Source of the DNA: an uncultured Oscillospiraceae bacterium | GTDB taxonomy: Bacteria > Bacillota > Clostridia > Oscillospirales > Oscillospiraceae | DNA: 64,000 bases | Reading direction: 5' to 3' | Assembly: GCA_947632155.1 (NCBI GenBank) | Contig: CANROF010000002.1 | Span: 9,892-73,891, forward strand | Part shown: positions 1 through 64,000 of the stretch, piece after piece | Numbering within the stretch: position 1 is the first letter of the stretch | Layout: each line of letters starts with the position of its first letter | Notes under the pieces: model-generated | Seen by the model: the letters and a program-made list of their open reading frames with translations, nothing else | Databases searched by the model: none | What the model was told of the DNA's origin: nothing | Made by a program: the position numbers and the translations under genes

Positions 1-2514
1 CACGAGGAATACTACTCCACCGACCAGGACGGGGCCGTCATCCTCAACGCCGGCGAGCGGGCGTTTTTGGAGGAGCTCCGGTCCTCCGGCCGTCCGCTGC
101 GGCTCCTTTTTAACCCCGACCGCGTCCCCTACTGCTATTATCAGGACGGCGAGGCCATGGGCATCCTGCCCGCGATCTTCGCCGCCCTGGCCCAGCGTCT
201 GGAGCTGAGCTACGAATTTATCCCGGTGGAGACGCGGGAGGAGTACTACTCCCTCCGGGCCGCCGGCGAGGCCGACGTGGTGCTGGACTTCATTGGCGAT
301 TACTACCAGGCCGAGGAGGAGGGCTACAAGATAACCGTCCCCTTCTTTGAGACGAGCTTCGCCCGCCTTTCGCTGGACGGCTTCACCGGCTCCGTCAGGC
401 GCCTTGCGGTGATGGAGCGGGCCGAGGCCATCAACAGCTACATCGCCAGCCGCTACCCGGAGGAGGCGCTGACGCGCTATCCCTCCTCGGAGGCGTGCGT
501 CCAGGCGGTGCTGCGAGGCGACGCCGACGCCACCATCCTCTACGCCTACACCGCCGAGTGGTACGCCCAGCAGGATTCCAGAAACCGGCTGGCGGCGGTG
601 CCTCTGGGCGCCACGTCCTTTTCCTACGCCGTGGCCAACAACGTCCCGGGGGGCAGATACCTGCTCTCCATTCTGGACAAGGGCACCGACAGCCTCAGCG
701 AGACGCAGCTTGACGAGCTCATCGCCCGGGAGGTGGACGCCGGCCGCCGGCCGGACTTGACCCTGACGGCGTTCCTCTACCGCAATCCCGTCTACGGCAT
801 CGCCGGCACGGCGCTGGTGCTGCTGCTGCTCTTCACCCTGGCGATGCTGGCCGTGCGGACGTTCAATCAGAAAAAGCTCAAGGAACGGATCGCCCGGGCC
901 ACCGGCGAGCTGGAGGCCAAGACCCGGGAGCTCTCAAAGGCGCTGGACGCCGCCGACGCCGCCAACCGCGCCAAGACCACCTTTTTGAACAACATGTCCC
1001 ACGACATCCGCACGCCCATGAACGCCATCATCGGCTACACGGCCCTGACCACGGCGCACCTGGACAACCCGGAGCGGGCCAGCGACTACTTATCGAAGAT
1101 CGCCCAGGCGTCCAACCACCTTTTGAGCCTTATAAACGACGTTCTGGACATGAGCCGCATCGAGTCCGGCAAGGTCACCATCGAGGAGCGGCCCGAAAAC
1201 CTGGCCGACATCCTCCAGGGCCTTCGGAACATCATCCAGTCCGACGTCCACGCCAAGCGCCTGGAGCTCTTCATCGACACGGTGGACGTCACGGACGAGG
1301 AGGTCTTCTGCGACAGGCTGAGGCTCAATCAGATCCTGCTCAACCTCACCTCCAACGCCATCAAGTTCACCCCCGCCGGGGGCTCCGTGGCCATCCGCGT
1401 CACCCAGAAGCCCTCAAAGAGCGAGGGGGCCGGGATATACGAGTTCCGGGTCAGCGACACCGGCATCGGCATGAGCCCGGAGTTTGCGCAGACCGTCTTT
1501 GACCCCTTCACCCGGGAGCGGAATTCCACCGTCAGCGGCATTCAGGGCACCGGCCTCGGCATGGCCATCACCAAGAACATCGTGGACATGATGGGCGGCT
1601 CCATCCGGGTGGAAAGCGCCCCGGGAAAGGGCACCACGTTCACCGTGGAGCTTACGCTGCGCTTCTCCGCCCAGCACAAGACGGTGGGCGCCATCGCGGA
1701 GCTCAGCGGCTTCCGGGGCCTGGTGGTGGACGACGACTTAGTGAGCTGCCAGAGCGTCTCCAAGATGCTCCGCCAGATCGGGATGCGCGCGGAGTGGACG
1801 CTCTCCGGCAGAGAGGCGGCGGTCCGCACCGCCGAGGCCATCGAGCTTGCCGACCCCTTTGAGGTGTACATCGTTGACTGGTCCATGCCGGAGATGAGCG
1901 GCGTGGAGACGGTCCGGGAGATTCGGAAGATCGTGGGGCACGAATCCCCCATCATCCTGATGTCCGCCTACGACTGGTCGGATATCGAGGACGAGGCCCG
2001 CAGGGCCGGAGTCACCGGGTTTATCAGCAAGCCGCTGTTCGCCTCCGACCTCCACCGGGCGCTGGAGGCCAGCCTTGGCCGCGCCGCCCAGCCCGGCCCG
2101 GAGAAAAAGGACGAGCCGGCTAAAGACGTCTTCGCCGGCAAACGGATACTCCTGGCCGAGGACAACGAGCTCAACCGCGAGATCGCCGCGGAGCTTTTGA
2201 CCGAGGCGGGCTTCCAGGTGGAGTTCGCCGAGAACGGCAAGGAGGCCAGCGCCATGGCGGGGGCCTGCGCGCCCGGCTATTACGACCTCATTCTCATGGA
2301 CATCCAGATGCCCATTATGGACGGCTACGAGGCCACCCGGGCCATCCGTTCCCTCCCCGACCCGGCCCTGGCGCAGGTCCCCATCATCGCCATGACCGCC
2401 AACGCCTTTGAGGAGGACAAGCGCCGCGCGCTGGAGGCCGGCATGAACGGGCACCTCTCCAAGCCCATCGACATCGGCGAGATGCTGAAGCTCCTGCGGG
2501 AGCTCTTCGCCTGA
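1..2514 (+). CDS. hybrid sensor histidine kinase/response regulator, 5' end outside window (solute-binding-like extracytoplasmic domain, TM, HisKA, HATPase, two receiver domains)
   Basis: Frame 1 is open from nt 1, so the TTG at 67 in the ORF track is internal. H-box FLNNMSHDIRTPMNAIIGY; G2 box GTGLGMAI; receiver motifs VVDDD..IVDWSMPEMSG and LAEDN..LILMDIQMPIMDG. A terminator follows. Confidence 0.9.
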   Translation, partial: HEEYYSTDQDGAVILNAGERAFLEELRSSGRPLRLLFNPDRVPYCYYQDGEAMGILPAIFAALAQRLELSYEFIPVETREEYYSLRAAGEADVVLDFIGDYYQAEEEGYKITVPFFETSFARLSLDGFTGSVRRLAVMERAEAINSYIASRYPEEALTRYPSSEACVQAVLRGDADATILYAYTAEWYAQQDSRNRLAAVPLGATSFSYAVANNVPGGRYLLSILDKGTDSLSETQLDELIAREVDAGRRPDLTLTAFLYRNPVYGIAGTALVLLLLFTLAMLAVRTFNQKKLKERIARATGELEAKTRELSKALDAADAANRAKTTFLNNMSHDIRTPMNAIIGYTALTTAHLDNPERASDYLSKIAQASNHLLSLINDVLDMSRIESGKVTIEERPENLADILQGLRNIIQSDVHAKRLELFIDTVDVTDEEVFCDRLRLNQILLNLTSNAIKFTPAGGSVAIRVTQKPSKSEGAGIYEFRVSDTGIGMSPEFAQTVFDPFTRERNSTVSGIQGTGLGMAITKNIVDMMGGSIRVESAPGKGTTFTVELTLRFSAQHKTVGAIAELSGFRGLVVDDDLVSCQSVSKMLRQIGMRAEWTLSGREAAVRTAEAIELADPFEVYIVDWSMPEMSGVETVREIRKIVGHESPIILMSAYDWSDIEDEARRAGVTGFISKPLFASDLHRALEASLGRAAQPGPEKKDEPAKDVFAGKRILLAEDNELNREIAAELLTEAGFQVEFAENGKEASAMAGACAPGYYDLILMDIQMPIMDGYEATRAIRSLPDPALAQVPIIAMTANAFEEDKRRALEAGMNGHLSKPIDIGEMLKLLRELFA

Positions 2515-2542
2515 GCCGGCAGAAAAATGCAATGTGTAAAAA

Positions 2543-2574
2543 GCGGAGGTGGTATACAAACGCCTCCGCTTTTT
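2543..2574 (+). terminator. rho-independent terminator after the first hybrid kinase
   Basis: GCGGAGG, loop, CCTCCGC, then TTTTT. Confidence 0.8.
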
Positions 2575-2600
2575 ATGGCGATTCTACGTCCATCAGGCTA

Positions 2601-2629
2601 TGGACACGGCGGCACAAATGTGCTATGAT
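2601..2629 (+). promoter_or_regulatory. sigma-A-type promoter for the second hybrid kinase
   Basis: TGGACA, 17 nt, then TGcTATGAT (extended -10). Confidence 0.55.
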
Positions 2630-2689
2630 TATATTTGTATGATCATGCCCCGGGGGCGTCCCCGGGCTTTAAGAGGAAGGGACAGCGAG

Positions 2690-4618
2690 ATGGAGATTAC
2701 ATTGGAGAATATCGCGGCGTGCTTTGACCCCGTTCCGGCTCCTGTGATCCTGTTCACCGGGGAGGCCGGGTCACTCAGCGCCGCCTACCGCAATCCCGCC
2801 GCCGCGGAGCTTCTGGGCGGGCGCGAGGAGCAGTTCGTCCGGGAGCTGGAGCCCGCCCTGCGGGAGGGCCGGGAGCGCTGCCAGTGCGGCCTGGACGGCG
2901 TGCCCATGGCCGTCAGGATCTCGCGCTACCCCGGAGGCCGCACGCTGGTCATCTTTCGGAGCGCCCAGGAGGACCTGAGCCGGGAGCAGGAGCGCGTCAA
3001 CGCCGCCAAGGCTGCGCTCCAGAGCGCCCTGGACGCGGCCAACGCCGCAAATCAGGCCAAGAGCGACTTCCTTTCCAATATGTCCCACGACATCCGCACG
3101 CCCCTCAACGCCATCATCGGCATGACCACCATCGCCCGGGCGCATCTGGACGAGCGCCAGCGCGTGGAGGACTGCCTGGAGAAGATAAGCCTCTCCTCCC
3201 GGCACCTTTTGGGGCTCATCAACGACATTTTGGACATGTCCCGCATCGAGAGCGGCAAGATGACCCTCTCGCCGGAGAGCTTCACCATGGCGGACTTCCT
3301 CCACTCGCTGATGGCGGTGTTCCGCCCCCAGGCGGAGAAGAAGCGCCAGCGGATCATCCTGGACTTCACCGGCGTGCGCCGGGAGAACGTCCGGGGCGAC
3401 CAGCTCCGGATACAGCAGATTCTCATCAACATCCTCTCCAACGCGGTGAAATTCACCCCCGAGGAGGGCGAAATATCCCTCACCGTCCGGGAGACGCACA
3501 GCGCCTCCCTCTCCGGGCGGGGGTATGCCTATTACCAGTTCGTCATCCGGGACACCGGCATGGGGATGACGCCGGAATTTTTAAAGCGCCTCTTCAAGCC
3601 CTTTGAGCGGGGCGAGGGCACCGGCCGCATCGAGGGCACGGGCCTTGGCATGACCATCACCCAGAATTTAGTCAAAATGATGAACGGCGAAATCTCCGTG
3701 GAGAGCGCCCCCGGGCGCGGCACCACCTTCACCGTCACCCTGCCGCTGGAGCAGGAGGACGAGAACGAGGAGGGCCTGGAGGCCCTGCGGGGACGCCGCG
3801 TGCTGGCGGCGGATTCCGACAGCGCGTCGCTCCGGAATCTAAGGGAGATTCTCTCCGACCTCGGCATGGAGTGCGAATGCGTCTCCACCGGCTGGGAGGT
3901 AAACGACCTGGCGGCCCAGGCACACCTGGAGGGCCGGGACTACTTCGCCATCCTCCTGGGCTGGCAGCTCCCCGTGGTGGACGGCGTCCAGATCTGCCGG
4001 GAGCTCCGGAAAATACTGGGCGGCTCCGTCCCGATCCTCATCATGTCCGCCTACGAGTGGACGCTCTCGCCGGACGACATGCGCAAAAACGGTGTCTCCG
4101 CCTTCGTCCCGAAGCCCCTCTTCCGCTCGCGGCTGGGCGAAGCGCTCTTCCGCTTCACGCCCCAGGGGCTGTCCTCCTCATCCCGGGGCTCCGGCGAGGA
4201 CGTGGAGGACTTCACGGGCTTTCATATCCTCCTCGTTGAGGACAACGACATAAACCGGGAGATCGGCCAGGAGCTCATCGGGATGCTGGGCGCCTCCGTC
4301 ACATGCGCCGAGGACGGAAAAAAGGCCCTGGAGCTCTTCCGGGACTCCCCCGTCGGCCGGTTCGACCTCATTTTCATGGACATACAGATGCCCGTCATGG
4401 ACGGCCTGGAGGCCACCGGCGCCATACGCTCCCTGCCGCGGGCCGACGCCGGGACGATACCCATTATCGCCATGAGCGCCAACGCCTTTGTGGAGGACAT
4501 ACGCGAATGCATCCGCGCCGGGATGAACGACCACATCCCGAAGCCCGTGAGCCTCCAGAGCCTCTCCCAGGTCATGGCCAGGCACCTCCGGGGCCAGGAG
4601 GGGGGCGGGTCCGTATGA
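2690..4618 (+). CDS. cytoplasmic hybrid sensor histidine kinase with a degenerate first receiver and a canonical second receiver
   Basis: Start moved to ATG 2690 (RBS AGGAAGGGA upstream). The terminator at 2543-2574 and promoter at 2601-2629 lie inside the 2549 extension. H-box FLSNMSHDIRTPLNAIIGM; GTGLGMTI; second receiver LIFMDIQMPVMDG. Confidence 0.88.
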   Translation: MEITLENIAACFDPVPAPVILFTGEAGSLSAAYRNPAAAELLGGREEQFVRELEPALREGRERCQCGLDGVPMAVRISRYPGGRTLVIFRSAQEDLSREQERVNAAKAALQSALDAANAANQAKSDFLSNMSHDIRTPLNAIIGMTTIARAHLDERQRVEDCLEKISLSSRHLLGLINDILDMSRIESGKMTLSPESFTMADFLHSLMAVFRPQAEKKRQRIILDFTGVRRENVRGDQLRIQQILINILSNAVKFTPEEGEISLTVRETHSASLSGRGYAYYQFVIRDTGMGMTPEFLKRLFKPFERGEGTGRIEGTGLGMTITQNLVKMMNGEISVESAPGRGTTFTVTLPLEQEDENEEGLEALRGRRVLAADSDSASLRNLREILSDLGMECECVSTGWEVNDLAAQAHLEGRDYFAILLGWQLPVVDGVQICRELRKILGGSVPILIMSAYEWTLSPDDMRKNGVSAFVPKPLFRSRLGEALFRFTPQGLSSSSRGSGEDVEDFTGFHILLVEDNDINREIGQELIGMLGASVTCAEDGKKALELFRDSPVGRFDLIFMDIQMPVMDGLEATGAIRSLPRADAGTIPIIAMSANAFVEDIRECIRAGMNDHIPKPVSLQSLSQVMARHLRGQEGGGSV

Positions 4619-6471
4619 AGCCATACCAGCTTGAGTATCTGAGCCTCGTCCGCGCCGCCGCGCAGCAGATACGCCCCTCCGCCGACGAGCTGGAGCCGGA
4701 GGAATTTGTGGAGGCCTCCCGGCGCCAAAAGCGCGAGGCACGCAGGGCCATCGACCGGGGGACGGTGCTTTTGCGTGAGCGGCTGTTCCCGGTTTTGGGG
4801 AACATCTTCGCCGTCTCCGACGAGGACGCCCGGGACTTGGAGGAATTCGCCGCGGAGCTCACCCGCCCCGGCGTGGGCAACGACGTGGAGCTGGGCTGCC
4901 GCATCCACCAGGCGCTTTTGAGCCGCGCCCGGCAGGCCGGCGACCGGGACGGGGTGATTCGGGAGCTGTACTACGTGGGGATGACGCTCCACAGCCTGGA
5001 GTCCATGCTGAGCCCCAACAGCCTGCGGCTCTACACCGCCAGGATGCGCATGTGCTTCACGGAAAGCGCCTCGTATTTCGAGACGGACTACGAGGACATA
5101 AAGGACCCAGAGACGCGCGGCTACATCCACCGCAGCATGGGCAACATAGCCCTGAGCTACGTGGACAACTCCCCCGCCTCGGCCAAGGCCAAGCTCGCGG
5201 CCATAACCCGCTCGCTCAGGATCCTCTCCGACCCGGAGATTCAGGCCATGACCCCCTCGCTTCCGTGGGAGCAGTATATCTACAAGACTCATCAGGAGTG
5301 TACCACGCTCCTGAACTTCCTGCGCTCGGGCCAGGCCGGCCCCGAGGCCTTCGCCCAGGTGCTGGAGTCGGCCCAGATCGTCCAGGACCGCCAGACAGCC
5401 GCCGCCAGGGAGCGGGGCATTCCGCTCCAGCCCAGGTGGCAGTACGCCTACATGGCCGCCAGATACCACTGTGGGGCCATGCTCCTGCCGGAGCTGCTGG
5501 ACGGGCTCTACGGGCTGTCCACCTCCAAGGAGGACGACGACATGAGCCATGAGGGCATGTTCTCCCATGTCACCGCCCCGGCGCTCTATATCGAATACTC
5601 CAAGGGCCTCACCGGCGGCCGGGCGGCGGCGGAGGCGGAGCTGCGGATTCCCCGGATGACCCACCGGCTTCTGGCATGGCTCGTCCGCTTCCCCTCCGGC
5701 GTGGACGAGCAGGTGAGCTTCGCCGTGCGGCAGTTCATTTACGCCTACCGGGAGCTGCCCGGGTGCATGTCGTTTTATGAGGCGCTTCAGAACGTCTTGG
5801 CGGCCTGCTGCCCCACGCTTTACGCCAGGGGCTGGATCGTCAGCCATATGGCCGAGCGCATGGCCCTGTGGGCCGCGTCGGACTGCCCGGGGCGGCTGGC
5901 GGGAATACCCGGCTTTGCCACGGCGGAGGACGTCTCCGCCAGGTCCGGGGAGCTTTTGAGTCTCGTCCGGAGGGCCGGGCGCGTATACGACGCCGGCATG
6001 ATACACTTCGTCAACTTCGAGGCCTCCGCCTGCCGGGGGCTGATCTCCGACGAGGAGGCGCTTTTGCAGCTCCACGCCCACTGTGGGGCGATGCTCCTGA
6101 GCCGGCACCCCTCCACCGCGGTCTTTGCCGACGTGGCCAAGGGCCACCACTGTCATTTTGACGGCCGGGGCGGCTACCCGAGGGATTTTTCCATACTGGA
6201 CTCCCCCATGCGGCCGCTCATCGCCTTGATCTCCGCCGCGGACACCCTCTCCGCCGCCGTGGAGGAGATCTCCACCCGTATGCGCCCCTACGTCACCTTT
6301 GACCAGGCCCTGGCGCAGCTCCGGGAGGGCTCCGGGACGGCCTACGCCCCCTTTGTCGCGGAGCTCCTGACCCCGGCGCGGTGCGAGGAGCTGCGGCTGA
6401 GTCTGGAGGAGTGGCGGCACGAGGCGTATCTGCACATGTATAACCGCCGCGCCGCCATGCGAAGCATGTGA
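4615..6471 (+). CDS. HD-GYP-like domain protein with long helical N-terminal region
   Basis: ATGA start/stop overlap with the upstream kinase (ATG 4615). C-terminal motifs SHMAERMALWA, VYDAGMI, LHAHCGAMLL, GHHCHFDGRGGYP and ISAADTLSA match the HD-GYP layout. Confidence 0.75.
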   Translation: MKPYQLEYLSLVRAAAQQIRPSADELEPEEFVEASRRQKREARRAIDRGTVLLRERLFPVLGNIFAVSDEDARDLEEFAAELTRPGVGNDVELGCRIHQALLSRARQAGDRDGVIRELYYVGMTLHSLESMLSPNSLRLYTARMRMCFTESASYFETDYEDIKDPETRGYIHRSMGNIALSYVDNSPASAKAKLAAITRSLRILSDPEIQAMTPSLPWEQYIYKTHQECTTLLNFLRSGQAGPEAFAQVLESAQIVQDRQTAAARERGIPLQPRWQYAYMAARYHCGAMLLPELLDGLYGLSTSKEDDDMSHEGMFSHVTAPALYIEYSKGLTGGRAAAEAELRIPRMTHRLLAWLVRFPSGVDEQVSFAVRQFIYAYRELPGCMSFYEALQNVLAACCPTLYARGWIVSHMAERMALWAASDCPGRLAGIPGFATAEDVSARSGELLSLVRRAGRVYDAGMIHFVNFEASACRGLISDEEALLQLHAHCGAMLLSRHPSTAVFADVAKGHHCHFDGRGGYPRDFSILDSPMRPLIALISAADTLSAAVEEISTRMRPYVTFDQALAQLREGSGTAYAPFVAELLTPARCEELRLSLEEWRHEAYLHMYNRRAAMRSM

Positions 6472-6490
6472 TACTAAGGAGTGAAAACGA

Positions 6491-7255
6491 TTGATCTATA
6501 AATGGGAGGTCACCCTGCCGGAGCTCACCGGCGGTGCGGCCAGAAGAGCCTACGTTTATATCCCCGACGGGGCCGGGCCGGACGACCGGTTCCCGGTGCT
6601 TTACATGTTCGACGGCCACAACGTCTTTTTCGACGCGGACGCCACCTACGGCAAGAGCTGGGGGATGAAGGAATATCTGGAAAGCACCGGTACGCCCCTC
6701 ATCGTCGCCGCCGTGGAGTGCTGCCACGGGGCCCACGGGGAGAGGCTTTCGGAGTACTCCCCCTTCGATTTCCGCGCCCGGGAGTTCGGCGTCCTGCCGG
6801 GACGGGGCCGGGAGACGATGGAGTGGTTCGTAAATTCCTTTAAGCCCTACATCGACAGCCGCTTCCCCACCCTGCCGGACCGGGAGCACACGTTCATCGC
6901 CGGAAGCTCCATGGGCGGCCTTATGAGCCTCTACGCCGTCACGGCGTATAACGGCGTCTTTTCAAGGTGCGCGGCGCTGTCCCCCTCCGTCATGGTGGCC
7001 CCGGGGAAGCTTGACGCGCTCCTGCGCTCCGCCCCCATGGAGCCGGGGACCGTCGTCTACATGGACTACGGCTCCCGGGAGATGACATTTCTCCCGGATA
7101 TGAAGATCGCCCGGCGCTTCGGAAAGGTGGCGTCCATTCTCATGAGCCGCGGCGCCCTGGTCACCGCCCGAATCGTCCCCGGTGGACAGCACTGTGAGGC
7201 CAGTTGGGAAAAACAGATCCCCTTTTTCATGGACGCGCTCTTTTACGGGGAATAA
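6491..7255 (+). CDS. alpha/beta hydrolase, putative esterase family
   Basis: TTG start 9 nt after AAGGAG. FPVLYMFDGHNVF and nucleophile elbow GSSMGG are typical of esterase D/IroE-like esterases. Confidence 0.8.
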   Translation: MIYKWEVTLPELTGGAARRAYVYIPDGAGPDDRFPVLYMFDGHNVFFDADATYGKSWGMKEYLESTGTPLIVAAVECCHGAHGERLSEYSPFDFRAREFGVLPGRGRETMEWFVNSFKPYIDSRFPTLPDREHTFIAGSSMGGLMSLYAVTAYNGVFSRCAALSPSVMVAPGKLDALLRSAPMEPGTVVYMDYGSREMTFLPDMKIARRFGKVASILMSRGALVTARIVPGGQHCEASWEKQIPFFMDALFYGE

Positions 7256-7291
7256 TATTACATAGTTTTATATTTTAAGGAGCGCGCTGCC

Positions 7292-8485
7292 ATGAAAAAC
7301 GTCATCTTTATCTCCCCCAACTTCCCCGCCAACTACTGGCTCTTCTGCCGGGAGCTCAAGGCCAACGGCATGAACGTGCTGGGCATCGGCGACGAGCGCT
7401 ACGAGCGGCTAAGCTCGGGCCTCCGGGAGAATTTGACCGAGTATTACAAGGTTGACAACCTGGAAAACTACGACTCCGTCTACCGGGCCGTGGCCTTTCT
7501 CATCTTCAAGCACGGGCCCATCGACTGGCTGGAGTCCAACAACGAGTACTGGCTGGAGCGGGACGCCAAGCTCCGCACGGCCTTTCACATCACCTCCGGC
7601 TTTCAGGAGTCGGACATGCCCGCCATCAAGCTCAAATCCCAGATGAAGGAATACTACAAAAGGGCCGGCATCCCCACGGCGCGTTGGCACATCGTGGAGG
7701 GGGCGGAGGACTGCGAGGCGTTTATTTCGGAGGTCGGTTACCCCGTGGTGGTGAAGCCCGACAACGGCGTGGGGGCCTCCGACACCCACGCGCTGAAGTC
7801 CCGGGAGGACCTGGTAAAATTCCTGGAAAAACGGGACCCCAAGGTAAGCTACATCATGGAGGAGTACGTCCACGCGGAGGTCAACTCCTACGACGCCATC
7901 TACGATTCCCACGGCCAGCCCATGATGGAGGCCGGGAACGTGACGCCCGTGTCCATCATGGACATCGTAAACGACGGGGACAACTCCATCTACTACATCC
8001 TCCGGGACCTGCCGGAGGACACCCGGGCCGCCGGCAGGGCCACGGCGCGGGCCTTCGGCGTCAGGAGCCGCTTTATCCACTTTGAGTTTTTCCGTCTCAC
8101 CCAGGACCAGGCGGGGCTTGGGAAAAAGGGGGACCTTGTGGGGCTGGAGGTCAACATGCGCCCCAGCGGCGGCTACACCCCGGACATGATCGACTACGCC
8201 CACGGCACCAATGTCTACAAGGTCTGGGCGGACATGATCGCCTTTGACAAGACCAGCATTCCGGAGAAGGACCGGTATTTCTGCGCGTATCTCGGCCGCC
8301 GGGACGGGAAAAAATTCGCCATGAGCCACGAGGACATCATGACCCGCTACGGCGCCCGGATGAAGCTGGTGGGCCGCATCCCCCAGGTGCTGGCCGGGGC
8401 CATGGGCGACCAGATGTATATCGCCGTCTTCCCCACCCGGGAGGAGATGGACCGGTTTTACGGGGACACGCTGGCCTGCAAATGA
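7292..8485 (+). CDS. ATP-grasp domain protein (carboxylate-amine ligase-like)
   Basis: RBS AAGGAG. 397-aa ORF with an ATP-grasp-like core (GYPVVVKPDNGVGASD, LEVNMRPSGG). A terminator follows. Confidence 0.75.
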   Translation: MKNVIFISPNFPANYWLFCRELKANGMNVLGIGDERYERLSSGLRENLTEYYKVDNLENYDSVYRAVAFLIFKHGPIDWLESNNEYWLERDAKLRTAFHITSGFQESDMPAIKLKSQMKEYYKRAGIPTARWHIVEGAEDCEAFISEVGYPVVVKPDNGVGASDTHALKSREDLVKFLEKRDPKVSYIMEEYVHAEVNSYDAIYDSHGQPMMEAGNVTPVSIMDIVNDGDNSIYYILRDLPEDTRAAGRATARAFGVRSRFIHFEFFRLTQDQAGLGKKGDLVGLEVNMRPSGGYTPDMIDYAHGTNVYKVWADMIAFDKTSIPEKDRYFCAYLGRRDGKKFAMSHEDIMTRYGARMKLVGRIPQVLAGAMGDQMYIAVFPTREEMDRFYGDTLACK

Positions 8486-8507
8486 CAGGCGCGCAAGAGC
8501 AAAACGT

Positions 8508-8545
8508 GACGGGAGACGACCCCGCGATCGGCTCCCGTCTTTTGT
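8508..8545 (+). terminator. rho-independent terminator after the ATP-grasp gene
   Basis: GACGGGAG, loop, CTCCCGTC, then TTTTGTGTG. Confidence 0.75.
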
Positions 8546-8583
8546 GTGGAGAACAGATTTTAATTTTACATAAGGTTGGAATT

Positions 8584-11079
8584 ATGGACAGGAAAGAGCT
8601 TGAAAAAAGATACGTCCGCACCCGGAGGGAGCTTATTCTCCGGGAGTTTCAGGGCCTCAACGACATGCAGCAGAAGGCCGTCATGGCCACGGAGGGCCCT
8701 CTGCTCCTGCTGGCGGGAGCCGGCAGCGGCAAGACCACCGTGCTCATCAACCGGGTGGCCAACCTCATCCGCTTCGGCCGCGCCTCGGACACGGACGAGG
8801 TGCCGGAGGAAGCCGGGGAGGCGGAGCTTGCCCTTTTGGAAAGTGCCGTCCGGGAGGCCGGGGAGCTTACGCCGGAGGCGGAGACGCTGTGCGCCTTAGA
8901 CCCGGTGGAGCCCTGGCGGATCATCGCCATCACTTTCACCAACAAGGCCGCCGACGAGCTGAAGAGCCGTCTGGAGGCCCGCCTTGGCCCCGGAGCCCAG
9001 GACGTCTGGGCCATGACCTTCCACTCGGCCTGCGTGCGGATCCTGCGAAAGAGCGGCGAGGCCATGGGACTCCCCTCCTCCTTCACCATCTACGACGCCT
9101 CGGACTCCGCGGCTGTGATGAAGCGCATCCTCCGGGAGCTCAACATGGACGAAAAGGTGTTCCCCCCCAAGTCTGTGCTCTCCGCCATCAGCCGGGCCAA
9201 GGACGAAATGCTCTCCGCCCAGGACTACGCCGCCGAGGCGGAAAAGGGCTACGACCCCCGGAAAAAGCAGATCGCGAAGGCGTACATCGAGTACTCCCGG
9301 AGGCTCTTAGCCGCCGACGCTCTCGATTTTGACGACCTCATTTTATTCACCGTCCGGCTTTTGCGGGACTACCCGGAGGTCCGGGAGCGGTGGCAGAGGC
9401 AGTTTAAGTATGTCCTGGTGGACGAATACCAGGACACCAGCAAGATCCAGTACAAGCTGGCGGCGTACCTGGCCGGCGGGCGGGAGAACATCTGCGTGGT
9501 GGGCGACGACGACCAGAGCATCTACCGTTTCCGCGGCGCCACCATTGAGAACATCCTGGGCTTTGAAAAGCAGTACAAAAACGCCCGGGTCATAAAATTG
9601 GAGCAAAACTACCGCTCCACCGGCCACATTCTCGGCGCGGCCAACAGCGTCATTAAGAATAACGTGGGGCGCAAGGGCAAAAACCTGTGGACCTCCGCCG
9701 GGGACGGCGAAAAGCTGACGCTGCGCGTCACGGAGAACGACGACGAGGAGGCCGCCTTCGTGGCGGGAAAGATCGTGGACGGCGTGTCCTCCGGGATGCG
9801 CTGGGGGGATTTCGCGGTGCTCTACCGCATGAACGCCCAGTCAAACCGCCTGGAGTACGCCTTCAAGCGCATGGGCATCCCCTACCGGGTCATCGGCGGC
9901 ACAAGATTCTTCGACCGTATGGAGATCAAGGACATCACCAGCTACCTGTGCGCCGTCCAGAATCCGGCGGACGACCTGCGGCTTTTGCGCGTCATCAACA
10001 ATCCCCCACGGGGCATCGGGGACACGACCCTGGAGCGGCTCCGCGCCATATCCGCCGCGGAGCGCCGGCCGCTTCTGGACGTGGCGGCGGACGCCGCCGC
10101 GTATCCGGAGCTCAGATCCGCCGTCGGGAAGCTCATGAAGTTTTTGGAGCTCATGATGGAGCTGCGGGGGCTTTCCGAGACTATGCCGCTTCCCGAATTT
10201 TACGACGCGCTCCTGGATAAGACCGGGTATCTGGCGGCCCTGGGCGACAGTGACGAGGCCCTTTCCCGCCGGGACAACATCATGGAGCTCAAGAGCAACA
10301 TCGTAAACTACGCCGCCGGGACGGAAAGCCCGTCCCTTGCGGGATTTCTTGACGAGATCGCCCTCTACACCGACCTTGACAGCATGGAGAGCGGCGAGGA
10401 CAGCGTGGTGATGATGACCATCCACTCCGCCAAGGGCCTGGAGTTCCCCTGGGTATTTTTAGTGGGCATGGAGGACGGCATCTTCCCCTCCAGCCGGACC
10501 ATCGGCGACGAGGAGGAGATGGAGGAGGAGCGGCGGCTGTGCTACGTGGCCCTGACCCGGGCCAAGCGGTATCTCACCCTCACCGCCGCCAGGCGCCGGA
10601 TGCTCTTTGGGCGCACCACCTCCAATCTCATCTCCCGCTTTGTGGAGGAGATTCCCGACGAGCACATCGTAAAGCCCGCCGGCGCCCCGCGCCAGGGCCT
10701 CCGGTATGAGCCGGACCCGGAGTACATGGAGTACTCCTACCGCGAGCAGAGCTTCGGACGGCGCGAGGGCTGGGGCGGCTACCGGGAACACGTCTCGCCG
10801 GTGGACGCCCAGCGCCCTGGGCCCGCACGCGCGCCCTCCGGCGCCGTCCGGCGTCCCTCCCCCAAGCCGCCTGTGAGCCGCGCCACGGCGCCCGCCAGGC
10901 CCTCCGCCGCCCTGACGGAGCTTCACGCCGGGGACAGGATACGCCACAAGGTCTTCGGCGAGGGCACGGTGACGGACGTGAAGACCATGCCCGGGGACGC
11001 CCTTATCACCGTGGATTTCGGCGGAACGGTGAAGCGCCTGATGCTCAAGGCCACATCGTTCGTCATAACCAAGCTTTGA
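8584..11079 (+). CDS. pcrA: ATP-dependent DNA helicase PcrA/UvrD family
   Basis: Start moved to ATG 8584 because the terminator at 8508-8545 lies inside the 8482 extension. Walker A AGAGSGKTTVL, VDEYQDTS, FTNKAA and a C-terminal VFGEGTV Tudor-like tail. Confidence 0.93.
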   Translation: MDRKELEKRYVRTRRELILREFQGLNDMQQKAVMATEGPLLLLAGAGSGKTTVLINRVANLIRFGRASDTDEVPEEAGEAELALLESAVREAGELTPEAETLCALDPVEPWRIIAITFTNKAADELKSRLEARLGPGAQDVWAMTFHSACVRILRKSGEAMGLPSSFTIYDASDSAAVMKRILRELNMDEKVFPPKSVLSAISRAKDEMLSAQDYAAEAEKGYDPRKKQIAKAYIEYSRRLLAADALDFDDLILFTVRLLRDYPEVRERWQRQFKYVLVDEYQDTSKIQYKLAAYLAGGRENICVVGDDDQSIYRFRGATIENILGFEKQYKNARVIKLEQNYRSTGHILGAANSVIKNNVGRKGKNLWTSAGDGEKLTLRVTENDDEEAAFVAGKIVDGVSSGMRWGDFAVLYRMNAQSNRLEYAFKRMGIPYRVIGGTRFFDRMEIKDITSYLCAVQNPADDLRLLRVINNPPRGIGDTTLERLRAISAAERRPLLDVAADAAAYPELRSAVGKLMKFLELMMELRGLSETMPLPEFYDALLDKTGYLAALGDSDEALSRRDNIMELKSNIVNYAAGTESPSLAGFLDEIALYTDLDSMESGEDSVVMMTIHSAKGLEFPWVFLVGMEDGIFPSSRTIGDEEEMEEERRLCYVALTRAKRYLTLTAARRRMLFGRTTSNLISRFVEEIPDEHIVKPAGAPRQGLRYEPDPEYMEYSYREQSFGRREGWGGYREHVSPVDAQRPGPARAPSGAVRRPSPKPPVSRATAPARPSAALTELHAGDRIRHKVFGEGTVTDVKTMPGDALITVDFGGTVKRLMLKATSFVITKL

Positions 11080-11091
11080 GGGAGAATGGAT

Positions 11092-11745
11092 ATGCGAAAA
11101 TATGACATGCTTCTCTTCGACTTGGACGGGACGCTGACGGACTCCGCCCCGGGGGTATATAACGGCTTCTGCCGGGCGCTTCGGAGCCTGGGGATGGAGC
11201 CCCCGGAATTTCAGGATTTCAAAAAATGTATGGGCCCGCCGCTCACATACTCCTTCAAAAATTTCTTCGGCCTGGAGGGAGAGCGGCTGGAGGCGGCCAA
11301 GCGCGTCTACCTTGAGTACGCCGCCGCCCGCGGATACGCCGAAAACAGCCTGATTCCCGGCGTGGAGGACGCCCTCCGGCGTCTCAGGTCCGCCGGGTAC
11401 ACCCTGGCCATGGCCTCCACCAAGGCCCAGGAGCAGTTGGAGAGCGTCGTCCGGCGCTTTGCGCTGGGGCAGTATTTCGACCTTCTGGCCGGCTCCCTGG
11501 ACGACAGTGGCCGGCAGAGCAAAGCCGATGTCATACGGTACATCGTGAAAGCACTCCCCATCCCCGACCTCTCCCGGGCCCTGATGATCGGCGACCGGTA
11601 CTTTGACGTGGACGGCGCCCGGGAGTGCGGCATCGAAACCCTGGGCGTCCTCTATGGCTACGGCTCGGCAGCCGAGCTCGCCTCCGCCGGTGCCCTCCAC
11701 CTCTCCCCCACCCCCGCCGACGTGGCGGCCTACCTGGGAGCATAA
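11092..11745 (+). CDS. HAD-superfamily hydrolase (phosphoglycolate phosphatase-like)
   Basis: Motif I FDLDGTLTDS and motif IV GDRYFDVDGA. ATG 11092 has better RBS spacing (GAGGGAG) than 11086. Confidence 0.85.
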   Translation: MRKYDMLLFDLDGTLTDSAPGVYNGFCRALRSLGMEPPEFQDFKKCMGPPLTYSFKNFFGLEGERLEAAKRVYLEYAAARGYAENSLIPGVEDALRRLRSAGYTLAMASTKAQEQLESVVRRFALGQYFDLLAGSLDDSGRQSKADVIRYIVKALPIPDLSRALMIGDRYFDVDGARECGIETLGVLYGYGSAAELASAGALHLSPTPADVAAYLGA

Positions 11746-11746
11746 G

Positions 11747-11785
11747 AAAAAAACCGCCGCGCTGTCAAGCGCGGCGAGGTTTTAT
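11747..11785 (+). terminator. terminator after the HAD gene
   Basis: A-run, then CCGCCGCGC-TGTCAA-GCGCGGCG, then AGGTTTTAT. Confidence 0.7.
11754..11777 (+). repeat. 24-nt direct repeat, copy 1 (terminator hairpin CCGCCGCGC-TGTCAA-GCGCGGCG)
   Basis: Identical 24-mer at 12192-12215. Confidence 0.9.
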
Positions 11786-11817
11786 AAATAACGAATGGAT
11801 TCCCGCGACGTTTTTTG

Positions 11818-11846
11818 TTGACATACGCCGCGTTTCATGATAACAT
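11818..11846 (+). promoter_or_regulatory. promoter of the small-peptide (toxin) mRNA
   Basis: TTGACA, 17 nt, then TGaTAACAT. Confidence 0.6.
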
Positions 11847-11946
11847 TATGTCAACCGCGCCCGAGGGCATGAAAATGAGCGCGGTTGGGAAGCTTGCCAG
11901 GACGTTCAGGCGGTGCGTTCCTCCGGTCATCGGAGGAAGCTTCTGG

Positions 11947-11972
11947 CCTCCTCCGTTTTTCATGGGAGGAGG
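11947..11972 (+). promoter_or_regulatory. SD-sequestering hairpin in the toxin leader
   Basis: CCTCCTCC (11947-11954) pairs with the SD GGAGGAGG (11965-11972). An alternative partner, GGAGGAA, lies at 11932-11938. Confidence 0.6.
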
Positions 11973-11984
11973 TGTTGTTTACGG

Positions 11985-12089
11985 ATGGTTACTTATGAGG
12001 GCCTTTTTGCCTACACCATGGCGATAGTGGCTGTTGTCACCCTCGTCATTGTGCTATTGCAATACATCCATAAAAACAACAAGAAGTAA
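11985..12089 (+). CDS. 34-aa hydrophobic peptide, candidate type I toxin (holin-like toxin type)
   Basis: Absent from the ORF track because it is under 60 aa. Sequence MVTYEGLFAYTMAIVAVVTLVIVLLQYIHKNNKK: one TM helix and a Lys-rich C-terminus. SD GGAGGAGG at 11965-11972. It has its own promoter and terminator and a convergent antisense promoter. Confidence 0.6.
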   Translation: MVTYEGLFAYTMAIVAVVTLVIVLLQYIHKNNKK

Positions 12090-12125
12090 CCGCCAACTGG
12101 CTCAAAGCTTGCGGTTACTTCTTGT
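12070..12125 (-). terminator. terminator of the candidate antisense sRNA
   Basis: 15-bp perfect stem (12079-12093 / 12111-12125) followed on the minus strand by TGTTTTTAT. Confidence 0.65.
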
Positions 12126-12172
12126 AACTGTCTAACGAGGAACCACCGTCTAACGGCAGCTTCCCCTTTGTG
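12070..12172 (-). ncRNA. candidate cis-antisense sRNA (type I antitoxin-like) convergent with the 34-aa peptide gene
   Basis: Bounded by a perfect TTGACA-17-TGtTATAAT promoter (12206-12178) and a 15-bp hairpin plus TGTTTTTAT on the minus strand. It overlaps the ORF 3' end and its 3' UTR. Not tested experimentally. Confidence 0.55.
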
Positions 12173-12177
12173 CCCTC

Positions 12178-12206
12178 ATTATAACAAATCTCCGCCGCGC
12201 TGTCAA
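12178..12206 (-). promoter_or_regulatory. perfect consensus promoter for the antisense sRNA
   Basis: Minus strand reads TTGACA-GCGCGGCGGAGATTTGT-TATAAT: 17-nt spacer and a TGn extended -10. Confidence 0.7.
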
Positions 12207-12215
12207 GCGCGGCGA
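12192..12215 (+). repeat. 24-nt direct repeat, copy 2
   Basis: Identical to 11754-11777. Its loop TGTCAA is the -35 (TTGACA) of the antisense promoter. Confidence 0.9.
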
Positions 12216-12226
12216 ATGTTTTTTCA
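12192..12226 (+). terminator. terminator of the toxin mRNA (duplicate hairpin)
   Basis: Same hairpin followed by AATGTTTTTT. Confidence 0.65.
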
Positions 12227-12547
12227 TACTGATCCCTGATTAAAAGCTCATACTAATATTCATTTAAAATAAGGCACCGAGCGGCGAGAATTTTTCGTGT
12301 CAGGCAAGGAAGACGCCGCAGGGAATACTTTGTGTATTCCCAAGGCGGCTGACGCAGCATGGCGCGAAAAAGTCCGCCGCAAATGGCTTATTTTAATTGA
12401 ATATTAGTATCAAACCGAGCGGCGAGGATTTTTCGCGTCAGACGAGGAAGACTGCGCAGGGAATACTTTCGTATTTCCAAGCAGGCTGACGAAGTATGGC
12501 GCGAAAAAGTCCGCCGCGAATTTGAGATTTTGATCAGGGATTAGTAT
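12226..12547 (+). mobile_element. 161-bp foldback MITE, subtype B (ends ATACTGATCCCTGATTAAAA / TTTTGATCAGGGATTAGTAT), split by a nested subtype-A copy
   Basis: 24 nt (12226-12249) plus 137 nt (12411-12547) make 161 nt. This is colinear with the intact B copy at 23269-23429. Confidence 0.8.
12250..12410 (+). mobile_element. 161-bp foldback MITE, subtype A (ends ATACTAATATTCATTTAAAAT / ATTTTAATTGAATATTAGTAT)
   Basis: Near-identical to the copies at 17398, 36105 and 51768. Inserted inside the B copy. Confidence 0.85.
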
Positions 12548-12564
12548 CACCCCTATGGCATCCC

Positions 12565-13923
12565 TCATTCGATGCTCCTGAGCGATTTACGAAATTCGAT
12601 GGAGAACAGCGTCACCGTGAAGGTGACGGCCAGGAGGTCGGCCACGGGCTCGGCGGTGTAGACGGCCATGGCCTTGTCCTCCATGATGCGGGGCATGATG
12701 TAGATGAGCGGCAGCAGCAGGACAAATTTGCGCACGATGGCCACCACGGCGCTGGAGGCGGCCTTGCCCAGGGAGACGAAGGTCATCTGGCAGGCGATCT
12801 GGGCCCCGAAGATGAACATCACGGCGCAGTAGACCCGCAAGGCCCCGGAGGCGAAGTCCACAAGCTCCGGCTTTGAGTTGAACATCATGACAAAGACCTT
12901 GGGAAAAGCCATGATAAGCGCCCAGAGAATCGTGGAGTAGGCAAGGCTGGTCACAAGGAGCCGCTTGAAAACCTCCCTGACCCGTTTGGCGTTCCCCGCG
13001 CCGAAATTGTAGCTGGATATGGGCTGGGCCCCCTGGGCCAGGCCCTGGAGGGGCATCATGGCGAACTGCATGACGGAGTAGAGGATGGTCATGCTCCCCA
13101 CCGCCACGGTCCCGCCGTAGGCGCGCAGGGAGGTGTTGAAGCAGACGGAGATGACGCTCTCGCTGGCCTGCATGACGAAGGGCGCCACGCCCAGTGCCAC
13201 GCAGGGCAGCACGAGCTTTAAGCGGAGCTTCACGGAATCCCCGTCAAGCTTCAAAATAGACCCGCCCCGCGTGAGGAACCACGTCACCCAACCGGCGGAG
13301 ACGGCCTGGGACAGGACCGTGGCCAGCGCCGCGCCCCTAACGCCCATATGGAAAAGGAATATGAAGACGGGGTCCAGAATGATGTTCAAAAGGGCCCCGA
13401 TGAGCACGGTGTACATGCCGATCCTGGCGAAGCCCTGGGCGGTGATATACTGATTCATGCCCAACGTCAGCTCCACGAACACCGTCCCCAGGGCGTAGAC
13501 GCCCATATATTGGGTGGCGTAGCCGATGGTGCTCTCCTCCGCCCCGAAAGCCAAAAGGAGGGGCCTGTTCCAAATAAGCAGCGCCGCCGTCAGCGCGGCG
13601 GAGACGATGAGCTGGGCGGAGAAGCACCCGCCCATGGTGCGCTGGGCGGAGCGGTAGTCCCCTTTGCCCATAAAGATGGAGGCCCTGGGCGCGCCGCCGG
13701 AGCAAATAAGCGCCGCGAAGGCGGAGACGAACATGATGATGGGCATACACACGCCCACCCCCGTCAGGGCCAGGTCGCCGTCGGCGCCCATGTGGCCGAT
13801 GTAGATGCGGTCCACCACGTTGTAGAGCATATTGATGACCTGGGCAAGTATCGTGGGCACCGACAGCCTGAAGAGAAGCCTCCCCACCGGGTCCGTACCG
13901 AGAAACGCGTTTTCCTTTTCCAT
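12565..13923 (-). CDS. MATE family efflux transporter
   Basis: 452 aa with about 12 hydrophobic segments. The N-terminus LLFRLSVPTILAQVINMLYNVVDRIYIGH is typical of MATE/NorM. Confidence 0.88.
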   Translation of the reverse strand: MEKENAFLGTDPVGRLLFRLSVPTILAQVINMLYNVVDRIYIGHMGADGDLALTGVGVCMPIIMFVSAFAALICSGGAPRASIFMGKGDYRSAQRTMGGCFSAQLIVSAALTAALLIWNRPLLLAFGAEESTIGYATQYMGVYALGTVFVELTLGMNQYITAQGFARIGMYTVLIGALLNIILDPVFIFLFHMGVRGAALATVLSQAVSAGWVTWFLTRGGSILKLDGDSVKLRLKLVLPCVALGVAPFVMQASESVISVCFNTSLRAYGGTVAVGSMTILYSVMQFAMMPLQGLAQGAQPISSYNFGAGNAKRVREVFKRLLVTSLAYSTILWALIMAFPKVFVMMFNSKPELVDFASGALRVYCAVMFIFGAQIACQMTFVSLGKAASSAVVAIVRKFVLLLPLIYIMPRIMEDKAMAVYTAEPVADLLAVTFTVTLFSIEFRKSLRSIE

Positions 13924-13977
13924 GCTTCCATCTCCGGATAATAAATGAACGAGGGCGCCAGATTCAGCTCAAAATCT

Positions 13978-14005
13978 ATTATACCATTCTGATTTTTATT
14001 GTCAA
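13978..14005 (-). promoter_or_regulatory. promoter of the MATE gene
   Basis: TTGACA, 16 nt, then TGgTATAAT on the minus strand. Confidence 0.6.
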
Positions 14006-14075
14006 TGGCGACGCCTCCTTGCCGCCCCCTCAACCCGTGATTGAGCGGCGGGAGGAAAAATAACGAGCCCGGTTA

Positions 14076-14104
14076 TTGAAATGCCGGCAAACGGGGCGTA
14101 TATT
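14076..14104 (+). promoter_or_regulatory. promoter of the XRE regulator gene
   Basis: TTGAAA, 17 nt, then TATATT. Confidence 0.55.
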
Positions 14105-14126
14105 GGAACAAGAAAGGAGGGATAAC

Positions 14127-14654
14127 GTGGATTTGGAAGCTGTAGGACGAAGAATATACGAGCTTCGCCGCGCAAAGGGTCTTACTCAGGCGGAGCTGGG
14201 CGAGCGTCTGGGCGTCACCTATCAGGCCGTGAGCAAGTGGGAGCGGGCCGAGACGCTGCCGGACACGGCGATATTGCCGGAGCTGGCGGATGTGCTGGAA
14301 ACCACGGTGGACGACCTTTTTCGCGGCGGACAGCGGACGGTGGCGTACACAAAAAGGCTCGCGGTGGAGGACCTAAAACGGGCCATCCGGTGTCTGGAGG
14401 ACATGGGACGTCTCATGGGCCGGGACAACCCCATCTATCTTGCCGCCGTGGAGGGGATCAACAACCGCATGAACAGCGAGATCCGGGACGCATTCTCCGA
14501 CAGGCACATCTTCGAGGTCTTCGTTGCCGAGGCCGCCATCCAGGGCCTCATGGCCGGCGCGTATCTGGACCCCACGGACGTGAAAAGCAGCTTTGAAAGC
14601 GCAAAGCTCCGGGACATCGTTCTCGCCAAGTGCGCGGAGCACGGGATAAAATAG
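14127..14654 (+). CDS. XRE-family helix-turn-helix transcriptional regulator
   Basis: GTG 14127 lies 5 nt after AAGGAGGG. HTH motif LRRAKGLTQAELGERLGVTYQAVSKWERAE. The promoter at 14076-14104 lies inside the longer ORF-track version. Confidence 0.85.
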   Translation: MDLEAVGRRIYELRRAKGLTQAELGERLGVTYQAVSKWERAETLPDTAILPELADVLETTVDDLFRGGQRTVAYTKRLAVEDLKRAIRCLEDMGRLMGRDNPIYLAAVEGINNRMNSEIRDAFSDRHIFEVFVAEAAIQGLMAGAYLDPTDVKSSFESAKLRDIVLAKCAEHGIK

Positions 14655-14699
14655 CCTCCACCGGAAAGCGTATTTTTTCACATATCTGAATATTGAGCC

Positions 14700-14735
14700 G
14701 GAGCGGGACGCAAGGTCCCGCTCCAAAGTATTTTT
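14700..14735 (+). terminator. terminator after the XRE gene
   Basis: GGAGCGGGAC-GCAA-GGTCCCGCTCC, then AAAGTATTTTT. Confidence 0.7.
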
Positions 14736-14763
14736 ACCGCTTTTCCGCCGGTTGGCCGAGGTG

Positions 14764-15531
14764 TTATGAGCCGGTGGAGGTGTAATGACGGACGCCGGCG
14801 CGCCAGGCGAGGGTACAGGGTACAAGGAAAACCGGCGCCAGGAGCGGCAGGAGCCCGTACCACCAGGGCCCCCGGTCCAGCAGATACTGCATCGGCCAGT
14901 GCTGACAGAGCGCCAGGGGCACCAAAAGCGTCAGCAGCCATAAAACGCCCCTGCCGTAGACGCCGAAGGGGTACTTGCCGTACTCCCGGGCGCCGTCGGT
15001 GAAAATATTCATGAACTCCAGCCCCTCCAAGGTAAAAAAGCACAGGGCGGCGTAAAGGATGAAAAGCCCGAAAAAAACCGCCGCGCCGCCCAGGACCATC
15101 AGCGCCAGCACCGCGGCCTTCCACGCCGTCCACCGGACGGCTCCGGCGCCCCAGACGATCATCACCGCCGCCTCCGCGATGCGCGGGAGCATATTGAGCC
15201 GGAGCTCCGCGCACAGCACCTGGAGCATCAATGGCTTTGGGCGCACGAGGATGCGGTCAAACCGCGCATCCCTCAGTACATGGGCGAAGGCGTCGAAGCC
15301 CCGGCCGAAGCACTCGGCAAGGCTCGATGCCATCAGCACGACGCCGCAGCACAGGGCGCACTCCCGGAGGGTATAACCGCCCACCTCGCCAAAGCGGTCC
15401 ATGATGAAGTAGACTCCCAAAAAGAGCTCCAGCCCCATAAGGAGCTGCCCCAGGCACTCCAGGAAAAAGGACGCCTTGTAGGCCATGCGGCTTTTTATGT
15501 GGAGGGAAAGGCTGTGAAAATAAAGTCCCAT
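14764..15531 (-). CDS. ABC-2 family transporter permease
   Basis: 255-aa polytopic protein, last gene of a three-gene ABC operon. Resembles ABC-2 (ABC2_membrane_6-like) permeases. Confidence 0.75.
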   Translation of the reverse strand: MGLYFHSLSLHIKSRMAYKASFFLECLGQLLMGLELFLGVYFIMDRFGEVGGYTLRECALCCGVVLMASSLAECFGRGFDAFAHVLRDARFDRILVRPKPLMLQVLCAELRLNMLPRIAEAAVMIVWGAGAVRWTAWKAAVLALMVLGGAAVFFGLFILYAALCFFTLEGLEFMNIFTDGAREYGKYPFGVYGRGVLWLLTLLVPLALCQHWPMQYLLDRGPWWYGLLPLLAPVFLVPCTLAWRAGVRHYTSTGS

Positions 15532-15535
15532 ACGT

Positions 15536-16339
15536 TCACCCTCCCGCGACGCATACCCGCCGGAGGCCGGCGCGCATTACGGCGTACCCCGCGGCTATGA
15601 GCGCCGCGGCCCAGAATACCTGAAGGCCCATGGCCCGGGCGATCTCCGCCCCGGCGATGTCCCCGCCGAAGATTCTGAGGGGCACGTTCTGCATGGACCC
15701 GAAGGGCGAGAGCTCCGCGACGCGCCGAAGTCCCGCCGGCAAAAACGGCAGCGGCACGATCCCGCCGCCCAGAAGGTCGGCCAGGGGCGCTCCCAGCATC
15801 ATGATGCCCCGGGAGTCCTCCAGGAAGAATGTCAGCGCGTAGACGAGCATGATAAAGGCGCAGACCACCGTCAGCATCAGCACGGAGGAGACGAGAAAGA
15901 GCCCAAACACCGCCGGGGAGACGCGCAGGCGCAGTCCCCAGGGCGCCGGGACCGCCGCGCCCAGCAGCAGCACCGGCACGGAGCGCAAAAGTCCGCGGCT
16001 CAGGCGCAGCGCCAGAGCCCGGGCAAACCACATCCCGTAGAGGTCCATGGGGCGCGTCAGCTCGTAGGCCACCGCCCCGGTCCGCACGGCGTCGGCAAGC
16101 TCGCTCTCCCACTGCCAAAGGGCGAAAAAGGTCAAAAACGCCTGTTGCAGCCATATGTACGCCGCCAGCGCCTCCACCCCCATGGGAAAACGCTCCGGGT
16201 GGGCGCTCCACAGGGCGCGGTACAGCAGGATTTCCATGCCGCCCCAGACAAACTGCGTGGAAAGCCCCGCCAGCGCCGCGGCGCGGTACTGCAGGCCCGC
16301 CATGAGGCGCATTTTGAAAAAAGAGAAATATTTTTTCAT
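15536..16339 (-). CDS. ABC-2 family transporter permease
   Basis: 267-aa polytopic protein. Its N-terminus MKKYFSFFKMRLMAGLQYRAAA is typical of this permease family. Tightly spaced with its neighbours. Confidence 0.75.
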   Translation of the reverse strand: MKKYFSFFKMRLMAGLQYRAAALAGLSTQFVWGGMEILLYRALWSAHPERFPMGVEALAAYIWLQQAFLTFFALWQWESELADAVRTGAVAYELTRPMDLYGMWFARALALRLSRGLLRSVPVLLLGAAVPAPWGLRLRVSPAVFGLFLVSSVLMLTVVCAFIMLVYALTFFLEDSRGIMMLGAPLADLLGGGIVPLPFLPAGLRRVAELSPFGSMQNVPLRIFGGDIAGAEIARAMGLQVFWAAALIAAGYAVMRAGLRRVCVAGG

Positions 16340-16348
16340 CCGTCCGCC

Positions 16349-17146
16349 TCAAATCCCGAACCGCCGGTAGAGGTCCGCCACGGACTCCTCGGTGCTCAAA
16401 TTCTCCCCCGCCATGGCGCGGATCTGGGCGGTGGTCCCGTCCAGGAGGAGCCGGCCGCGGCCTATGAGCAGGACCCGGGAGCACAGGGCCTCCACGTCCT
16501 GCATGTCGTGGGTGGTGAGGATGACGGTGGTACCGCAGAGCCTGTTCTGCTCCAGGATGAACTCCCGGACCTTCAGCTTGCTGACGGCGTCGAGGCCGAT
16601 GGTGGGCTCGTCCAGAAAAAGCACCTCCGGCGAGTGGAGCAGCGCCGCGGCGATCTCGCAACGCATCCGCTGGCCCAGGGACAGCATCCGGGCCGGGGTC
16701 CTGAGAAGGTCCCCCAGGTCCAGAAGCTCCGTGAGGCGCTCTTTATTCTCCCGGAACCGCCCCTCCGGCACGCGGTAGATGTCCCGAAGGAGCTCCATGG
16801 AATCCGCCACCGGCACGTCCCACCAGAGCTGGCTGCGCTGTCCGAAGACCACGCCAAGGCGCGCCACGTGCCTTTTCCGGTCCTCCCAGGGCACAAGGCC
16901 GTTCACCCGGCACTCCCCGCAGTCGGGCCGGAGGATGCCGGAGAGTATCTTGACGGTGGTGCTCTTCCCCGCCCCGTTGGGGCCGATATAGCCCACGATC
17001 TGGCCGTCCGGGACGGTGAAGGTCATGTCCCGCAGGGCGGGGATCTCCGTATAGCTTCGGGAGAAAAGGCTTTTTACCGCGTTCCCCAGGCCCGCCTCCC
17101 GCCGCCGGACCCGGTATGTCTTGCTGACACCTCGCATTTCGATCAT
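16349..17146 (-). CDS. ABC transporter ATP-binding protein
   Basis: Start moved to ATG 17146 (RBS AAAGGAG 7 nt upstream). Walker A GPNGAGKST, signature LSLGQRMR, Walker B VLFLDEPT. Confidence 0.9.
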   Translation of the reverse strand: MIEMRGVSKTYRVRRREAGLGNAVKSLFSRSYTEIPALRDMTFTVPDGQIVGYIGPNGAGKSTTVKILSGILRPDCGECRVNGLVPWEDRKRHVARLGVVFGQRSQLWWDVPVADSMELLRDIYRVPEGRFRENKERLTELLDLGDLLRTPARMLSLGQRMRCEIAAALLHSPEVLFLDEPTIGLDAVSKLKVREFILEQNRLCGTTVILTTHDMQDVEALCSRVLLIGRGRLLLDGTTAQIRAMAGENLSTEESVADLYRRFGI

Positions 17147-17325
17147 ATTGTTCGCTCCTTTTCTGAAATGGCCCGCCCCGGTCATGTCAGCGGAAGGCAT
17201 TGGGGACCTTCATGACGTTAAGGAGTGCGGGAAATATTTCATCAGGAACAGCGCGGGCGGCAACGACCCCCTCCCGCGCAAGACAAAATATCCTCTCCCC
17301 GCCCGAGAGGGCGAAAAGGAAGTTA

Positions 17326-17355
17326 ATTTTACACCGCCTCACGGCCCGGTGTCAA
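17326..17355 (-). promoter_or_regulatory. promoter of the ABC-2 transporter operon
   Basis: TTGACA, 18 nt, then TAAAAT on the minus strand, about 180 nt upstream of the ATPase start. Confidence 0.55.
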
Positions 17356-17397
17356 GTTTTTTTGTGAAAACCGACAAAAATCCCGGGCAAAACGTTT

Positions 17398-17558
17398 ATA
17401 CTAATATTCATTTAAAATGAGACACCGAGCGGCGAGGATTTTTCGTGTCAGGCAAGGAAGACGCCGCAGGGAATACTTTGTGTATTCCCAAGGCGGCTGA
17501 CGCGGCATGGCGCGAAAAAGACCGGCGCGAATGGCTTATTTTAATTGAATATTAGTAT
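17398..17558 (+). mobile_element. 161-bp foldback MITE, subtype A
   Basis: Terminal inverted repeats plus a shared core (CCGAGCGGCGAGGATTTTTCGTGTCAGGCAAGGAAGACGCCGCAGGGAATAC...). Confidence 0.85.
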
Positions 17559-17597
17559 TACACAGAATAAACATTGGGCGTAGTAGGACAGGGTCGC

Positions 17598-17650
17598 AAA
17601 GAGGCTGTGAAAAGGGGGCGGTTTGCGCTCCTTTCACAGCCTCTTTTTGA
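17598..17650. terminator. hairpin terminator between nfnB and the MITE (bidirectional type)
   Basis: AAAGAGGCTGTGAAA ... TTTCACAGCCTCTTT with a flanking A-run and T-run. Confidence 0.5.
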
Positions 17651-17664
17651 ATTTCAAACAGGGG

Positions 17665-19047
17665 TTATTTGCCGGAAATATAGCGGTGGATGCTTCTGGC
17701 GGCGGTTTTGCCGGCGCCCATGGCTAAGATCACCGTGGCGGCGCCGGTGGAGGCGTCGCCTCCGGCGAAGACGCCCTCCCGGGAGGTGGCGCCGTCGGGG
17801 GCGGTGGTGATGCAGCCCCACTTGTTGGCATCCAGCCCCGGGGTGGTGGTGCGGATGAGGGGGTTGGGGCTGGTGCCGATGGCCACGATGACGGTGTCTA
17901 CCTCCATCTCAAACTCGCTGCCCTCCACGGGGACGGGACGGCGGCGGCCGGAGGCGTCGGGCTCCCCCAGCTCCATGCGGATGAGCTTCATGGACCGGAC
18001 CCGGCCCTTTTCGTCGCCCTCGATGAGCACGGGGTTGCAGAGAAGGTCGAAGACGATGCCCTCCTCCTTGGCGTGGTGGACCTCCTCGGCGCGGGCCGGG
18101 AGCTCCGCCTCGCTGCGGCGGTAGACGATGTGGACCTCGGCCCCCATGCGCCTGGCGCAGCGGGCGGCGTCCATGGCCACGTTGCCGCCGCCGAGAACGG
18201 CCACCTTTTTGCTCTCGAAAATGGGCGTGGGGCTGTCCGGCTTGTAGGCCTTCATGAGGTTTATCCTGGTCAGGTACTCGTTGGCGGAGAAGACCCCCAC
18301 CAGGCTCTCGCCGGGAATCTTCATGAACTGCGGAAGTCCCGCGCCGGAGCCGATGAACACCGCCTCAAAGCCCATTTCAAAGAGCTCGTCGATGCTCAGG
18401 GTCTTTCCGATGACGGTATTGAGCTGGATGTCCACGCCCATTTTTTCAAGGTTCGCCACCTCTTTTTGGACGATGGACTTGGGGAGACGGAACTCGGGGA
18501 TGCCGTAGCTCAGCACGCCCCCGGCCACGTGGAAGGCCTCGTAGACCGTGACGGCGTAGCCCATCCTGGCCAGCTCCCCGGCGCAGGTGAGCCCCGCGGG
18601 GCCGGAGCCGATGACGGCCACCCTGTGGCCGTTGGGGGCCGCCACGTCGGTATTGGCGACGCCGTGAGAAAGCGCCCAGTCGGCGGTGTAGCGCTCGAGC
18701 CTGCCGATGCCCACGCTCTCGCCCTTTATCCCCCGGACGCACCGGCCCTCGCACTGGTTCTCCTGGGGGCAGACGCGCCCGCAGACGGCGGGCAGGGCGT
18801 TGGCCCGGGAGAGGGCCCGGTAGGCGCCCTCCATGTCGCCCTTCTGGATGTGGCCGATGAACTCCGGGATGGGCACGCCCACGGGACAGCCCTCCACACA
18901 TTTGGGATTCTTGCACCCCAGGCAACGGTGGGACTCGCGCTGGGCTAACTCGTCGGTGTAGCCCAGGGCCACCTCTAAAAAGTTTTTATTCCGGACGTCC
19001 GGGGCCTGCTCCGGCATTTTCGTCTTTTCGGGACTCATATCAGCCAT
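17665..19047 (-). CDS. nfnB: NADH-dependent reduced ferredoxin:NADP+ oxidoreductase subunit B (glutamate synthase small-chain-like)
   Basis: Start at ATG 19047 (MADMSPEK), overlapping the nfnA stop by 8 nt. 4Fe-4S motif CLGCKNPKCVEGCP; FAD/NAD folds VAVIGSGPAGL and VAVLGGGNVAMD. Confidence 0.85.
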   Translation of the reverse strand: MADMSPEKTKMPEQAPDVRNKNFLEVALGYTDELAQRESHRCLGCKNPKCVEGCPVGVPIPEFIGHIQKGDMEGAYRALSRANALPAVCGRVCPQENQCEGRCVRGIKGESVGIGRLERYTADWALSHGVANTDVAAPNGHRVAVIGSGPAGLTCAGELARMGYAVTVYEAFHVAGGVLSYGIPEFRLPKSIVQKEVANLEKMGVDIQLNTVIGKTLSIDELFEMGFEAVFIGSGAGLPQFMKIPGESLVGVFSANEYLTRINLMKAYKPDSPTPIFESKKVAVLGGGNVAMDAARCARRMGAEVHIVYRRSEAELPARAEEVHHAKEEGIVFDLLCNPVLIEGDEKGRVRSMKLIRMELGEPDASGRRRPVPVEGSEFEMEVDTVIVAIGTSPNPLIRTTTPGLDANKWGCITTAPDGATSREGVFAGGDASTGAATVILAMGAGKTAARSIHRYISGK

Positions 19048-19888
19048 TTTCCATCCCCTCCAGTCTGCATTTGTGCTCCGCGCGGCGGCGCTGTTCGAAT
19101 TCCTTATACGTGGCGGCCCGGGCGATAGTCTCGTCAAAATCAATTTTGTGGCCGTCAAAGTCCGGCCCGTCCACGCAGGCGAACTTGACCTGTCCGTCCA
19201 CGGTGACCCGGCAGCAGCCGCACATCCCGGTGCCGTCGATCATGATGGGGTTCATGCTGACGATGGTGGGCACGTTATACTGCTTTGTCAGGCGGCAGAT
19301 GAATTTCATCATAACGAGAGGTCCGATGGCGTAGACCTTATCGTACTGCTCTCCGGCCTTCAGCAGCTCCTCTAACTTCCCCGTGGTGAAGCCGTTGAAG
19401 CCGTAGGAGCCGTCGTCGGTGCAGATATAGAGATCATCGCAGGCGGATCTCATCTCGTCCTCCAAGATCACGATGTTCTTTGTGCGGAAGCCGCCGATGA
19501 GGTCCACCTTCGCCCCGGCGTCATGGAGGGCCTTGGCCACGGGAAGCGCGATGGCGCACCCCAGGCCCCCGCCCACCACGGCGGCGCGCTCCACGCCCTC
19601 CACGGGCGTGGGCTGACCCAGGGGCCCCACGAAGTCCGTAAGGCAGCCGCCCTCGGGTATCTCGTCCAGGGTCATGGTGGAGTCCCCCACCTTCTGATAG
19701 ACCACGGTCACCAGCTCCCCCTCCGTGGAGGAAACGGTCAGGGGTATCCTCTCCCCGTCCGCCGAGGCCCTCAAAATTATGAACTGCCCGGCCAGGGCCT
19801 TTTTGGCGATGAGGGGCGCGTATACGGAAATGGAGGAAATATCGGGCGTAAGCACCTTTTTTCTCACGATCTCATATTTTTTCGGCAT
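19040..19888 (-). CDS. nfnA: NfnA-type FAD/NAD-binding oxidoreductase subunit (sulfide/dihydroorotate dehydrogenase-like)
   Basis: ATG 19888 lies 6 nt after GAGGTG. C-terminal 2Fe-2S motif CGCCRV. Paired with nfnB. Confidence 0.82.
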   Translation of the reverse strand: MPKKYEIVRKKVLTPDISSISVYAPLIAKKALAGQFIILRASADGERIPLTVSSTEGELVTVVYQKVGDSTMTLDEIPEGGCLTDFVGPLGQPTPVEGVERAAVVGGGLGCAIALPVAKALHDAGAKVDLIGGFRTKNIVILEDEMRSACDDLYICTDDGSYGFNGFTTGKLEELLKAGEQYDKVYAIGPLVMMKFICRLTKQYNVPTIVSMNPIMIDGTGMCGCCRVTVDGQVKFACVDGPDFDGHKIDFDETIARAATYKEFEQRRRAEHKCRLEGMENG

Positions 19889-19931
19889 CAAAATCACCTC
19901 ATTTTAATGAACGAAAGTAGGCGGATAAACG

Positions 19932-19959
19932 CAATCCGGCTTTTTGAAAAGCCGGATTG
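19932..19959 (-). terminator. hairpin after rpsU
   Basis: AATCCGGCTTT-TTGA-AAAGCCGGATT; the T-run on the minus strand is weak. Confidence 0.5.
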
Positions 19960-19966
19960 GAGGTTT

Positions 19967-20152
19967 TTAATAATAGCGCTTGTTCTTATTCTTCCGGGCC
20001 GCCTCAGACTTCTTGCGGCGCTTAACGGAAGGACTCTGGTAGTACTCCTTTTTACGGAGGTCGGCGAGGACGCCCGCCTTGGCACAGTTGCGCTTAAATC
20101 TCTTCAGCGCGCTGTCCAGCGATTCATTTTCCTTCACATGGACTTCTGACAT
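19967..20152 (-). CDS. rpsU: 30S ribosomal protein S21
   Basis: 61-aa basic protein: [33 protein letters not shown]. Confidence 0.93.
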
Positions 20153-20240
20153 CTATTTCCCCTCCCTCCGACACAGGCGATAGCGCTTTGTTTATTTACC
20201 CCGCGGGGCTTTACGCTGAGTTTTAAATTCAGCATTGACT

Positions 20241-20269
20241 ATTATAAATATATTCGCGCCGGTTGTCAA
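20241..20269 (-). promoter_or_regulatory. promoter of rpsU
   Basis: TTGACA, 17 nt, then TATAAT on the minus strand. Confidence 0.7.
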
Positions 20270-20292
20270 TATCTTTTGTAATTTTGAAGATT

Positions 20293-22833
20293 TTATTTTG
20301 CCGGTCTTAAAATGAGGTTCACCAGCTTATTCTTCACGACGATGGTCTTGACCAGCTCCATGCCCTCCATGGCCCGGGCGATCTTCTCCTGGGATTTGAC
20401 GATGGTCAGGACCTCGTCGTCCGGGGCGTCCAGCGGCACCACGGCGGTGGCCCGGAGCTTTCCGTTCACCTGGACGGCGATCTCCTTTTCGCTCTCCACC
20501 ATCTTGCTCTCGTCATATCGCGGCCAGGAGCTGGTGCTGGCGTAGCCCTCAAAGCCCTGGCGCTCCCAAAGCTCCTCGGCAATGTGGGGGGCAAAGGGCG
20601 ACAGCAGGAGCAGAAGCGCCTTGATGTCCCCGCGGGAGGGGGCGTTTTCGGAGAAAGCGTTGACAAGGGCCATCATGGCGGCGATGGCGGTGTTGAACTT
20701 CATGGCCTCGATGTCCTCGCCCACCTTTTTGATGGCGCGGTGGACGGCGGCCTCGTTGGCGGCGCTGTACGTCTCCGGTCCGTCCGCGCGGGCTTCGCAG
20801 AGATTCCAGATGCGGTCCAAAAACCGCTTGCAGCCCCGGACGGCGTTATCGCTCCAGGCGGCGGCCTTTTCAAAGTCGCCGATGAACATGATGTAGAGCC
20901 GCAGGGTGTCCGCGCCGTAGTCCCGGACGATGTCGTCGGGATTTACCACGTTCCCCAGGGACTTGGACATCTTCACGATGGGGTGCTGGGCCATCTCGCC
21001 GTACTGCTCCACCAAGTGGGCTCTGGCGGCGTCCTCCGAGCCGAATTCATCCGTCAGGGCCTTCTGCTGTTCCCGGGTCATGCAGTCGAAGCACCGGGGA
21101 TTCTGGCCCAGGATCATGCCGTGGCTGGTGCGCTTCTGGTAGGGCTCCTTTGTGGGCACCACGCCGATGTCGTAGAGGAATTTGTGCCAGAAGCGGCTGT
21201 AAAGCAAGTGGAGGGTGGTGTGCTCCATGCCGCCGTTATACCAGTCCACCGGGGACCAGTAATCCAAAGCCTCCTTGGAGGCCAGGGCGTCCGGGTTTTT
21301 GGGGTCCATATACCGGAGGAAGTACCAGCTCGACCCGGCCCACTGGGGCATGGTGTCCGTCTCCCGCTTGGCCGGTCCCCCACAGTGGGGGCAGGTGGTG
21401 TTCACCCAGTCGGTCATCTTGCTGAGGGGACTCTCGCCGTCATCGGTGGGCTCGTAGCTTTCCACATCGGGGAGCCTCAGGGGCAGCTCGGACTCGGGAA
21501 GCGGCACCCAGCCGCACTTTTCGCACCAGACCATGGGGATGGGCTCGCCCCAGTAGCGCTGGCGGGAGAACACCCAGTCCCGGAGCTTGAAATTGACCTT
21601 GGCCTTTCCTATCCCCTTCTCCTCCAGCCAACGGATCATGGCGGGGATGGCGTCCTTTACGGTGAGGCCGTTCAAAAAGTCGGAGTTGACCAATATCCCC
21701 GTCTCGTCCTTGGCTGTGAAGGCGCACTTTTGCACGTCCTCCCCGCCGGAGACGACCTCGACGATCTCACAGCCGAATTTCTTGGCAAACTCCCAGTCCC
21801 TGTCGTCGTGGGCCGGGACGGCCATGATGGCTCCGGTGCCGTAGGTGGCCAGGACGTAGTCGGAGATAAAAATGGGAATCTCCCGGCCGTTCACGGGGTT
21901 GACGGCCGCCACGCCCGCCAGCCTCACGCCGGTCTTCTCCTTATTGAGCTCCGTGCGCTCCATGTCGGACTTGGACGCCGCCAGGCGCTGATAGGCCGTG
22001 ACCTCGTCCAAATTTTCAAGGAGCGGAGCCCATTTTTTCAAAAGGGCGTGCTCCGGGGACAGCACCATGTAGGTGGCCCCGAAGAGGGTATCTGGCCGGG
22101 TGGTGAAGACCACGATCTCGTCCCCCGTGGTGGCCCTGAAGGTGACCTCCGCGCCGGTGGAGCGGCCGATCCAGTTTTTCTGCTGGGTCTTGACGCGCTC
22201 GATGAAATCCACGTCGTCCAGGTCGTCGATGAGCCTCTGGGCGTACTCGGTGATCTTCAGCATCCACTGGCTCTTCTCCTTGCGGACAACGGGAGAGCCG
22301 CAGCGCTCGCAGACGCCCTCCACCACCTCCTCGTTGGCCAGGACGCACTTACAGGAGGTACACCAGTTCACGGGGACGGTGGCCTTGTAGGCGAGGCCGT
22401 GCTTGTAAAGCCGGAGGAAGATCCACTGGGTCCACTTATAGTATTCCGGGTCCGTGGTGTCCACCACCCGGTCCCAGTCGAAGCCGAAGCCCAGCATTTT
22501 GAGCTGCCGGGTGAAATTCTGGATGTTGTCGTGGGTGACCTTGGCGGGGTGGACGTGGTTTTTGATGGCGAAGTTCTCCGTGGGCAGGCCGAAGGCGTCA
22601 AAGCCGATGGGGAAAAGGACGTTGTAGCCCTCCATGCGCTTTTTCCGCGTCACCACGTCCATGGCGGTGAAGGGCCTGGGATGCCCCACGTGCAGGCCCG
22701 CGGCGGAGGGGTACGGAAACTCGATAAGTCCGTAAAACTTGGGCTTATCCGAGCCCGTCTCCGCGCGGAAGGGCTTCTCCCGCTCCCAGACGTCCTGCCA
22801 TTTTTTCTCAATTTGTGTAAAATCGTACTTCAT
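20293..22833 (-). CDS. leuS: leucine--tRNA ligase
   Basis: 846 aa. HIGH-region [12 protein letters not shown] and KMSKS motif VKMSKSLGN. Confidence 0.96.
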
Positions 22834-22846
22834 TTTTAGCCGCTCC

Positions 22847-23209
22847 TTAGCCCTGCGTTATGAGAGAGCTGATGTCAACCTCCGGGGCGTCTCCCCACAG
22901 GTGCTCCAGGTTATAAAATTTGCGTGTCTCGTCGGTGAAGATGTGGATGACCAGGCACCCGAAGTCCACCAGCACCCATCCGCCGCCGTGGTAGCCCTCG
23001 GTGCGCAGGGCGTGCTCGCCCTGGTCCTCCAGGGCCCTCTCCACCTCGTCGGAGAGGGTCTTGATGTGGGTGGTGTTCCCGGCGGTGCAGATGACGAAGT
23101 AGTCGGCCAGCACCGTCACGTCCTTTGTCTCAAGGACCTTGATGTTTTCGGCCTTCTTCTGGTCCAGTGTCTTTACGGCGATGTCGGTCATCTCTCTGGG
23201 TGTCAGCAT
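22847..23209 (-). CDS. rsfS: ribosome silencing factor RsfS (iojap-like)
   Basis: 120 aa with the [15 protein letters not shown] and [14 protein letters not shown] motifs. Confidence 0.92.
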
Positions 23210-23268
23210 AATGGATCCTCCCTAAAATAAATTGTGTCCGCGGCGCATTCGGCGCCGGCTTTGATTTT

Positions 23269-23429
23269 ATACTAATCCCTAATCAAAAACTCCAATTCGC
23301 GACGGTCTTTTTTGCGCCATGCTTCGTCAGACGGCTTGACAATACATACAGTATTCTCTGCGCCGTCTTCCTCGCCTGACGCAAAAAATCCTCGCCGCTC
23401 GGTTGGCGTTTTTAATCAGGGATTAGTAT
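23269..23429 (-). mobile_element. 161-bp foldback MITE, subtype B (reverse orientation)
   Basis: Ends ATACTAATCCCTAATCAAAA / TTTTAATCAGGGATTAGTAT. The core matches the family in reverse complement. Its last base is part of the LCP stop codon. Confidence 0.85.
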
Positions 23430-24655
23430 TAACCGTAGACCTTCAATACGCCGCTGGTGGCGTAGAGGTCCCCGTCGGAGTCCCGGGTCACCATGTCGAA
23501 GTTCTCCGCGGTCAGGTCCTGATCGAAGGGGTTCAAATACTCGTTCACCATCTCCAGCCACTCCTCAAACTTCACGGTGGCGTAGGAGCCGCCGAAGGCG
23601 TAGTCGTTGTAGTTGCCCGGCATGGTGTAAAAGTGGATGTCGTCAAAATTGAGCTTCAAAAGCTCCTTGGCAAACCACCCGCACTCCCCCATGTTCAGGC
23701 TGGTCCTGACGTCGGTCATGAAGATGTTGACAAGGGTGGTGATGGGGACGCTGTCCACATTGTCCAAAAGCTGCTTTGCCGTGGTGGAAAGGAAGCTCTG
23801 CTGGGCGTGGATGCGGCCGATGTCCTGCTCGTCGTAGCCCTGGCGGAAGCGCATGTACTCCATGGCCTCCTGGCCGTACATGTGGGTCCAGCCCTCGGTG
23901 AAGTGGATGTACAGGTCCTGGGCCGGGTCGTCGTAGTCCATGTCCTGGGGAACGTAGTAGTCCACGCCGCCGATGGCGTTGATGAGGTCGATAAAGGCGT
24001 TCAGATTGATGATCCCGTAAAAATCCGGCTGGAAGCCCAGGACATCCGCGAAGCCCTGGAGGAAGCTCTCCCGCCCCATGAAGTTATAGAGCGTATTGAT
24101 CTTCTTCACGCTCCAGGAGACGTTGACCAGGGTATCCCGGGGGATGCTCACCACGTTGAGGCTGTAGTCGTTGGTGTCGAAGCGCGCGATCATGATGGTG
24201 TCCGTGCTGCCGGAGATCCTGTCCGTGCCCAGGGCCAGGAACGTATAGACGCCGTCCACGCGCTGGGGTCCCTGGGGGACCGGGCCGGGGTCGTCGGGGC
24301 CCGGGTCGTCAGTCTTGCCGGGGTCGTCGTGCCCCGGGTCCTCGGTCTTGCCCGGGTCGTCCTTGCCGGGATCCTCGCTGCCGCCCGGGTCCTCCCCGCC
24401 GGGGACGGTCACGCCGCCGGCGGGGTTATTGGGCGTCTGGGTGACATCCGGGGGCTTTATCTGGGTCTTGACGAATATGACCACGGCCAGTGCCAGCGTC
24501 GCCAGGACCGCCAGCACGGCGATAAGCGCCTTTTGCAGGCCCGAGAGCCCGGACTTCTTTTTCTTTGGATGCCCGTTATGCCCGCTCCCCTGCTTCGGGG
24601 CGGGGCTGTGGGCGCCGGAGTGCTTTGATTTTTTTGTGCTGCCGAATATCTTCAT
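23429..24655 (-). CDS. LCP (LytR-CpsA-Psr) family protein
   Basis: N-terminal TM anchor, then a Pro/Asp-rich linker. LCP core FLALGTDRISGSTDTIMIARFD..VVSIPRDT. Confidence 0.88.
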   Translation of the reverse strand: MKIFGSTKKSKHSGAHSPAPKQGSGHNGHPKKKKSGLSGLQKALIAVLAVLATLALAVVIFVKTQIKPPDVTQTPNNPAGGVTVPGGEDPGGSEDPGKDDPGKTEDPGHDDPGKTDDPGPDDPGPVPQGPQRVDGVYTFLALGTDRISGSTDTIMIARFDTNDYSLNVVSIPRDTLVNVSWSVKKINTLYNFMGRESFLQGFADVLGFQPDFYGIINLNAFIDLINAIGGVDYYVPQDMDYDDPAQDLYIHFTEGWTHMYGQEAMEYMRFRQGYDEQDIGRIHAQQSFLSTTAKQLLDNVDSVPITTLVNIFMTDVRTSLNMGECGWFAKELLKLNFDDIHFYTMPGNYNDYAFGGSYATVKFEEWLEMVNEYLNPFDQDLTAENFDMVTRDSDGDLYATSGVLKVYG

Positions 24656-24709
24656 GTTACAACCTTACCTCTTGCGATGAAAAGCGCGGGTTATCTCTAT
24701 GTTTCTGTC

Positions 24710-26566
24710 TCAGGCGTCCTCTCCGCCCGTCCCGTCTCCGCCGGGGGCGGCCTCGCCGGAATCGCCGGATGCGTCGCCGCCCTCCGCCGGGGCGTCGCTT
24801 TCAGCGGGATTCTCGCTCTCGGTGGGATTCTCATCCTCAGTGGGATTCTCGCTCTCGGTGGGAGTCTCATCCTCAGCGGGATTCTCGCCCTCGGCGGGAG
24901 TCTCACCCTCAACGGGAGTCTCACTCTCGGCGGGAGTCTCACCCTCAACGGGAGTCTCACCCTCGGCGGGAGTCTCACCCTCAACGGGAGTCTCGCCCTC
25001 AGTGGGAGTCTCACCCTCGGCGGGATTCTCACCCTCGGCGGGAGTCTCACCCTCAGTGGGAGTCTCACCCTCAGTGGGAGTCTCACCCTCGGCGGGATTC
25101 TCACCCTCGGCGGGAGTCTCACCTTCACCGGGGGCCTCCCCCTCACCGGGAGTTTCGCTCTCGCCGGGGTCGGGCTGCGGCTCCGGCTCCGGTTCAGGCT
25201 CGGGTTCAGGCTCAGGCTCCGGCGGGACGTAGGCGCCCCAGGAGGCGTTGCCGCGCCTCACGCCGCTGGTGGCGTAGAGGTTCCCGCTGCCGTCCCGGGT
25301 AAGGATGTCAAGGTTCGCCACGGTCAGGTCCTCGTTAAAGGGGTTGATGGCCTCGTTGATCATCTCCAGCCACTGATTTACGTAGATCGTGACGTAGCTG
25401 CCGCCGTACACCGAGTCATAGTAGTTGGCGGGGAGGGTGTAAAAGTGGATGTTGTCGTAATTGAGCTTCAAAAGCTCCTTGGCAAACCAGGTACACTCGC
25501 CCAGATCCAGGCTCGTCCTCACGTCGTTCATGACGATGTCCACGATGGTGGAGATGGGCACGCTGTCGCGCTTATCCAATATCTGCTTGATGGCGGCGCC
25601 CAGGAAGTTCTGCTGGGCGTGGACACGGGCGATGTCGCCCTCCACGTACTGCCGGTAGCGCACATACTCCATAGCCTTCTGGCCGTCCATGTGCTGCATC
25701 CCGGCGGAGAAATGGATGTGGAGATTCTGGGCCGGGTCGTCGTAGCTCATGTTCCGGGGGACCTCAAAGTCCACACCGCCGATGGCGTCGATGAGCTCCA
25801 TAAAGGCGCTGATGTTCACGATGCCGTAAAAATCCGGCTGGAAGCCCAGGACGTTGGCGTAGGCCTGGAGGAAGCTGGAGTCGTCCTTGCTGCTGTAGAG
25901 GTAGTTATAGAGGGAATTTATCTTCTTGACGCTCCAGGATACATTCACCAGGGTATCCCGGGGGATGTTCACGATATTGAGGCTCCCGTCGTTCACGTCG
26001 AGGCGCGCGATCATGATGGTGTCCGTGTTGCCGGAGATCTTGTCCGTGGCCAGGGCCAAAAACGTGTATACGCCCTCGCGTCTTGTGTAATTCGTGGGGG
26101 GCTCGGTATCCACCACCAGGTCCGGGTCCTCGGGGGGCTCCTCCGGGGGCTCCGGGGTATCGGGCGTGTCGGGCACGTCGGGCGTATCGGGTCTGTCCGG
26201 GGGCGTTTCGGGCTCTACGGGCGTCTGCGGGACGGGGTCCACGTTTTGGCTGGGGATATTGGGGGTCACCACCACCGGGGGCGGCTTCACCTGGGTCTTG
26301 ATGAACACCAGCACCGCCGCGGCGATGGCTATGAGCACTGCAAGGACGACGATCACGATCTTCCATGTCCTTGTGAGCTTTACGCCCCGGACGCGCCTTA
26401 TAAGCTTTTGCACAGGTCCGGTCTTTTCCTCCGCGGCGGGCGCGGCGGGCTTTTCCTCCCCGGCGGCCTCCGCGGGGCTCTCCCCGCCCTCCGGGGCGGC
26501 TTCAACGCCTGTCTCGCCGGCCTTTTCCGAATGCTTTGGCTCCTTCGAGCTTCCGAAAAATTTCAT
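24710..26566 (-). CDS. LCP family protein with long acidic ETPxEG-repeat C-terminal tail
   Basis: Paralogue of the downstream LCP gene (FLALATDKISGNTDTIMIARLD..IVNIPRDT). The C-terminus carries (PE)n plus about 20 hexapeptide repeats. Confidence 0.85.
   Translation of the reverse strand: MKFFGSSKEPKHSEKAGETGVEAAPEGGESPAEAAGEEKPAAPAAEEKTGPVQKLIRRVRGVKLTRTWKIVIVVLAVLIAIAAAVLVFIKTQVKPPPVVVTPNIPSQNVDPVPQTPVEPETPPDRPDTPDVPDTPDTPEPPEEPPEDPDLVVDTEPPTNYTRREGVYTFLALATDKISGNTDTIMIARLDVNDGSLNIVNIPRDTLVNVSWSVKKINSLYNYLYSSKDDSSFLQAYANVLGFQPDFYGIVNISAFMELIDAIGGVDFEVPRNMSYDDPAQNLHIHFSAGMQHMDGQKAMEYVRYRQYVEGDIARVHAQQNFLGAAIKQILDKRDSVPISTIVDIVMNDVRTSLDLGECTWFAKELLKLNYDNIHFYTLPANYYDSVYGGSYVTIYVNQWLEMINEAINPFNEDLTVANLDILTRDGSGNLYATSGVRRGNASWGAYVPPEPEPEPEPEPEPEPQPDPGESETPGEGEAPGEGETPAEGENPAEGETPTEGETPTEGETPAEGENPAEGETPTEGETPVEGETPAEGETPVEGETPAESETPVEGETPAEGENPAEDETPTESENPTEDENPTESENPAESDAPAEGGDASGDSGEAAPGGDGTGGEDA
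24790..25225. repeat. in-frame 18-nt tandem repeats (ETPxEG hexapeptides) plus a (PE)n tract inside the LCP gene
   Basis: GGGAGTCTCACCCTC(A/G)(A/G/C)(C/T)-type units are visibly iterated about 20 times. Confidence 0.9.
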
Positions 26567-26575
26567 CTTGCAGTC

Positions 26576-27736
26576 TTATCCTTTCGTGATATAAGCCAGC
26601 GCCCCAAGGGTCCGCGCGTGGGGCACGATGCCCCGGGAGCGCATGTCCTCGATGCTCATGGTAAATCCCATCTCCAGCGCCCTGTCCAGATCCTCATAGG
26701 CAAGGCGCCTTAGCTTCTCCACCCCGTCAAAATCCCTGTTGGGCTCGATATAATCGGCCATGTATATCACCTTTTCCAGGAGGCTCATGTCCTCCTTGCC
26801 GGTGGTGTGCCAGAAGATAGCGCCGTAAATCTCGTCGTCGCAGCCGAACTCGTACTTCGCGATGCCGGCGCCGGTCTTGGAATGCAGGAGCTTTCCCTCG
26901 CACCGCTCCACCTCGTCCAGCTCTATGCCGTACTTCTGGCAAAGGCGGAGCTGCTCCGGCAGCTTCTCCTTTTTTGTTATGTCGTGGAGGATAGCGGCCT
27001 CCCGGGCGCGCTCCACGTCGGCGCCCCAGCGCCGGGCAAGGCGCACGGCCTCCTCCTCGCAGCCCTTTACGTGGGCCACGCGCTTGGGCTCCAGCATGGC
27101 GTAGGCCCGCTCCCGGAGCCACGCAAGGTCTGGTCTGGCGCCGTACCAGCGGCGCTTTACGATCTCGGCGTAGACGGCCTCCGGCAGGAATTCTCGCCCG
27201 CCGCGCCCGGGCAGGAGCTTCCGGATGTCCGTTGAGGAAGCCTCTCTTACCTGGATGTCCAGCACCTGGACGGAGGCGTTGTAGAGCTCCCGGAGCCGCG
27301 CCGCGGCCTTGCTCACCGCCGGCAATTCCCCGGGCCCCCGGCAGAATACGGCCAGCGTCGCCATTTTCAGTATCTCCCGAAAATCCCGCCACTGTTCAAA
27401 GCACAGGAGCATATCGGTGCCCATCAGCAGGTACAGCCTGTCCTCCGGGTGATCCTCCCGGACGTGCCGCAGCGTCTCCACGGTGTAGCTGCGGCCGCCC
27501 CGGCGTATCTCCATGTCCGATACCCTGGCGTGCTTCACCCCGGCAAAGGCCAGGCGCGCCATCTTGAGCCTCGCCTCGTCGTCGGGCGAGCCCTCCGGCA
27601 GCTCCTTGTGGGGCGGCAGGGCGTCAGGTATTATAAGGAGCCTCCCCAATCCCAGGGCCTTCACCGCCTGGGCCGCCGCGTCCACGTGGCCCAGGTGCGG
27701 GGGGTTGAAGGTCCCGCCGAATATCCCTGTCTTCAT
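26576..27736 (-). CDS. nadD: fused nicotinate-nucleotide adenylyltransferase NadD / HD-domain phosphohydrolase YqeK
   Basis: N-terminal GIFGGTFNPPHLGH (NadD). C-terminal ILHDITK..FWHTTGK..MADYIEPNR (YqeK-type HD). Single 386-aa ORF. Confidence 0.88.
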   Translation of the reverse strand: MKTGIFGGTFNPPHLGHVDAAAQAVKALGLGRLLIIPDALPPHKELPEGSPDDEARLKMARLAFAGVKHARVSDMEIRRGGRSYTVETLRHVREDHPEDRLYLLMGTDMLLCFEQWRDFREILKMATLAVFCRGPGELPAVSKAAARLRELYNASVQVLDIQVREASSTDIRKLLPGRGGREFLPEAVYAEIVKRRWYGARPDLAWLRERAYAMLEPKRVAHVKGCEEEAVRLARRWGADVERAREAAILHDITKKEKLPEQLRLCQKYGIELDEVERCEGKLLHSKTGAGIAKYEFGCDDEIYGAIFWHTTGKEDMSLLEKVIYMADYIEPNRDFDGVEKLRRLAYEDLDRALEMGFTMSIEDMRSRGIVPHARTLGALAYITKG

Positions 27737-27743
27737 ATCATCC

Positions 27744-28046
27744 CTACTTTATTAGTATTATCCGTTTCTCCTCCGGCAGATCCCTGTTTTCCCTGTAGAG
27801 GACGAATTTTGAGCCGATGGCCTGGACGCCCTGGGCCCCCGTGCGGCGGGCAAGCTCGTCGCAGGCCTCCCGGGCCGTCAGCAGCGACGACTCCAGCACC
27901 CGGCCCTTTATGAGCTCCCGGGTGTGAAGGGCGTTTTCCGCCTCCGCGGCCACGTTCTCCGTGACGCCGCCCTTGCCCACGATCAAAACGGGCTCCAGGG
28001 AGTTGGCAAGTCCCCGAAGGTACGCCCTCTGCTTGCTTGTCAGCAT
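27744..28046 (-). CDS. yhbY: YhbY/CRS1 family RNA-binding ribosome assembly protein
   Basis: 100 aa: LTSKQRAYLRGLANSLEPVLIVGKGGVTENV. Confidence 0.9.
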   Translation of the reverse strand: MLTSKQRAYLRGLANSLEPVLIVGKGGVTENVAAEAENALHTRELIKGRVLESSLLTAREACDELARRTGAQGVQAIGSKFVLYRENRDLPEEKRIILIK

Positions 28047-28051
28047 ATATT

Positions 28052-28654
28052 CTACTCCTTTGTCTCTCCGTTTTCCATATATTCAGACAATTTTTTCGCG
28101 AATTTCCGAAAAGCCTGCCCGCGGTGGGAAATGGCGTTCTTCTCCTCGTCCGTCAGGCACGCCATGGAGCGTCCCATCCCCTTGGGGATGAAGATGGGGT
28201 CGTAGCCAAAGCCGTTCTCCCCCTCGTACTGAAGGCCGATGGAGCCCTCCAGCACCCCCTCGCAGGAAATCTCGCCGCCGTCCGGCATGGCGCAGACAAC
28301 GGCGCAGACGAAGCGGGCGGAGCGGTCGTCGGAGCAGTTGACGATCTTTATGATTTTCTGGCAAGTCTCCTCATATGTGCTGTCCCCGCAGTAGCGGGAG
28401 GAGTACACCCCGGGCCCGCCGCCCATGGCGTCGATCTCGATGCCGGAGTCGTCGGCCACGCAGGGCTCCCCCGTGGCCTCCATGGCGGCCCGGGCCTTTA
28501 TCCGCGCGTTTTCAAGGAAGGTGGCGCCCGTCTCCTCCGCCTCAAAGTGACAGCCGGCCTCGCTCTGGGATACCACCTCAAAGCCCAGGGGCGTCAGGAT
28601 CTCCCGTATCTCCCGGAGCTTGTCCGGATTGTTGGAGGCAAGTATGATCCTCAT
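28052..28654 (-). CDS. rdgB: XTP/dITP diphosphatase (non-canonical purine NTP pyrophosphatase)
   Basis: IILASNNPDKLREI and GENGFGYDPIF motifs. Confidence 0.92.
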   Translation of the reverse strand: MRIILASNNPDKLREIREILTPLGFEVVSQSEAGCHFEAEETGATFLENARIKARAAMEATGEPCVADDSGIEIDAMGGGPGVYSSRYCGDSTYEETCQKIIKIVNCSDDRSARFVCAVVCAMPDGGEISCEGVLEGSIGLQYEGENGFGYDPIFIPKGMGRSMACLTDEEKNAISHRGQAFRKFAKKLSEYMENGETKE

Positions 28655-29556
28655 GACAGCAGCGCCTCCGCGAATTCCTCCGGGTCAAAGGGGATGAGGT
28701 CGTCGGCCTGCTCGCCCACGCCCACGTACTTCACCGGTACGCCCAGGCGCGTGGTGATGGCGAAGACGATGCCGCCCTTGGCCGTGCCGTCCAGCTTCGT
28801 GAGGACTATCCCCGTGAGCCCGGCGGACCTTTTGAATTCCTCCGCCTGCATAAGGCCGTTCTGGCCCGTGGTGGCGTCCAGCACCAAAAGCGTCTCCCGG
28901 TCCGCGCCGGGCAGCTCCCGGTCGATGACGCGGCTTATTTTATTGAGCTCGTTCATGAGATTCGACTTGTTGTGGAGCCTCCCGGCGGTGTCCACGATGA
29001 TGACGTCCGCGCCCCGGGCCTTTGCCGCCGAGATGGCGTCGAACACCACGGCGGCGGGGTCGGAGCCCTCCTCATGGCGCACAAAGTCCGCGCCGGAGCG
29101 CTGCGCCCAGATGCCAAGCTGCTCCGCGGCGGCGGCCCGGAAGGTGTCCCCGGCGGCCAGGAGGACCCTTTTGCCCTCCCGGCCCAAGGCCATAGCCAGC
29201 TTTCCGATGGTGGTGGTCTTGCCAACGCCGTTGACGCCCACCACCAAAATGACGGAGGGCTTTGTGGTGAGCTTTAAGCTCTCCGGCTCCCCCAGCATCC
29301 CGGTGAGGATCTCCCTCAGCGCCCCGCGGACCTCGTCTCCGCCGCGGAGGCCCCGGGCCTTCACCACGTCCCGGAGCTCCTCCACCGCGTCCATGGACGC
29401 CTGGGCCCCCACGTCGGACAGAATAAGAAGCTCCTCCAGCTCCTCAAAAAACTCCTCGTTCTCCCCGGTAAAGGAGGCGATGGTGGAGTTTAATTTGTTG
29501 GTCATGTTCTGCTTAGTGCGCGAAAGCCCCTCTTTGATCTTATTGAAAAAACCCAT
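28651..29556 (-). CDS. ftsY: signal recognition particle receptor FtsY
   Basis: NG domain: VVGVNGVGKTTTIGKLA, DTAGRL, TKLDGTAKGG. ATGA overlap with rdgB. Confidence 0.95.
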   Translation of the reverse strand: MGFFNKIKEGLSRTKQNMTNKLNSTIASFTGENEEFFEELEELLILSDVGAQASMDAVEELRDVVKARGLRGGDEVRGALREILTGMLGEPESLKLTTKPSVILVVGVNGVGKTTTIGKLAMALGREGKRVLLAAGDTFRAAAAEQLGIWAQRSGADFVRHEEGSDPAAVVFDAISAAKARGADVIIVDTAGRLHNKSNLMNELNKISRVIDRELPGADRETLLVLDATTGQNGLMQAEEFKRSAGLTGIVLTKLDGTAKGGIVFAITTRLGVPVKYVGVGEQADDLIPFDPEEFAEALLS

Positions 29557-29573
29557 ATGCTATATGATACCTC

Positions 29574-32500
29574 CTATTTGCCGACGGATTTCTCCGCCTC
29601 GGCAAGGTCGATGACCAGCACCTTGGAGACGCCCTGCTCCTGCATGGTGACGCCGTAGAGCACGTCCGCCTCCTCCATGGTGCCGCGCCGGTGGGTGATG
29701 GTGAGAAACTGCGTCCTCTCCGTGAGGCCCCGCATGTACTCCGCCACACGGATGACGTTGGCGTCGTCCAGGGCCGCCTCGATCTCGTCCATCACCACGA
29801 AGGGCGTGGGGCGGACCTTCAAAATGGCAAAATAGAGCGCTATGGCCACGAAAGCCTTCTCCCCGCCGGAGAGGAGCGTTATGGTCTTCAGCGTCTTGCC
29901 CGGGGGCTGGACGCGGATCTCGATGCCGGAGCCCAGCACATCCTCCGGGTCCTCCAGGGAGACGCTGGCCCTGCCGCCGCCGAAGAGCTCCAAGAAGGTC
30001 TGCTGGAAGCCCGCGTTTATCCGCTCCAGCTCCTCCCGGAATATCGTCTCCATCCGGCCGGTTATATCGCCTATTATGCCCAAAAGCTCCCGGCGGGATT
30101 TCTCGATGTCGTCCCGCTGGCCTGTGAGATACGTGTAGCGGGCGTTGACGCGCTCAAATTCCTCGATAGCGCCCAAATTCGGCGTCCCCAGGGCGCTCAT
30201 CTCCCGCCGGAGCTCCCCGGTGCGGCGCTTGGCCTGGGGGACGCTGGGCAGCTCCAGCCGCTGCTCCATGGCGGCGGAGCGCGTCAGCTCGTAGGTGTCC
30301 CAGAGCTTGTCGATGATCTGCTTTTCCTCCAGCCCCGCGGCCTCCAGGCGGCTCTCCACCCGGGAGGCGCTGCGCTCCAAATCCAGAAGGGCGTTATTCT
30401 TGTCCTGCAAAAGCCGGTCGCTCCTTGAGCGCTCGGCCTCGATGGCCAGCTTCTCGTCGGAGATCCTGGCTATCTTCTCCCGGAGCGCCGCGGCCCCGTC
30501 CCGGAGGCGCCGGGCCTTCTCTTCCCGCTCCACCACCTGGGAATTGAGGTCCCCCAGGCGCTCCCGGAGCTCTTTTATGGCCCGCTCCTGGCTCTCGTCG
30601 TCGCCGCTGAGGCCCTCACGGAGCCGCGAAAGCTCCTCCGCGGACCTCTCCAAAGAGGCGGCCTCGGCGTCCAGCGACGCCCGCTTTTCCCGAAGCGCGG
30701 CCTCCCTGTCCTCCAGCTCCCGGCGGGCTGTCTCCAGCCTCTCCCGGCCGCCGGTCTGCTCGGTGACGGCCCTAGTGAGCTCGTCAAGCCGCTTCTCCAG
30801 CGTTCCGATCTCGTCCTGAAGCTCCTTGGCCCGCGCTCCGGCGTCGCCGCGGCGCGTGGATACGGCGGCCTTTTCGCGCTCAAGCTCCTCAAGCCGCGCC
30901 TCCAGGCCCCCGATGAGCGTGTCGAAGTGCTCGCCGGCGGCGGCCAGCTTCAGGACCTGGTCCTCCTTCTCCCGGAGCTCCCCGGAGGCCACGGACAGCT
31001 CATACTCCGCCGCGGTCAGGGCTCGCTTTATCTCCTCCGCCTCTCCCCTGGCGCGCTCCAGGCGCTCCGTGAGCCCGGCCTCCTTTTCGGTCAGGGCCTT
31101 CAGCTCGTTGGCCCGGGAGAGGATGCCCGTATTCTTCGACACACTGCCGCCGGTCATGCTGCCCCCGGCGTTGATGACCTGTCCGTCCAGGGTGACGATG
31201 CGGAAGCGGTGGTTATATTTCCTCGCGATCCGCACGGCGCTGTCCATGCCGTCCGCCACCGCCGTCCGGCCCAGGAGATTCAGAAAAATATCCCTGTACT
31301 GGGGGTCGAAAGACGCAAGCTCCGCCGCCACGCCCTCAAACCCGTCCTCGTTTTCAAGTCCCCGCTCAGAAAGCAGGCTTCCCCGGATGACGTTCATGGG
31401 CAGGAGCGTCACCCGGCCGGCGTCCAGGCGTTTTAAGTGGTTGATGACGTTCTTGCCGTCGCTGTCCGTGTCCACCACGATGTTCTGCACCGCCGCGCCC
31501 AGGGCCGTCTCCACCGCCAGGGCGTATTTTTCCCCGGCCTTGACGAGCTCCCCGGCGGGGCCGCGTATGCCCCGGAGGACGCCGCGCCCGGCGTCGCGCA
31601 TCACGGTCTTTACGGCCTTGGAGTAGCCCTCGTACTCCCGCTCCATATCGCTGAGCATCTGGCGGCGGGAGCGGACGGCGCCCAGCTCCATCTCCGCCTT
31701 CATCCGGGCGTCTCCGGCCCGCTCGGAGCGGCCGCGCAGGCCCTCGGCGCGCATGGCGTAGCCCTTGCAGACGTTTTGAAGCGACTGGGCCTCCTCCCGG
31801 GCGGCCTCCAGGCCGCGGGCGTTGTCCCCGGCGCCGGCCCGGGCCTCACGGAGCTTTTCGCTCTGGGCCTGGGCCTCGGCGTCTACCGCCTTCGCCCGCT
31901 CCGTAAGCTCCGCGTCCGAGGCCGTGAGGGCCCCCAGCTCCACCCGGTCCCGGGACAGCCTGTCGGACAGCTCCGCGCTCTCCCGGGTGAGCTTCCCGGC
32001 GTTCTCGTCAAAGACGCCCTCGCTCCGGAAAAGCTCCTCCATGTGGGCGCGAATGTCCTCCTGCTCCCGGCCTATGCCGTCCTTCTCGCCGTCTATGGCC
32101 CGCAGGCGCTCCCAGTACTGCTCTATCTGCTCCTGGATGCTCCGGCTCTGGCCCCGGCGGCGCTCCAGCTCCTCGTTTATGCGCTCTATGTTCTCCTGGG
32201 TGTGCTTAATGTTGGCCTCCAGTACGGCCGTCTCCGCCTCCTGCTGGGAGACGGCGGCGTCGGCCCGGGATACCTCCTCCCGGACGGCCTCGGCCTCCAG
32301 GTCCTTGTCCCGCATTCTCTGGGCGAATTCCTCCCCGGCGGAATAGAGCCGCTGCAGCTCGTCCCGGGCCCGCTCCAGTTCCCCGGCGCAGCTTATGGAC
32401 TCCTCCCGGAGCTCTTTCACGCGCTGGGCGATGTTCTCAAGGTCCGTGAGCCAAAGGGAGATCTCCAGTCCCCGGAGCTCGTCCCGGAGGATGAGGTACT

Positions 32501-33140
32501 TTTTCGCCGTCTCCGACTGGCGGCGCAGGGGCTCCACCTGGAGCTCCAGCTCGCCGATCTTGTCGTTGACCCGGGTCAGGTCCTCCTCCGCCCGCTCAAG
32601 CTTGCGCTCGGACTCCTCCTTGCGGTGGCGGAAGCGGGAGATGCCCGCCGCCTCCTCGAAGATCTCCCGCCTGTCGGTGCTCTTGGCGGAGAGGATGGAA
32701 TCTATTTTCCCCTGGCCGATGATGGAGTACCCGTCGCGCCCGAGGCCCGTGTCCATGAAGAGCTCGTTTATGTCCTTTAAGCGGACGGGCTTTTTGTTTA
32801 TGTAGTATTCGCTCTCCCCGGAGCGGTAGTAGCGGCGGGTGACCTGCACCTCGTCCAGGTCCTCCGAAAGACGCCTGTCGGTGTTGTCCAGGGTCAGCGA
32901 CACCTCGGCGTAGCCCACCTGGCCGCGCCTCTCCGTGCCGCCGAAGATGACGTCCTCCATCTTCCCGCCCCGGAGGGCCCGGGTGGACTGCTCCCCCATC
33001 ACCCACTGGATGGCGTCGGCGATATTGGATTTTCCGCTCCCGTTGGGCCCGACGATGGCCGTCAGGGGCTTATCGAAGGTGAGGACGGTCCTCTCGGGGA
33101 AGGACTTGAAGCCCTTCAACTCCAGCGCTTTGAAATACAA
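29574..33140 (-). CDS. smc: chromosome segregation protein SMC
   Basis: 1188 aa with a TTG start. Walker A GPNGSGKSN, long coiled coils, a hinge, signature LSGGEKA and Walker B FVVMDEIEAALD. Confidence 0.96.
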   Translation of the reverse strand: MYFKALELKGFKSFPERTVLTFDKPLTAIVGPNGSGKSNIADAIQWVMGEQSTRALRGGKMEDVIFGGTERRGQVGYAEVSLTLDNTDRRLSEDLDEVQVTRRYYRSGESEYYINKKPVRLKDINELFMDTGLGRDGYSIIGQGKIDSILSAKSTDRREIFEEAAGISRFRHRKEESERKLERAEEDLTRVNDKIGELELQVEPLRRQSETAKKYLILRDELRGLEISLWLTDLENIAQRVKELREESISCAGELERARDELQRLYSAGEEFAQRMRDKDLEAEAVREEVSRADAAVSQQEAETAVLEANIKHTQENIERINEELERRRGQSRSIQEQIEQYWERLRAIDGEKDGIGREQEDIRAHMEELFRSEGVFDENAGKLTRESAELSDRLSRDRVELGALTASDAELTERAKAVDAEAQAQSEKLREARAGAGDNARGLEAAREEAQSLQNVCKGYAMRAEGLRGRSERAGDARMKAEMELGAVRSRRQMLSDMEREYEGYSKAVKTVMRDAGRGVLRGIRGPAGELVKAGEKYALAVETALGAAVQNIVVDTDSDGKNVINHLKRLDAGRVTLLPMNVIRGSLLSERGLENEDGFEGVAAELASFDPQYRDIFLNLLGRTAVADGMDSAVRIARKYNHRFRIVTLDGQVINAGGSMTGGSVSKNTGILSRANELKALTEKEAGLTERLERARGEAEEIKRALTAAEYELSVASGELREKEDQVLKLAAAGEHFDTLIGGLEARLEELEREKAAVSTRRGDAGARAKELQDEIGTLEKRLDELTRAVTEQTGGRERLETARRELEDREAALREKRASLDAEAASLERSAEELSRLREGLSGDDESQERAIKELRERLGDLNSQVVEREEKARRLRDGAAALREKIARISDEKLAIEAERSRSDRLLQDKNNALLDLERSASRVESRLEAAGLEEKQIIDKLWDTYELTRSAAMEQRLELPSVPQAKRRTGELRREMSALGTPNLGAIEEFERVNARYTYLTGQRDDIEKSRRELLGIIGDITGRMETIFREELERINAGFQQTFLELFGGGRASVSLEDPEDVLGSGIEIRVQPPGKTLKTITLLSGGEKAFVAIALYFAILKVRPTPFVVMDEIEAALDDANVIRVAEYMRGLTERTQFLTITHRRGTMEEADVLYGVTMQEQGVSKVLVIDLAEAEKSVGK

Positions 33141-33289
33141 ATGACGACACTCCCAATTATTGCTTCAAGCAACAGTCTTCCAGTCTAAAATAGAAGTATA
33201 CCTCTAACGGCAAAAGATTGCAATGAACAAATTATTAAAATAAATGACAAATCCCCCCGATTTTCTCGGAGGGATATATATAACTTAAC

Positions 33290-33476
33290 TGGCTCGAAAG
33301 CCCGCTGGGCTTTCGATGCCAAGGGGAACGTGCGGAAACCCTCTCTCGAATTCTGCGGAATTCGAGAGAGGGTTTCCTGCTGTTTTGCTCCGCGCACGGC
33401 CCGCAGGGCCGAACACTCCGCAAAACAAAAGGGATTTTTCGCGAGGCAGAGCCCCGCGAAAAATATTGAATTTGAG
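33290..33476 (+). repeat. family-C modular intergenic repeat, copy 1 (four hairpin modules joined by conserved linkers)
   Basis: Linkers CAAGGGGAACGTGCGG, CCTGCTGT, ACAAAAGGGATTTTT and AAAAATATTGAATTTGAG are shared with copies 2 and 3. Perfect 17-bp hairpin at 33336-33376. Confidence 0.8.
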
Positions 33477-33528
33477 TTTTCCAATCCTAAATTCTCCTCG
33501 AGTATCACGGGACGATCGCTAAAGGGGG

Positions 33529-34074
33529 TCAGAATTCGATTCCCTGCCAGTTGGTGACCTGGGCGGAGACGGTGAGCTCCGGGGTGTGGCCGGCGGAGAG
33601 GGTGAAGCCGATGCCGTCCCGGACGGCCCGGACGGTCCCCGGGACGTCTCCCGGCTCCACCGTGAAGCCCAGGGAGGTGAAGACCTCCTCAAACTCCCCG
33701 GCGTCCGAATGGACCGTGAGGCCGTAGACCGTGACGGCGGGGTCTGTGACACTGATGCGCGTCACAAAGCAGCCCCCGTCGGCGTAGTCCGGCCAGGCGG
33801 TGAGGGTGTAGAGGACGCGCTCCGCGTCCTCAAGGTCATATCCGGCCCCGAGAAGCTGCCGGCCGCCCATCATGCCCGGGACCTCCGCGTGCCCGCTCCA
33901 GTCAAAGCCGGAGGCGTCGTCGCATATCCACAGCTCCAGCGGCGTGTCCTCCGGCCGGGGCGGCACGGCGTCCTCCGGCGGGGCATCGCGCCGGAGGGCG
34001 GTGGCCGCGGTGAGTAACCCCACGGCCAAAATCACGGCGCCCAAAAGGAGGGCGACGCGCTTATTCGTTTTCAC
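33529..34074 (-). CDS. hypothetical membrane-anchored/secreted protein
   Basis: GTGA overlap with the upstream gene. N-terminal signal/anchor KRVALLLGAVILAVGLL. I recognise no domain. Confidence 0.6.
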   Translation of the reverse strand: MKTNKRVALLLGAVILAVGLLTAATALRRDAPPEDAVPPRPEDTPLELWICDDASGFDWSGHAEVPGMMGGRQLLGAGYDLEDAERVLYTLTAWPDYADGGCFVTRISVTDPAVTVYGLTVHSDAGEFEEVFTSLGFTVEPGDVPGTVRAVRDGIGFTLSAGHTPELTVSAQVTNWQGIEF

Positions 34075-35354
34075 GCGTCCAGCACCCCCTCCCGCGTCAA
34101 GATCTCCACGACCTTTTCAAGGACCTCACAGTCCTCCAGGCATCCGGAGACGACGCCCGTCTCCCGGTTCCAGGGGTCGTAGAGCGTCAGGGTAAGCTCG
34201 GAGACTTCGTGGCCGCAGGCGTTGGAGGCGCTTTCGGCGTCCAGGTCCTCCACCAGCCCCCGCAGCTCCATCTGCGCCTCGTGGGAGAGAAGCCTTTCCT
34301 CCACGTACTCCTGGCCGCGGAAGAGGAACACCCTGCCGTCCCGGTTGACGGCGTACTCCGCCGTCTCCGCCCCGCCGGTAAGCCTGAGGCTCAGGAGCGT
34401 CCGAATCGTCGGCCCCACCAGGGGCTCCCCGCTCATGGGGTCCCCCATGACGAAGGTGTCCAAGCGCGGGCAGAGCTTATAAAAGATGTTGAACTGAAAG
34501 CGCGTCACGGCATCATAGACGGCCTGCCTCGCCTCCTCCTCGCCCTCCGGGGGCGTCTCGGCGGTGAAGCGGTAGCGGGCCTCGCCGATGACCGTCTCCG
34601 CCGCCAGCAGGATGCGCTCGCCGTAGTCGTACCGGCAGGCCACGACGCCCATGAACCCGGCCAGGTCCGCCTCCCCATCCTCTATGGGCAGGCATCCGGT
34701 GAAGAGGGGCCCGTCCGCGGGGCTCACCGTGACGGTGACGGGGACCGGGTTCCCCTCCTCCCGGAAGGTCAGCACCAGACGGTAGAGGGCGCCGTCGGAG
34801 AAATACTCCGCCGCGCCGGAGACGCTGTTGCCGTAATAAAACCGCTCCCCGTCCCCCTCCTCCAAAAACGCCGTGGGGCAGTCGGCGGACCAGACCAGCT
34901 CCAACTGCCAGGCGGACATGGAGGTCCTGCCCGTCACGTCCTTGAGCCACGCGGGTGGCGCGGCCTCCGCCGTGTCCATCTCGTTATACAAAAGCTCCGG
35001 CGGCGTGGTGGGGTACTCCATGGGCGTGTCCGCGCCGGGGCCCTCCGGCTCCTGGGGTCCCTCCGGCTGCGGCTGGGGGACCTGGACGTCGCCGGGGTTT
35101 TCATGGCTGCCCGGCTTTTCGCCGATTCCCGGGTCCTCCATACCCGGCGAGGGCTCAAAGACCGAGGGGCCCTCCAGCCTCAGCTCCCCGTCCCGGGCCA
35201 TCCGGGGCAGGGCCAGCGCCACGGCGAGGGCCACGCAGGCCGCCGCGGCGGCAAGGCCCAGCCAGGCGCGTTTTTTCCTCACGGCCGGACGCTCCGCGCG
35301 CTCCAGGAGCTCTGTGTCCAGGCCGGAAAATGCCTCAAATAATTTCGTGTTCAT
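34071..35354 (-). CDS. putative anti-sigma factor / membrane protein of the ECF operon
   Basis: ATGA overlap with the sigma gene (ATG 35354). Short cytoplasmic N-terminus (LFEAFSGLDTELLERAE), a single TM, and a large extracytoplasmic domain. Confidence 0.6.
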   Translation of the reverse strand: MNTKLFEAFSGLDTELLERAERPAVRKKRAWLGLAAAAACVALAVALALPRMARDGELRLEGPSVFEPSPGMEDPGIGEKPGSHENPGDVQVPQPQPEGPQEPEGPGADTPMEYPTTPPELLYNEMDTAEAAPPAWLKDVTGRTSMSAWQLELVWSADCPTAFLEEGDGERFYYGNSVSGAAEYFSDGALYRLVLTFREEGNPVPVTVTVSPADGPLFTGCLPIEDGEADLAGFMGVVACRYDYGERILLAAETVIGEARYRFTAETPPEGEEEARQAVYDAVTRFQFNIFYKLCPRLDTFVMGDPMSGEPLVGPTIRTLLSLRLTGGAETAEYAVNRDGRVFLFRGQEYVEERLLSHEAQMELRGLVEDLDAESASNACGHEVSELTLTLYDPWNRETGVVSGCLEDCEVLEKVVEILTREGVLDA

Positions 35355-35902
35355 TCCAATAGACCTTCCTTTCTCAGGTACTCCGCAAGCCTTTTCCGGC
35401 TTCGGCTGAGGCTGACGGAGACGGCGTTGGGGTGCATGGCATAGCGCTTGGCGATGTCCCCCACGCTCTCGCACCAGAAGCACCGGCGGATGAGGATGTC
35501 CCCGTCCCGCCGGGGCAGCGTGCGGACAAAGCGGTTTACATAAGCCGACAGCTCCTCCGCCGTCACCCGCTCCAGAGCCTCGTCCGGGGCCGCGGCGTCA
35601 AGCTCGTCCAAGACGTCCCACGCCTCTTTCCCGCCGCGCTTCTCCGCCCTTGCGCGGCGCAGCCGGTCGATGCAGAGATTTCGGAGGATCCTGGCAAGAT
35701 ACGCCCGGAGATTATCGGGCCGGTCCGGCGGTATGGCGTTCCACGCCCTGAGATACGCGTCGGATACGCACTCCTCCGCGTCCCGGGCGTCCAAAAACCT
35801 CTCGGAAAACGCCGCGAGGAACGCCCCGAAGGCGCGGCGGCACTCCTCAATGGCCCGCTCGTCCCGCCGCCAGTAGAGCTCAACGATTTCCCGGTCCTCC
35901 AT
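35351..35902 (-). CDS. RNA polymerase sigma-70 factor, ECF subfamily
   Basis: Region 2 (DAEECVSDAYLRAW..YLARILRNLCIDRLR) and region 4 (IAKRYAMHPNAVSVSLSRSRKRL). An ECF-type promoter lies upstream. Confidence 0.88.
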   Translation of the reverse strand: MEDREIVELYWRRDERAIEECRRAFGAFLAAFSERFLDARDAEECVSDAYLRAWNAIPPDRPDNLRAYLARILRNLCIDRLRRARAEKRGGKEAWDVLDELDAAAPDEALERVTAEELSAYVNRFVRTLPRRDGDILIRRCFWCESVGDIAKRYAMHPNAVSVSLSRSRKRLAEYLRKEGLLE

Positions 35903-35941
35903 CTTCTCACATCCTCTTTGAAAGGTCCTTTCACTAATTTA

Positions 35942-35966
35942 GACGCAATGAAAGCCCAAATGTTAC
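35942..35966 (-). promoter_or_regulatory. ECF-type (autoregulated) promoter upstream of the ECF sigma gene
   Basis: GTAAC, 16 nt, then CGTC on the minus strand, about 40 nt upstream of the start codon. Confidence 0.5.
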
Positions 35967-36005
35967 AAAAAAATCTCCCCTTTTTTCAAAAAAGGGAGAT
36001 TTCTC
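35967..36005 (-). terminator. terminator downstream of the rnc/radical-SAM operon (after the MITE)
   Basis: Minus strand reads GAAATCTCCCTTTTTT-G-AAAAAAGGGGAGATTT, then TTTTGT. Confidence 0.7.
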
Positions 36006-36104
36006 AAGTCGGTGTTCAACGGATTTTCTTCAAAAAAACATTGTTTTATTGGAACGTGTTCAAAATTGCAGAAACCCTGCCGCTCGCGGAGCCAAAACGG
36101 TCTT

Positions 36105-36265
36105 ATACTAATATCCATTTAAAAGAAGACACCGAGCGGCGAGGATTTTTTGTGTCAGGCAAGGAAGACGCCGCAGGGAATACTTTGTGTATTCCCAAGG
36201 CGGCTGACGCCGCATGGCGCAAAAAAGGCCGTCGCGAATGTCTTATTTTAATTGGATATTAGTAT
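36105..36265 (+). mobile_element. 161-bp foldback MITE, subtype A variant
   Basis: Ends ATACTAATATCCATTTAAAAG / ATTTTAATTGGATATTAGTAT. Its last base is part of the radical-SAM gene stop codon. Confidence 0.85.
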
Positions 36266-37275
36266 TACCCCTCCACCCGCTCCACGGCCATGTCCGGCAT
36301 GTCGCGCTCTGTGAATTTTACGGTTTTCAGGGCGTATTCGCGTTTCAGCGTCTCTGCGTTTGCGCGTTTTTGGCCGGTGGCGGCGGAGGTGCGGCCACGG
36401 TTGACGGCGAAGAGGACGTCCGCTCCCCTGTCGGCCTCCGTCAAAAGGGCGCGCTCCCGGGCGAGGTAGCGCCTTGAGAGGACGAGCTCGCCCAATGCCG
36501 GGTGGTAGGCCCCGCCCGCGGCGTCGCCGCGGGAGAGGTCCTCCGTGGGGTTGAGGCCCAGGCGGACGATGGGGATGCGGGCCTTATCAAAAATCTCGGA
36601 TATTTCGGCGCACAGCTCCACCGCGTCCTCCACGGTGTGTTCCCGGTAGAGGCCCGCCCGCCACATGTCGTACAGCGGCGTGTCCCGGATGATCACCGTG
36701 GGGTACACCCGCACGCCGTCGGGGCGGAGCTCCGTAAATTTCCGGGCGGTGGCCAGGCTCTTTTCCGGCGTGTCCCCGGGAAGGCCCGTCATCATCTGCA
36801 ATATGAGCTCAAAGCCGGCGCCCTTAACCTCCCTGGCGGCCCGCTCCGCGTCCTCCGGCGTGTGGCCCCGCTGGGAGAGGCGCAGTACCGCCCGGTCCAT
36901 GGACTGGACGCCCAGCTCCACGGTGCGCACGCCGTAATACCTGAGCCGCTCTAACGTCTCCCGGTCGATGGCGTCCGGGCGGGTGGAGAGGCGTATGTCC
37001 CGGATGGAGCCGTCCAGTAAAAAGGGCCGGGCGGCGGCCAGAAGCGCCTCCTGCTCCCCCGCCGGGATGGCGGTGAAGCTGCCGCCGTAAAAAGCCAGGG
37101 TCGCCCCTGTCCCCTCCGGGAGACGGGCGCGGCCCTCTGTGATGGCTTTTTTCACGTCCTCGGGCGTCGCCGGGGACTGCTCGCCGGATATGCGCCGCTG
37201 GTTGCAGAATACGCACAGGTGCGGGCACCCGAGATGGGGCACGAAGACGGGGATGATGCTCCGCCGGGGCGTCAT
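36265..37275 (-). CDS. radical SAM protein (ELP3-like family)
   Basis: CxxxCxxC motif CPHLCVFCNQ near the N-terminus. ATGA overlap with rnc. Confidence 0.82.
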   Translation of the reverse strand: MTPRRSIIPVFVPHLGCPHLCVFCNQRRISGEQSPATPEDVKKAITEGRARLPEGTGATLAFYGGSFTAIPAGEQEALLAAARPFLLDGSIRDIRLSTRPDAIDRETLERLRYYGVRTVELGVQSMDRAVLRLSQRGHTPEDAERAAREVKGAGFELILQMMTGLPGDTPEKSLATARKFTELRPDGVRVYPTVIIRDTPLYDMWRAGLYREHTVEDAVELCAEISEIFDKARIPIVRLGLNPTEDLSRGDAAGGAYHPALGELVLSRRYLARERALLTEADRGADVLFAVNRGRTSAATGQKRANAETLKREYALKTVKFTERDMPDMAVERVEG

Positions 37276-37958
37276 TGCAGGGCCTCCAGCGCCCGCAGCG
37301 CCGCGTGCTGCTCGGCGTCCTTTTTGCTGTGGCCCTGGCCCCCGGCCAGGAGCCGGCCGTTGAGCCAGACCTCCACCGTAAAGACCTTCATGTGGTCCGG
37401 GCCCTGGGCGGAGACGTGGCGGTACTCCAGGACCTGTCCGCTCTTGCGCTGGACCAGCTCCTGGAGCTCCGATTTGGCGTCCCGGTCCGGGTGGGCCTCC
37501 CCCGCCTCAAAGACGTCCAAGATGTACCTGCGGACGAATTTCTCCGCCGCCTCCAGCCCGCCGTCCAGGTAGAGGGCGGCGATCACCGCCTCCACCGCAT
37601 CGGCGTTGATGGACGGCCGCTCCCGGCCGCCGGTGGCCAGCTCCCCCCGCCCCAGGCGCAGGTGCTCCCCCAGCCCAAGGGCCTCGGAGACTGCGTGCAG
37701 GGCCCGCTCGCACACCAGATCCGACCGGAGCCGGGTCATGCGCCCCTCCGGCAGGTCCGGAAAGCGGTCATAGAGATACCCCGCCACAAGAAAGCCCAGC
37801 ACCGCGTCGCCCAAAAACTCCAGGCGCTCGTTGCAGGGGAGATTCCGGTCCCGGTTTTCGTTGGACCAGGAGGAGTGGGTCAGGGCGTTCTCCAAAAGTC
37901 CGATATTTTTAAAGGTGTGCCCCAGGCTCTCCTGGAGCGTATCCGTTCTTTCACTCAT
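37272..37958 (-). CDS. rnc: ribonuclease III
   Basis: Signature ERLEFLGDAVLG and a C-terminal dsRBD (GPDHMKVFTVEV..GQGHSKKDAEQHAA). Confidence 0.95.
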   Translation of the reverse strand: MSERTDTLQESLGHTFKNIGLLENALTHSSWSNENRDRNLPCNERLEFLGDAVLGFLVAGYLYDRFPDLPEGRMTRLRSDLVCERALHAVSEALGLGEHLRLGRGELATGGRERPSINADAVEAVIAALYLDGGLEAAEKFVRRYILDVFEAGEAHPDRDAKSELQELVQRKSGQVLEYRHVSAQGPDHMKVFTVEVWLNGRLLAGGQGHSKKDAEQHAALRALEALQ

Positions 37959-38982
37959 TGGCAGTCTCGACCTTCATAAATTCAACGTTGTCCGTGATGC
38001 TCCGGCAGACGCCGCTCTCCACGGTCCTCATGGCCTGGCGCACCGCGGAGCGGATGGCGTAGGCGTTGGAGGAGCCGTGGGCCTTGATGACGGGCTTCTG
38101 GATGCCCAAAAGCGCCGTGCCGCCAACCTCGGTGGAGTCGGTCATCTTTTTTAAGCGCTTGAGGTCCTTTTTGAGGACCAGCGCCGCCATTTTTGAAAGG
38201 AAGCTTTTTTTGAACATCCCCTTCAGCTCCCGCATGAAGAAGATGCCCACGCCCTCGATGCCCTTTAAGAGCACGTTGCCGGCAAAGCCGTCGGACACCA
38301 GCACGTCGCAGACGCCGTCCATCACGTCCCGGGCCTCCACGTTGCCGATGAAGTTGACGCGGCCCTCCTCCCCGGCCTTTTTCAGGAGCCGGTGGGCCTC
38401 CTTATAGAGGGGGCTGCCCTTCGTCTCCTCCGCGCCGATGTTGAGAAGGCCCACCCGGGGATCCTCCACGCCCTTGAAGGCCTTGGCGAAGTAGTAGCCC
38501 ATGTACGCGAATTGCAGCAGATACTCCGGGGTACACTCGGCGTTGGCGCCCACGTCCACCATCAGCGTCCCGCCGTTGGAGGGGGTGGGGATGATGGGGG
38601 CCAGGCACGCCCTGCGGATGCCCCGGATGCGCTTGGCGATGAGGGTTGCGCCGGACAGCAGCGCCCCGGTGGAGCCGGCGGACACCATGGCGTCGGCCTT
38701 GCCCTCGTGAAGGAGCCTGAGGCCCACGGTCATGGAGGAATCGGGCTTCTGGCGGGTGACGGTGGCGGGGTCGTCCTCCATCTCCACCACCTGGGCGGCA
38801 TTGGCGATCTCCACGTTTTTGGGAAGGTCGCTCTCCCCCAGCTCCTCCAAGGAGCGCAGAATGTCCTCCCCGCGGCCCACAAGGATGATGTCAACCTCAA
38901 ATTCCCTGGCGGCCATCAGCGCGCCCTTGACGATCTCCAGCGGGGCGTTGTCCCCGCCCATGGCGTCAACCACGATCTTCAT
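37951..38982 (-). CDS. plsX: phosphate acyltransferase PlsX
   Basis: MKIVVDAMGGDNAP N-terminus; 343 aa. Confidence 0.94.
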   Translation of the reverse strand: MKIVVDAMGGDNAPLEIVKGALMAAREFEVDIILVGRGEDILRSLEELGESDLPKNVEIANAAQVVEMEDDPATVTRQKPDSSMTVGLRLLHEGKADAMVSAGSTGALLSGATLIAKRIRGIRRACLAPIIPTPSNGGTLMVDVGANAECTPEYLLQFAYMGYYFAKAFKGVEDPRVGLLNIGAEETKGSPLYKEAHRLLKKAGEEGRVNFIGNVEARDVMDGVCDVLVSDGFAGNVLLKGIEGVGIFFMRELKGMFKKSFLSKMAALVLKKDLKRLKKMTDSTEVGGTALLGIQKPVIKAHGSSNAYAIRSAVRQAMRTVESGVCRSITDNVEFMKVETANE

Positions 38983-38999
38983 CCAAAGTCCTTCTTTCT

Positions 39000-40298
39000 T
39001 TACAGCCTGTTCTTGATATCCTCGACGATTCCCAGGGAGCGCTCCGATATGGCGGCGTTCTTGTTCCGCTTACCGCGGACGCGGTACCCCAGGGGCGAGA
39101 TGATGCCGAAATTTATGTTCATCGGCTGGAAATCCCCCACGCTCCCGCCGGAGACGTACAGCGCCAGAGCCCCGATGGCCGTCTCCCGGGGGAAATTCAC
39201 CGGCTCCTGCCCCAAAAGCTCTCTGGCGCACTCCATGCCCGCCAGCATCCCGGAGGCGGCGGACTCGATGTAGCCCTCCACGCCGGTCATCTGCCCGGCA
39301 AAGGAGATCCGCGGGTCGCTCCGAAGGCGGTAGTACCGGTCCAGGAGCTTGGGGGAATTTAAATACGTATTGCGGTGCATGACGCCATAGCGCACAAACT
39401 CCGCGTTTTTGAGAGCGGGGATCATGGAAAAGACCCGCCGCTGCTCCGGGAATTTGAGGTGCGTCTGGAAGCCCACCATGTTATAGAGGGTCCCCTCCGC
39501 GTTGTCCATCCGAAGCTGCACCACGGCGTAGGGCTCCCGCCCCGTCCTGGGGTCCCGAAGGCCCACGGGCTTTAGGGGGCCGTAGCGCAGGGTGTCCAGC
39601 CCCCGCCGCGCCATGACCTCCACGGGCATACAGCCCTCAAAGACGCCGGAGTCCTCAAAGCCGTGAAGCTGGGCCTCCTCCGCCCCCTGGAGCTCCGTTA
39701 CAAATGAGATATACTCGTCCTTTTCCATGGGGCAGTTTACATAATCCGCCGTGCCCTTGTCGTAGCGGGAGGCAAACCAGGCGCTCTCCATGTCCACGCT
39801 CTCCAGGGTGACGATGGGCGCCACGGCGTCGAAGAAGTGGAGGTCCGTGTCCGGGCAGAGCCGCCCGATCTCCTCCGCCATAGCCCCCTGAGTGAGGGGC
39901 CCGGTGGCGATGAGGACCCGCCCCTCGGGGATCCTTTCGACCTCCTCACGGACCACGGTGACATTGGGGTGGGCGCAGAGCCTGTCCGTGACGGCCCGGG
40001 CAAAGCCCTCCCGGTCCACGGCCAGGGCTCCCCCCGCCGGGACGCGGTGGGCGTCGGCGCACTCCATGATGAGGGAGCCGAGGCGCCGCATCTCCTCCTT
40101 CAGAAGGCCCACGGCGTTGGTGAGCTCGTCGGAGCGCAGGGAGTTGGAGCAGACAAGCTCCGCGAAGCAGTCGGAGACGTGGGCCGGCGAGCGCTTTTGG
40201 GGCTTCATCTCATAGAGCGTCACCTCAATGCCGCGCCGGGCCAACTGCCACGCGGCCTCGCTCCCGGCAAGGCCCGCGCCGATGACCGTGGCCCTCAT
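39000..40298 (-). CDS. trmFO: methylenetetrahydrofolate--tRNA-(uracil-5-)-methyltransferase TrmFO
   Basis: FAD fold VIGAGLAGSEAAWQLARRG; 432 aa. ATGA overlap with topA. Canonical position after topA. Confidence 0.94.
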   Translation of the reverse strand: MRATVIGAGLAGSEAAWQLARRGIEVTLYEMKPQKRSPAHVSDCFAELVCSNSLRSDELTNAVGLLKEEMRRLGSLIMECADAHRVPAGGALAVDREGFARAVTDRLCAHPNVTVVREEVERIPEGRVLIATGPLTQGAMAEEIGRLCPDTDLHFFDAVAPIVTLESVDMESAWFASRYDKGTADYVNCPMEKDEYISFVTELQGAEEAQLHGFEDSGVFEGCMPVEVMARRGLDTLRYGPLKPVGLRDPRTGREPYAVVQLRMDNAEGTLYNMVGFQTHLKFPEQRRVFSMIPALKNAEFVRYGVMHRNTYLNSPKLLDRYYRLRSDPRISFAGQMTGVEGYIESAASGMLAGMECARELLGQEPVNFPRETAIGALALYVSGGSVGDFQPMNINFGIISPLGYRVRGKRNKNAAISERSLGIVEDIKNRL

Positions 40299-42592
40299 TT
40301 CTTCTCTCCCCCGGGGGCCTTGGCGGAGGTCTTTTTGGCCGCCGGCTTTTTCGTCTCTGTCTTTTTGGCCTCTGTCTTTTGGGCCGCAGGTTTTTTCGTC
40401 GCGGGCTTCTTCGCGGCCGGTTTGGGGGCGGCCTCGGCCTCTGTACCGGCCTGTGGCGTCCCGTCCTGTTCCGCCTTATCCGCGCTCCTGCGGCGGTAGC
40501 CCCGCTGGTCCTCCGGGACGAAGCGGGAGCAGTTTTCGTTGATGCAGAAGGGCTTATTGAAGCCCCTGCCGGATTTTTTGAAGAGGGTGTGGCCGCACTC
40601 CGGGCAGTTGTCCTTCACCGGCACGTCCCAGGTCATAAAGCCGCACTCCCGGCGCTCGCAGGCGTAGTAGGTGTAGCCGTTTTTGCTGGTGCGCTTCAGG
40701 ATCCGCGAGCCGCACTTCGGGCACTTCCCCGGCATCTCCACCACGATGGGCATGGTGAACTTGCACTCGGGATACCCCGGGCACGCTAAAAAACGCCCGA
40801 AGCGTCCGGATTTCACCACCAGCTTCCGCCCGCACTCGGGGCAGATCTCGTTTGTCTCCTCGTCGGGGATGTGGATGCGCTCCCCCGCCAGGGCCTTCTC
40901 GGCGCTCTCCAGGGACGCCTCAAAGCCGCCGTAGAAATCGGAGAGCACCTGCTTCCAGGGCCGCTCGCCCTTCTCAACGCTGTCCAGCGTGGCCTCCATG
41001 TTGGCGGTGAAGCCCGGGGAGACGATGTCGGCAAAGCGCTCCTTCATGAGCTTCGTCACCACCTCGCCAAGAGGCGTGGGGCGCAGGTTTTTCCCGTCCT
41101 TCACCACATATTCCCGGTCTAAAATGGTGGAGACGGTGGGGGCGTAGGTGGAGGGCCGGCCGATGCCCGTCTCCTCCATCTCGCGAATCAGCGTGGCCTC
41201 GGTATAGCGGGCCGGGGGCTGGGTGAATTTTTGCTCTTTAATGAGGTCGATGAGCTCCACCCGCTCACCCTCGCTCAATACCGGCAGCGCCGTCTGGCGC
41301 TGGTCGTCCTCCTCGTCCCGGCCCTCCTCGTAGACGGCGGTGAAGCCGGGGAATTTGACGGCGGAGTACCCGGAGCGGAAGATGTGCCCGGCGGACACCA
41401 GGTCCATGGTGACGCTGTCGTAGACGGCGGCGGCCATCTGGCTGGCGATGAAGCGGTTCCAGATGAGCTTGTAGAGCCTGTACTGCTCCGGCTGGAGGCT
41501 CTGGCGCACCATCTCCGGCGTCAGGGACGGGACGGAGGGGCGTATGGCCTCGTGGGCGTCCTGGGCGGAGTTTTTGTTTTTGAATCTCCTGGGGGACCCG
41601 GCGTAATATTCGTCGCCGTATCTGGCCTTGATAAGCCCGCCGGCGGCGAAAAGGGCCTCGTCCGACAGGCGCAGGGAGTCCGTGCGCATATAGGTGATAA
41701 GGCCCACGGCGCCCTCGCCCTCGATGTCCACGCCCTCGTAAAGCTGCTGGGCCACGGCCATGGTGCGGCGGGGCGTCATGCCCAGCCTCCGGCTGGCGTC
41801 CTGCTGGAGGGTGGAGGTGATGAAGGGCGGCGCCGGGGAGCGCCGGGCGTCCTTGCGCTTGACGCTTTCAACGACAAACGGCGCCCCGCGGACGGCGGAC
41901 TCCACCCGCGCCACATCCCCGGCGTTTTTGAGTTCCGCCTTTTTGCCGTTGAAGCCGTAATATTTGGCCGTGAAGCTCTGGCCGGAGGCGTGACGGAGCT
42001 TGGCCTCCAAATTCCAGTATTCCTCCGGGACGAAGGCCCGGATCTCCTCCTCCCGGTCCACCACGAGCCTGGTGGCCACGGACTGGACGCGGCCGGCGGA
42101 GAGCCCGTAGCGCAGCTTCGTCCACAGAAGCGGCGAGAGCTTGTAGCCCACGATGCGGTCCAGGATCCTCCGGGCCTGCTGGGCGTCCACTAAGTCCTGG
42201 TCGATGGCCCGAGGCTTTCGGATCTCCTCGTTGACCACGCGCTTTGTTATCTCGTTGAACGTGACGCGGTAGACCTCGTCGTCGGGGATGTGCAGGAGCT
42301 CCTTGAGGTGCCAGCTTATGGCCTCCCCCTCCCGGTCCGGGTCGGTGGCCAGATACACGCGCTTTGCGGCCTTGGCCTCCCGCTCCAGCTCCCGGATAGT
42401 CTCCTCCCGGCCCTTCACGGGCTGGTAGTCGGGGATGAAGCCGCCCTCGATGTCCACGCCCATGGTGGACTTGGGCAGGTCCCGCAGGTGTCCCATGGAC
42501 GCCGTCACCCTGTAGTCGGGCCCCAGGTACTTGCCGATGGTCTTGGCCTTCGCCGGGGACTCAACGATAACGAGATTAGTTGCCTTTGCCAT
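40295..42592 (-). CDS. topA: DNA topoisomerase I with Lys/Ala-rich C-terminal tail
   Basis: Toprim LVIVESPAKAKTIGKYLG, C-terminal Cys4 zinc ribbons, then the AAKKPATKKPAAQK... tail. Confidence 0.95.
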   Translation of the reverse strand: MAKATNLVIVESPAKAKTIGKYLGPDYRVTASMGHLRDLPKSTMGVDIEGGFIPDYQPVKGREETIRELEREAKAAKRVYLATDPDREGEAISWHLKELLHIPDDEVYRVTFNEITKRVVNEEIRKPRAIDQDLVDAQQARRILDRIVGYKLSPLLWTKLRYGLSAGRVQSVATRLVVDREEEIRAFVPEEYWNLEAKLRHASGQSFTAKYYGFNGKKAELKNAGDVARVESAVRGAPFVVESVKRKDARRSPAPPFITSTLQQDASRRLGMTPRRTMAVAQQLYEGVDIEGEGAVGLITYMRTDSLRLSDEALFAAGGLIKARYGDEYYAGSPRRFKNKNSAQDAHEAIRPSVPSLTPEMVRQSLQPEQYRLYKLIWNRFIASQMAAAVYDSVTMDLVSAGHIFRSGYSAVKFPGFTAVYEEGRDEEDDQRQTALPVLSEGERVELIDLIKEQKFTQPPARYTEATLIREMEETGIGRPSTYAPTVSTILDREYVVKDGKNLRPTPLGEVVTKLMKERFADIVSPGFTANMEATLDSVEKGERPWKQVLSDFYGGFEASLESAEKALAGERIHIPDEETNEICPECGRKLVVKSGRFGRFLACPGYPECKFTMPIVVEMPGKCPKCGSRILKRTSKNGYTYYACERRECGFMTWDVPVKDNCPECGHTLFKKSGRGFNKPFCINENCSRFVPEDQRGYRRRSADKAEQDGTPQAGTEAEAAPKPAAKKPATKKPAAQKTEAKKTETKKPAAKKTSAKAPGGEKK

Positions 42593-42624
42593 TTTATTAC
42601 CTTACCTTACTAAGAAATAACGCT

Positions 42625-42657
42625 GAAAAAGCGCGGTTATTTTAATTGGATATTAGT
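42625..42657 (+). mobile_element. MITE subtype-A right-end remnant
   Basis: GAAAAAGCGCGGTTATTTTAATTGGATATTAGT. The TTATTTTAATTGGATATTAGT part is identical to the right end of the 36105 copy. Confidence 0.65.
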
Positions 42658-43925
42658 TTGAAGTGCGGCTCGAAGAACTTTCCGGGCTTCTGGACCACGC
42701 AGCCGGAGATCTCCAGCATCGTCAGGGCCGACATCACCGCCATGGAGGGCAGTCCCGTCTTTACGGTTATGTCGTCGATGTGCATCGTCCTGTCCAGTGC
42801 CCCTAAGACCGCCCGCTCGTCCAGGGTCAGCGTCTCCGGGTCCACTAATATGTCAATATAAACCGGGTCCTCCCCGTTGTCAATGCCTTTTTTTGATTCG
42901 TTATGGGCGCTTATGTCATTTTTTACCGTTTCCCTCGCCGGGGCGGGCCTCCTGGCCCGGCGTTTCCCGGCGGCGGACATCTCCGACTCCACCAGCGTCT
43001 CCCGGGCCTCGCTGTCAAGGCCCCGGAGCTTCAGCCCCTCCCCGCCGCGAAGCCTCTCGGGGTAGAGGTCCAGGTACTGCTCCACGATGTCAAGGCCGGA
43101 CATCACGGGGATGGCGCCCTCCTTCAAAAGCGCGTTGGAGCCGCGGCACGACTCGGCGTCCACGTTGCCGGGGATGACGAAAACGTCCCGGCCCTGCTCC
43201 AGGGCCAGCGACGCCGTTATCAGCGCGCCGGAGCGCTCCGGGGCCTCGATGAGCGTCACCCCCAGGGAGATGCCGGAGAGTATCCGGTTGCGCACCGGGA
43301 AATTTGCCGCCGCCGGGGGCGTGCCCGGGGTGAACTCCGTGATGAGGGCCCCCGTGGCGGCCACGTCGTCGAACAGCCGCTCATTGGATCTGGGATAGAC
43401 CACGTCGAGCCCGGAGCCCAGAACGCCGATGACCCGGCCCCCGGCCCGGAGAGCCCCCCGGACGGCGGCGGAGTCGATGCCCCGGGCCATGCCGGTGACG
43501 ATGACGGCCCCGGCCCTGGCGGCCTCGTAGCTCACCCGCTCCGCCGTCACCAGCCCGTAGGGCGTGCAGCTCCGGGTGCCCACGATGGCCACCGGCGCCT
43601 CGTCCCCCAGGTCCGGCAGACGCCCCCGGACATAGAGCAGCACCGGCGGGTCGAATATGTTCCGGAGCCTGGCGGGGTACAGGGCGTCGCCCAGCGTCAC
43701 GATGCTCCAGCCGTTGTCGGCGCACATGCTCAGTATCTCCCGGGCGGCGGACATGCCCTTATCCAGAAGCGGCTCATACCCCGAGGCCATGACGGCCTTG
43801 TAGTCCGCCTCCCCGGCGAAATAGATGTTCTCCGGCGAGCCGAAGTGCTCCAAAAGCGCCAGGATGTCCGTCCGGGGTATCCCCCGCCGCAGGGACAGCC
43901 ACAGCCAGTATTTCAGCTCCGACAC
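42642..43925 (-). CDS. dprA: DNA-processing protein DprA (Smf)
   Basis: Rossmann-like core VIVTGMARGIDSAAVRGAL and a C-terminal winged-helix-like extension. GTG start is tentative. The last 5 codons and the stop lie in a MITE remnant. Confidence 0.85.
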   Translation of the reverse strand: MSELKYWLWLSLRRGIPRTDILALLEHFGSPENIYFAGEADYKAVMASGYEPLLDKGMSAAREILSMCADNGWSIVTLGDALYPARLRNIFDPPVLLYVRGRLPDLGDEAPVAIVGTRSCTPYGLVTAERVSYEAARAGAVIVTGMARGIDSAAVRGALRAGGRVIGVLGSGLDVVYPRSNERLFDDVAATGALITEFTPGTPPAAANFPVRNRILSGISLGVTLIEAPERSGALITASLALEQGRDVFVIPGNVDAESCRGSNALLKEGAIPVMSGLDIVEQYLDLYPERLRGGEGLKLRGLDSEARETLVESEMSAAGKRRARRPAPARETVKNDISAHNESKKGIDNGEDPVYIDILVDPETLTLDERAVLGALDRTMHIDDITVKTGLPSMAVMSALTMLEISGCVVQKPGKFFEPHFKLISN

Positions 43926-43970
43926 AGAGGATCACGCCCTTTCCAAAGTCTGCTTTCCCGCCGAAGTCCT

Positions 43971-44717
43971 TTAAAGCCTCCCCCGGCTCAGCTCCCACAT
44001 GATGACGGAGGCGGCCACGGAGGCGTTTAAGGATTCGCACCCGGGGTCCATGGGGATGATCACCGTCCCGGCACAGAGGGAGATGAGCTCCTCCGTAAGG
44101 CCCGAGCCCTCGTTGCCCACGGCCACGGCGGCGCCGGTCAAATCCACGCCCCTTATGTCCCGGGCGCCGCGTCTCAGCGCCGCGCCGTAGACGGGGGTGG
44201 TTTTCGAAAGCTCCCGAAGCTCCTCCATCGTCAGCTCCACCGCGTTCCCCCGGAAGACCGCGCCCATGGAGGCCCGGACGGTCTTGGGGCTCCACAGGTC
44301 CGCACACTCCCCGATAAGGGCCACGGTTTTGATTCCGAAGGCCCCGGCGGAGCGCAGGACGGCGCCCACGTTCCCCGGGTCCTGGAGGTTTTCAAGGATA
44401 ACGGCGCCCCGCAGGTCGGGAAGCGCCGTCCTCTCCGGCATCCCCACGGTGAACACCAGGTCCTTTGGCGTTTTCATGGGGGACGCCGCCTCCAGCACCT
44501 CCCGGGGCACCCTGTAAAACCGCGCCCCGGCGGGAAGCTCCAGGTCCGGCGTCTCCGCGGCCATGACCTCCCGGACGTCCGCGCCCCACTTCAGCGCCTC
44601 CTCCAAAAGCTTACCCCCGTCGCACAGGTACTCCCGGCACTCCCGGCGGTAGCTTGCGGAGGCGGCGAGCTTTTTGAAATGGGCGACGCGCTGGTTTTTT
44701 CTGCTTACAATTTCCAT
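43971..44717 (-). CDS. TrmH/SpoU-family RNA 2'-O-methyltransferase
   Basis: Start moved to ATG 44717 because the promoter at 44767-44795 lies inside the longer ORF. SpoU motifs NLQDPGNVGAVLRSA, VAVGNEGSGL and IPMDPGCESLNASVAASV. Confidence 0.85.
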   Translation of the reverse strand: MEIVSRKNQRVAHFKKLAASASYRRECREYLCDGGKLLEEALKWGADVREVMAAETPDLELPAGARFYRVPREVLEAASPMKTPKDLVFTVGMPERTALPDLRGAVILENLQDPGNVGAVLRSAGAFGIKTVALIGECADLWSPKTVRASMGAVFRGNAVELTMEELRELSKTTPVYGAALRRGARDIRGVDLTGAAVAVGNEGSGLTEELISLCAGTVIIPMDPGCESLNASVAASVIMWELSRGRL

Positions 44718-44766
44718 TTCTGACTCCCGGACGCGTTGATGAACAAAATCCAACCGCTTTTTTATC

Positions 44767-44795
44767 ATTATAAGGAATTGATTTTCGTTTTGCAA
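44767..44795 (-). promoter_or_regulatory. promoter of the TrmH-family methyltransferase gene
   Basis: TTGCAA, 17 nt, then TATAAT on the minus strand. Confidence 0.6.
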
Positions 44796-44827
44796 TCTGG
44801 ATTTTTCTAAAAACGTGATATTTTTTG

Positions 44828-44866
44828 AAAAAAATGGGGAAGGCCGGTGTCCGCCGCCTCCCCCAG
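44828..44866 (-). terminator. terminator after dapF/murE
   Basis: Imperfect GC hairpin GGGGGAGG..CCTTCCCC followed by ATTTTTTT on the minus strand. Confidence 0.55.
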
Positions 44867-44870
44867 TCGG

Positions 44871-47198
44871 TCATTTTGACTCTCCAAGCTCCGCCTCGGC
44901 CCGCCGGACGGCCTCCCGCTCGTCCCAGAAGCGCCGGACGCCCCGGACCTCCTGGTACTGCTCGTGGCCCTTGCCGATGAGGAGGATGACGTCCCCCCTC
45001 CTGGCCGTGGAGATGGCGTATTTTATGGCCTCATATCTGTCGTCCACGGTGATGTACCTGCCGGAGCTCTCGTTTATGCCCTCGATGATGTCGCGGTTTA
45101 TGGAGGAGAGCTCCTCATACCGCGGGTTGTCCTCGGTGAGGATGCAAAGGTCCGCGTGCTTTCCGGCGATGCGGCCCATGTCCAGCCTCCTGGCCCGGGC
45201 GCGGTTGCCGCCGCCGCCAAAGACGCACACCAGCCGCCCCGGCTTATACTCCAGCACCGTCTCCATGAACATGTTCATCTCGTCGGTGTTGTGGGCGTAG
45301 TCGATGATGACCTTGTAGACGTCATTGGCGCTCACAAGCTCCATCCGTCCCTTCAGCGCTATTTCCGAAAGCGCCGCGGCGGCGGAGACATCCGCCCCCA
45401 GCATCCCCGCCAGCGTCACCGCGCAAAGGCTGTTGTAGACGGAGAATTTACCCGGCACGGACACCCGGACTGCCCCCTCATAGAGCCCCGCGGCCCGGTA
45501 CTCCACGCCCATGAAGCCGCTGTCCATCAGGAATTTCACGTCCTCCGCCCGCTCGTCGGCCTCCGGGGAGGTCACGCCGAATTTGACGATCTCGCAGGTG
45601 CGGCCGCGAAGCACCTCCTCCAGGTGCGGGTCGTCCGCGTTCACCGCGGCCCGGCGGCAGCGCCGGAAAAGGAGGCTCTTGCACTGAAGATACTCCTGAA
45701 AATCCGCGTGCTCACCCGCGCCGATATGGTCCGGGGACAGGTTGGTGAAGGCCCCCAGGTCAAAGGTGAAGCCGTCCACCCGGCTCATCTTCAGCCCCTG
45801 GGAGGATACCTCCATCACCGCGTGGGTGCATCCCGCGTCGGCCATGCGGCGGAAGAGCCTTTGAATCTCATAGCTCTCCGGGGTGGTGTTGTGCGTCTCC
45901 ACGTGCTCCCCGGCTATTTCCGCGCCCACGGTGCCGATGAGGCCCACGCGCCGTCCCGCGCGCTCCAGGATGGCCTTCAGCATCAGGGCCGTGGAGGTCT
46001 TTCCGGCGGTGCCGGTGATGCCCACGGTGGTGAGCTCCCGGGCCGGGTGGCCGAAGTACGCCGCCGACATCAGCGCCAGGGCGCGCTTGGACGAGTCCAC
46101 CCTTATGACGGTGACGTCCCCCGGTACATCCGCGTCCCGCTCGATGACCACGGCCCCGGCTCCCCGCTCCACGGCGGAGGCGATAAATTCGTGGGAGTCG
46201 GTGCCGGTGCCCACCCGGGCGAGAAAGAGGTCGTTTTTGTTGACAAATCTTGAGTCGTACTTGATATCCGCGATCTCCGTGTCCAGGCTCCCCCGGACAA
46301 GGGTGTAGTCCACGCCCTCCAGGAGATTTCTCAGCCTCCTGGCCCGGCTTACAATGTGGGAGACGTCAATCTCCGACTCAAAGACGATGTGGGAGGGGCC
46401 CTTCATGTACATGACGCCCTCGGCCTCGTCCCAGTGGCACTCCAAAACGCCGCCGATCTGGCGGATCGCCGCGCTCCTGTCGCATCTGCCCGTCAGGACC
46501 GCCGCCACAAGGGCGGTGCAGCAGCCGGTGCCGCAGCCGATAGTCTCCCCGCAGTTGCGCTCCCACTCGCGCATCTCCATGTGTCCCCTGTCCACAACGC
46601 GGGCGAAGGTGACGTTCGTCTTGTTGGGGAAAAGCTCCGTCATGTTCTCTATGGCCCGGCCGTAGCGCTCCACGTCGAAGTCCTTCAGGTCCTCCTCCAG
46701 GAACATGACGACGTGGGGATTGCCCCAGGAGACGGCGGTCATCTCAAACTCCCTGTCCAGCACCCGCACCGGCTGGGAGACGAATTCCGGCTTCTCCGTG
46801 GCCACGGGTATACGGCGGGTGTCCAGCACCGGCGCGCCGATGTTGGCCCGGATATTGACCACGTGCCCGTTTTCAACAAAGAGCCTCACCTTCTGCATCC
46901 CGCCCGCCGTCTCGATGACAAGGTCGGTCTTATCGGTGAGCCGGTGCTCGTAGACAAACATGCTCATGCTCCGCAGGGCGTTGCCGCACATCTCCGCCTC
47001 CGAGCCGTCGGGGTTGAACATGCGCATACGAAAATCGCCCTTTTCGGAGGGGCAGATAAGGACGATGCCGTCGGACCCCACGCCGAAGTGCCGGTCGCTG
47101 AGAAATCGCGCCAGCTCCGGCAAATTGTCAAGCCGTTCATGGATGGCGTCTATGTACACATAGTCGTTGCCGTAGGCCTGCATTTTCGTAAATTTCAT
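44871..47198 (-). CDS. dapF/murE: fused diaminopimelate epimerase (DapF) / UDP-MurNAc-L-Ala-D-Glu:meso-DAP ligase (MurE)
   Basis: N-terminal ~285 aa is DapF (MQAYGNDYVYID, catalytic Cys motifs GSEAEMCGNALR and IGCGTGCC). The rest is MurE (GITGTAGKTST, DNPR motif LTEDNPR). The 775-aa frame is uninterrupted. Confidence 0.85.
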   Translation of the reverse strand: MKFTKMQAYGNDYVYIDAIHERLDNLPELARFLSDRHFGVGSDGIVLICPSEKGDFRMRMFNPDGSEAEMCGNALRSMSMFVYEHRLTDKTDLVIETAGGMQKVRLFVENGHVVNIRANIGAPVLDTRRIPVATEKPEFVSQPVRVLDREFEMTAVSWGNPHVVMFLEEDLKDFDVERYGRAIENMTELFPNKTNVTFARVVDRGHMEMREWERNCGETIGCGTGCCTALVAAVLTGRCDRSAAIRQIGGVLECHWDEAEGVMYMKGPSHIVFESEIDVSHIVSRARRLRNLLEGVDYTLVRGSLDTEIADIKYDSRFVNKNDLFLARVGTGTDSHEFIASAVERGAGAVVIERDADVPGDVTVIRVDSSKRALALMSAAYFGHPARELTTVGITGTAGKTSTALMLKAILERAGRRVGLIGTVGAEIAGEHVETHNTTPESYEIQRLFRRMADAGCTHAVMEVSSQGLKMSRVDGFTFDLGAFTNLSPDHIGAGEHADFQEYLQCKSLLFRRCRRAAVNADDPHLEEVLRGRTCEIVKFGVTSPEADERAEDVKFLMDSGFMGVEYRAAGLYEGAVRVSVPGKFSVYNSLCAVTLAGMLGADVSAAAALSEIALKGRMELVSANDVYKVIIDYAHNTDEMNMFMETVLEYKPGRLVCVFGGGGNRARARRLDMGRIAGKHADLCILTEDNPRYEELSSINRDIIEGINESSGRYITVDDRYEAIKYAISTARRGDVILLIGKGHEQYQEVRGVRRFWDEREAVRRAEAELGESK

Positions 47199-47216
47199 GG
47201 CCGTCTCCCCGTTTCC

Positions 47217-48395
47217 CTACGCCATGGCCTGGGCCAGGTCCGCGATGATGTCGTCCGCGTCCTCGATGCCCACGGAGAGGCGCAAAAGCGTGTCCGTTAT
47301 GCCCAGCGCCAGCCTGTCGGCCTCGGATACCTCGGTGTGCGTGCGGCTGACGGGGTGGGTTATCAGGGACTCCACGCCGCCCAGGCTCTCGGCAAAGGTG
47401 ATAAGGCGCACGCGGGCGAGGATCTGGTTCACCGTCTCCATGGAGTCCACCCGGAAAGACAGCGTCCCGCCGCAGCCCGTGGTCTGGCGGTCGGAGATCT
47501 CCCGGCCGGGGTGGTCGGCAAAACCCACAAAGTAGACCTTCTCCACCTTGGGGTGGTTTCGCAGCCAGTTCGCCACCTTTACGGCGTTGTCGTTGTGGCG
47601 GCGCATCCGGAGGGCAAGGGTCTTCATGCCCCGGAGCAGGAGCCAGGAGTCCATGGGCCCCAGTCCCGCGCCGTTTACGTGGTTGCGTATCTCATACCAC
47701 TGGCCCAGGTCCGGCTCCCGGAGCACCACGATGCCGGCCAGAAGGTCGTTGTGGCCGCCCAGATACTTTGTCCCGCTGTGTATGACGATGTCCGCCCCCA
47801 GGGCCAGCGGCCGCTGGAAGTAGGGCGTCAGGAACGTGTTGTCCACCACGGTGAGGATGCCGCGCTCATGGGCGATCCTGGCGATGGCGGCGATGTCCGC
47901 CACCTTCATCATGGGGTTCGTGGGCGTCTCAACGAATATCATCTTCGTCTCCGGCCGCAGAGCAGCCATGAGGTCGGAAAGCCTCGAGAGGTCCACGCTG
48001 GTATTGGCAACGCCCATGGGGGCCAGGACCTCCTTCACCGCCCTGGAGGTCCCGCCGTACACGTCGTCGGAGCAGACCACGTGGTCCCCGGGCTTTAAGA
48101 TGGAGAGCGTCAGCATGATGGCCGCCATGCCGGAGCTGACGGCGTAGGCCCTGGCGCCGCCCTCCAAGATGCACATGGTGCGCTCCACCTCCTCGCGGGT
48201 GGGGTTGATGCACCGGGAGTAGTTGTAGCCCGTCCTGTCGGTGATGGACGGGTGCTTATAGGTGGCCGTCTGGTATATTGGGAAGCTGACGGCGCCGGTT
48301 ACGGGGTCCATCCCCGTGGCCCCGTGGACCACCTGGGAGTCCAGCGTCAGCCCGTCGCGCCTGGATTTGTCGTTGTACTCGTCAAAATTTTTCAT
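47217..48395 (-). CDS. Cys/Met-metabolism PLP-dependent enzyme (cystathionine beta-lyase/gamma-synthase family)
   Basis: Start at ATG 48395 (RBS GAGGTG), with a promoter at 48445-48473. PLP-lysine motif HSGTKYLGGHND. Confidence 0.85.
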   Translation of the reverse strand: MKNFDEYNDKSRRDGLTLDSQVVHGATGMDPVTGAVSFPIYQTATYKHPSITDRTGYNYSRCINPTREEVERTMCILEGGARAYAVSSGMAAIMLTLSILKPGDHVVCSDDVYGGTSRAVKEVLAPMGVANTSVDLSRLSDLMAALRPETKMIFVETPTNPMMKVADIAAIARIAHERGILTVVDNTFLTPYFQRPLALGADIVIHSGTKYLGGHNDLLAGIVVLREPDLGQWYEIRNHVNGAGLGPMDSWLLLRGMKTLALRMRRHNDNAVKVANWLRNHPKVEKVYFVGFADHPGREISDRQTTGCGGTLSFRVDSMETVNQILARVRLITFAESLGGVESLITHPVSRTHTEVSEADRLALGITDTLLRLSVGIEDADDIIADLAQAMA

Positions 48396-48444
48396 TTCCC
48401 GCACCTCAGCAGCATATTTTGTGCGCGCGCACATAGACAGATAC

Positions 48445-48473
48445 ATTATATCATATCGCCCGGTTTATAGCAA
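48445..48473 (-). promoter_or_regulatory. promoter of the PLP enzyme / dapF-murE operon
   Basis: TTGCTA, 17 nt, then TATAAT on the minus strand. Confidence 0.6.
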
Positions 48474-48500
48474 TACATTTTCCGTCTTTTACCGATGTCA

Positions 48501-48533
48501 CAAAAAACGACCCGGCCCCCCGCGGGGGCCGGA
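48501..48533 (-). terminator. terminator downstream of the HAD gene and family-C copy 2
   Basis: CCGGCCCC-CGCG-GGGGCCGG followed by GTCGTTTTTT on the minus strand. Confidence 0.7.
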
Positions 48534-48548
48534 TCAGCTTGTCAAAAT

Positions 48549-48739
48549 CTCAATTTCAATATTTTTTCCAAGGACATGCGCCTTGGAAAAAATTCCTTTT
48601 GTTTTGCGGAGTGTGCGGCCCTACGGGCCGTGCGCGGAGCAAAACAGCAGGGAAGTTTTCGCTGAATTTCGCAAAATTCAGCGAAAATTTTCCGCACGTT
48701 CCCCTTGTCGGAAAAAGGCCAAAGGCCTTTTTTCGACAG
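48549..48739 (-). repeat. family-C modular intergenic repeat, copy 2
   Basis: The reverse complement aligns module-by-module with copy 1. Stems H1, H2 (lower part) and H3 differ but remain paired. Confidence 0.8.
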
Positions 48740-48748
48740 TTATTTTTC

Positions 48749-49381
48749 TCACCGATCGCCGCGGAGTTCGACACCCAGCTTCGAGAGCTCCGCCCTGGCG
48801 GAGGCGGCATCGGTGAAGACTATCCCCCGCAGGCCGGCGCGCTCCGCTCCGGCGATGTTCCGGGGCATATCGTCCAAGAAAACGCACGTACCGGGGTCCA
48901 GGGAACAGCGGCGCAGGAGCTCCCGGTAGATGGCGGGCCGGGGCTTTGTGAGGCCCAGCTCAAAGGACGCCACGCCCCCCATAAAGAGGTCCGGAAGTCC
49001 CCGGGCGGTGAAGACCTCCCACATGTCCCGGGGCATGTTGGTGAGGTAATAGACCCCGTATCCCGCGGCCCGGAGGTCCTTTATGAGCTCCACTGTCTCC
49101 GGCTTTGTCCGCATGTGCTCCGTCCAGCGGGCCTGGACCAGCTCCATCTGGGGGCCGAAGCCGTCGCGCCGGGCCTCCCGGAGGATGACGGCGTCGGCCT
49201 CGTCCCTGGGAAAGCGGTCCTCGTCGAACATGCGCCAGTAGGCGCTCTCGAAAAGGTGCTCCATCACATATTCGATGACCGCCCCGTCGTCAAAGAGCCC
49301 CCGCAGATACCTCTCCGGGTCGTAATCCACCACCACGCCGCCGAAGTCAAAAATAATGCTTTTAACGCTCTTTTCAGCCAT
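48749..49381 (-). CDS. HAD-superfamily hydrolase
   Basis: Motif I IIFDFGGVVVDY and motif IV VFLDDMPRN. Confidence 0.8.
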   Translation of the reverse strand: MAEKSVKSIIFDFGGVVVDYDPERYLRGLFDDGAVIEYVMEHLFESAYWRMFDEDRFPRDEADAVILREARRDGFGPQMELVQARWTEHMRTKPETVELIKDLRAAGYGVYYLTNMPRDMWEVFTARGLPDLFMGGVASFELGLTKPRPAIYRELLRRCSLDPGTCVFLDDMPRNIAGAERAGLRGIVFTDAASARAELSKLGVELRGDR

Positions 49382-49412
49382 TTTTCCTTAAAACTCCATT
49401 TCGATGCTCGTC

Positions 49413-50213
49413 TCAGTACGCCTGGCTTGCTCCCTGGGCGCCGTTTTTCCACACCGCCAGGGCCCCGTAGTAGAGGGTGACGGTGGTCTTGTCCTGCACG
49501 TAGGGCCCCACGTCCGTCTCGCCGAAGCGCATGAGGAAGTAATCCAGGTCGTGGAACATATGATAAAATTCCAGGACGGCGTCCCCGTCGTGGTCACGCT
49601 TGGCGGTGGTGAGGAGCTCCGCAAGCCTGTCGAAGTCCTCGTCCAAAAGGCCGCTGACCACAGTCTCCTTCAGCCCTTGCAGACGACGGACGTAATCCTC
49701 CACCACGAAGTCGTTGGTATCCGTGACCTCGGTCCTGGTGCCGTCGGAGCTCTCCGCCCAGCCTATCTGTATCTCCCCGGTCTTCTCGAAGTAGTTCCAG
49801 TAAAGGCTCTCCGGGTCCATGAGGTTTTCAAAAAATCTGTTATAGAAATATTCGCCCTCCAGCGCCAGGTTCGCGTTCACCACCGCCTCGCGGAGGGCCG
49901 CCTTTTCCCCGTCGGTCATGCCCTCCGTGACACGCTCTCTCAGCGCCAGGACCTCCGCCTCCGTGGGGACGAAGTTCGGGTCCGCCTCCGGCATTTCCTC
50001 CCCCGGCTGCTGGACGGCGGGGCCGGTGTTCCCCGGCTCTTCGGGCGTCTGGACCTCCGGCGTCCCGGCGCCGGACGGCTGCGTCCCCGACGGGAGCGCC
50101 CCGGGCTCCACCACCTCGTCCATGAGCCTCCAGACGCCAAACCAGCACACGGCGACGAAGAGCACCGCCGCCAGGGCCGACAGCGCCTTGCCAAGGATAC
50201 CGCCGCTTTTCAT
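49413..50213 (-). CDS. hypothetical membrane-anchored protein
   Basis: Start at ATG 50213 (RBS GGGAGGGG). N-terminal TM ALSALAAVLFVAVCWFGVW, a Pro-rich linker, and no domain I recognise. Confidence 0.55.
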   Translation of the reverse strand: MKSGGILGKALSALAAVLFVAVCWFGVWRLMDEVVEPGALPSGTQPSGAGTPEVQTPEEPGNTGPAVQQPGEEMPEADPNFVPTEAEVLALRERVTEGMTDGEKAALREAVVNANLALEGEYFYNRFFENLMDPESLYWNYFEKTGEIQIGWAESSDGTRTEVTDTNDFVVEDYVRRLQGLKETVVSGLLDEDFDRLAELLTTAKRDHDGDAVLEFYHMFHDLDYFLMRFGETDVGPYVQDKTTVTLYYGALAVWKNGAQGASQAY

Positions 50214-50222
50214 CTTATCCCC

Positions 50223-50264
50223 TCCCTGTCTCTTATATCTCCTTCCCTGTCTCTCATATCTCCT
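50223..50264. repeat. 21-nt tandem duplication spanning the recR stop codon
   Basis: TCCCTGTCTCTTATATCTCCT followed by TCCCTGTCTCTCATATCTCCT. Confidence 0.9.
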
Positions 50265-50853
50265 GCCGGCCCTCCAGAGCCCGCATGAGGGTGGCGTCGT
50301 CGGCAAACTCAAGGCTCGCCCCCACCGGGATGCCGTAGGCCAGGCGCGTCACCTTAACGCCAAAGGGCTTTAAAAGGCGGGAGATGTATTTCGCCGTAGT
50401 CTCCCCCTCCGTGTCCGGGTTCATGGCCATGATGACCTCGCTGACGCCCCCGGCGGCCACCCGGTCCACCAGCTCCCGGACGCGGATGTCGTCGGGGCCG
50501 ATGTGGTTCAAGGGCGAAATGACGCCGTGGAGCACGTGGTAGCGGCCGTTGTACTCGTGGGCGCGCTCGATGGCGGCCACGTCCTTGGGGCTGGCCACCA
50601 CGCAGATGACACCGGCCTCCCGGGTCTGGGAGCGGCAGACGGCGCACTCGTCGGCGTCTGTCAGGTTCTGGCATATTTTGCAGGTGTGGACCGTCTCCCG
50701 GGCCTTCACGATGGCCGCGGCAAAGGCCCGGGCCTCCTCCTCCGGCAAGTCCAGTATATGGAAGGCCAGCCGCTGGGCGGACTTCATGCCCACCCCGGGG
50801 AGGGACGCGAATTTTTCAACAAGCTCGTCAAGAGCCGACGGGAAAAAGCTCAT
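50254..50853 (-). CDS. recR: recombination protein RecR
   Basis: HhH N-terminus, zinc finger CKICQNLTDADECAVC, and a Toprim domain. Confidence 0.94.
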   Translation of the reverse strand: MSFFPSALDELVEKFASLPGVGMKSAQRLAFHILDLPEEEARAFAAAIVKARETVHTCKICQNLTDADECAVCRSQTREAGVICVVASPKDVAAIERAHEYNGRYHVLHGVISPLNHIGPDDIRVRELVDRVAAGGVSEVIMAMNPDTEGETTAKYISRLLKPFGVKVTRLAYGIPVGASLEFADDATLMRALEGRQEI

Positions 50854-50856
50854 TTG

Positions 50857-51504
50857 TCAGTTACCTCTCAGAATTTGTATCTCCTCCGCCCTGTCCCGGG
50901 CGGTGAAAACGCCGTTTCCGGCCACCAAAATGTCGGCCCCGGCGTCCTGGCACTGTCTGGCGGTGACGCGGTTTATGCCGCCGTCCACCTCCACAAGACA
51001 GCCGCGGCCGAAGCGGCGGGCCAGGGCCTTGGCGGCGGTTATCTTCCCAAGGGCCTCCGGGATGAAGCTCTGGCCGCCGAAGCCGGGCTCCACGCTCATG
51101 ATGAGGATGAGGTCCAGAAGCTCCCCGTAGGGCTCCAGGGCCGATACGGGCGTCAGGGGCTTTATGGACAGCCCGGCCTTTTTCCCCCGGCGCTTCACGT
51201 CCAGGAGGGCCGCGCGGATATTCTCCGGCGTGTCGGCCTCCAGGTGGACGGTGACGATGTCCGCGCCGGCATCGCAAAACCGCCCGGCGTAATTTACGGG
51301 CCGCGTTATCATGAGATGCGCGTCAAGCGGCATATCCGTCACCCGGCGCACGCATTTTATAACGGGCAGTCCGAAAGAGATATTCGGCACAAACACCCCG
51401 TCCATCACATCGAAGTGAAGAAGATCCCCGGTTTTTACGGAGTCGATTTCCTCCCCGAGCCTTGCGAAATCCGCGGAAAGTATCGAAGGCGCTATCCTTA
51501 CCAT
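50857..51504 (-). CDS. rpe: ribulose-phosphate 3-epimerase
   Basis: Start at ATG 51504 (RBS GGGGGAGGA). Motifs PSILSADFARLGEE, HFDVMDGVFVPN and VDGGIN. Confidence 0.92.
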   Translation of the reverse strand: MVRIAPSILSADFARLGEEIDSVKTGDLLHFDVMDGVFVPNISFGLPVIKCVRRVTDMPLDAHLMITRPVNYAGRFCDAGADIVTVHLEADTPENIRAALLDVKRRGKKAGLSIKPLTPVSALEPYGELLDLILIMSVEPGFGGQSFIPEALGKITAAKALARRFGRGCLVEVDGGINRVTARQCQDAGADILVAGNGVFTARDRAEEIQILRGN

Positions 51505-51654
51505 GCTGGTCCTCCCCCGTAACTCCTTTTGTCCCCCCGGCATAGACTTAAAGTAGCCGGCCGGCGCCAGCCGGCTTTCATATAGGGGCCGGAAAAAGGC
51601 GGCGCGCCGCCCCCGGCCCCATCGGCCTTTATACTTATACTTATCTCTATTCCG

Positions 51655-51684
51655 ATTATACCCCCAACATCTTGTATCCGTCAA
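51655..51684 (-). promoter_or_regulatory. candidate promoter upstream of rpe
   Basis: TTGACG, 18 nt, then TATAAT on the minus strand. Confidence 0.45.
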
Positions 51685-51715
51685 GCTAAAAGAAACACGT
51701 CCGCCTTTCACCGCC

Positions 51716-52072
51716 CCAAATTCAATATTTTTTGCGGGGCTCTGCCTCGCAAAAAATCCCTTTTATCATACTAATATCCAATTAAAATAAGACATTCGCG
51801 CCGGCCTTTTTCGCGCCATGCGGCGTCAGCCGCCTTGGGAATACATACAGTATTCCCTGCGGCGTCTTCCTTGCCTGACACGAAAAATTCTCGCCGCTCG
51901 GTGTCTCATTTTAAATGGATATTAGTATCAAATCCGGTGTGCCCGGCCCCTGCGGGGCCGGACGCGCCGGATTTGACAGCAGAAAGGCCCGGACCGAATT
52001 CCGCAGAATTCGATCCGGGCCTTCCGCACGCATCCCCTTGGCATTTGAAGCCCCGCAAAGCGGGGCTTCAAA
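51716..52072 (-). repeat. family-C modular intergenic repeat, copy 3, interrupted by a MITE (51768-51928)
   Basis: 51929-52072 carries modules H1, H2 and H4; 51716-51767 carries the linker, H3 and the terminal TATTGAATTTGGG. Confidence 0.78.
51768..51928 (-). mobile_element. 161-bp foldback MITE, subtype A (reverse orientation), inserted into a family-C repeat
   Basis: The core is present in reverse complement. The flanks on either side are the two halves of family-C copy 3. Confidence 0.85.
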
Positions 52073-52079
52073 GCCAGAA

Positions 52080-53726
<1,647 letters not shown>

Positions 53727-54011
53727 TTAGTCTACGACTGCGAGAATCTCGCTCTGGCGGACGATGGTGAGCTCCTCGCCCTCCACCTTGACTTCGGTGC
53801 CGGTGTACTTGCCGGTGATGACCCGGTCGCCCACCTCGACCTCCATCTCCACCTCGTTGCCGTCCACAAAGCCGCCGGGGCCAACGGCCACGACCTCGTA
53901 GATCTGGGGCTTCTCCTGGGCGGAGCTGGTGAGAATAAGGCCGAATTTGGTAGTCTCCTCAGCGGGGACGCGCTTCAGCACGACTCTGTCTGCCAACGGT
54001 TTAAGTGTCAT
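53727..54011 (-). CDS. groS: co-chaperonin GroES
   Basis: 94 aa beginning LKPLADRVVLK. A CIRCE operator lies upstream. Confidence 0.96.
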   Translation of the reverse strand: MTLKPLADRVVLKRVPAEETTKFGLILTSSAQEKPQIYEVVAVGPGGFVDGNEVEMEVEVGDRVITGKYTGTEVKVEGEELTIVRQSEILAVVD

Positions 54012-54061
54012 AACTGGTCTTGCCTCCTATATGGATTTATGTTTTGACTGTTTTCTGCGGT

Positions 54062-54088
54062 TTGGCACTCTTTTTATCCGAGTGCTAA
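54062..54088. promoter_or_regulatory. CIRCE operator (HrcA binding site) of groES-groEL
   Basis: TTGGCACTC-N9-GAGTGCTAA against the consensus TTAGCACTC-N9-GAGTGCTAA (1 mismatch). Confidence 0.9.
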
Positions 54089-54097
54089 CTTACCTAT

Positions 54098-54126
54098 ATA
54101 TTACCCCAAACGGGGATTTTAGGCAA
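54098..54126 (-). promoter_or_regulatory. groES-groEL promoter
   Basis: TTGCCT, 17 nt, then TAATAT on the minus strand, immediately upstream of CIRCE. Confidence 0.65.
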
Positions 54127-54155
54127 TAGTTATTTTGCACATATTATAGGTGCTT

Positions 54156-55100
54156 TTATGCCTTAGCGGCGGTCAAACCGACGATTTCATCGACCTTGCG
54201 GCAGCCGCGGGGGTATATGAAGTTGACCCCGCCGGGAATGAGCCGGATATTGGCGCATTTTGTGAACATGGCCTCGCCGTCGATGCTGACGGAAAACTCC
54301 TCCGTGTCCTCGATCTTTATCTTCCGCCCCGCCACATATTTTATGAGCTCCGGGTATCTGGCATACTGCCCGGAGGCGTAGTCCTTGATGAGCCGGGCCA
54401 GGGTGAAGCGGGAGACTTTATTGACGATGAGCATATCCAGCACCCCGTCGTCGGGCACGGCGATCTTGGTGGGGTTGAAGCCGCCGCCGTAGTACTGGCC
54501 GTTGCAGGCGGAGATGAGGGCGAACTTGCCGTCCAGCTCCTCCCCCTCCACGGTGATTCTGAAATGGCGGTTGATGCCCTTGACGACGTTGACGATGAGG
54601 GAGATGACGTAGCCCCCCGCCCCGCCGATGACGGGGAGCTTGGAATACTTATGTACGTCGATGCCCACCCGGGCGTCGATGCCCACGGAGGCGATGTTGA
54701 GACACTTCCGGCCGTTGACGTCCATGATGTCCATGGGCGCCGCGGCGCCGTCCACCAGGGCCTCCATGTCCGAAAAGAGCTTCGCGTCCGGGCCGAACAT
54801 CCGCACGAAGTCGTTGCCCGTGCCGCAGGGGTAGTGCGTGACGGCGCAGTTTGAAAAGCCCGCCGCGCCGTGGGCGCATTCGGAGAGCGTCCCGTCCCCG
54901 CCGCAGGCGTAGACCCGGAGCCCGCCGCCCTTCATGGCCTCCCTTTTGACCTTCTCGGCGGCGTCCATGACGCCCACCGTCTCGTACAGCTCATGCTCCT
55001 CCCCGCGCCCGGCCATGACCTCCTCGATCTTCGCCCTTACGGCCGATTTGTCGCTTTTCCTGCCCCCGGCGATGGGATTGACGATAAAAAGGTGTCTCAT
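54156..55100 (-). CDS. diacylglycerol/lipid kinase family protein (YegS/DagK-like)
   Basis: FIVNPIAGGRK N-terminus and ACGGDGTLSE motif. Confidence 0.88.
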   Translation of the reverse strand: MRHLFIVNPIAGGRKSDKSAVRAKIEEVMAGRGEEHELYETVGVMDAAEKVKREAMKGGGLRVYACGGDGTLSECAHGAAGFSNCAVTHYPCGTGNDFVRMFGPDAKLFSDMEALVDGAAAPMDIMDVNGRKCLNIASVGIDARVGIDVHKYSKLPVIGGAGGYVISLIVNVVKGINRHFRITVEGEELDGKFALISACNGQYYGGGFNPTKIAVPDDGVLDMLIVNKVSRFTLARLIKDYASGQYARYPELIKYVAGRKIKIEDTEEFSVSIDGEAMFTKCANIRLIPGGVNFIYPRGCRKVDEIVGLTAAKA

Positions 55101-55121
55101 ATCTCTCTGCCTCGTTCTTTT

Positions 55122-56228
55122 TTATTTGAACATGAAGTAGCCGCACTTTATCATGCCGTTGTAGAGCTTTCGCACCTTGGCGGCCCTCCTGCCGTAGAAC
55201 TTCTCCAGCTCCTCGTCGGAGGAGATGATGTTGACCTGCCACCCGGGGCATTTTTTCATGGCCGCGCCGAAGTCCCGCATGAGCTCCCGGGCCTGGCGGA
55301 CGTCCAAAAGCCGCTCTCCGTAGGGGGGATTGGTGACCAGGATGCCGCCCTGGGTGGGCCTTGAAAATTTCGCGGCGTCGGCAGTCTCAAAGCGGACGAT
55401 GTCCTCCACCCCGGCCCGGCGGGCGTTCTCCCGCGCCAGGGCGACGGCTTTCCCGTCAATGTCGGAGGCGAAAACGCTGTAATCCCGGTGAAACTCCCGG
55501 GCGCGCGCCTCCTCCCGGAGCCGGTCCCAGCTTATGTTGAAATTCGGCCACTTTTCCGCGGCGAAGCCCCGGTTTATCCCCGGCGCCCGGCCCCGGGCCG
55601 CCAGGGCCGCCTCGATGGCGACGGTCCCGCTGCCGCAGAAGGGGTCGCAAAAGTCGCCCCTCCCGCGGTAGCCGGCGATGTCCACCAGCGCCGCGGCCAG
55701 CGTCTCCCGCAGCGGCGCCTCCACCTGGGCCGGGCGGTAGCCGCGCTTATGCAGCCCCGGGCCGGAGGTGTCGATATAGAGCGCCGCCTCGTCGCGGGTG
55801 AGGGCAAACTGTATCTGGTAGAGCGCCCCCGTCTCCGGGAGCCTTTCGAGGCCGTAGGCCCTGCCCAGCCGGTCGGCCACGGCGCGGTTGACGCACCGCT
55901 GGAGGGCCGGCACGGAGGTGATGGCGGAGCCGTGGGAATAGCCCTTCACCGGAAAGGCCCCGGTCCTGGGGATATACTGTTCCCAGGGCATGGCCCGGAC
56001 GCCCTCAAAGAGGGCGTCGAAGTCCCCCGCCGGCGTGCGGCCCGCCACGATGAGCACCCGCTCGGCAAAGCGGCTTTTGATATTCACCCGGGCAAGGTCC
56101 GCCTCATCGCCGGAAAAGTAGACCCGCCCGTCCTCGGCCCGGACGTCCCGGACGCCCATATGCCGAAGCTCGTTGCCCAGGGGCCCCTCCAGCCCGAAAA
56201 GGCACGGGGCGCAAAACTCAAGATCCAT
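55122..56228 (-). CDS. THUMP-domain class I SAM-dependent RNA methyltransferase
   Basis: Start at ATG 56228. SAM motif DPFCGSGTVAIEAA and catalytic NPPYG. Confidence 0.85.
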   Translation of the reverse strand: MDLEFCAPCLFGLEGPLGNELRHMGVRDVRAEDGRVYFSGDEADLARVNIKSRFAERVLIVAGRTPAGDFDALFEGVRAMPWEQYIPRTGAFPVKGYSHGSAITSVPALQRCVNRAVADRLGRAYGLERLPETGALYQIQFALTRDEAALYIDTSGPGLHKRGYRPAQVEAPLRETLAAALVDIAGYRGRGDFCDPFCGSGTVAIEAALAARGRAPGINRGFAAEKWPNFNISWDRLREEARAREFHRDYSVFASDIDGKAVALARENARRAGVEDIVRFETADAAKFSRPTQGGILVTNPPYGERLLDVRQARELMRDFGAAMKKCPGWQVNIISSDEELEKFYGRRAAKVRKLYNGMIKCGYFMFK

Positions 56229-56308
56229 AAAATGCCGTCCTTCGCATATTGTCATTGCAATCCCGGGAGATTTTTGGTATGATGGGAAAAAAGTCCGGGA
56301 GTGATCGT

Positions 56309-57436
56309 ATGTCCTTCGTCAACGCCGTTAAGGTCCCGTCCTACGACCAAGAGCTCGTCTACGCCGCCGTCTGCCGCCATTTTGAGGCGCTGGGGGTGGC
56401 GCGGGACCTGTCCCCCGACACCCGGGTGCTCCTGAAGCCCAATCTCCTCTACGGCAAAAAGCCGGAGGCGGGCGTCACCACCAACCCCGCCATCCTCAAG
56501 GCGGTGATCCGGTGGCTGACGGAGCGGGGCTTTTCCAATATCGTGGTGGCCGAGAGCTCCGGGGGGCTTTTTAACGCCGAGTACATGCGGGGCGTCTACT
56601 CCGCCTCGGGGCTGCGGGTGCCGGGAATCCAGGAGTACTTGAACCGCGACTTCACCTATAGGTCCGTCCCCACCCGGGAGGGCTTTACGGTGCGGAGCTT
56701 CAACCTCATTACCCCCGTCACCGGGGCCGGGTACATCATCAATCTCCCCAAGCTCAAGACCCACGCCATGACCACCGTCTCCGCCGGGGTCAAAAACCTC
56801 TTCGGAACCATCCCCGGCCTTCAAAAGCCGGACATGCACCGCCGGTATCCGAATACCCGGGACTTCGTCCGGATGCTCTGTGAGCTTTGTGAGACGGTGC
56901 GGCCCAACGTCACTCTGCTGGACGCCGTGGACTCCATGGAGGGCAACGGCCCCGGCGGCGGAACGGTGCGGCACACCGGCCTTACGCTGACAAGCCGGGA
57001 CGTCTACGCCCTGGACGTGGCGGCGGTGCGCTTCATGGGGCTGGAGCCCGGGGAGATGCCGCATCTCATGGCCGCCCGGGAGATGGGGCTCTGGCCGGAG
57101 CGCGTGGAGCTTTCCGGCGACGAGATCGCGCCCTGCTCCCCCGCCTTCCGGCTTCCGGACGCGGTGAAGAGCACGGGCTTTGACGACGCGGTGCCCCGGT
57201 TTTTGAGAAAGCCCGCGGAGCTGGTGATGGACAGGCTCCTGCGCTCCTATCCCCATGTGGACAGGTCCAAATGCGTGGGCTGCGGCAGGTGCGCGGAGAG
57301 CTGTCCCCAGAAGATCATCCGTGTGGAAAACAAGAAAGCCGGGATGCCCAGGCGCGGCTGCATCTCCTGCTTCTGCTGTCAGGAGATGTGCCCCGTCCAC
57401 GCCATATCCGTAAAGCGTGGCCTGCGGGGGCTGTAA
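56309..57436 (+). CDS. DUF362-like protein with C-terminal 4Fe-4S ferredoxin domain
   Basis: Start at ATG 56309. C-terminal motifs CVGCGRCAESCP and CISCFCCQEMCP. Confidence 0.78.
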   Translation: MSFVNAVKVPSYDQELVYAAVCRHFEALGVARDLSPDTRVLLKPNLLYGKKPEAGVTTNPAILKAVIRWLTERGFSNIVVAESSGGLFNAEYMRGVYSASGLRVPGIQEYLNRDFTYRSVPTREGFTVRSFNLITPVTGAGYIINLPKLKTHAMTTVSAGVKNLFGTIPGLQKPDMHRRYPNTRDFVRMLCELCETVRPNVTLLDAVDSMEGNGPGGGTVRHTGLTLTSRDVYALDVAAVRFMGLEPGEMPHLMAAREMGLWPERVELSGDEIAPCSPAFRLPDAVKSTGFDDAVPRFLRKPAELVMDRLLRSYPHVDRSKCVGCGRCAESCPQKIIRVENKKAGMPRRGCISCFCCQEMCPVHAISVKRGLRGL

Positions 57437-57439
57437 CTT

Positions 57440-57480
57440 AAGGTGACGGGAGCCGGCGCGGGTTCGGCTCCCGTCACCTT
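57440..57480. terminator. 16-bp perfect hairpin between convergent genes
   Basis: AAGGTGACGGGAGCCG, 9-nt loop, CGGCTCCCGTCACCTT. There is no clear U-run, so its function as a terminator is uncertain. Confidence 0.4.
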
Positions 57481-59068
57481 ACCCAAAATACATGAGCTGA
57501 CGGGAGCTCTCGTAGAGCTCTATCCCGCCGTCGAACTGGGCTATCAGGGTGAGGACGGCGCCCTTTTCCCGGGCCTCGGCCAGGGCGGCGTCACGGTTCC
57601 AGTCCGTCAGGAGTATGACGGCGCGGGAGTTGTCGTCCTCGGAATAGATGTCCTGGAGATTTATATAGCCCAATATTTTGAACGCCCCGCCAAACCAGGA
57701 GCCGGAGGTCACCGCCCCGTCGGTCTGGGCGGCTATCTCCTCCACCGTGCTCCACTCGCCGTAGATATAGTCGCAGCCGGCGTCCTCAACAAATTCGGCG
57801 ATTTGGGCCTTCTGCGTCTCCGGGCCGGAGACGGCGTCCCGGACGCCCGGGAGGACGCTGACGGCGAAATTCGCCAAAATAAACGCGGCGAATACCGCCC
57901 CCGCCGCGGCCCGGAGCTTCCCCCTGAGGGCCCGGCACAGCGGTATCACCGCCGCCGCCGCCATGGGGTACCAGATAAAGAGGTAGATGGACCTGAGGGA
58001 TATGTCCACCAGGGCGTTTACCCCCAGGACGATGGCGATGCTCAAAAGGCACAGCGCCAGAAGGACGGAGACTCCCTCCCGCCGGCGCCGCCGCCCGCCG
58101 CAGCGTATGAGGGCGAAGATCACTGCGGCCGCAAGCAGAGCGGCGAACAGCCCCACCGGGACGTTGTGCCCCGGCGTCCCGGGCAGGAGGTATTTAAGGC
58201 CCGTGATGCTCCGGAGGGCCCCGAAGCCCCTTTTTATATTGGCGATCCTCTGCTGCGGGCCGATGAAGGTAAGTCCGCCGTAGATGGTGACGTTCCTGAC
58301 GCCCAGGAGCTTCACGGCGATAAGGCCCGCGGCGTTGGCCGCGGCGATGACCGCCGCCCGGAGCGTCACGAGAAGCCTCCCCTTTTCGGGGAGCTTTTTT
58401 GTTTTTATGAGGGCAAAAAGCCACGTCAGGCCCTCGTAGGCCGCCATGGGGAGGATCATACAGGCCATGGCCCTGGCGCTCTGCATCCCGGTGGTGAAGC
58501 TCAAAAGGAGGGAAGCGAAAAACGGGACGTTGAAAAACCGCCCGTAAAGTCCCCCCAGCGCCCGGAGATAGTCGCCGTAGACCACGAAAAGCGCCACGGC
58601 GTAGCCCGCGTAGAAGCTGGCCAGGATGTAGAAGATCCTGCCCTCCAACTGCGTGGGGATATTGGGGGCGATGACCGCGGACACTAAGACGAGGGAGGCG
58701 GCGAGAATCTCCCCCCGGCCGGCGAAGGGCCTCAGCATCCACCAAAACGTCAGGAGCATCAGCGCCGTCATGGCCGTGGTCGCCAACGCCATGGAGAGAT
58801 TCATACTGCCGGTGAGCCCGTAAAAGAGGGCCGCCAGCACCGGCGTCGTCTCCACATAAAACTGATTCCCGAAGACCCAGTTTTTGGGGAAGAGCGTCTT
58901 TTGCTCCCACATGAGCCTGGCCACCACCGTGTCCTCGTACATATCCGGGGTGCAGAAGCGTTCAAAGCCCAGAAAGTTTATGACCGTGTAGCCCGCCAGA
59001 AACAGCGCCATGAGGCCGGCCGCCAGGACCGGTCCCACGCGCCATATTTTGCTGTCCCTGTCAAACAT
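57479..59068 (-). CDS. polytopic membrane protein, possibly GT-C-type glycosyltransferase-like
   Basis: 529 aa with about 11-13 hydrophobic segments, then a soluble C-terminal ~100 aa. The family call is tentative. Confidence 0.6.
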   Translation of the reverse strand: MFDRDSKIWRVGPVLAAGLMALFLAGYTVINFLGFERFCTPDMYEDTVVARLMWEQKTLFPKNWVFGNQFYVETTPVLAALFYGLTGSMNLSMALATTAMTALMLLTFWWMLRPFAGRGEILAASLVLVSAVIAPNIPTQLEGRIFYILASFYAGYAVALFVVYGDYLRALGGLYGRFFNVPFFASLLLSFTTGMQSARAMACMILPMAAYEGLTWLFALIKTKKLPEKGRLLVTLRAAVIAAANAAGLIAVKLLGVRNVTIYGGLTFIGPQQRIANIKRGFGALRSITGLKYLLPGTPGHNVPVGLFAALLAAAVIFALIRCGGRRRRREGVSVLLALCLLSIAIVLGVNALVDISLRSIYLFIWYPMAAAAVIPLCRALRGKLRAAAGAVFAAFILANFAVSVLPGVRDAVSGPETQKAQIAEFVEDAGCDYIYGEWSTVEEIAAQTDGAVTSGSWFGGAFKILGYINLQDIYSEDDNSRAVILLTDWNRDAALAEAREKGAVLTLIAQFDGGIELYESSRQLMYFG

Positions 59069-59090
59069 AGCGGCCCTCCCGGGCGGCGGC

Positions 59091-61655
59091 TCACCGCCAG
59101 CCCTTTTCGCTCATGTAATCGGTGATGATCTTGAGGTTTTGCGTCTCGGTGCCGTTGAAAAGGGATCTCACGAAGCCCGCGTCGTTGGAGACGGGCACAT
59201 ACCAGTCCTGGGACCTGAAGTAGTCCGAGAGGGCCTTGTCGCCGAAGATATAGCCGTGGCGGGCGTAGATCTCGTTGAGCATGAGCTCCAGCTCCCCGGC
59301 GTCGCGGCCTTCCAGGTCCGCTTCGGTGAGGAGGACCTGGTCGGTGTCAAAAATGTATCCGCTGCCGGTGCTCTCCGGGGGCGTCTCGGTTTCCGGGGGT
59401 GTCTCCGGCTCCGGAGGGTTCTGCGTCTCCGGGGGTGTCTCCGGCTCCGGAGGGTTCTGCGTCTCAGGCGGGGTTTCCGTCTCCGGAGGCGTCTGGGCGC
59501 CGGAGGACGTGCCGCCGCCGCGCCAGCCCATCTCCTGCTGGTAGAGCACTAAGGTGTTGATGTTCCTCCGCTCCACGTCGTTGAAGAGGTCGTAGATATG
59601 GGCGTTCACCGTGGGGTCCGGCTTGTACCAGCCCTGGGCGGTAAAGTAGGTCCACTCCTCCCCGCCCTCCTTAAAGGTGTAGCCGTGGCGGGCGTAGATC
59701 TCGTTGATCATCATATAGGAGGTGCCGGCGTCCACGCCCTCCAGGTCCTCCCGGGTCATGAGGACGGTGTCCGAGGGGAAGAGGAACGTGCCCTGGCTCT
59801 CCCCGCCGTTCCCGCCGGGCTCGTCGCCGCTCTGGGTGCCGCCGGCGCGCCAGCCCATCTCCTGCTGATAGGCCACCAGCGTCAGGACGTTCTTCTGCTC
59901 CAGGTCCGTAAACGCCGCGGCCACGGCGTTGATGTCCCGGGTCGTGGGCTCATACCACTTCTGGGAGTTGAAGTAGTCCTGGATGGGCCCGCCGGAGGTG
60001 GAGAAGATGTAGCCGTGGCGGGCGTAGATCTCGTTGATCATCATGTAGGAGGTGTCGGCGTCCACGCCCTCCAGGTCCTCCCGGGTCATGAGAACGGTGT
60101 CCGAGGGGAAGAGGACGTCGTTGTTGACGGCCTCCGGCCGTGTGGAGGCGCCGGGTTCGTCCGTGCCCGTACCGGGTTCGTCGGTGCCGGGAGTGTCCGT
60201 GCCCGTACCGGGGCCGTCCGTACCCGTTCCGGGGTCATCCGTGCCGGGAGCGTCCGTACCCGTTCCGGGGTCATCCGTGCCGGGAGCGTCCGTACCCGTG
60301 CCCGGGTCGTCCGTGCCGGGGCCGTCGGTGCCCGTACCGGGTTCGTCCGTGCCGGGGCCGCCCGTGCCGGGACCTTCGCTGCCGGTGCCGGGATCATCGG
60401 AGCCCGTGCCGGGGTCCTCGGTGCCGCCGGGGTTCGTGGTCTGGCTGGGGGCGGCGCCGCCGGGCTCGGTCGTGCTCGAGTTGGGGTCCTTGTCCCGGGG
60501 CAGCCACAAGAGCAGCACCGCCGCCAGGCACAAAAGCACCGCGATGATGGCGATGATGATGCCGGCCCGGGACTTTTTCTCCGTCTCCTTCCGGTGCTTG
60601 CCCGGACCCGGCGCCGCGCCGGAGCTGCCGGCCGGTTTGGCGGCGGGTTTGGCGGCGGGCTTGGCGGCGGGCCTGTCCCCGGCTTTGGCGGCGGGCTTTG
60701 CCGCGGGCCGGGAGCCGGACCTGGCGGGATTTGCGCCGCCGGTCATGGCGGCGCCGCCGTTTTGCTTCACGGCGTCGAAGGCCGCCGCGGCGGCCATGGC
60801 CCGGCGGGCTGTCCGGGCGCCCATGGGCAGCTTCTCCAGCTCCGCCTTCATCTGGGCGGCGCTCCTGTACCGCTCCTCGGGGTCGGCGGCCATGGCCTTT
60901 TTTATAACGGCGGCAAAGGCCGGGTCGATGCCCCGGATGAGGCCCGGGTCCCGGTTCTGGGGCATGGAGCAGCCCCCCGCCACATAGCACATCAGCGCCC
61001 CCAGGGAGTAAATATCCGTCTGGGCGGTGTATTTTTTGTCGTCCCCGGTGAGCTCCGGCGCCTCATAGTCGTCGTCCTCCGCGCCGAATATGTTGCTCCC
61101 GGCCCGCTCCAGGCAGCGCCGCAGGGCGTAATCCGACAGCACAAAGCCCCCTGCGTCCGTGACCATCACGTTGCCGGGCTTTATGTCGCCGTGGACCATG
61201 TCATATTGGCCCAGGACCTCCAGCGCCGCGGAGAGCTCCAGCCCCAGGCGCACGGCATCCTCTTGGGTGGAGCCGGCCTTGCCGAAATACGTGGCCATGG
61301 GGGTGTAGATGCCGGTGCGGATGTACCCCGTCCAGCCGGGCCCCTGGTTGTCCACCGTCACCAGGTCCTCAACGGGCGCCAGGGCCGGGGACCTGGCGGT
61401 CTTGTACATGGTCAGCTCCCAGGTGAGGTCGTTTTTGAACTTCCCGAAATAGGTGGTCAGCAGGTCCCGGCCGATGCCCAGCTTCACCGCGTTGTCTATG
61501 GCCTCCCGGGCGGGCGGGGTCTTGATGACCTTCAGCGCCGAAAAGGCGCCGCTCTCCGTATTGCGGATGAGGTACACGGTGCCGAAGGTCCCGGACCCCA
61601 GCACCCCCTCCGTCTCCCATCCGGGCAGGATCTTGTTCAGGTCAAAATCGCTCAT
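59091..61655 (-). CDS. Ser/Thr protein kinase with TM, Pro/Thr/Gly-rich linkers and three C-terminal YARHG modules
   Basis: Start at ATG 61655 (AAGGAGG upstream). Kinase motifs GSGTFGTVY, ALKVIK, HGDIKPGNVMV and YEAPE. INEIYARHGY-type motif occurs three times (twice as INEIYARHGY, once as LNEIYARHGY). Confidence 0.85.
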   Translation of the reverse strand: MSDFDLNKILPGWETEGVLGSGTFGTVYLIRNTESGAFSALKVIKTPPAREAIDNAVKLGIGRDLLTTYFGKFKNDLTWELTMYKTARSPALAPVEDLVTVDNQGPGWTGYIRTGIYTPMATYFGKAGSTQEDAVRLGLELSAALEVLGQYDMVHGDIKPGNVMVTDAGGFVLSDYALRRCLERAGSNIFGAEDDDYEAPELTGDDKKYTAQTDIYSLGALMCYVAGGCSMPQNRDPGLIRGIDPAFAAVIKKAMAADPEERYRSAAQMKAELEKLPMGARTARRAMAAAAAFDAVKQNGGAAMTGGANPARSGSRPAAKPAAKAGDRPAAKPAAKPAAKPAGSSGAAPGPGKHRKETEKKSRAGIIIAIIAVLLCLAAVLLLWLPRDKDPNSSTTEPGGAAPSQTTNPGGTEDPGTGSDDPGTGSEGPGTGGPGTDEPGTGTDGPGTDDPGTGTDAPGTDDPGTGTDAPGTDDPGTGTDGPGTGTDTPGTDEPGTGTDEPGASTRPEAVNNDVLFPSDTVLMTREDLEGVDADTSYMMINEIYARHGYIFSTSGGPIQDYFNSQKWYEPTTRDINAVAAAFTDLEQKNVLTLVAYQQEMGWRAGGTQSGDEPGGNGGESQGTFLFPSDTVLMTREDLEGVDAGTSYMMINEIYARHGYTFKEGGEEWTYFTAQGWYKPDPTVNAHIYDLFNDVERRNINTLVLYQQEMGWRGGGTSSGAQTPPETETPPETQNPPEPETPPETQNPPEPETPPETETPPESTGSGYIFDTDQVLLTEADLEGRDAGELELMLNEIYARHGYIFGDKALSDYFRSQDWYVPVSNDAGFVRSLFNGTETQNLKIITDYMSEKGWR
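59395..59466. repeat. 36-nt tandem duplication (x2, 1 mismatch) inside the kinase gene (PETQNPPEPETP)
   Basis: 59395-59430 and 59431-59466 differ only in the last base. Confidence 0.9.
60140..60420. repeat. in-frame tandem repeats encoding DDPGTGTDAPGT-type linker in the kinase gene
   Basis: Iterated CCGTACCCGTTCCGGGGTCATCCGTGCCGGGAGCGT-like units. Confidence 0.85.
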
Positions 61656-61762
61656 AATCTTATGTAAACCTCCTTGCTCTGTGTGTGAGGATAATGTCCG
61701 TATTCCCTTGCATTTTTTTCGCCGCGCCCCCCGTCGGAAAGGCCGGCGGTCTTTCCGACGCT

Positions 61763-64000
61763 TCAAAAGAGGGAGATCTGGCTCGTCTCCGGCATGGAGC
61801 CCAAGGCGCCCAGGGCCTTGAGCTCGGCGATGTGGGTCTTGGAGACTTTGGGGCAGCTCGCGGAGAGCTCCTCCATGGAGACGAACTGCCCGCCCCGGCC
61901 GTGCTCAAAGAGGTCCTGGGCCGCGGACTCCCCGAGGCCGGAGATAGCCACGAAGGGCGGGCGCAGGGCGCCGTCCTCCACATTGAATTTTAACGCGTCG
62001 GACTTATACAGGTCAATAGGTAAAAAATGAAACCCGCGCTTATAGAACTCCCAGCACGCCTCCAAGGTGGTCATCAGGTCGTCGTCCTTGTCGGTGGCGT
62101 CGGGGTTGTCCTTTATGGAGCTGATGGCGGCGCGGACCTTCTCCGGGCCCTGGCACATCATGGCGGCGTCGAAGCCGCCCTTCTGGCTGCGGCGGTAAAA
62201 ATACGCCGCGTAGAACTCCAGGGGCCTGTGGACCTTGAACCAGGCGATGCGGAAGGCCATCATGACGTAGGCCACCGCGTGGGCCTTGGGGAAGAGGTAG
62301 GCGATCTTCGCCAGGGAGTCGATGTACCAGTCGGGCACGCCGTGGGCCTTCATGGCCTCCACCCAGCCCTCCTGGAAGCCGCCCTTTTTGACTCTCCCCT
62401 TTCGGACGTTTTCCATGATCTTGAAGGCCAGCTTCGGCTCCAGCCCCACGGAGATGAGGTAGAGCATGATGTCGTCGCGGCAGCCCACTGTCTCGGATAC
62501 CTTGGCCGTCCCGCTGAGTATCAGGTCCTTGGCGTTGCCCAGCCACACGTCGGTGCCGTGGGTGTAGCCGGAGATGCGGATGAGCGTGTCCATGTTCTCG
62601 GGTTTGATGTCCAGAATGACCTGGCGGGTGAAGCCGGTACCCATCTCCGGGATGCCGATGGTGCCGTTTTTCCCGATGATGGGGTCGTCGTCCGAAAGCC
62701 CCAGGGGCGCGGCGGATTTGAAGATGCCCATAGTATCCGGGTCGTCCAGGCGTATGTCGGTCCTGGCGTTGATGCCCGTCATGTCCTCCAGCATCCGGAT
62801 CATGGTGGGGTCATCGTGGCCCAGCTCGTCCAGCTTCAGGAGGTTGTCCTCCATGCAGTGGTACTCAAAATGGGTGGTGATGATGTCCGTGCCCTGGTCG
62901 TCCGCCGGGTGCTGTGCCGGGCAGAAGTCGGAGATCTCCATATCCTGGGGTATGACCACAAGTCCCCCGGGGTGCTGGCCCGTGGTGCGCTTGACGCCCA
63001 CGCAGCCCAGCGCCAGGCGCGTCTCCTCCGCCCGGTTGAAGGTCTTCCCCGTCTTCTCCATGTATTTTTTCACGTAGCCGTAGGCGGTCTTTTCCGCCAC
63101 GGTCCCGATGGTCCCGGCGCGAAAGACGTGGTCGGAGCCGAAGAGCTCGTTTGTGTACCGGTGGGCGTTGGCCTGATATTCCCCGGAGAAGTTGAGGTCG
63201 ATGTCCGGCACCTTGTCGCCGCCGAAGCCCAGGAACGTCTCAAAGGGGATGTCGAAGCCGTCCTTTTTGTACTCCGTCCCGCACACGGGGCAGAGCTTGT
63301 CCGGCATGTCCGCGCCGCAGCCGTAGCTTCCGTCGGTGACGAATTCCGTGTGCTTGCAGTTGGGGCAGCGGTAGTGGGGCGGCAGGGCGTTGACCTCGGT
63401 GATGCCGGACATGAAGGCCACGATGGAGGAGCCCACGGAGCCCCGGGAGCCCACCAGATACCCGTGGGCAAGGCTGTCCTGCACCAGCTTCTGGGCGGAC
63501 ATGTAAATGACGTCGTAGTGGCGGGACAGGATGTCGTGGAGCTCCTGCTCCACCCGGCTCGTCACGATTTCCGGCGGATCCTCCCCGTAGAGCTCGTGCA
63601 TCCGGCCGTAGACCAGGTCCTTTAATTGCTGCTCGGAGTTTTCGATCTTCGGCGGGTAGAGCGTCCCCGCCGGCGGCAGGGGGCGCACCACGTCGCACAT
63701 CTCCGCGATTTTTTGGGGATTGGTGATGACCACCTCCCGGGCTCGGTCCTCGCCGAGGTAGGAAAATTCCTCCAGCATCTCGTCGGTGGTCTTGAAATAG
63801 ATGGGCAGGTCCCGGTCCCCGTCCTCAAACTCCTTGGCGACCAAGAGCACGTGGCGGAAGATCTCGTCCTCCGGGTCCAGAAAGTGGACGTCCCCGGTGG
63901 CAACGGTGGGCTTGCCCAGGGAATCTGCCAGCTCCAGCACACGCAGGTTAAAGTCCCGCAGGTCCTCCACGCTCCCGGCCTTGGGCCGCTCGCCCCGGAG
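61763..64000 (-). CDS. polC: DNA polymerase III PolC-type, C-terminal part (5' end beyond window)
   Basis: The frame stays open to nt 64000, so the GTG at 63970 is internal. Zn-finger region CPNCKHTEF..CPVCG and a typical PolC C-terminus. Confidence 0.95.
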   Translation of the reverse strand, partial: LRGERPKAGSVEDLRDFNLRVLELADSLGKPTVATGDVHFLDPEDEIFRHVLLVAKEFEDGDRDLPIYFKTTDEMLEEFSYLGEDRAREVVITNPQKIAEMCDVVRPLPPAGTLYPPKIENSEQQLKDLVYGRMHELYGEDPPEIVTSRVEQELHDILSRHYDVIYMSAQKLVQDSLAHGYLVGSRGSVGSSIVAFMSGITEVNALPPHYRCPNCKHTEFVTDGSYGCGADMPDKLCPVCGTEYKKDGFDIPFETFLGFGGDKVPDIDLNFSGEYQANAHRYTNELFGSDHVFRAGTIGTVAEKTAYGYVKKYMEKTGKTFNRAEETRLALGCVGVKRTTGQHPGGLVVIPQDMEISDFCPAQHPADDQGTDIITTHFEYHCMEDNLLKLDELGHDDPTMIRMLEDMTGINARTDIRLDDPDTMGIFKSAAPLGLSDDDPIIGKNGTIGIPEMGTGFTRQVILDIKPENMDTLIRISGYTHGTDVWLGNAKDLILSGTAKVSETVGCRDDIMLYLISVGLEPKLAFKIMENVRKGRVKKGGFQEGWVEAMKAHGVPDWYIDSLAKIAYLFPKAHAVAYVMMAFRIAWFKVHRPLEFYAAYFYRRSQKGGFDAAMMCQGPEKVRAAISSIKDNPDATDKDDDLMTTLEACWEFYKRGFHFLPIDLYKSDALKFNVEDGALRPPFVAISGLGESAAQDLFEHGRGGQFVSMEELSASCPKVSKTHIAELKALGALGSMPETSQISLF

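Follow-up and report, generated by a model that had tools for sequence, protein, structure and literature searches.

The window analyzed here, a 64-kb stretch of DNA from the genome of an uncultured, Oscillospiraceae-like member of the gut Clostridia, contains an intergenic cassette at about positions 11754-12226, preceded by a gene for a HAD-like protein (11086-11745). [quoted passage not shown] The HAD-like gene is terminated by a hairpin on the plus strand, CCGCCGCGC-TGTCAA-GCGCGGCG with a T-rich tail behind it (11754-11784, stem 11754-11777), which probably insulates the toxin promoter as well. At locus L001, a hairpin of identical stem was present at the corresponding upstream position. 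The cassette is compositionally foreign to the host genome (GC 50% vs 63%) and has no synteny in relatives, where the HAD-like gene is followed by a tRNA gene or a short spacer. The locus comparison indicated that the flanks of these relatives differ too, therefore only non-synteny and no clean empty site could be established, and an insertion into an otherwise conserved site was dropped as an explanation. A second cassette was not found within the window; a weak match at 29480 was rejected, as it sits antisense inside ftsY.

The toxin ORF is located on the plus strand (11985-12089) and comprises 34 codons from the ATG at 11985 to the TAA at 12087-12089, encoding the peptide MVTYEGLFAYTMAIVAVVTLVIVLLQYIHKNNKK. 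The peptide starts with MVTYEGLF, is hydrophobic from residues 7 to 26 and ends in HKNNKK, in agreement with the single hydrophobic helix and Lys-rich tail described earlier. The annotation left this ORF uncalled and called a 42-aa ORF on the opposite strand instead, which is spurious. Among close relatives the pN/pS of the 34-codon ORF was 0.09-0.24, and in three comparisons with relatives the third codon position accounted for 12/16, 19/24 and 12/17 of the differences. Judged from these substitution patterns, the peptide is under purifying selection and the ORF is a real gene. The earlier note had named an ORF broken at homologous loci with conserved nucleotides as evidence against its proposal; no frameshifted or stop-containing orthologues of this kind were seen, and pN/pS was around 0.1 with a third-position bias. 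A 58-aa in-frame extension from a GTG at 11913 was rejected, because indels in the leader are not multiples of three and the extension is therefore not conserved in relatives.

About 100 loci encode peptides of the MVTYE[GA]LF type, in which the ATG and the stop codon are conserved while the nucleotide sequences are very different. The peptides range from 25 to 42 aa and their N-terminus MVTYE[GA]LF is invariant. The family was recovered only with degenerate peptide patterns: the 34-aa peptide gave only two matches among all representative proteins and none in a tblastn search of GenBank phages, and an exact DNA pattern search matched a single genome. Members come from gut metagenomes as well as from phage contigs, and multi-copy or tandem arrangements occur.

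The earlier note had suggested a Pfam search with the peptide and compared it to the 'holin-like toxin' peptides and to txpA/RatA and bsrG/SR4. The outcome of the Pfam search was divided. The window peptide itself scored 7.2 bits (E = 6.4) against Hol_Tox (PF16935), below the gathering threshold of 23.3 bits, and did not match the NCBIfam toxin models. However, 39 of 52 family members matched PF16935 at E<=0.01, and two of ten relatives tested singly passed the gathering score (33.0 and 25.4 bits). Bacillus subtilis BsrG, the sequence of which (MTVYESLM...SSQKKK) was verified in SPbeta, obtained 34.5 bits. Since relatives pass the Hol_Tox score and the characterised BsrG matches the same model, the likeness is one of homology rather than mere analogy, although the window peptide belongs to Hol_Tox by transitive homology only. 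The peptide has the outline of PF16935-type peptides, namely an M-x-x-[YF]-E-x-L start, a single transmembrane helix and a basic C-terminus within about 25-60 aa. When the family profile was compared with BsrG by hhalign, only the first eight residues were aligned, with 6% probability. Fozo et al. (2010, PMC2887945) treated 'holin-like toxins' and the TxpA family as one and the same, and recorded TxpA-like genes in Clostridiales. A 2019 review noted TxpA-like genes only in C. bolteae.

Two promoters face each other across the cassette. The sense promoter on the plus strand (11818-11846) consists of TTGACA (11818-11823), a 17-nt spacer and TAACAT (11841-11846) preceded by TG in the form TG-n-TAACAT; it scores 10/12 plus the TG, consistent with the near-consensus promoter claimed before, and occupies the equivalent site in related cassettes. 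The start of the toxin mRNA is predicted near 11853. The antisense promoter on the minus strand (12206-12178) consists of TTGACA (12206-12201), a 17-nt spacer and TG-n-TATAAT (-10 at 12183-12178), and the perfect match reported earlier was reproduced with a score of 12/12. Three promoter-like sites were counted in the region vs 0.8 +/- 0.8 in shuffles. An antisense promoter of at least 9/12 was present in 56 of 63 related cassettes (11-12/12 in 40 and 9-10/12 in 16), with its -10 edge mostly 78-95 nt past the stop codon, whereas the plus strand of the same regions, taken as a control, mostly scored 7-9. Both promoters are kept throughout the family.

The toxin mRNA terminator (plus strand, 12193-12224) comprises a hairpin at 12193-12214 and a T-run at 12219-12224. 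In the family alignment its stem displayed compensatory changes and its loop was invariant. The loop, TGTCAA on the plus strand, is the -35 hexamer of the antisense promoter, and the 24-nt terminator hairpin is duplicated exactly at 11754-11777; neither had been noticed earlier. A putative antisense terminator lies on the minus strand (12125-12070), where a perfect 15-bp stem (12079-12093 with 12111-12125) at the stop codon is followed by the U-tract UGUUUUUAU (12078-12070), templated by the His-Lys-Asn codons of the toxin. Both elements, proposed before as the end of an antisense RNA, were recovered by folding and alignment, and the hairpin is conserved with compensatory changes. From this promoter and terminator an antisense RNA of about 105-107 nt is predicted (minus strand, 12171 to 12065; folding z = -5.65). 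Its sequence would be the complement of the final ~25 nt of the ORF, of the stop-codon hairpin and of most of the 3' half of the helix P1 described below (12137-12171).

The predicted toxin mRNA (plus strand, 11853-12226, ~374 nt) is highly structured, with an MFE of -160.9 kcal/mol and z = -8.1. The earlier note had described hairpins in the leader. The local SD-trap hairpin was confirmed, but the dominant predicted fold is a 5'-3' clamp that it had overlooked: a long-range helix of 44 bp (P1) between 11874-11923 and 12137-12180 in the 3' UTR, with which the leader hairpins compete. The two halves of P1 contain the invariant motifs AGGCGGU (11908-11914) and ACCGUCU (12145-12151), respectively. 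RNAalifold recovered P1 independently. In the alignment, 94.8% of the P1 cells were paired, compared with 40-58% in slid controls, and compensatory changes were seen in 15 pairs (1-6 in the controls); as the 11 sequences fall into about four clades, the number of independent covariation events is small. The leader:3'UTR duplexes averaged -50.4 kcal/mol for cognate vs -35.0 kcal/mol for non-cognate combinations. All 29 representatives formed 14-45 long-range pairs in the MFE structure; the median gain was -19.2 kcal/mol, and the gain for the window itself was -21 kcal/mol. A search for known RNA families in the window gave none at the gathering threshold and only noise at E<=10.

The SD trap (11946-11973) is formed by a 9-bp helix between the anti-SD GCCUCCUCC (11946-11954, GCCTCCTCC) and the SD GGAGGAGGU (11965-11973, GGAGGAGGT), and the SD is separated from the AUG by 12 nt. 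In the family alignment the SD helix was 100% paired and conserved with compensatory changes, and the anti-SD partner was found in 29/29 representatives. The SD-trapping hairpin of the earlier note is thus present, with a modelled SD unpaired probability of 0.006 or 0.008 with or without masking of the antisense target. The note had also proposed that TTCCTCC (11918-11924) and GGAGGAA (11933-11939) offer an alternative pair through which the trap could switch. The pair is present, but the SD is paired in both modelled states, which argues against a switch. A relay, in which GAGGAAC in the 3' UTR and UUCCUCC in the leader would free GGAGGAA to take the anti-SD and open the SD, with reversal by the antisense RNA, was likewise rejected as a thermodynamic prediction, as the SD stays paired in the model. 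When 12065-12171 was masked in the thermodynamic model, the leader refolded, the hairpin GUUCCUCC/GGAGGAAG (11917-11940) formed and the AUG opened slightly. This hairpin was also obtained in leader-only folds, and it forms only once the P1 5' half has been set free. With SD accessibility unchanged and the AUG slightly more open, this model predicts no direct effect of the antisense RNA on translation.

Taken together, we consider it probable (about 0.8) that the cassette is a chromosomal bsrG/SR4-like type I toxin-antitoxin system of the BsrG/TxpA (Pfam Hol_Tox) kind. The earlier claim of such a locus is supported by the coding, homology, promoter and structure tests, and from its sequence the cassette would function as a toxin with its antitoxin. 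It adds to a known class of system and reveals no new principle. An antibacterial peptide gene of the holin- or bacteriocin-like Tmp1 type, used in lysis or competition, with the minus-strand promoter as a by-product of the terminator loop, is very improbable. The name Hol_Tox does derive from holin-like antibacterial peptides, and a peptide of Clostridium pSOL shares 41% identity with Tmp1, an antibacterial protein, but the window peptide lacks a signal peptide, and genes for immunity, export or an endolysin were not found nearby. A -35 inside a terminator loop could be a coincidence at one locus; however, TTGACA and a correctly spaced -10 are kept across subfamilies, even in the L072-type cassettes although their -35 is located outside the mRNA terminator. 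Furthermore, the stop-codon hairpin with its minus-strand U-tract is only sensible as the terminator of a minus-strand RNA. As for a chance ORF in a structured non-coding region of terminators and repeats, which the wealth of hairpins and repeats and the preference of the gene callers for the 42-aa opposite-strand ORF would suit, it is excluded to near certainty by the selection on the peptide, the start and stop codons conserved with the invariant motif across the nucleotide-divergent loci, and the Pfam matches of relatives.

The peptide could also be a small membrane protein with a physiological role other than toxicity, regulated by antisense RNA and sharing ancestry and layout with type I toxins. 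We regard this as unlikely. The layered silencing of the gene by the SD trap, the 5'-3' clamp, a perfect and constitutive-looking antisense promoter and flanking terminators is typical of dangerous genes, and the multi-copy or tandem arrangement and the phage contigs are typical of toxin-antitoxin modules. The homologues BsrG, TxpA and EF3263 were toxic in experiments. On the other hand, strong purifying selection suits any functional peptide and the window peptide is a Hol_Tox outlier. Among Hol_Tox-like or neighbouring small proteins, some have an antisense RNA but showed no toxicity; B. subtilis YhzE-2 is an example, non-toxic in its native host, and for many of the type I 'toxins' toxicity is seen only on overproduction (Fozo et al., 2010, PMC2887945).

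If the cassette is a type I toxin-antitoxin system, the sigma-A-type promoter at 11818-11846 would drive the ~374-nt mRNA, ended by the hairpin at 12193-12214 and its U-run and coding for a 34-aa single-pass membrane peptide. The message would be silenced by the 9-bp anti-SD/SD helix, the long 12-nt SD-AUG spacing and the burying of its 5' region in P1, and the same features would probably also stabilise it. The convergent promoter would produce an antisense RNA of ~105 nt, ended by the stop-codon hairpin and the U-tract templated by Lys/Asn codons. By base-pairing along the 3' end of the ORF, through the stop-codon hairpin and over most of the P1 3' half, this RNA would create a ~105-bp RNase III substrate. 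As the antisense RNA would strip the 3' strand from P1, the leader would refold into local hairpins while the SD remains trapped, and the toxin mRNA would be degraded untranslated. We infer RNase III decay of the duplex from published work (PMC3834814, PMC6563280) and because the two RNAs would be perfectly complementary over ~105 nt. By analogy with bsrG/SR4 and txpA/RatA, both transcripts would be expected to exist, the peptide to be toxic at the membrane and the decay to depend on RNase III.

A more speculative extension, to which we assign a low probability, is that the cassette is a self-contained, terminator-insulated mini-module of ~470 nt moving among intergenic chromosomal sites of gut Clostridia and their phages. 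Its antitoxin would mainly unlock the 5'-3' clamp through competition between leader and antitoxin for the 3'-UTR strand, and AGGCGGU/ACCGUCU would be a recognition site for an RNase or another protein. The flanking copies of one hairpin, the GC content of 50% vs 63%, the non-synteny and the tandem copies elsewhere are consistent with this idea. [quoted passage not shown] Outside C. difficile, described type I systems in Clostridia are very scarce. With the type I toxin-antitoxin reading of this locus and its ~100 relatives, the BsrG/TxpA design would be widespread in Firmicutes of the gut and termite gut and in their phages. The entire RNA architecture, including P1 and the Lys codons that serve as antitoxin terminator, is kept despite complete nucleotide turnover, and the family alignment may be a seed for a covariance model annotating such modules.

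Several known systems share parts of this design. Most relatives of the window peptide belong to the family of Tmp1 or 'putative holin-like toxin' (PF16935), short Firmicutes peptides with one TM segment. Tmp1 itself is described as antibacterial and holin-like, and a paper that treats it mentions no antisense partner. In the par system (fst/RNA II), the direct repeats DRa/DRb provide 5' complementarity and both RNAs share a bidirectional terminator. The window cassette has separate terminators, and the 5' modules of its two RNAs are similar, not complementary. In hok/Sok (E. coli plasmid R1) and aapA1/IsoA1 (Helicobacter pylori), as proposed for the window cassette, long-distance 5'-3' pairing keeps the full-length mRNA inert. 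However, their toxins are unrelated to the window peptide. Their antisense RNAs are aimed at the 5' region or at the region of translation initiation, and the mRNA becomes active by 3' trimming, whereas the window antisense would be directed at the clamp's own 3' strand. The antisense gene of the window lies at the 3' end, and an SprA1-like contact in trans, made with the leader or with the translation initiation region, was rejected, since the antisense:leader duplex was no better than shuffles (-60.7 vs -59.3 +/- 5.3 kcal/mol).

The systems txpA/RatA (B. subtilis skin element) and EF3263 (E. faecalis) belong with the window cassette to one toxin superfamily (Fozo et al., 2010), and their antisense RNAs likewise overlap the 3' end. 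With ~110 nt, the antisense RNA of EF3263 is close to the length predicted for the window, and the mRNA decay in txpA/RatA is RNase III-dependent. TxpA, with ~59 aa, is longer than the window peptide. Both systems are found in Bacilli, in mobile or skin elements, unlike the window cassette.

In bsrG/SR4, probing placed nt 1-35 of the bsrG mRNA in a helix with nt 232-262 (P1) and showed a sequestered SD, and SR4 has complementarity to the P1 3' half. Once SR4 is bound, the bsrG 5' end is released, the SD helix becomes tighter and decay by RNase III ensues (PMC3834814). The SD helix has 9 bp in the window and 4 bp in free bsrG, and in the thermodynamic model the window SD pairing is already maximal, with no further tightening predicted on antisense binding. 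SR4, 180 nt in length, begins downstream of the bsrG terminator and extends across it, whereas the window antisense would start upstream of the terminator; the antisense -35 inside the mRNA terminator loop also distinguishes the window cassette. Hosts differ as well, a high-GC Clostridia chromosome for the window and the prophage SPbeta for bsrG, and the window peptide falls below the Hol_Tox cut-off that BsrG exceeds. Similarity at the nucleotide or covariance-model level is absent: Rfam RF01412 (BsrG) did not match the window or nine related loci, with no hit to the window even at E<=10, while SPbeta as positive control scored 210 bits. Nevertheless, the SPbeta bsrG locus, when read directly, displayed a matching layout. 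Both encode a small single-TM peptide with an M-x-x-Y-E-x-L start and a Lys-rich tail, and in both the SD is paired with an upstream pyrimidine stretch and a long P1 links the 5' end to the 3' UTR. The convergent cis-antisense RNA, known in bsrG/SR4 and predicted in the window, is complementary to the 3' end of the ORF and to the P1 3' half, and its terminator hairpin directly follows the stop codon, with a U-tract templated by the Lys codons of the toxin.

The locus is, with a probability of roughly 80%, a bsrG/SR4-like type I toxin-antitoxin (TA) module. A type I TA had been proposed in the earlier note; this reading is supported by the coding status, family and RNA conservation of the cassette, but the switchable SD trap that formed part of it is not.

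Reading of the sequence at 11500-12600 confirmed the 34-codon toxin ORF claimed there, which runs on the plus strand from ATG 11985 to TAA 12087-12089, encodes MVTYEGLFAYTMAIVAVVTLVIVLLQYIHKNNKK and carries no annotation. A search for the exact peptide found it not on record. Close relatives were P0001 (88% identity), P0002 (82%), loci L001-L003 and locus L004 from a rabbit-gut Oscillospiraceae MAG. Purifying selection was evident across the close relatives, with pN/pS values of 0.09-0.24 and with 12/16, 19/24 and 12/17 of the differences from the window at third codon positions. This makes the 34-aa ORF a genuine coding gene. A 58-aa in-frame extension from GTG 11913 was rejected because leader indels whose lengths are not divisible by three disrupt its frame. 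On contig L105, which has identical HAD and flanking genes, the gene caller gave in place of the toxin ORF one of 42 aa on the other strand (window 11835-11963, minus), overlapping the toxin leader. This is almost certainly a mis-annotation arising from the overlooked toxin ORF.

A consensus scan recovered both promoters of the earlier note, namely the toxin promoter TTGACA-17-TAACAT with TG (11818-11846, plus, 10/12) and a perfect antisense promoter TTGACA-17-TATAAT with TG (12206-12178, minus, 12/12), and counted three promoter-like sites in the cassette region versus 0.8 +/- 0.8 in shuffles. Also read in the sequence were the perfect 15-bp hairpin spanning the stop codon (12079-12093/12111-12125), the plus-strand ATAAAAACA at 12070-12078 whose minus-strand reading is UGUUUUUAU, the SD GGAGGAGG (11965-11972, plus, 12 nt upstream of the ATG), its complementary anti-SD CCTCCTCC (11947-11954, plus) and a second pair TTCCTCC/GGAGGAA (11918-11939, plus). 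The elements first listed are confirmed and lie far beyond chance. Overlooked at that stage was the arrangement of terminators. The plus-strand hairpin CGCCGCGC-TGTCAA-GCGCGGCG at 12193-12214 is followed by a T-run and is therefore taken as the terminator of the toxin mRNA; its loop is the antisense -35 hexamer. This hairpin recurs exactly at 11755-11776, after the upstream HAD-like gene, and the unit of ~440 nt is therefore bracketed by one same terminator. An exact 24-nt direct repeat, CCGCCGCGCTGTCAAGCGCGGCGA, brackets the cassette at 11754-11777 and 12192-12215 (37 nt overall at 84% identity). The upstream copy also displays a minus-strand promoter-like site (TTGACA 11768, 18 nt, TATGCT 11739, 10/12) directed into the HAD gene at its 3' end.

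The whole toxin mRNA and the predicted antisense RNA gave folding z-scores of -8.1 and -5.65, respectively. The full mRNA, folded to minimum energy, paired 11874-11923 with 12137-12180 through 44 long-range pairs, a helix missed earlier and here called P1 after its counterpart in bsrG mRNA; this clamp gains about -21 kcal/mol over the best clamp-free fold. Among the leader hairpins described previously, the anti-SD/SD helix of 9 bp stays in this fold, but the first two are absent from it.

This architecture was conserved. The 63 related cassettes that had full flanks were scanned downstream of the ORF for their best minus-strand promoter site, which scored 11-12/12 in 40 and 9-10/12 in 16, versus mostly 7-9 for the plus-strand control in the same regions; its spacer was almost always 17 nt and its -10 edge mostly 78-95 nt past the stop. 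Every representative displayed a pyrimidine anti-SD paired with the SD in the local fold and a hairpin directly 3' of the stop codon, and the Lys/Arg codons ahead of this hairpin form the minus-strand U-tract. In the full-length MFE fold, 29/29 representatives kept 14-45 long-range pairs, for which the median gain was -19.2 kcal/mol. Leader:3' UTR duplexes averaged -50.4 kcal/mol for cognate versus -35.0 for non-cognate partners, and 17/28 were reciprocal best partners. RNAalifold on A2, an alignment of 11 transcripts from about four clades, independently gave the long-range helix P1, the SD helix, the hairpin at the stop codon and the terminator enclosing the -35. Paired cells in the conserved helices reached 94.8% versus 40-58% with slid partners, and 15 pairs had compensatory changes versus 1-6 in slid controls. 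These comparisons indicate that leader and 3' UTR co-evolve, although covariation alone cannot tell their pairing from likeness of the leader to the antisense 5' end, because antisense and 3' UTR are exactly complementary. The P1 motifs AGGCGGU (11908-11914; A2 columns 56-62) and ACCGUCU (12145-12151; columns 305-311) are invariant in the 11 transcripts except for one G-to-A in L029, with adjoining pairs covarying, and GGCGG-like motifs turn up again in other subfamilies. Their conservation exceeds what pairing requires.

When the antisense target was masked in silico, the leader refolded to local hairpins including GUUCCUCC/GGAGGAAG, and the SD remained paired (unpaired probability 0.008 versus 0.006), which does not favour a switchable trap. 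Antisense complementarity to the leader or translation initiation region was no better than random in duplex comparison. Since the SD stays paired, we predict control mainly by mRNA decay. The toxin mRNA would be transcribed from 11818-11846; the SD trap, the P1 clamp and an SD-AUG spacing that is suboptimal would keep it silent. The antisense of ~105 nt, made from 12206-12178, would pair with 12065-12171, creating an RNase III substrate and displacing the leader from P1. The sequence elements, with their conservation and covariation, and the purifying selection are demonstrated here; we infer the transcripts, toxicity and RNase dependence from homologous Bacillus systems.

Searches with degenerate peptide patterns yielded 59 loci from metagenomes and 41 from IMG/VR viral contigs, all with peptides of 25-42 aa, an invariant MVTYE[GA]LF start and one hydrophobic helix, and most with a basic tail. 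The family profile aligned with only the first eight residues of BsrG, as expected for such short transmembrane peptides. The Pfam Hol_Tox (PF16935) match suggested earlier was not reached by the window peptide itself (7.2 bits, cut-off 23.3), but two relatives exceeded the cut-off (33.0 and 25.4 bits), 39/52 family members matched at E<=0.01, and B. subtilis BsrG, verified in phage SPbeta, scored 34.5 bits. TxpA-family members were formerly annotated as 'holin-like toxins', and TxpA-like genes were seen in Clostridiales (Fozo et al., 2010, PMC2887945). [quoted passage not shown] In the subfamily MVTYEGLFTFCLVIIGVISLF[HQY]NKK (L072-L104, IMG/VR), found with nearly identical flanks on >30 viral contigs from human gut, peptides differ at residue 22 alone (H, Q or Y), which suggests that a common prophage lineage carries this module.

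The GC content was 50% for the cassette, 41.9% for the ORF and 63.4% for the window. The cassette has a UvrD/HAD pair on one side and a MATE efflux gene on the other. Its close relatives have different neighbours; L001 is flanked by MGDG synthase and Mur ligase genes. L004 is on a different contig of its MAG from the one carrying the HAD orthologue and a tRNA-like gene. At L109 3700-3830 (related MAG GCA_947628265.1), an apparent tRNA gene, recognized by eye, with promoter-like sequence of its own follows the HAD orthologue, and no cassette is present there. The homology between the window and L001 continues upstream as far as a hairpin whose stem is the same in both; the unit therefore seems to be flanked by terminators at either end, a pattern that agrees with the insulation of a dangerous promoter and with past movement or tandem duplication of the unit. 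L002 carries two tandem cassettes (783-887 and about 1037-1243), a multi-copy layout typical of type I TA loci; the 64-kb window was searched for a second cassette and holds only one. Tandem pairs 400-730 nt apart occur in L002, L026, L040, L065 and L066 (metagenomic and viral contigs). A palindromic element of ~160 nt with AT-rich terminal inverted repeats (ATACTAATATTCATTTAAAATAAG...) has six dispersed copies in the 64 kb (mean identity 82%), at 12226-12549 (two in tandem, directly after the cassette), 17390-17558, 23269-23403 (minus), 36102-36265 and 51768-51928 (minus). Each copy folds as a single long hairpin (MFE -83 kcal/mol, z = -11). The element had no match in Rfam and looks like a MITE/REP-like intergenic repeat.

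The TxpA/BsrG type of TA is known, and this probable member of it comes from uncultured Oscillospiraceae-like Clostridia; its use lies in annotation and in demonstrating that the P1 architecture is kept across the family, and it will not surprise specialists. Probing of bsrG mRNA showed that nt 1-35 pair with nt 232-262 as the long helix P1 and that the SD lies within a helix; when SR4 binds, nt 1-33 are released, the SD helix grows from 4 to 8 bp and RNase III-dependent decay is set off (Jahn and Brantl, PMC3834814). Read directly, the SPbeta locus has the identical order of parts, with a hairpin immediately 3' of the bsrG stop and Lys codons CAAAAGAAAAAATAG as the U-tract of the convergent RNA. 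The Rfam BsrG model scored SPbeta at 210 bits and matched neither the window nor nine related loci, and the window cassette has no nucleotide-level similarity to bsrG/SR4. The window cassette shares the whole layout of bsrG/SR4, but its antisense starts upstream of the mRNA terminator and not past it, its antisense -35 sits in the loop of that terminator, and its SD helix is already 9 bp long.

Follow-up and report, generated by a model that had tools for sequence, protein, structure and literature searches.

The 161-bp repeats scattered over the window, that is, over the whole 64-kb stretch of DNA analysed, are copies of a mobile miniature transposon (MITE). They had been proposed in the initial annotation to be a non-autonomous transposable element, which agrees with their sharp ends, terminal inverted repeats (TIRs) of ca. 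20 bp, a 3-bp target duplication, two nested insertions, and sites that are empty in related species. The element proper is 159 bp long and is probably, with good confidence, moved in trans by an enzyme of the IS5/PIF-Harbinger type; one step of the process would involve a folded single strand.

The window lies on contig C2 of a 2.5-Mb genome (89 contigs, 64% GC). Six 161-bp units and a right-end remnant are found there at each of the positions given in the initial annotation, the remnant reaching slightly further (Table 1); their ends are sharp, with the similarity breaking off abruptly. The units start with ATACTAAT and finish with ATTAGTAT, while the element proper runs from TACTAAT to ATTAGTA. 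Two subtypes are distinguished, subtype A with AT-rich ends (ATACTAATATYCATTTAAAAT) and subtype B with ATACTAATCCCTGATTAAAA ends (ATACTAATCCCTGATTAAAAA in the uninterrupted copy of the window), and the left and right ends co-vary between them. A 23-nt probe derived from the core had six matches in the window vs. none in 100 shuffled sequences. Units are present on both strands and all are intergenic, as annotated, amid housekeeping genes coding for a MATE protein, an ABC ATPase, a GltD-like oxidoreductase, RsfS, a LytR-CpsA-Psr (LCP) protein, an ECF sigma factor, a radical SAM protein, Rpe, and GroEL; the window contains no transposase gene, also in keeping with the annotation. The element is non-coding, its sole reading frame comprising 27 Arg-rich codons with an ATG not conserved between the subtypes.

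Table 1. Positions of the MITE copies in the window, of long forms and standalone modules elsewhere in the genome (contig:positions), and termini of sister elements from other genera. Copies in the window are referred to in the text by the first position of the repeat unit.
Feature	Location	Strand	Repeat unit	Element proper or ends	Target duplication	Remarks
Subtype-B copy split by nested subtype-A copy	12224-12549	+	12226-12547	12227-12546	TCA (12224-12226, 12547-12549)	
Nested subtype-A copy	12248-12412	+	12250-12410	12251-12409	TCA (12248-12250, 12410-12412)	
Subtype-A copy	17396-17560	+	17398-17558	17399-17557	TTA (17396-17398, 17558-17560)	
Subtype-B copy	23267-23431	-	23269-23429	23270-23428	TTA (right, 23429-23431)	
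Subtype-A copy	36103-36267	+	36105-36265	36106-36264	TTA (right, 36265-36267)	
Subtype-A right end, truncated	42625-42659	+		..TTATTTTAATTGGATATTAGTTT		directly upstream of minus-strand gene starting at 42592
Subtype-A copy	51766-51930	-	51768-51928	51769-51927	TCA	
Long forms	C5:71419-71676, C10:14522-14779, C10:27476-27736, C15:5733-5993, C24:4534-4793, C25:13960-14217					own genome, outside the window
Standalone module	C7:55275-55376, C9:25129-25208, C17:40972-41076, C24:20620-20696, C50:18446-18525, C54:8868-8945, C59:7030-7091					own genome
Sister element	G222			TAGGCTGTGTCATCTAAAGG	CTAG	
Sister element	G182			GGCATTACCGCATCATTC	TTAA / TCAA / TAAG	160 bp, ~22 copies
Sister element	G097			GGTGGGAAGACTTGAACATGG	CTTG	~290 bp
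Sister element	G311			GGCGGCGGGAGCCGAAC	TTAA-like	~290 bp

Empty orthologous sites testify directly to the mobility of the element. Six related species (G002, G011, G015, G014, G006, and G005) have no insertion at the site occupied by copy 23269; in them, the joined flanks align without gaps and the spacing between rsfS and the LCP gene is only ca. 45-60 bp. A relative, G001, carries an insertion of its own in the leader of the ABC-ATPase gene that adjoins copy 17398, at a different TAA and with a TAA duplication, and G014, G002, and G006 are empty at that position. The leader itself (17270-17360, upstream of the ABC-ATPase gene at 16349-17200 on the minus strand) is kept across species of the genus; its sequence comprises ..CCTCTCCCCGCC..GGGCGAAAAGGAAG.. 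and then GTCAAG, and orthologous leaders are found in loci L126-L129.

The target duplication was reckoned with the first A and the last T of the 161-bp unit counted as flank. The arrangement TNA-159 bp-TNA is perfect in 49 of the 66 complete copies in the genome, the duplicated triplet being TTA in 21, TCA in 11, TAA in nine, and TGA in eight. A T is found two positions before the unit in 63/66 copies and an A two positions after it in the same number, and the bases directly flanking the unit are equal on both sides in 54/66. The TA duplication considered in the initial annotation is therefore replaced by a 3-bp TNA one that includes the middle base, as is confirmed by two independent nested insertions of subtype A into subtype B, one in the window (12248-12412) and the other at C8:352-673, situated at different positions of the host copy: removal of 159 + 3 bp (162 bp) from either nest gives a subtype-B copy in register with the intact ones. 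The preferred target is TT-TNA-AA, with a T-rich and an A-rich shoulder.

Whatever its middle base, a TNA triplet reads as the stop codon TAA or TGA on one of the two strands, and insertions therefore often hit a stop codon exactly and regenerate it. In 15/66 copies the duplicated triplet is at the same time the stop codon that ends a flanking gene, whereas the share of such sites among intergenic TNA triplets is 4.85% (p = 5e-7, based on rough gene calls). Copies of this kind in the window are 23269, whose right TTA is the stop codon of the LCP gene (23429-24655, minus strand), and 36105, whose right TTA is that of the radical-SAM gene (36265-37275, minus strand); the former is also inserted into the T-tail that follows a small terminator hairpin (23241-23257) beside rsfS. 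Insertions that regenerate the stop codon are harmless.

The family extends far beyond the window. BLAST and end-pair scans revealed ca. 90 loci in the genome, ca. 25 of them truncated ends; the 66 complete copies comprise 48 of 159-162 bp, 14 long forms of 258-261 bp, and four deletion forms of 79-113 bp. It is present in 18 of the 25 sampled species of the genus, mostly in at least 20 copies, and the public records with an exact match to the core are MAGs from rabbit gut under the label "uncultured Oscillospiraceae". The family is probably one reason why these MAGs break into many contigs, several of which start within a copy. A recent amplification, as had been assumed, applies to subtype B, whose mean identity of 98.1% and 11 identical pairs indicate a recent burst; subtype A, with a mean identity of 94.7%, is older. 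In the relative G017, additional size classes of the same MITE, of ca. 280 and ca. 319 bp, are found (e.g., at C1:55949-56267, C6:2142-2460, and C9:7525-7843 of that genome), suggesting that internal modules were gained step by step.

Duplication of a constant 3 bp at a symmetric target is what a DDE transposase leaves behind when its cuts are staggered by 3 nt. Among these enzymes, it is the PIF/Harbinger-IS5 superfamily for which 3-bp target duplications, TNA among them, are characteristic; 4-bp YTAR duplications occur there as well (PMC4482050). Judging from the TNA duplication, the enzyme moving the element would be a DDE transposase of the IS5/PIF-Harbinger type, supplied in trans. A search for a transposase carrier with TACTAAT ends gave none in the MITE's own genome, in G017, G002, and G182, at ca. 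100 loci, or in plasmid, phage, and viral collections; all the genomes are draft MAGs, in which such an absence is weak evidence. Multi-copy IS elements are often missing from draft MAGs.

Several candidates were rejected. The PF01609 (DDE_Tnp_1) genes of the own genome belong to two unrelated IS families, one with GGGGCTGTGAAAAAAAG ends and the other with CACGGCAACAGCATTTAC ends and a duplication of ca. 10 bp, while PF13586 (DDE_Tnp_1_2) had no match there. IS5-family elements of the relatives have different ends, GGGCGTATCTGAAAA in G007 and GAGTCTGTTTTAAAACC in G182. Solo ends considered as IS ends proved to be truncated MITE copies, and long TIR pairs in the relatives' loci turned out to be two MITEs bracketing ordinary genes, such as those for aquaporin and glutamine synthetase. 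Full end scans of G017, G002, and G182 gave MITE-sized pairs only, the forms in the first two being of 159, ca. 260, ca. 280, and ca. 319 bp. The plasmid and phage collections contained a single weak core match, in the Vescimonas fastidiosa chromid, and the viral contigs five single end matches, which is about the chance expectation; no recurring neighbour gene was seen near cores at 18 loci. PF13586 genes are over-represented among the genomes with the core, which occurs in nine of 15 PF13586-positive genomes vs. 76 of 286 others (p = 0.014); in most core-positive genomes no such gene was seen.

The IS with GGGGCTGTGAAAAAAAG ends (DDE_Tnp_1) is itself multi-copy; one copy (C3:79568-80303) lies ca. 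20 bp from a MITE copy (C3:79387-79548), and others are found at the ends of C1, C35, C59, C41, C10, and C65, so that it breaks several contigs. This IS may target hairpins.

The foldback of the whole unit, noticed in the initial annotation, is borne out by its folding as RNA into one long hairpin of -77.4 kcal/mol (z = -10.2). The two strands are not equivalent in this respect: the top strand (TACTAAT..CCGAGCGGCGAGG) gives -77.4 kcal/mol as RNA and -44.1 kcal/mol as DNA vs. -57.6 and -31.8 kcal/mol, respectively, for its complement. The same asymmetry is seen in the variation of the paired positions, which in 101 distinct short copies of the genus comprise 5503 Watson-Crick, 281 G:T, and 16 A:C combinations. 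Among variants shared by at least three copies, 13 pair positions have G:T and not one has A:C (p = 2.4e-4), whereas those found in one or two copies are symmetric (13 G:T vs. 16 A:C cells); the former are inherited from a source still copying and the latter represent post-insertion decay. Double changes pass through G:T in every case (AT to GT to GC; CG to TG to TA). Cores from the whole bacterial order show the same tendency (165 G:T vs. 20 A:C), the figure being partly biased by the covariance model, which picks the orientation. The asymmetry reaches the very termini of the element. It is accompanied by no bias in the orientation of insertion relative to flanking genes in tandem (17 copies in the same direction, 23 in the opposite one), the G-rich strand (20 vs. 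24), or the majority gene strand (20 vs. 30).

Covariation this strong, tolerating G:U but not A:C, could also be a sign of selection acting on RNA, with the repeats being a multiplied structured ncRNA gene or a cis-acting RNA element (a terminator, a stabiliser, or an RNase III site). The conservation of the internal-loop nucleotides and the apex across 52 genera fits such a function, as does the succession of an A-tract, a GC-rich hairpin, and a T-tract, resembling a two-way terminator, together with the location of many copies at 3' ends of genes; the sigma-70/terminator scan applied is blind to the long hairpin. Owing to the random orientation, however, read-through RNA would contain the wrong strand half the time, and selection at the resting site through such RNA or through the direction of replication is symmetric and cannot yield the asymmetry. 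A transcript started internally offers no explanation either, since it would exclude the termini, to which the asymmetry extends. In Rfam 15 there was no match at the gathering score in the window and nothing meaningful at E<=10 for five long-form loci, and the target duplications and empty sites denote insertion of DNA. RNA-level selection as the origin of the family is thus improbable, while an RNA role arising as a side-effect of the MITE, that of a hairpin terminator or an RNase III site, is possible.

Strand-specific pairing over the full length would likewise be accounted for by retro-mobilisation, in which the folded transcript of the top strand would be copied into DNA by reverse transcription and then inserted. 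Against it, the fixed 3-bp duplication at TT-TNA-AA and the exact inverted termini mark a DDE transposase rather than any of the known bacterial retroelements, poly-A and variable duplications are absent, and the neighbours include no reverse transcriptase, which makes such an origin highly improbable. On the simplest reading, one defined strand, folded end to end, would be required for copying or moving the element. Standard DDE cut-and-paste transposition involves double-stranded ends and does not predict strand-specific tolerance of wobble pairs along a whole element.

The chromid of V. fastidiosa carries, as a single copy in that record, a foldback element with the same central ca. 60 nt and different ends, TACCATCGGTTGACAAGGGCAAACA. 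A covariance model of the 110-nt core, searched against 301 genomes of 152 genera of the bacterial order, matched in 85 genomes and 52 genera, with full-length matches scoring 50-75 bits and usually multi-copy. The sister elements, whose ends were defined by aligning copies within single genomes, are complete foldback units with sharp ends unrelated to TACTAAT (Table 1). The presence of two end types on one core, described initially for the window, thus holds and is far exceeded in other genera, where the core carries five or more end types unrelated to one another. The duplications of the sister families (CTAG, TTAA/YTAR-like, and CTTG) are all of the IS5 type. Pairing holds in 94% of cells of an alignment of 55 distinct cores, compared with 66.7% after shuffling and 41-47% with slid partners, and 33 of 35 core pairs show compensatory change on both sides, a number matched by none of 500 shuffles. 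Conserved in sequence are the apex, AATACT..GTATT, and the sides of the internal loop, C.AAGG.A and T.ACG.AG. Within larger composite elements of some genera, cores occur in head-to-head pairs with 7 nt between them (L143, L144, and L152, from G105, G027, and G122, respectively, and G051:C1:60646-60870).

A hairpin kept by compensatory change in a strand-specific manner, with no transposase linked in cis, would also suit a REPIN-like element, a hairpin-forming repeat mobilised in single-stranded form by a domesticated HUH transposase (Y1, RAYT/IS200-like) present once per genome, and the own genome does contain one weak Y1_Tnp-like gene. Y1 enzymes, however, leave no target duplication, in disagreement with the perfect TNA duplications counted above; the occurrence of Y1_Tnp is independent of that of the core (26 genomes with both vs. 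26.5 expected), the high-copy genomes G017, G027, and G004 are devoid of it, and insertion is unbiased relative to GC skew or gene strand. It is hard to credit, on these grounds, that the family belongs to this class. The Y1_Tnp-like gene (C30:31872-32096) is a 288-aa ORF with a weak, partial IS200/RAYT-like domain, lying 1.2 kb from a subtype-B copy; it is also present in G114 and is absent from G017 and G004.

The favoured explanation, a MITE dependent on an IS5/PIF-Harbinger-type enzyme, would operate as follows. The 159-bp non-coding DNA transposon with 20-bp TIRs inserts at T-N-A, preferably within TT-TNA-AA, and duplicates these 3 bp, the 3-nt staggered cuts at a target of the IS5/PIF-Harbinger type being made by a DDE transposase that would be supplied in trans; where the target is a stop codon, the stop is restored and the insertion does no harm. 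The full-length hairpin is built around the 110-nt core conserved in the order, and the spreading lineages keep one particular strand paired, as expected if one folded single strand of the element were required at some step of mobilisation. Against this explanation stand the negative search for an autonomous element with TACTAAT ends, the strand-specific tolerance of wobble pairs, and the conserved core under changing ends, a feature unlike that of an IS deletion derivative. A bolder reading, considered rather unlikely, takes the structured single strand itself to be the mobile unit, as opposed to just two ends bound by a transposase. The core, persisting in at least 52 genera, would have been re-armed repeatedly with termini suited to different IS5-type transposases, and it would spread only where one defined strand folds on itself over its whole length. 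This would mean a duplication-making DDE-type transposon with a folded single strand as its substrate or obligatory intermediate. Folded single-strand substrates are known for HUH transposons, integron attC sites, and the CTX phage, but, to our knowledge, not so far for MITEs with target duplications.

Among known repeats, the Correia elements of Neisseria (CREE/NEMIS) come close in being foldback MITEs with several end subtypes and short and long internal variants, intergenic, often located at gene ends, and without an identified transposase. They are ca. 100-160 bp long, with TIRs of ca. 25 bp, and are present in about a hundred or more copies per 2-Mb genome. They differ, by description rather than by sequence comparison, in duplicating TA instead of TNA and in the unrelated phylum of the host, and in the family described here the core is common to an order under different ends and the pairing is strand-asymmetric, for neither of which do we know of a report concerning Correia elements. 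RNase III processing has been described for Correia elements (PMC10969869). The IS5 family and PIF-Harbinger (PHIS) elements with their MITEs (e.g., Tourist) share with the present family the 3-bp TNA/TWA and 4-bp YTAR/CTAG duplications (PMC4482050) and symmetric AT-rich insertion targets; what sets the family apart is a full-length hairpin in place of two unrelated IS ends, and no element with matching TIRs was found. The resemblance to REPINs and RAYTs lies in non-autonomous hairpin repeats with compensatory pairing and an enzyme acting in trans. REPINs depend on a Y1 HUH enzyme and have no target duplication, unlike the present family with its TNA duplication and lack of association with Y1_Tnp. 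ERIC/IRU, RUP, and BOX repeats are also small intergenic imperfect palindromes, often co-transcribed; they occur in other taxa and have TA or unclear duplications, a distinction again drawn from descriptions and not from sequence, and we know of none with an order-wide structured core under swapped ends.

Literature searches gave no description of this MITE family, which, as far as they reach, is undescribed, and MITEs of gut Clostridia in general are almost undescribed. Here a single family accounts for a visible part of the intergenic sequence throughout a genus, with its ends placed on stop codons and terminators. Of wider interest are a core that outlives its ends across an order and clean population-genetic evidence that only G:T mismatches, never A:C, are passed on; together they make it testable whether a folded single strand is used by some of the transposons that duplicate their target. 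The family may serve as a strain-tracking marker, and its copies as natural hairpin insertions at gene ends for studies of termination and mRNA stability.

The long forms of the MITE differ from the short ones by an additional GC-rich module of ca. 100 nt in the 3' arm (GGGGYCCCC...GCGACGACG), comprising two hairpins that differ between copies by compensatory changes and having no match in Rfam. The module is also found on its own (Table 1), in frame within an ORF on C7 and between tRNA genes on C50. On C24 it follows lepA and is itself followed by a second copy of the last 22 codons of lepA with synonymous differences only, while on C9 it lies within a hairpin of a copy of a second hairpin-repeat family. 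The latter family is represented in the window at 33290-33476, 48561-48730, and 51717-51765 + 51931-52080, with conserved linkers and with stems that differ yet stay paired, and the last of these copies is the one in which MITE copy 51768 is lodged. Several layers of small hairpin repeats thus insert into one another. The window contains in addition two long tandem arrays, at 24700-25220 and 60150-60720, with periods of 18 nt and 12-36 nt, within large ORFs, which probably correspond to repetitive low-complexity regions of proteins.

Follow-up and report, generated by a model that had tools for sequence, protein, structure and literature searches.

Three copies between housekeeping genes

The window analysed here, a 64,000-nucleotide stretch from an uncultured Oscillospiraceae bacterium, holds exactly three copies of a modular intergenic element, at the coordinates proposed in the first-pass annotation and with the same module order: hairpins H1, H2, H4 and H3, joined by linkers L1 to L4. 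The apex motif GAATTYTGCGRAATTC and the sequence AAAAATATTGAANTTG match the window in these three copies only, against chance expectations of 0.15 and 0.03, respectively, and no fourth copy was found in the 64 kb by nhmmer or by a covariance model run without filters. All three fold much more stably than their shuffles, with z = -8.8 for copy 1, -6.4 for copy 2 and -15.3 for copy 3.

Copy 1, as first delimited, spans 33290-33476 on the plus strand (covariance model 156 bits, E=9e-44); its 3' boundary is uncertain and may reach ~33490. It lies antisense to both neighbours, two minus-strand genes: one of 181 aa that ends at 33529, and an SMC gene whose start is at 33140. By folding, it begins with H1 (33290-33321), a terminator-like hairpin, TGGCTCGAAAGCCC-GCT-GGGCTTTCGATGCCA, whose stem differs among copies. 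The first linker, L1 (33320-33337), runs from CAAGGGGAACGTGCGG into the beginning of the conserved GGAA with which H2 opens at its base. H2 itself has a hypervariable 5' arm, ACCCTCTCTC (33338-33347), a conserved apex, GAATTC-TGCG-GAATTC (33348-33363), whose loop orientation is invariant family-wide, and a hypervariable 3' arm, GAGAGAGGGT (33364-33373), that is the full complement of 33338-33347. L2, TTCCTGCT (33374-33381), runs on into the first stem base of H4 (33382-33426), which has a covarying base stem, GTTTTGC/GCAAAAC, an internal loop that is conserved and, at the apex, a variable hairpin rich in GC. The T-run of L3, AAAAGGGA (33427-33434), is part of the stem of H3, TTTTTCGCGAGG-CAGAG-CCCCGCGAAAAA (33435-33463), where an A-C mismatch is found family-wide that reads as G-T on the opposite strand. 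L4, AAAAATATTGAATTTGAG (33459-33476), is the last linker.

Copy 2 lies on the minus strand at 48535-48739 and is a full-length member of the best-defined subfamily, type A, running from CTGTCGAAAAAAGG to GAGATTTTGACAAGCTG (covariance model 156 bits). The extent first given for it needed correction at the 3' end, which lies 14 nt further on, at 48535 (...ATTTTGACAAGCTG). The copy sits between the stop codon of a HAD-hydrolase gene and the terminator of the same gene, a hairpin, ATCCGGCCCCCGCGGGGGGCCGGGT, followed by a T-run (48508-48536, minus strand, MFE -23.2), which is its target structure; the element ends at the 5' foot of this terminator, leaving 0 nt between itself and the first base pair. 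Its H2 apex (48664-48679) is a T/A variant, GAATTT-TGCG-AAATTC, and the variable arms are at 48680-48689 (AATTTTCGCT) and 48654-48663 (AGCGAAAACT).

Copy 3, also on the minus strand, is in two parts. The 5' part (H1, L1, H2, L2 and H4; 51931-52077) lies directly 3' of the GroEL stop codon, with the H2 apex at 51996-52011 and its arms at 52012-52021 and 51986-51995, and the 3' part (L3, H3 and L4; 51716-51765) is matched by both the profile and the covariance model. The extra length originally counted as part of this copy is due to a MITE of 159 nt that belongs to a different family and is nested here (51769-51927, with no strand assigned). It has 26-nt terminal inverted repeats and TGA on either side (51928-51930 and 51766-51768), and it interrupts copy 3 just 3' of H4. 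The lower stems of H2 had been described as complementary in each copy; this holds in general, but copy 2 has A-C mismatches near the base and copy 3 has one T-G.

A family with Watson-Crick covariation

The module pattern of the three copies recurs in other genomes. A pattern scan gave more than 107 matches among those listed, and the true copies number about 106, in at least 17 species-level MAGs; the carriers are rabbit-gut Oscillospiraceae MAG species. The search pattern fixes GCGGAA and the apex, so the conservation of these two parts is partly by construction; L2 and L3, which lie outside the pattern, have mean pairwise identities of 93% and 84%. The conserved core is ~165 bp long and type A ~205 bp. 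Copies are dispersed, intergenic and non-coding, they occur in both orientations, and H2 arm length varies among them, which shifts any reading frame. They stand singly between housekeeping genes, for example GroEL/Rpe, HAD/Cys-Met lyase and anti-sigma/SMC. With crude gene calls, a median of 21 nt separates the start of the element from the preceding stop codon of a gene read in the same direction. Element and upstream gene share their orientation in 69 cases and run in opposite directions in 19 (78% and ~22%, respectively), and the contexts are 26 convergent, 21 tandem sense, 11 tandem antisense and 5 divergent. In one carrier genome, CANQFV, several other palindromic modules crowd the intergenic regions.

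Scans of IMG/VR gave zero matches with the H2 pattern and, with a pattern for the 3' half, one chance match in AT-rich DNA; because nothing beyond that chance match was found, we take the family not to be phage-borne. Copy 2 had no BLAST match among annotated plasmids and phages, and a literature search for the element motifs as strings found them printed in no paper. The family is a large, undescribed group of small non-coding mobile DNA elements of rabbit-gut Oscillospiraceae.

The proposal that pairing is kept while sequence changes is borne out, far past chance and past shared ancestry. Across 86 copies, 96.5% of cells in the stems are paired, against 79% when shuffled and 42-60% when the partners are slid. 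Covariation scores 0.459, compared with 0.136 for shuffles and 0.07-0.17 for slid partners; double-change cells number 635 observed versus 178, and double changes are found in 26 of 42 pairs. This covariation is Watson-Crick only, as in DNA-type pairing. At variable pairs each of the four Watson-Crick types occurs and G-U is absent (for example AU25, UA23, CG17, GC17), and G-U makes up ~0.9% of 3599 cells. Within the H2 stem we counted 1152 Watson-Crick pairs, 43 A-C, 20 G-U and 19 other; a second tally, of H2 mismatch cells, gave 21 G-U, 37 A-C and 42 other. Overall, A-C outnumbers G-U by 113 to 32 cells, or 59 to 30 over distinct helices, and most of this excess comes from the single conserved H3 position, which is A-C in 63 copies and A-T in 22, or G-U and A-U when read on the opposite strand. 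An excess of A-C is what one would expect of a structure that is read on one strand, which here would be the reverse. The TGCG loop of H2 is likewise fixed in orientation and never flipped.

These features bear directly on whether each copy might be a functional RNA or part of one, such as an sRNA or a 3'-UTR module that terminates transcription, insulates or stabilises the mRNA, with the fold under selection and transposition only spreading the module. Conserved single-stranded linkers and loops that alternate with covarying helices are a classical RNA signature, the loop orientation is fixed, H1 is terminator-like, and the 78% of copies that are co-oriented with the upstream gene, ~21 nt past its stop codon, could in many cases be co-transcribed. 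The A-C excess on the given strand, with the H3 position becoming G-U/A-U on the other, also fits an RNA, but one made from the strand that, in most copies, runs opposite to the upstream gene. Variable RNA helices in Rfam families usually contain several per cent G-U. Here wobble is not favoured: G-U, at ~1% of cells, is no commoner than A-C, and other mismatches are equally common in H2. In copies with a duplicated hairpin (see below), moreover, the element sits behind the intact terminator of the upstream gene.

Searches for known RNAs and for promoters point the same way. An Rfam scan of the window and of all three copies, on both strands, gave nothing credible, in agreement with the earlier statement that no named RNA family could be matched: no window match reached the gathering score, and at an E-value threshold there were only chance miRNA-type matches far below it. 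A tRNA/tmRNA scan returned only unrelated results. No conserved promoter was found on either strand, and the only such site called near copy 2 is that of the downstream gene. An outward or internal promoter was considered and rejected, as the spacing of the candidate motif TTGTCA-N-TATTTT on the reverse strand varies and the motif is not conserved; the -35/-10-like motif on the reverse strand of type A is wrongly spaced in the window copy, and ATGCTCG variants of L4 lack it. Taken with the ~22% of copies that are antisense to the upstream gene, these results speak against the selection on RNA structure that had been suggested from the window, and we consider a functional RNA unlikely. Cruciform DNA, which the same suggestion had offered as its alternative, proves to be the better half of that interpretation.

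Insertion at the feet of terminator hairpins

The family is mobile, targets the feet of hairpins and duplicates whole hairpins. A related strain represented in Logan run DRR855154 has the terminator of the HAD gene and lacks copy 2 (locus L115), and its copy 3 is free of the nested MITE (L122). The empty and filled alleles for copy 2 differ by 10 nt, with no duplication. Elsewhere, direct repeats of 22-53 nt abut both ends of the element in 14 of 91 copies, with alignment scores of 32-75 against a top score of 27 among 300 mismatched-pair controls. These flanking repeats are mostly complete terminator hairpins that have no sequence in common, and in about half of the type-A copies it is a whole stem-loop that has been duplicated. 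At a filled site in CANQFV (L095), the 29-nt GCGAGGGCCGCCCAACAAGCGGCCCTCAA lies on either side of the element, whereas the orthologous SBP-GH32 spacer of CANQZF (L128) contains a single GAGGGCCGCCCAAAAAGCGGCCCTCAA and lacks the element. Of 19 full-length type-A copies, 15 have their terminal ...CTG at a distance of 0-2 nt from the base at which a strong hairpin (MFE <= -15.1) starts to pair, which places the 3' end of the element at or next to the 5' foot of the hairpin.

Other MITEs have in turn landed in the element's own hairpins, namely in the H4 apex, in H3 (L053) and just 3' of H4 (copy 3 of the window). The first-pass annotation had called the family unusual for a simple MITE. It is indeed atypical, but it is mobile all the same, as presence/absence polymorphism, duplications confirmed by an empty site and MITE nesting attest. 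Type A has terminal inverted repeats, CAGCCTGTCGAAAAA and CAGTTTGTCAAAAAA, that agree at 12 of 15 positions; other subtypes lack clear ends, and a global test for similarity between 5' and 3' ends was not significant. The idea that H1 is in general one of the two copies of the target hairpin, the upstream one, was rejected, as it applies to L071 only and is not significant overall. Across 790 kb of carrier loci and the window, we found no transposase gene, no multi-copy ORF and no longer element with the same ends, the last sought as end pairs 600-4000 bp apart.

We propose, with a probability of roughly 0.6, that the three copies are non-coding, non-autonomous, MITE-like mobile DNA elements that land at the feet of terminator hairpins, and that their own hairpins act as DNA. 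A transposase that reads DNA secondary structure and not target sequence would move the element, inserting it at the 5' foot of terminator-type palindromes. Repair of the resulting gap could then copy the hairpin to both sides (hairpin-element-hairpin), while other insertions would leave one hairpin and might remove a few bases. H1, H2, H4 and H3, with the conserved loops and linkers, would be cis-acting features read in folded DNA, either cruciform or single-stranded, and such a reading would constrain the stems in pairing only and the loops and linkers in sequence only. Some observations sit awkwardly with this proposal: a DDE transposase normally needs only the ends of its element, which places conservation of internal loops and linkers outside known MITE biology, and arm-swapped H2 stems, described below, are left over by gene conversion and drift.

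The closest known behaviour is that of IS1272, a Firmicute member of the IS1182 family, which inserts into terminator hairpins and inverted repeats of any sequence; what has been observed for it is deletion of the stem-loop without duplication, with duplication as one branch of the published model (Furi et al. 2016, PMC4923244; Wan et al. 2017, PMC5678879). The host here is likewise a Firmicute, the targets are again terminator hairpins or inverted repeats without a consensus, and the joint is at the foot of the stem-loop. Some insertions, such as copy 2 of the window, also remove target bases without duplication, and the duplication of whole stem-loops corresponds to that branch of the scheme. 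Since the element ends at hairpin feet whatever their sequence, its insertion pattern fits the structure-dependent transposition proposed for IS1272. The moving unit differs, being ~200 bp long and non-coding with four internal hairpins, whereas IS1272 is a 1.9-kb IS, and whole-hairpin duplication is common here, affecting about half of type-A copies. Long and variable direct repeats, of 8-514 bp, are also made by IS1549 / IS1634 (PMC2266710). The duplications here, of 22-53 bp, are similarly long and variable, but their length is set by the hairpin, and those of IS1549 / IS1634 are not reported to match a palindrome (PMC2266710).

Comparison with other small repeats sets the family apart as well. 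Like ERIC/IRU, Correia/NEMIS, RUP and BOX, it is multi-copy, intergenic and foldable, occurs in both orientations and shows nesting. Those families are small, non-coding, foldable and nested elements, intergenic in both orientations and often in 3' UTRs, and compensated stem changes are reported, for example, in ERIC. They have short fixed duplications (e.g. TA) or none, form a single long imperfect hairpin or simple modules, and have fairly uniform copies, unlike the hairpin-length duplications, the four local hairpins with conserved single-stranded linkers and the one essentially randomised 10-bp helical segment found here.

It is also conceivable that the hairpins are single-stranded substrates of an HUH transposase (RAYT or IS200-type) or a tyrosine recombinase, as for REP/BIME-like or attC-like units, and that the family is a mosaic tolerated or used by the host. 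As in REP/BIME/REPIN, palindromic units and conserved linkers form mosaics at gene 3' ends, copy number is high and the hairpin would be selected as a need for spread. As in integron attC sites, which are recognised in folded single-stranded form with a preference for one of the strands, the structure is maintained despite a varying sequence, and the G-T on the reverse strand gives the same single-strand asymmetry; the palindrome-rich intergenic regions of CANQFV would fit too. We nevertheless regard this reading as very unlikely. Neither HUH single-strand transposition nor tyrosine-recombinase integration is known to make target-site duplications, whereas whole hairpins are duplicated here and an empty site confirms it. 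REP-type repeats have conserved stems, no target duplication and a linked single-copy RAYT gene, none of which is seen here, where the stems are hypervariable; no RAYT-like or integrase gene was found as a repeated neighbour in the 790 kb of carrier loci and the window. attC sites have R/L core boxes, cassette arrays, an adjacent intI and a variable apex, whereas this family has conserved apex and loops, carries duplications and is dispersed among housekeeping genes without cassette arrays; no GTTRRRY-type boxes occur in the family alignment.

The hypervariable H2 stem and a mosaic family

The family evolves as a mosaic, and H2 is its most variable part. The 10-bp middle of the H2 stem occurs in 80 distinct versions among 106 copies and is nearly always complementary. 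Copies that are identical over ~100 nt can differ completely in H2 and partly in L1, and copies in the same genome that are 97-100% identical outside H2 have H2 stems that are perfectly paired yet unrelated to each other. The orthologues L080 and L095, from two species, share the same H2 stem, mismatches included, and differ in H4. Many H2 stems are one or two compensated steps apart, and in some copies the arms are swapped.

Several simple origins for H2 were ruled out. It is not copied from the flanks or from the rest of the element, since similarity to either is not enriched over permuted pairs. It is not a nested mini-element, consisting of arms and apex, in an older element, as all 114 of 114 apex motifs stand in family context; a search for copies without H2 gave one short match (L009:+7786), which is likely due to chance. 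Flip-flop inversion of the hairpin is excluded by the loop, in which TGCG is never seen as CGCA.

Under the proposed structure-reading transposition, intrastrand template switching might quickly undo a change in one arm of such a near-perfect palindrome or carry it over to the other. Gene conversion among the dozens of copies in a genome could keep the long 3' part uniform and would halt at the heterologous H2 and H1 stems, which would stay unique. We infer this account of H2 hypervariability, as well as the type of transposase (IS1182-like DDE) and the action of the hairpins as DNA.

One might instead suppose that the H2 middle is rewritten at each transposition, the hairpin being opened or resynthesised to give each copy a new self-complementary 10-bp 'barcode'. 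The 80 distinct stems among 106 copies and the unrelated, perfectly paired stems of near-identical copies in one genome would be natural outcomes, and the stem shared by the L080 and L095 orthologues ties the change to paralogy and not to time in place. Arm-swapped stems would fit too, because one inversion or homologous exchange cannot yield them on linear duplex DNA. However, no known transposition chemistry rewrites a stem in this way, the stems are unrelated to local flanks, the many stems that are one or two compensated steps apart look like ordinary descent, and mosaic gene conversion of the 3' part covers most of the pattern without a new mechanism. We find such rewriting highly improbable. 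A more speculative combination, which we hold to be quite unlikely, is an uncharacterised transposition system specific for cruciforms or hairpins that would cut at stem-loop feet, copy entire terminators and rewrite the 10-bp segment of H2 on moving, so that every insertion has a unique barcode; arm-swapped stems would be its footprint, left when a duplex segment flips within the folded hairpin. Cas1/casposase-like integration, which the duplications recall through their resemblance to repeat duplication in CRISPR arrays, was set aside, as no gene evidence supports it.

More than 12 duplication-flanked copies and a matched empty site provide natural evidence for shape-reading transposition with duplication of a whole terminator, an outcome that was previously just one branch of the IS1272 model. 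The family also carries a caution for RNA discovery, in that mobile DNA can give strong covariation and conserved 'loops', and comparing G-U with A-C separates the two. In the uncultured but abundant gut clade that hosts it, the family adds hairpins, and at times a second terminator, to the 3' ends of housekeeping genes, and it breaks short-read assemblies at its insertion sites. Each copy has an H2 segment of its own, which stays stable at its site and is a possible natural tag for tracing insertions and strains; if this segment were to be generated during transposition it would represent a new mechanism.

Window copies and the wider family

The three copies of this hairpin-rich repeat all stand where the first-pass annotation had placed them and share the module order it described, H1-L1-H2-L2-H4-L3-H3-L4 (H, hairpin; L, linker). 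As delimited here, they span 33290-33476 on the plus strand (copy 1) and 48535-48739 (copy 2) and 51716-52077 (copy 3) on the minus strand. Copy 2 is 14 nt longer than had been thought, reaching 48535, and its H2 stem, described as paired, carries A-C mismatches near the base, while 159 nt of the length assigned to copy 3 (51769-51927) prove to be a nested MITE of another family. GAATTYTGCGRAATTC and AAAAATATTGAANTTG occur in the window solely at the three copies (0.15 and 0.03 matches expected by chance), the copies fold far better than dinucleotide shuffles (z = -8.8, -6.4 and -15.3), and neither a profile search nor an unfiltered covariance model found a fourth copy in the 64 kb. The nested MITE belongs to a separate 159-nt family with 26-nt terminal inverted repeats (TACTAATATCCAWTTAAAATRAGACA), also found at 12251-12409, 17399-17557 and 36106-36264 and probably identical with the annotation's 'first' repeat family; within copy 3 it has TGA on either side, and it is missing from strain L122 (three-digit L numbers denote individual loci or contigs from other genomes or runs). 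At 51505-51715, the ribulose-phosphate 3-epimerase leader has a strong promoter-like TTGACG-N17-TATAAT and, after it, a GC-rich structured stretch (GGCCGATGGGGCCGGGGGCGGCGCGCCGCC...); the leader's sole Rfam match, Pseudomon-groES at E=0.66, is weak and at chance level.

Scanning a genome collection with a single exact pattern, GCGGAA-N(6-16)-GAATTYTGCGRAATTC, returned at least 107 stretches, all of them, besides a few chance matches, from rabbit-gut ('Lapin') Oscillospiraceae MAGs. Among the matches listed, at least 17 species representatives carry the family and at least about 106 copies could be gathered, with more than 40 in one MAG, Lapin-008 bin18 (CANQFV); the carriers are short-read MAGs with heuristic gene calls. 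The pattern presets GCGGAA and the H2 apex. The remaining linkers, which it leaves free, are conserved, L2 averaging 93% pairwise identity and L3 84%, compared with 46% in the two H2 arms. Alignment A2 holds 86 copies, those with large insertions being left out. A literature search for the family's motifs turned up no paper that prints them, annotated plasmids and phages contained no relatives, and the H2 pattern had no relative in IMG/VR.

Paired but variable helices

Across this wider family, structure is indeed kept while sequence changes, as had been claimed from the three copies. RNAalifold recovers H2, H4 and H3 from the family alignment, with compensatory double changes at 26 of 42 pairs. 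Standard pairs fill 96.5% of cells, compared with 79.1% after shuffling and 42-60% when the partner is slid by 1-3 columns; cells changed on both sides number 635 (178 shuffled, 86-206 slid), and the covariation score is 0.459 (0.136 and 0.07-0.17, respectively). The apex covaries between two states that the pattern left free, GAATTC...GAATTC in 69 copies and GAATTT...AAATTC in 35, with 2 mixed, and distant copies replace the apex helix wholly and keep the loop (AAAGGTC-TGCG-GACCTTT). Among the matches listed, the central 10 bp of H2 come in 80 different versions over 106 copies, and at single pairs of this segment the four Watson-Crick types are about equally frequent.

The first-pass annotation took this pattern as the mark of selection on the structure of RNA (or of cruciform DNA). 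Covariation is what the family has in common with an RNA family, but wobble tolerance and an Rfam match are absent: G-U pairs make up about 0.9% of cells over all helices, an Rfam search matched no family (the annotation itself could name none), no conserved promoter for the element was found when looked for, and copies flanked by a duplicated terminator sit behind an intact terminator, all of which argues against a structured RNA. H2 stems contain 1152 Watson-Crick pairs, 43 A-C, 20 G-U and 19 others, and over all helices A-C occupies 113 cells and G-U 32; a single conserved H3 position (A-C in 63 copies, A-T in 22) contributes half of the A-C cells. Pairing by Watson-Crick rules only is typical of DNA palindromes, whereas variable RNA helices differ; it is also expected for arms copied from each other. 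Given the A-C excess, any strand of greater importance would be the complement of the one first written out. The TGCG loop is never flipped across the family, so the unpaired parts appear to be recognized in a sequence- and strand-specific way.

Hairpins as insertion targets

Copy 2 is absent from a related strain (L115, Logan run DRR855154), where the HAD gene is followed directly by its terminator; 10 nt of this empty allele (CCGTTTTTTG) are missing from the filled one, and nothing is duplicated. In that strain copy 3 is present and free of the nested MITE. In the empty allele (L115 801-830) the same 9-mer, CGTTTTTTG, stands on both sides of the terminator stem, perhaps left over from an earlier duplication or excision at this hairpin.

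Direct repeats of 22-53 nt abut both element ends in 14 of 91 copies, scoring 32-75 where the maximum among 300 mismatched controls is 27, and 12 of them are complete hairpins. At L095 (CANQFV), a sugar-binding-protein gene and a GH32 gene enclose an element with the 29-nt GCGAGGGCCGCCCAACAAGCGGCCCTCAA on each side; the same intergenic region of L128 (CANQZF) has a single GAGGGCCGCCCAAAAAGCGGCCCTCAA and no element, its GH32 being 94% identical to that of L080 (CANROC), which has the element at this locus, and further species show single terminators of their own. The duplicated hairpin is thus a target-site duplication, supported by one clean empty/filled pair, with one less clean pair for a window copy. 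In type A, the best-defined subfamily (about 205 bp), a strong hairpin begins its pairing 0-2 nt from the element's 3' end (...TTTTTTGACAAACTG) in 15 of 19 copies. By crude GC3-based gene calls, elements start a median of 21 nt past the stop codon of a co-oriented gene (69 upstream genes co-oriented, 19 opposed), in contexts that are convergent (26), tandem sense (21), tandem antisense (11) or divergent (5).

Several side observations concern these sites. The target hairpin duplicated around the L044 element has its loop inverted between copies (ATCC / GGAT) with the same stems, as has the upstream hairpin of the orthologues L080 and L095 (CCAACAA / TTGTTGG); in both cases the loop of a terminator palindrome has flipped. 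In L080, two ACAA microhomologies bound a deletion in the downstream hairpin copy. In both the window organism and Lapin-008 bin18, an element copy lies just upstream of the SMC leader in matching orientation, and the SMC promoter/leader (TTCATTGCAA ... TATACT ... TTTAGACTGGAA.ACTGT; window 33140-33290, L057 2590-2680) is the sole alignable intergenic DNA between them at that locus.

The family's own hairpins receive other small elements: in the H4 apex, in H3 of L053 (a member of the same 159-nt MITE family) and just after H4 in copy 3. A third repeat, roughly 100 nt long (...CTCGTCGTCGCTGAAGCCGCTTAACCTCGCCCCGCCGCAAGCGGCAGGGCTCAGGCG...CCCCACGCAATCATGATTGCGTGGGG...), occupies the H4 apex at L002, L004, L008, L021, L060, L071, L081 and L108, replacing the 5' arm and loop of the apex hairpin and retaining the 3' arm, which resembles the stem-loop-replacing insertion described for IS1272; it recurs in different contexts at L101, L107 and L003. 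Intergenic regions 3' of the element in Lapin-008 bin18 (L003, L009, L010, L013, L019, L023, L034, L089, L101, L107) are long mosaics of several other palindromic modules, such as GGGGACGGTTCTTTTGTCACACC...GGGACTAAAGAACCGTCCCC and ...CCGTTGACCGGAGGCCTTGACCCGGCGTTACAG, suggesting that the clade harbours an entire set of hairpin-associated repeats.

IS1272, an IS1182-family element of Firmicutes, enters terminator hairpins or inverted repeats of any sequence, and the outcome actually seen is stem-loop deletion (PMC5678879, PMC4923244); a stem-loop-duplicating branch was drawn for it by Wan et al. (PMC5678879, Fig. 13, pathway b), and long variable duplications are known for IS1549 and IS1634 (PMC2266710). 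The hairpin-foot target, the hairpin duplication and the IS1272 model together suggest that the family is most likely a non-autonomous element moved by a structure-reading transposase of the IS1272/IS1182-like kind. Standard DDE chemistry links the 3' ends of the element to the staggered 5' ends of the target and then fills the gaps; a palindrome-sized duplication would need cuts at opposite feet, in the top strand on the left and in the bottom strand on the right. The family behaves like an IS1272-type hairpin-targeting element, with a hairpin as target and the joint at the stem foot, but duplicates the stem-loop that IS1272 deletes. In appearance it resembles a MITE or BIME. It is MITE-like in being small, non-coding and multi-copy, with insertion polymorphism and target duplication, although clear terminal inverted repeats are confined to type A and no transposase or autonomous partner was found in the carrier loci or the window. 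Mosaic build and conserved structure recall REP/RAYT and attC systems, but target duplication is unexpected there, and their conserved stems or cassette arrays are missing here.

Origin of H2 stem diversity

Where paralogues in CANQFV match at every position of the roughly 100 nt from L2 to L4, their H2 stems are still unrelated, each perfectly paired, and L1 can differ. The orthologues L080 and L095, from two species, share an H2 stem together with its two mismatches and differ in their H4 modules. The copy at L057 (CANQFV) is syntenic with copy 1 (SMC 72.7% identical) and differs from it in H1, H2 and H4; the two may have inserted independently at the SMC site. From these comparisons, H2 is stable in place and differs among paralogues, and modules swap between copies. 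H2 stems are unrelated to their flanks, which rejects derivation from local sequence, and a separate nested element was likewise ruled out.

The simplest reading is that stems would be constrained to pair and nothing else, that a change in one arm would be mirrored fast by template switching inside the palindrome, and that gene conversion would homogenize the long 3' part and stall where the H1 and H2 stems are heterologous. It leaves an arm swap unexplained: L022 carries the 10-mer ACGCCCCCTC as its 5' arm and L019 as its 3' arm, and 20 stems have an arm-swapped relative at two or fewer mismatches (0 in a reversed-arm control). Such a swap cannot arise on linear duplex DNA from one inversion or one homologous exchange. 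The features of the family worth following are the duplication of whole terminators and this paired, hypervariable and sometimes arm-swapped H2 segment.
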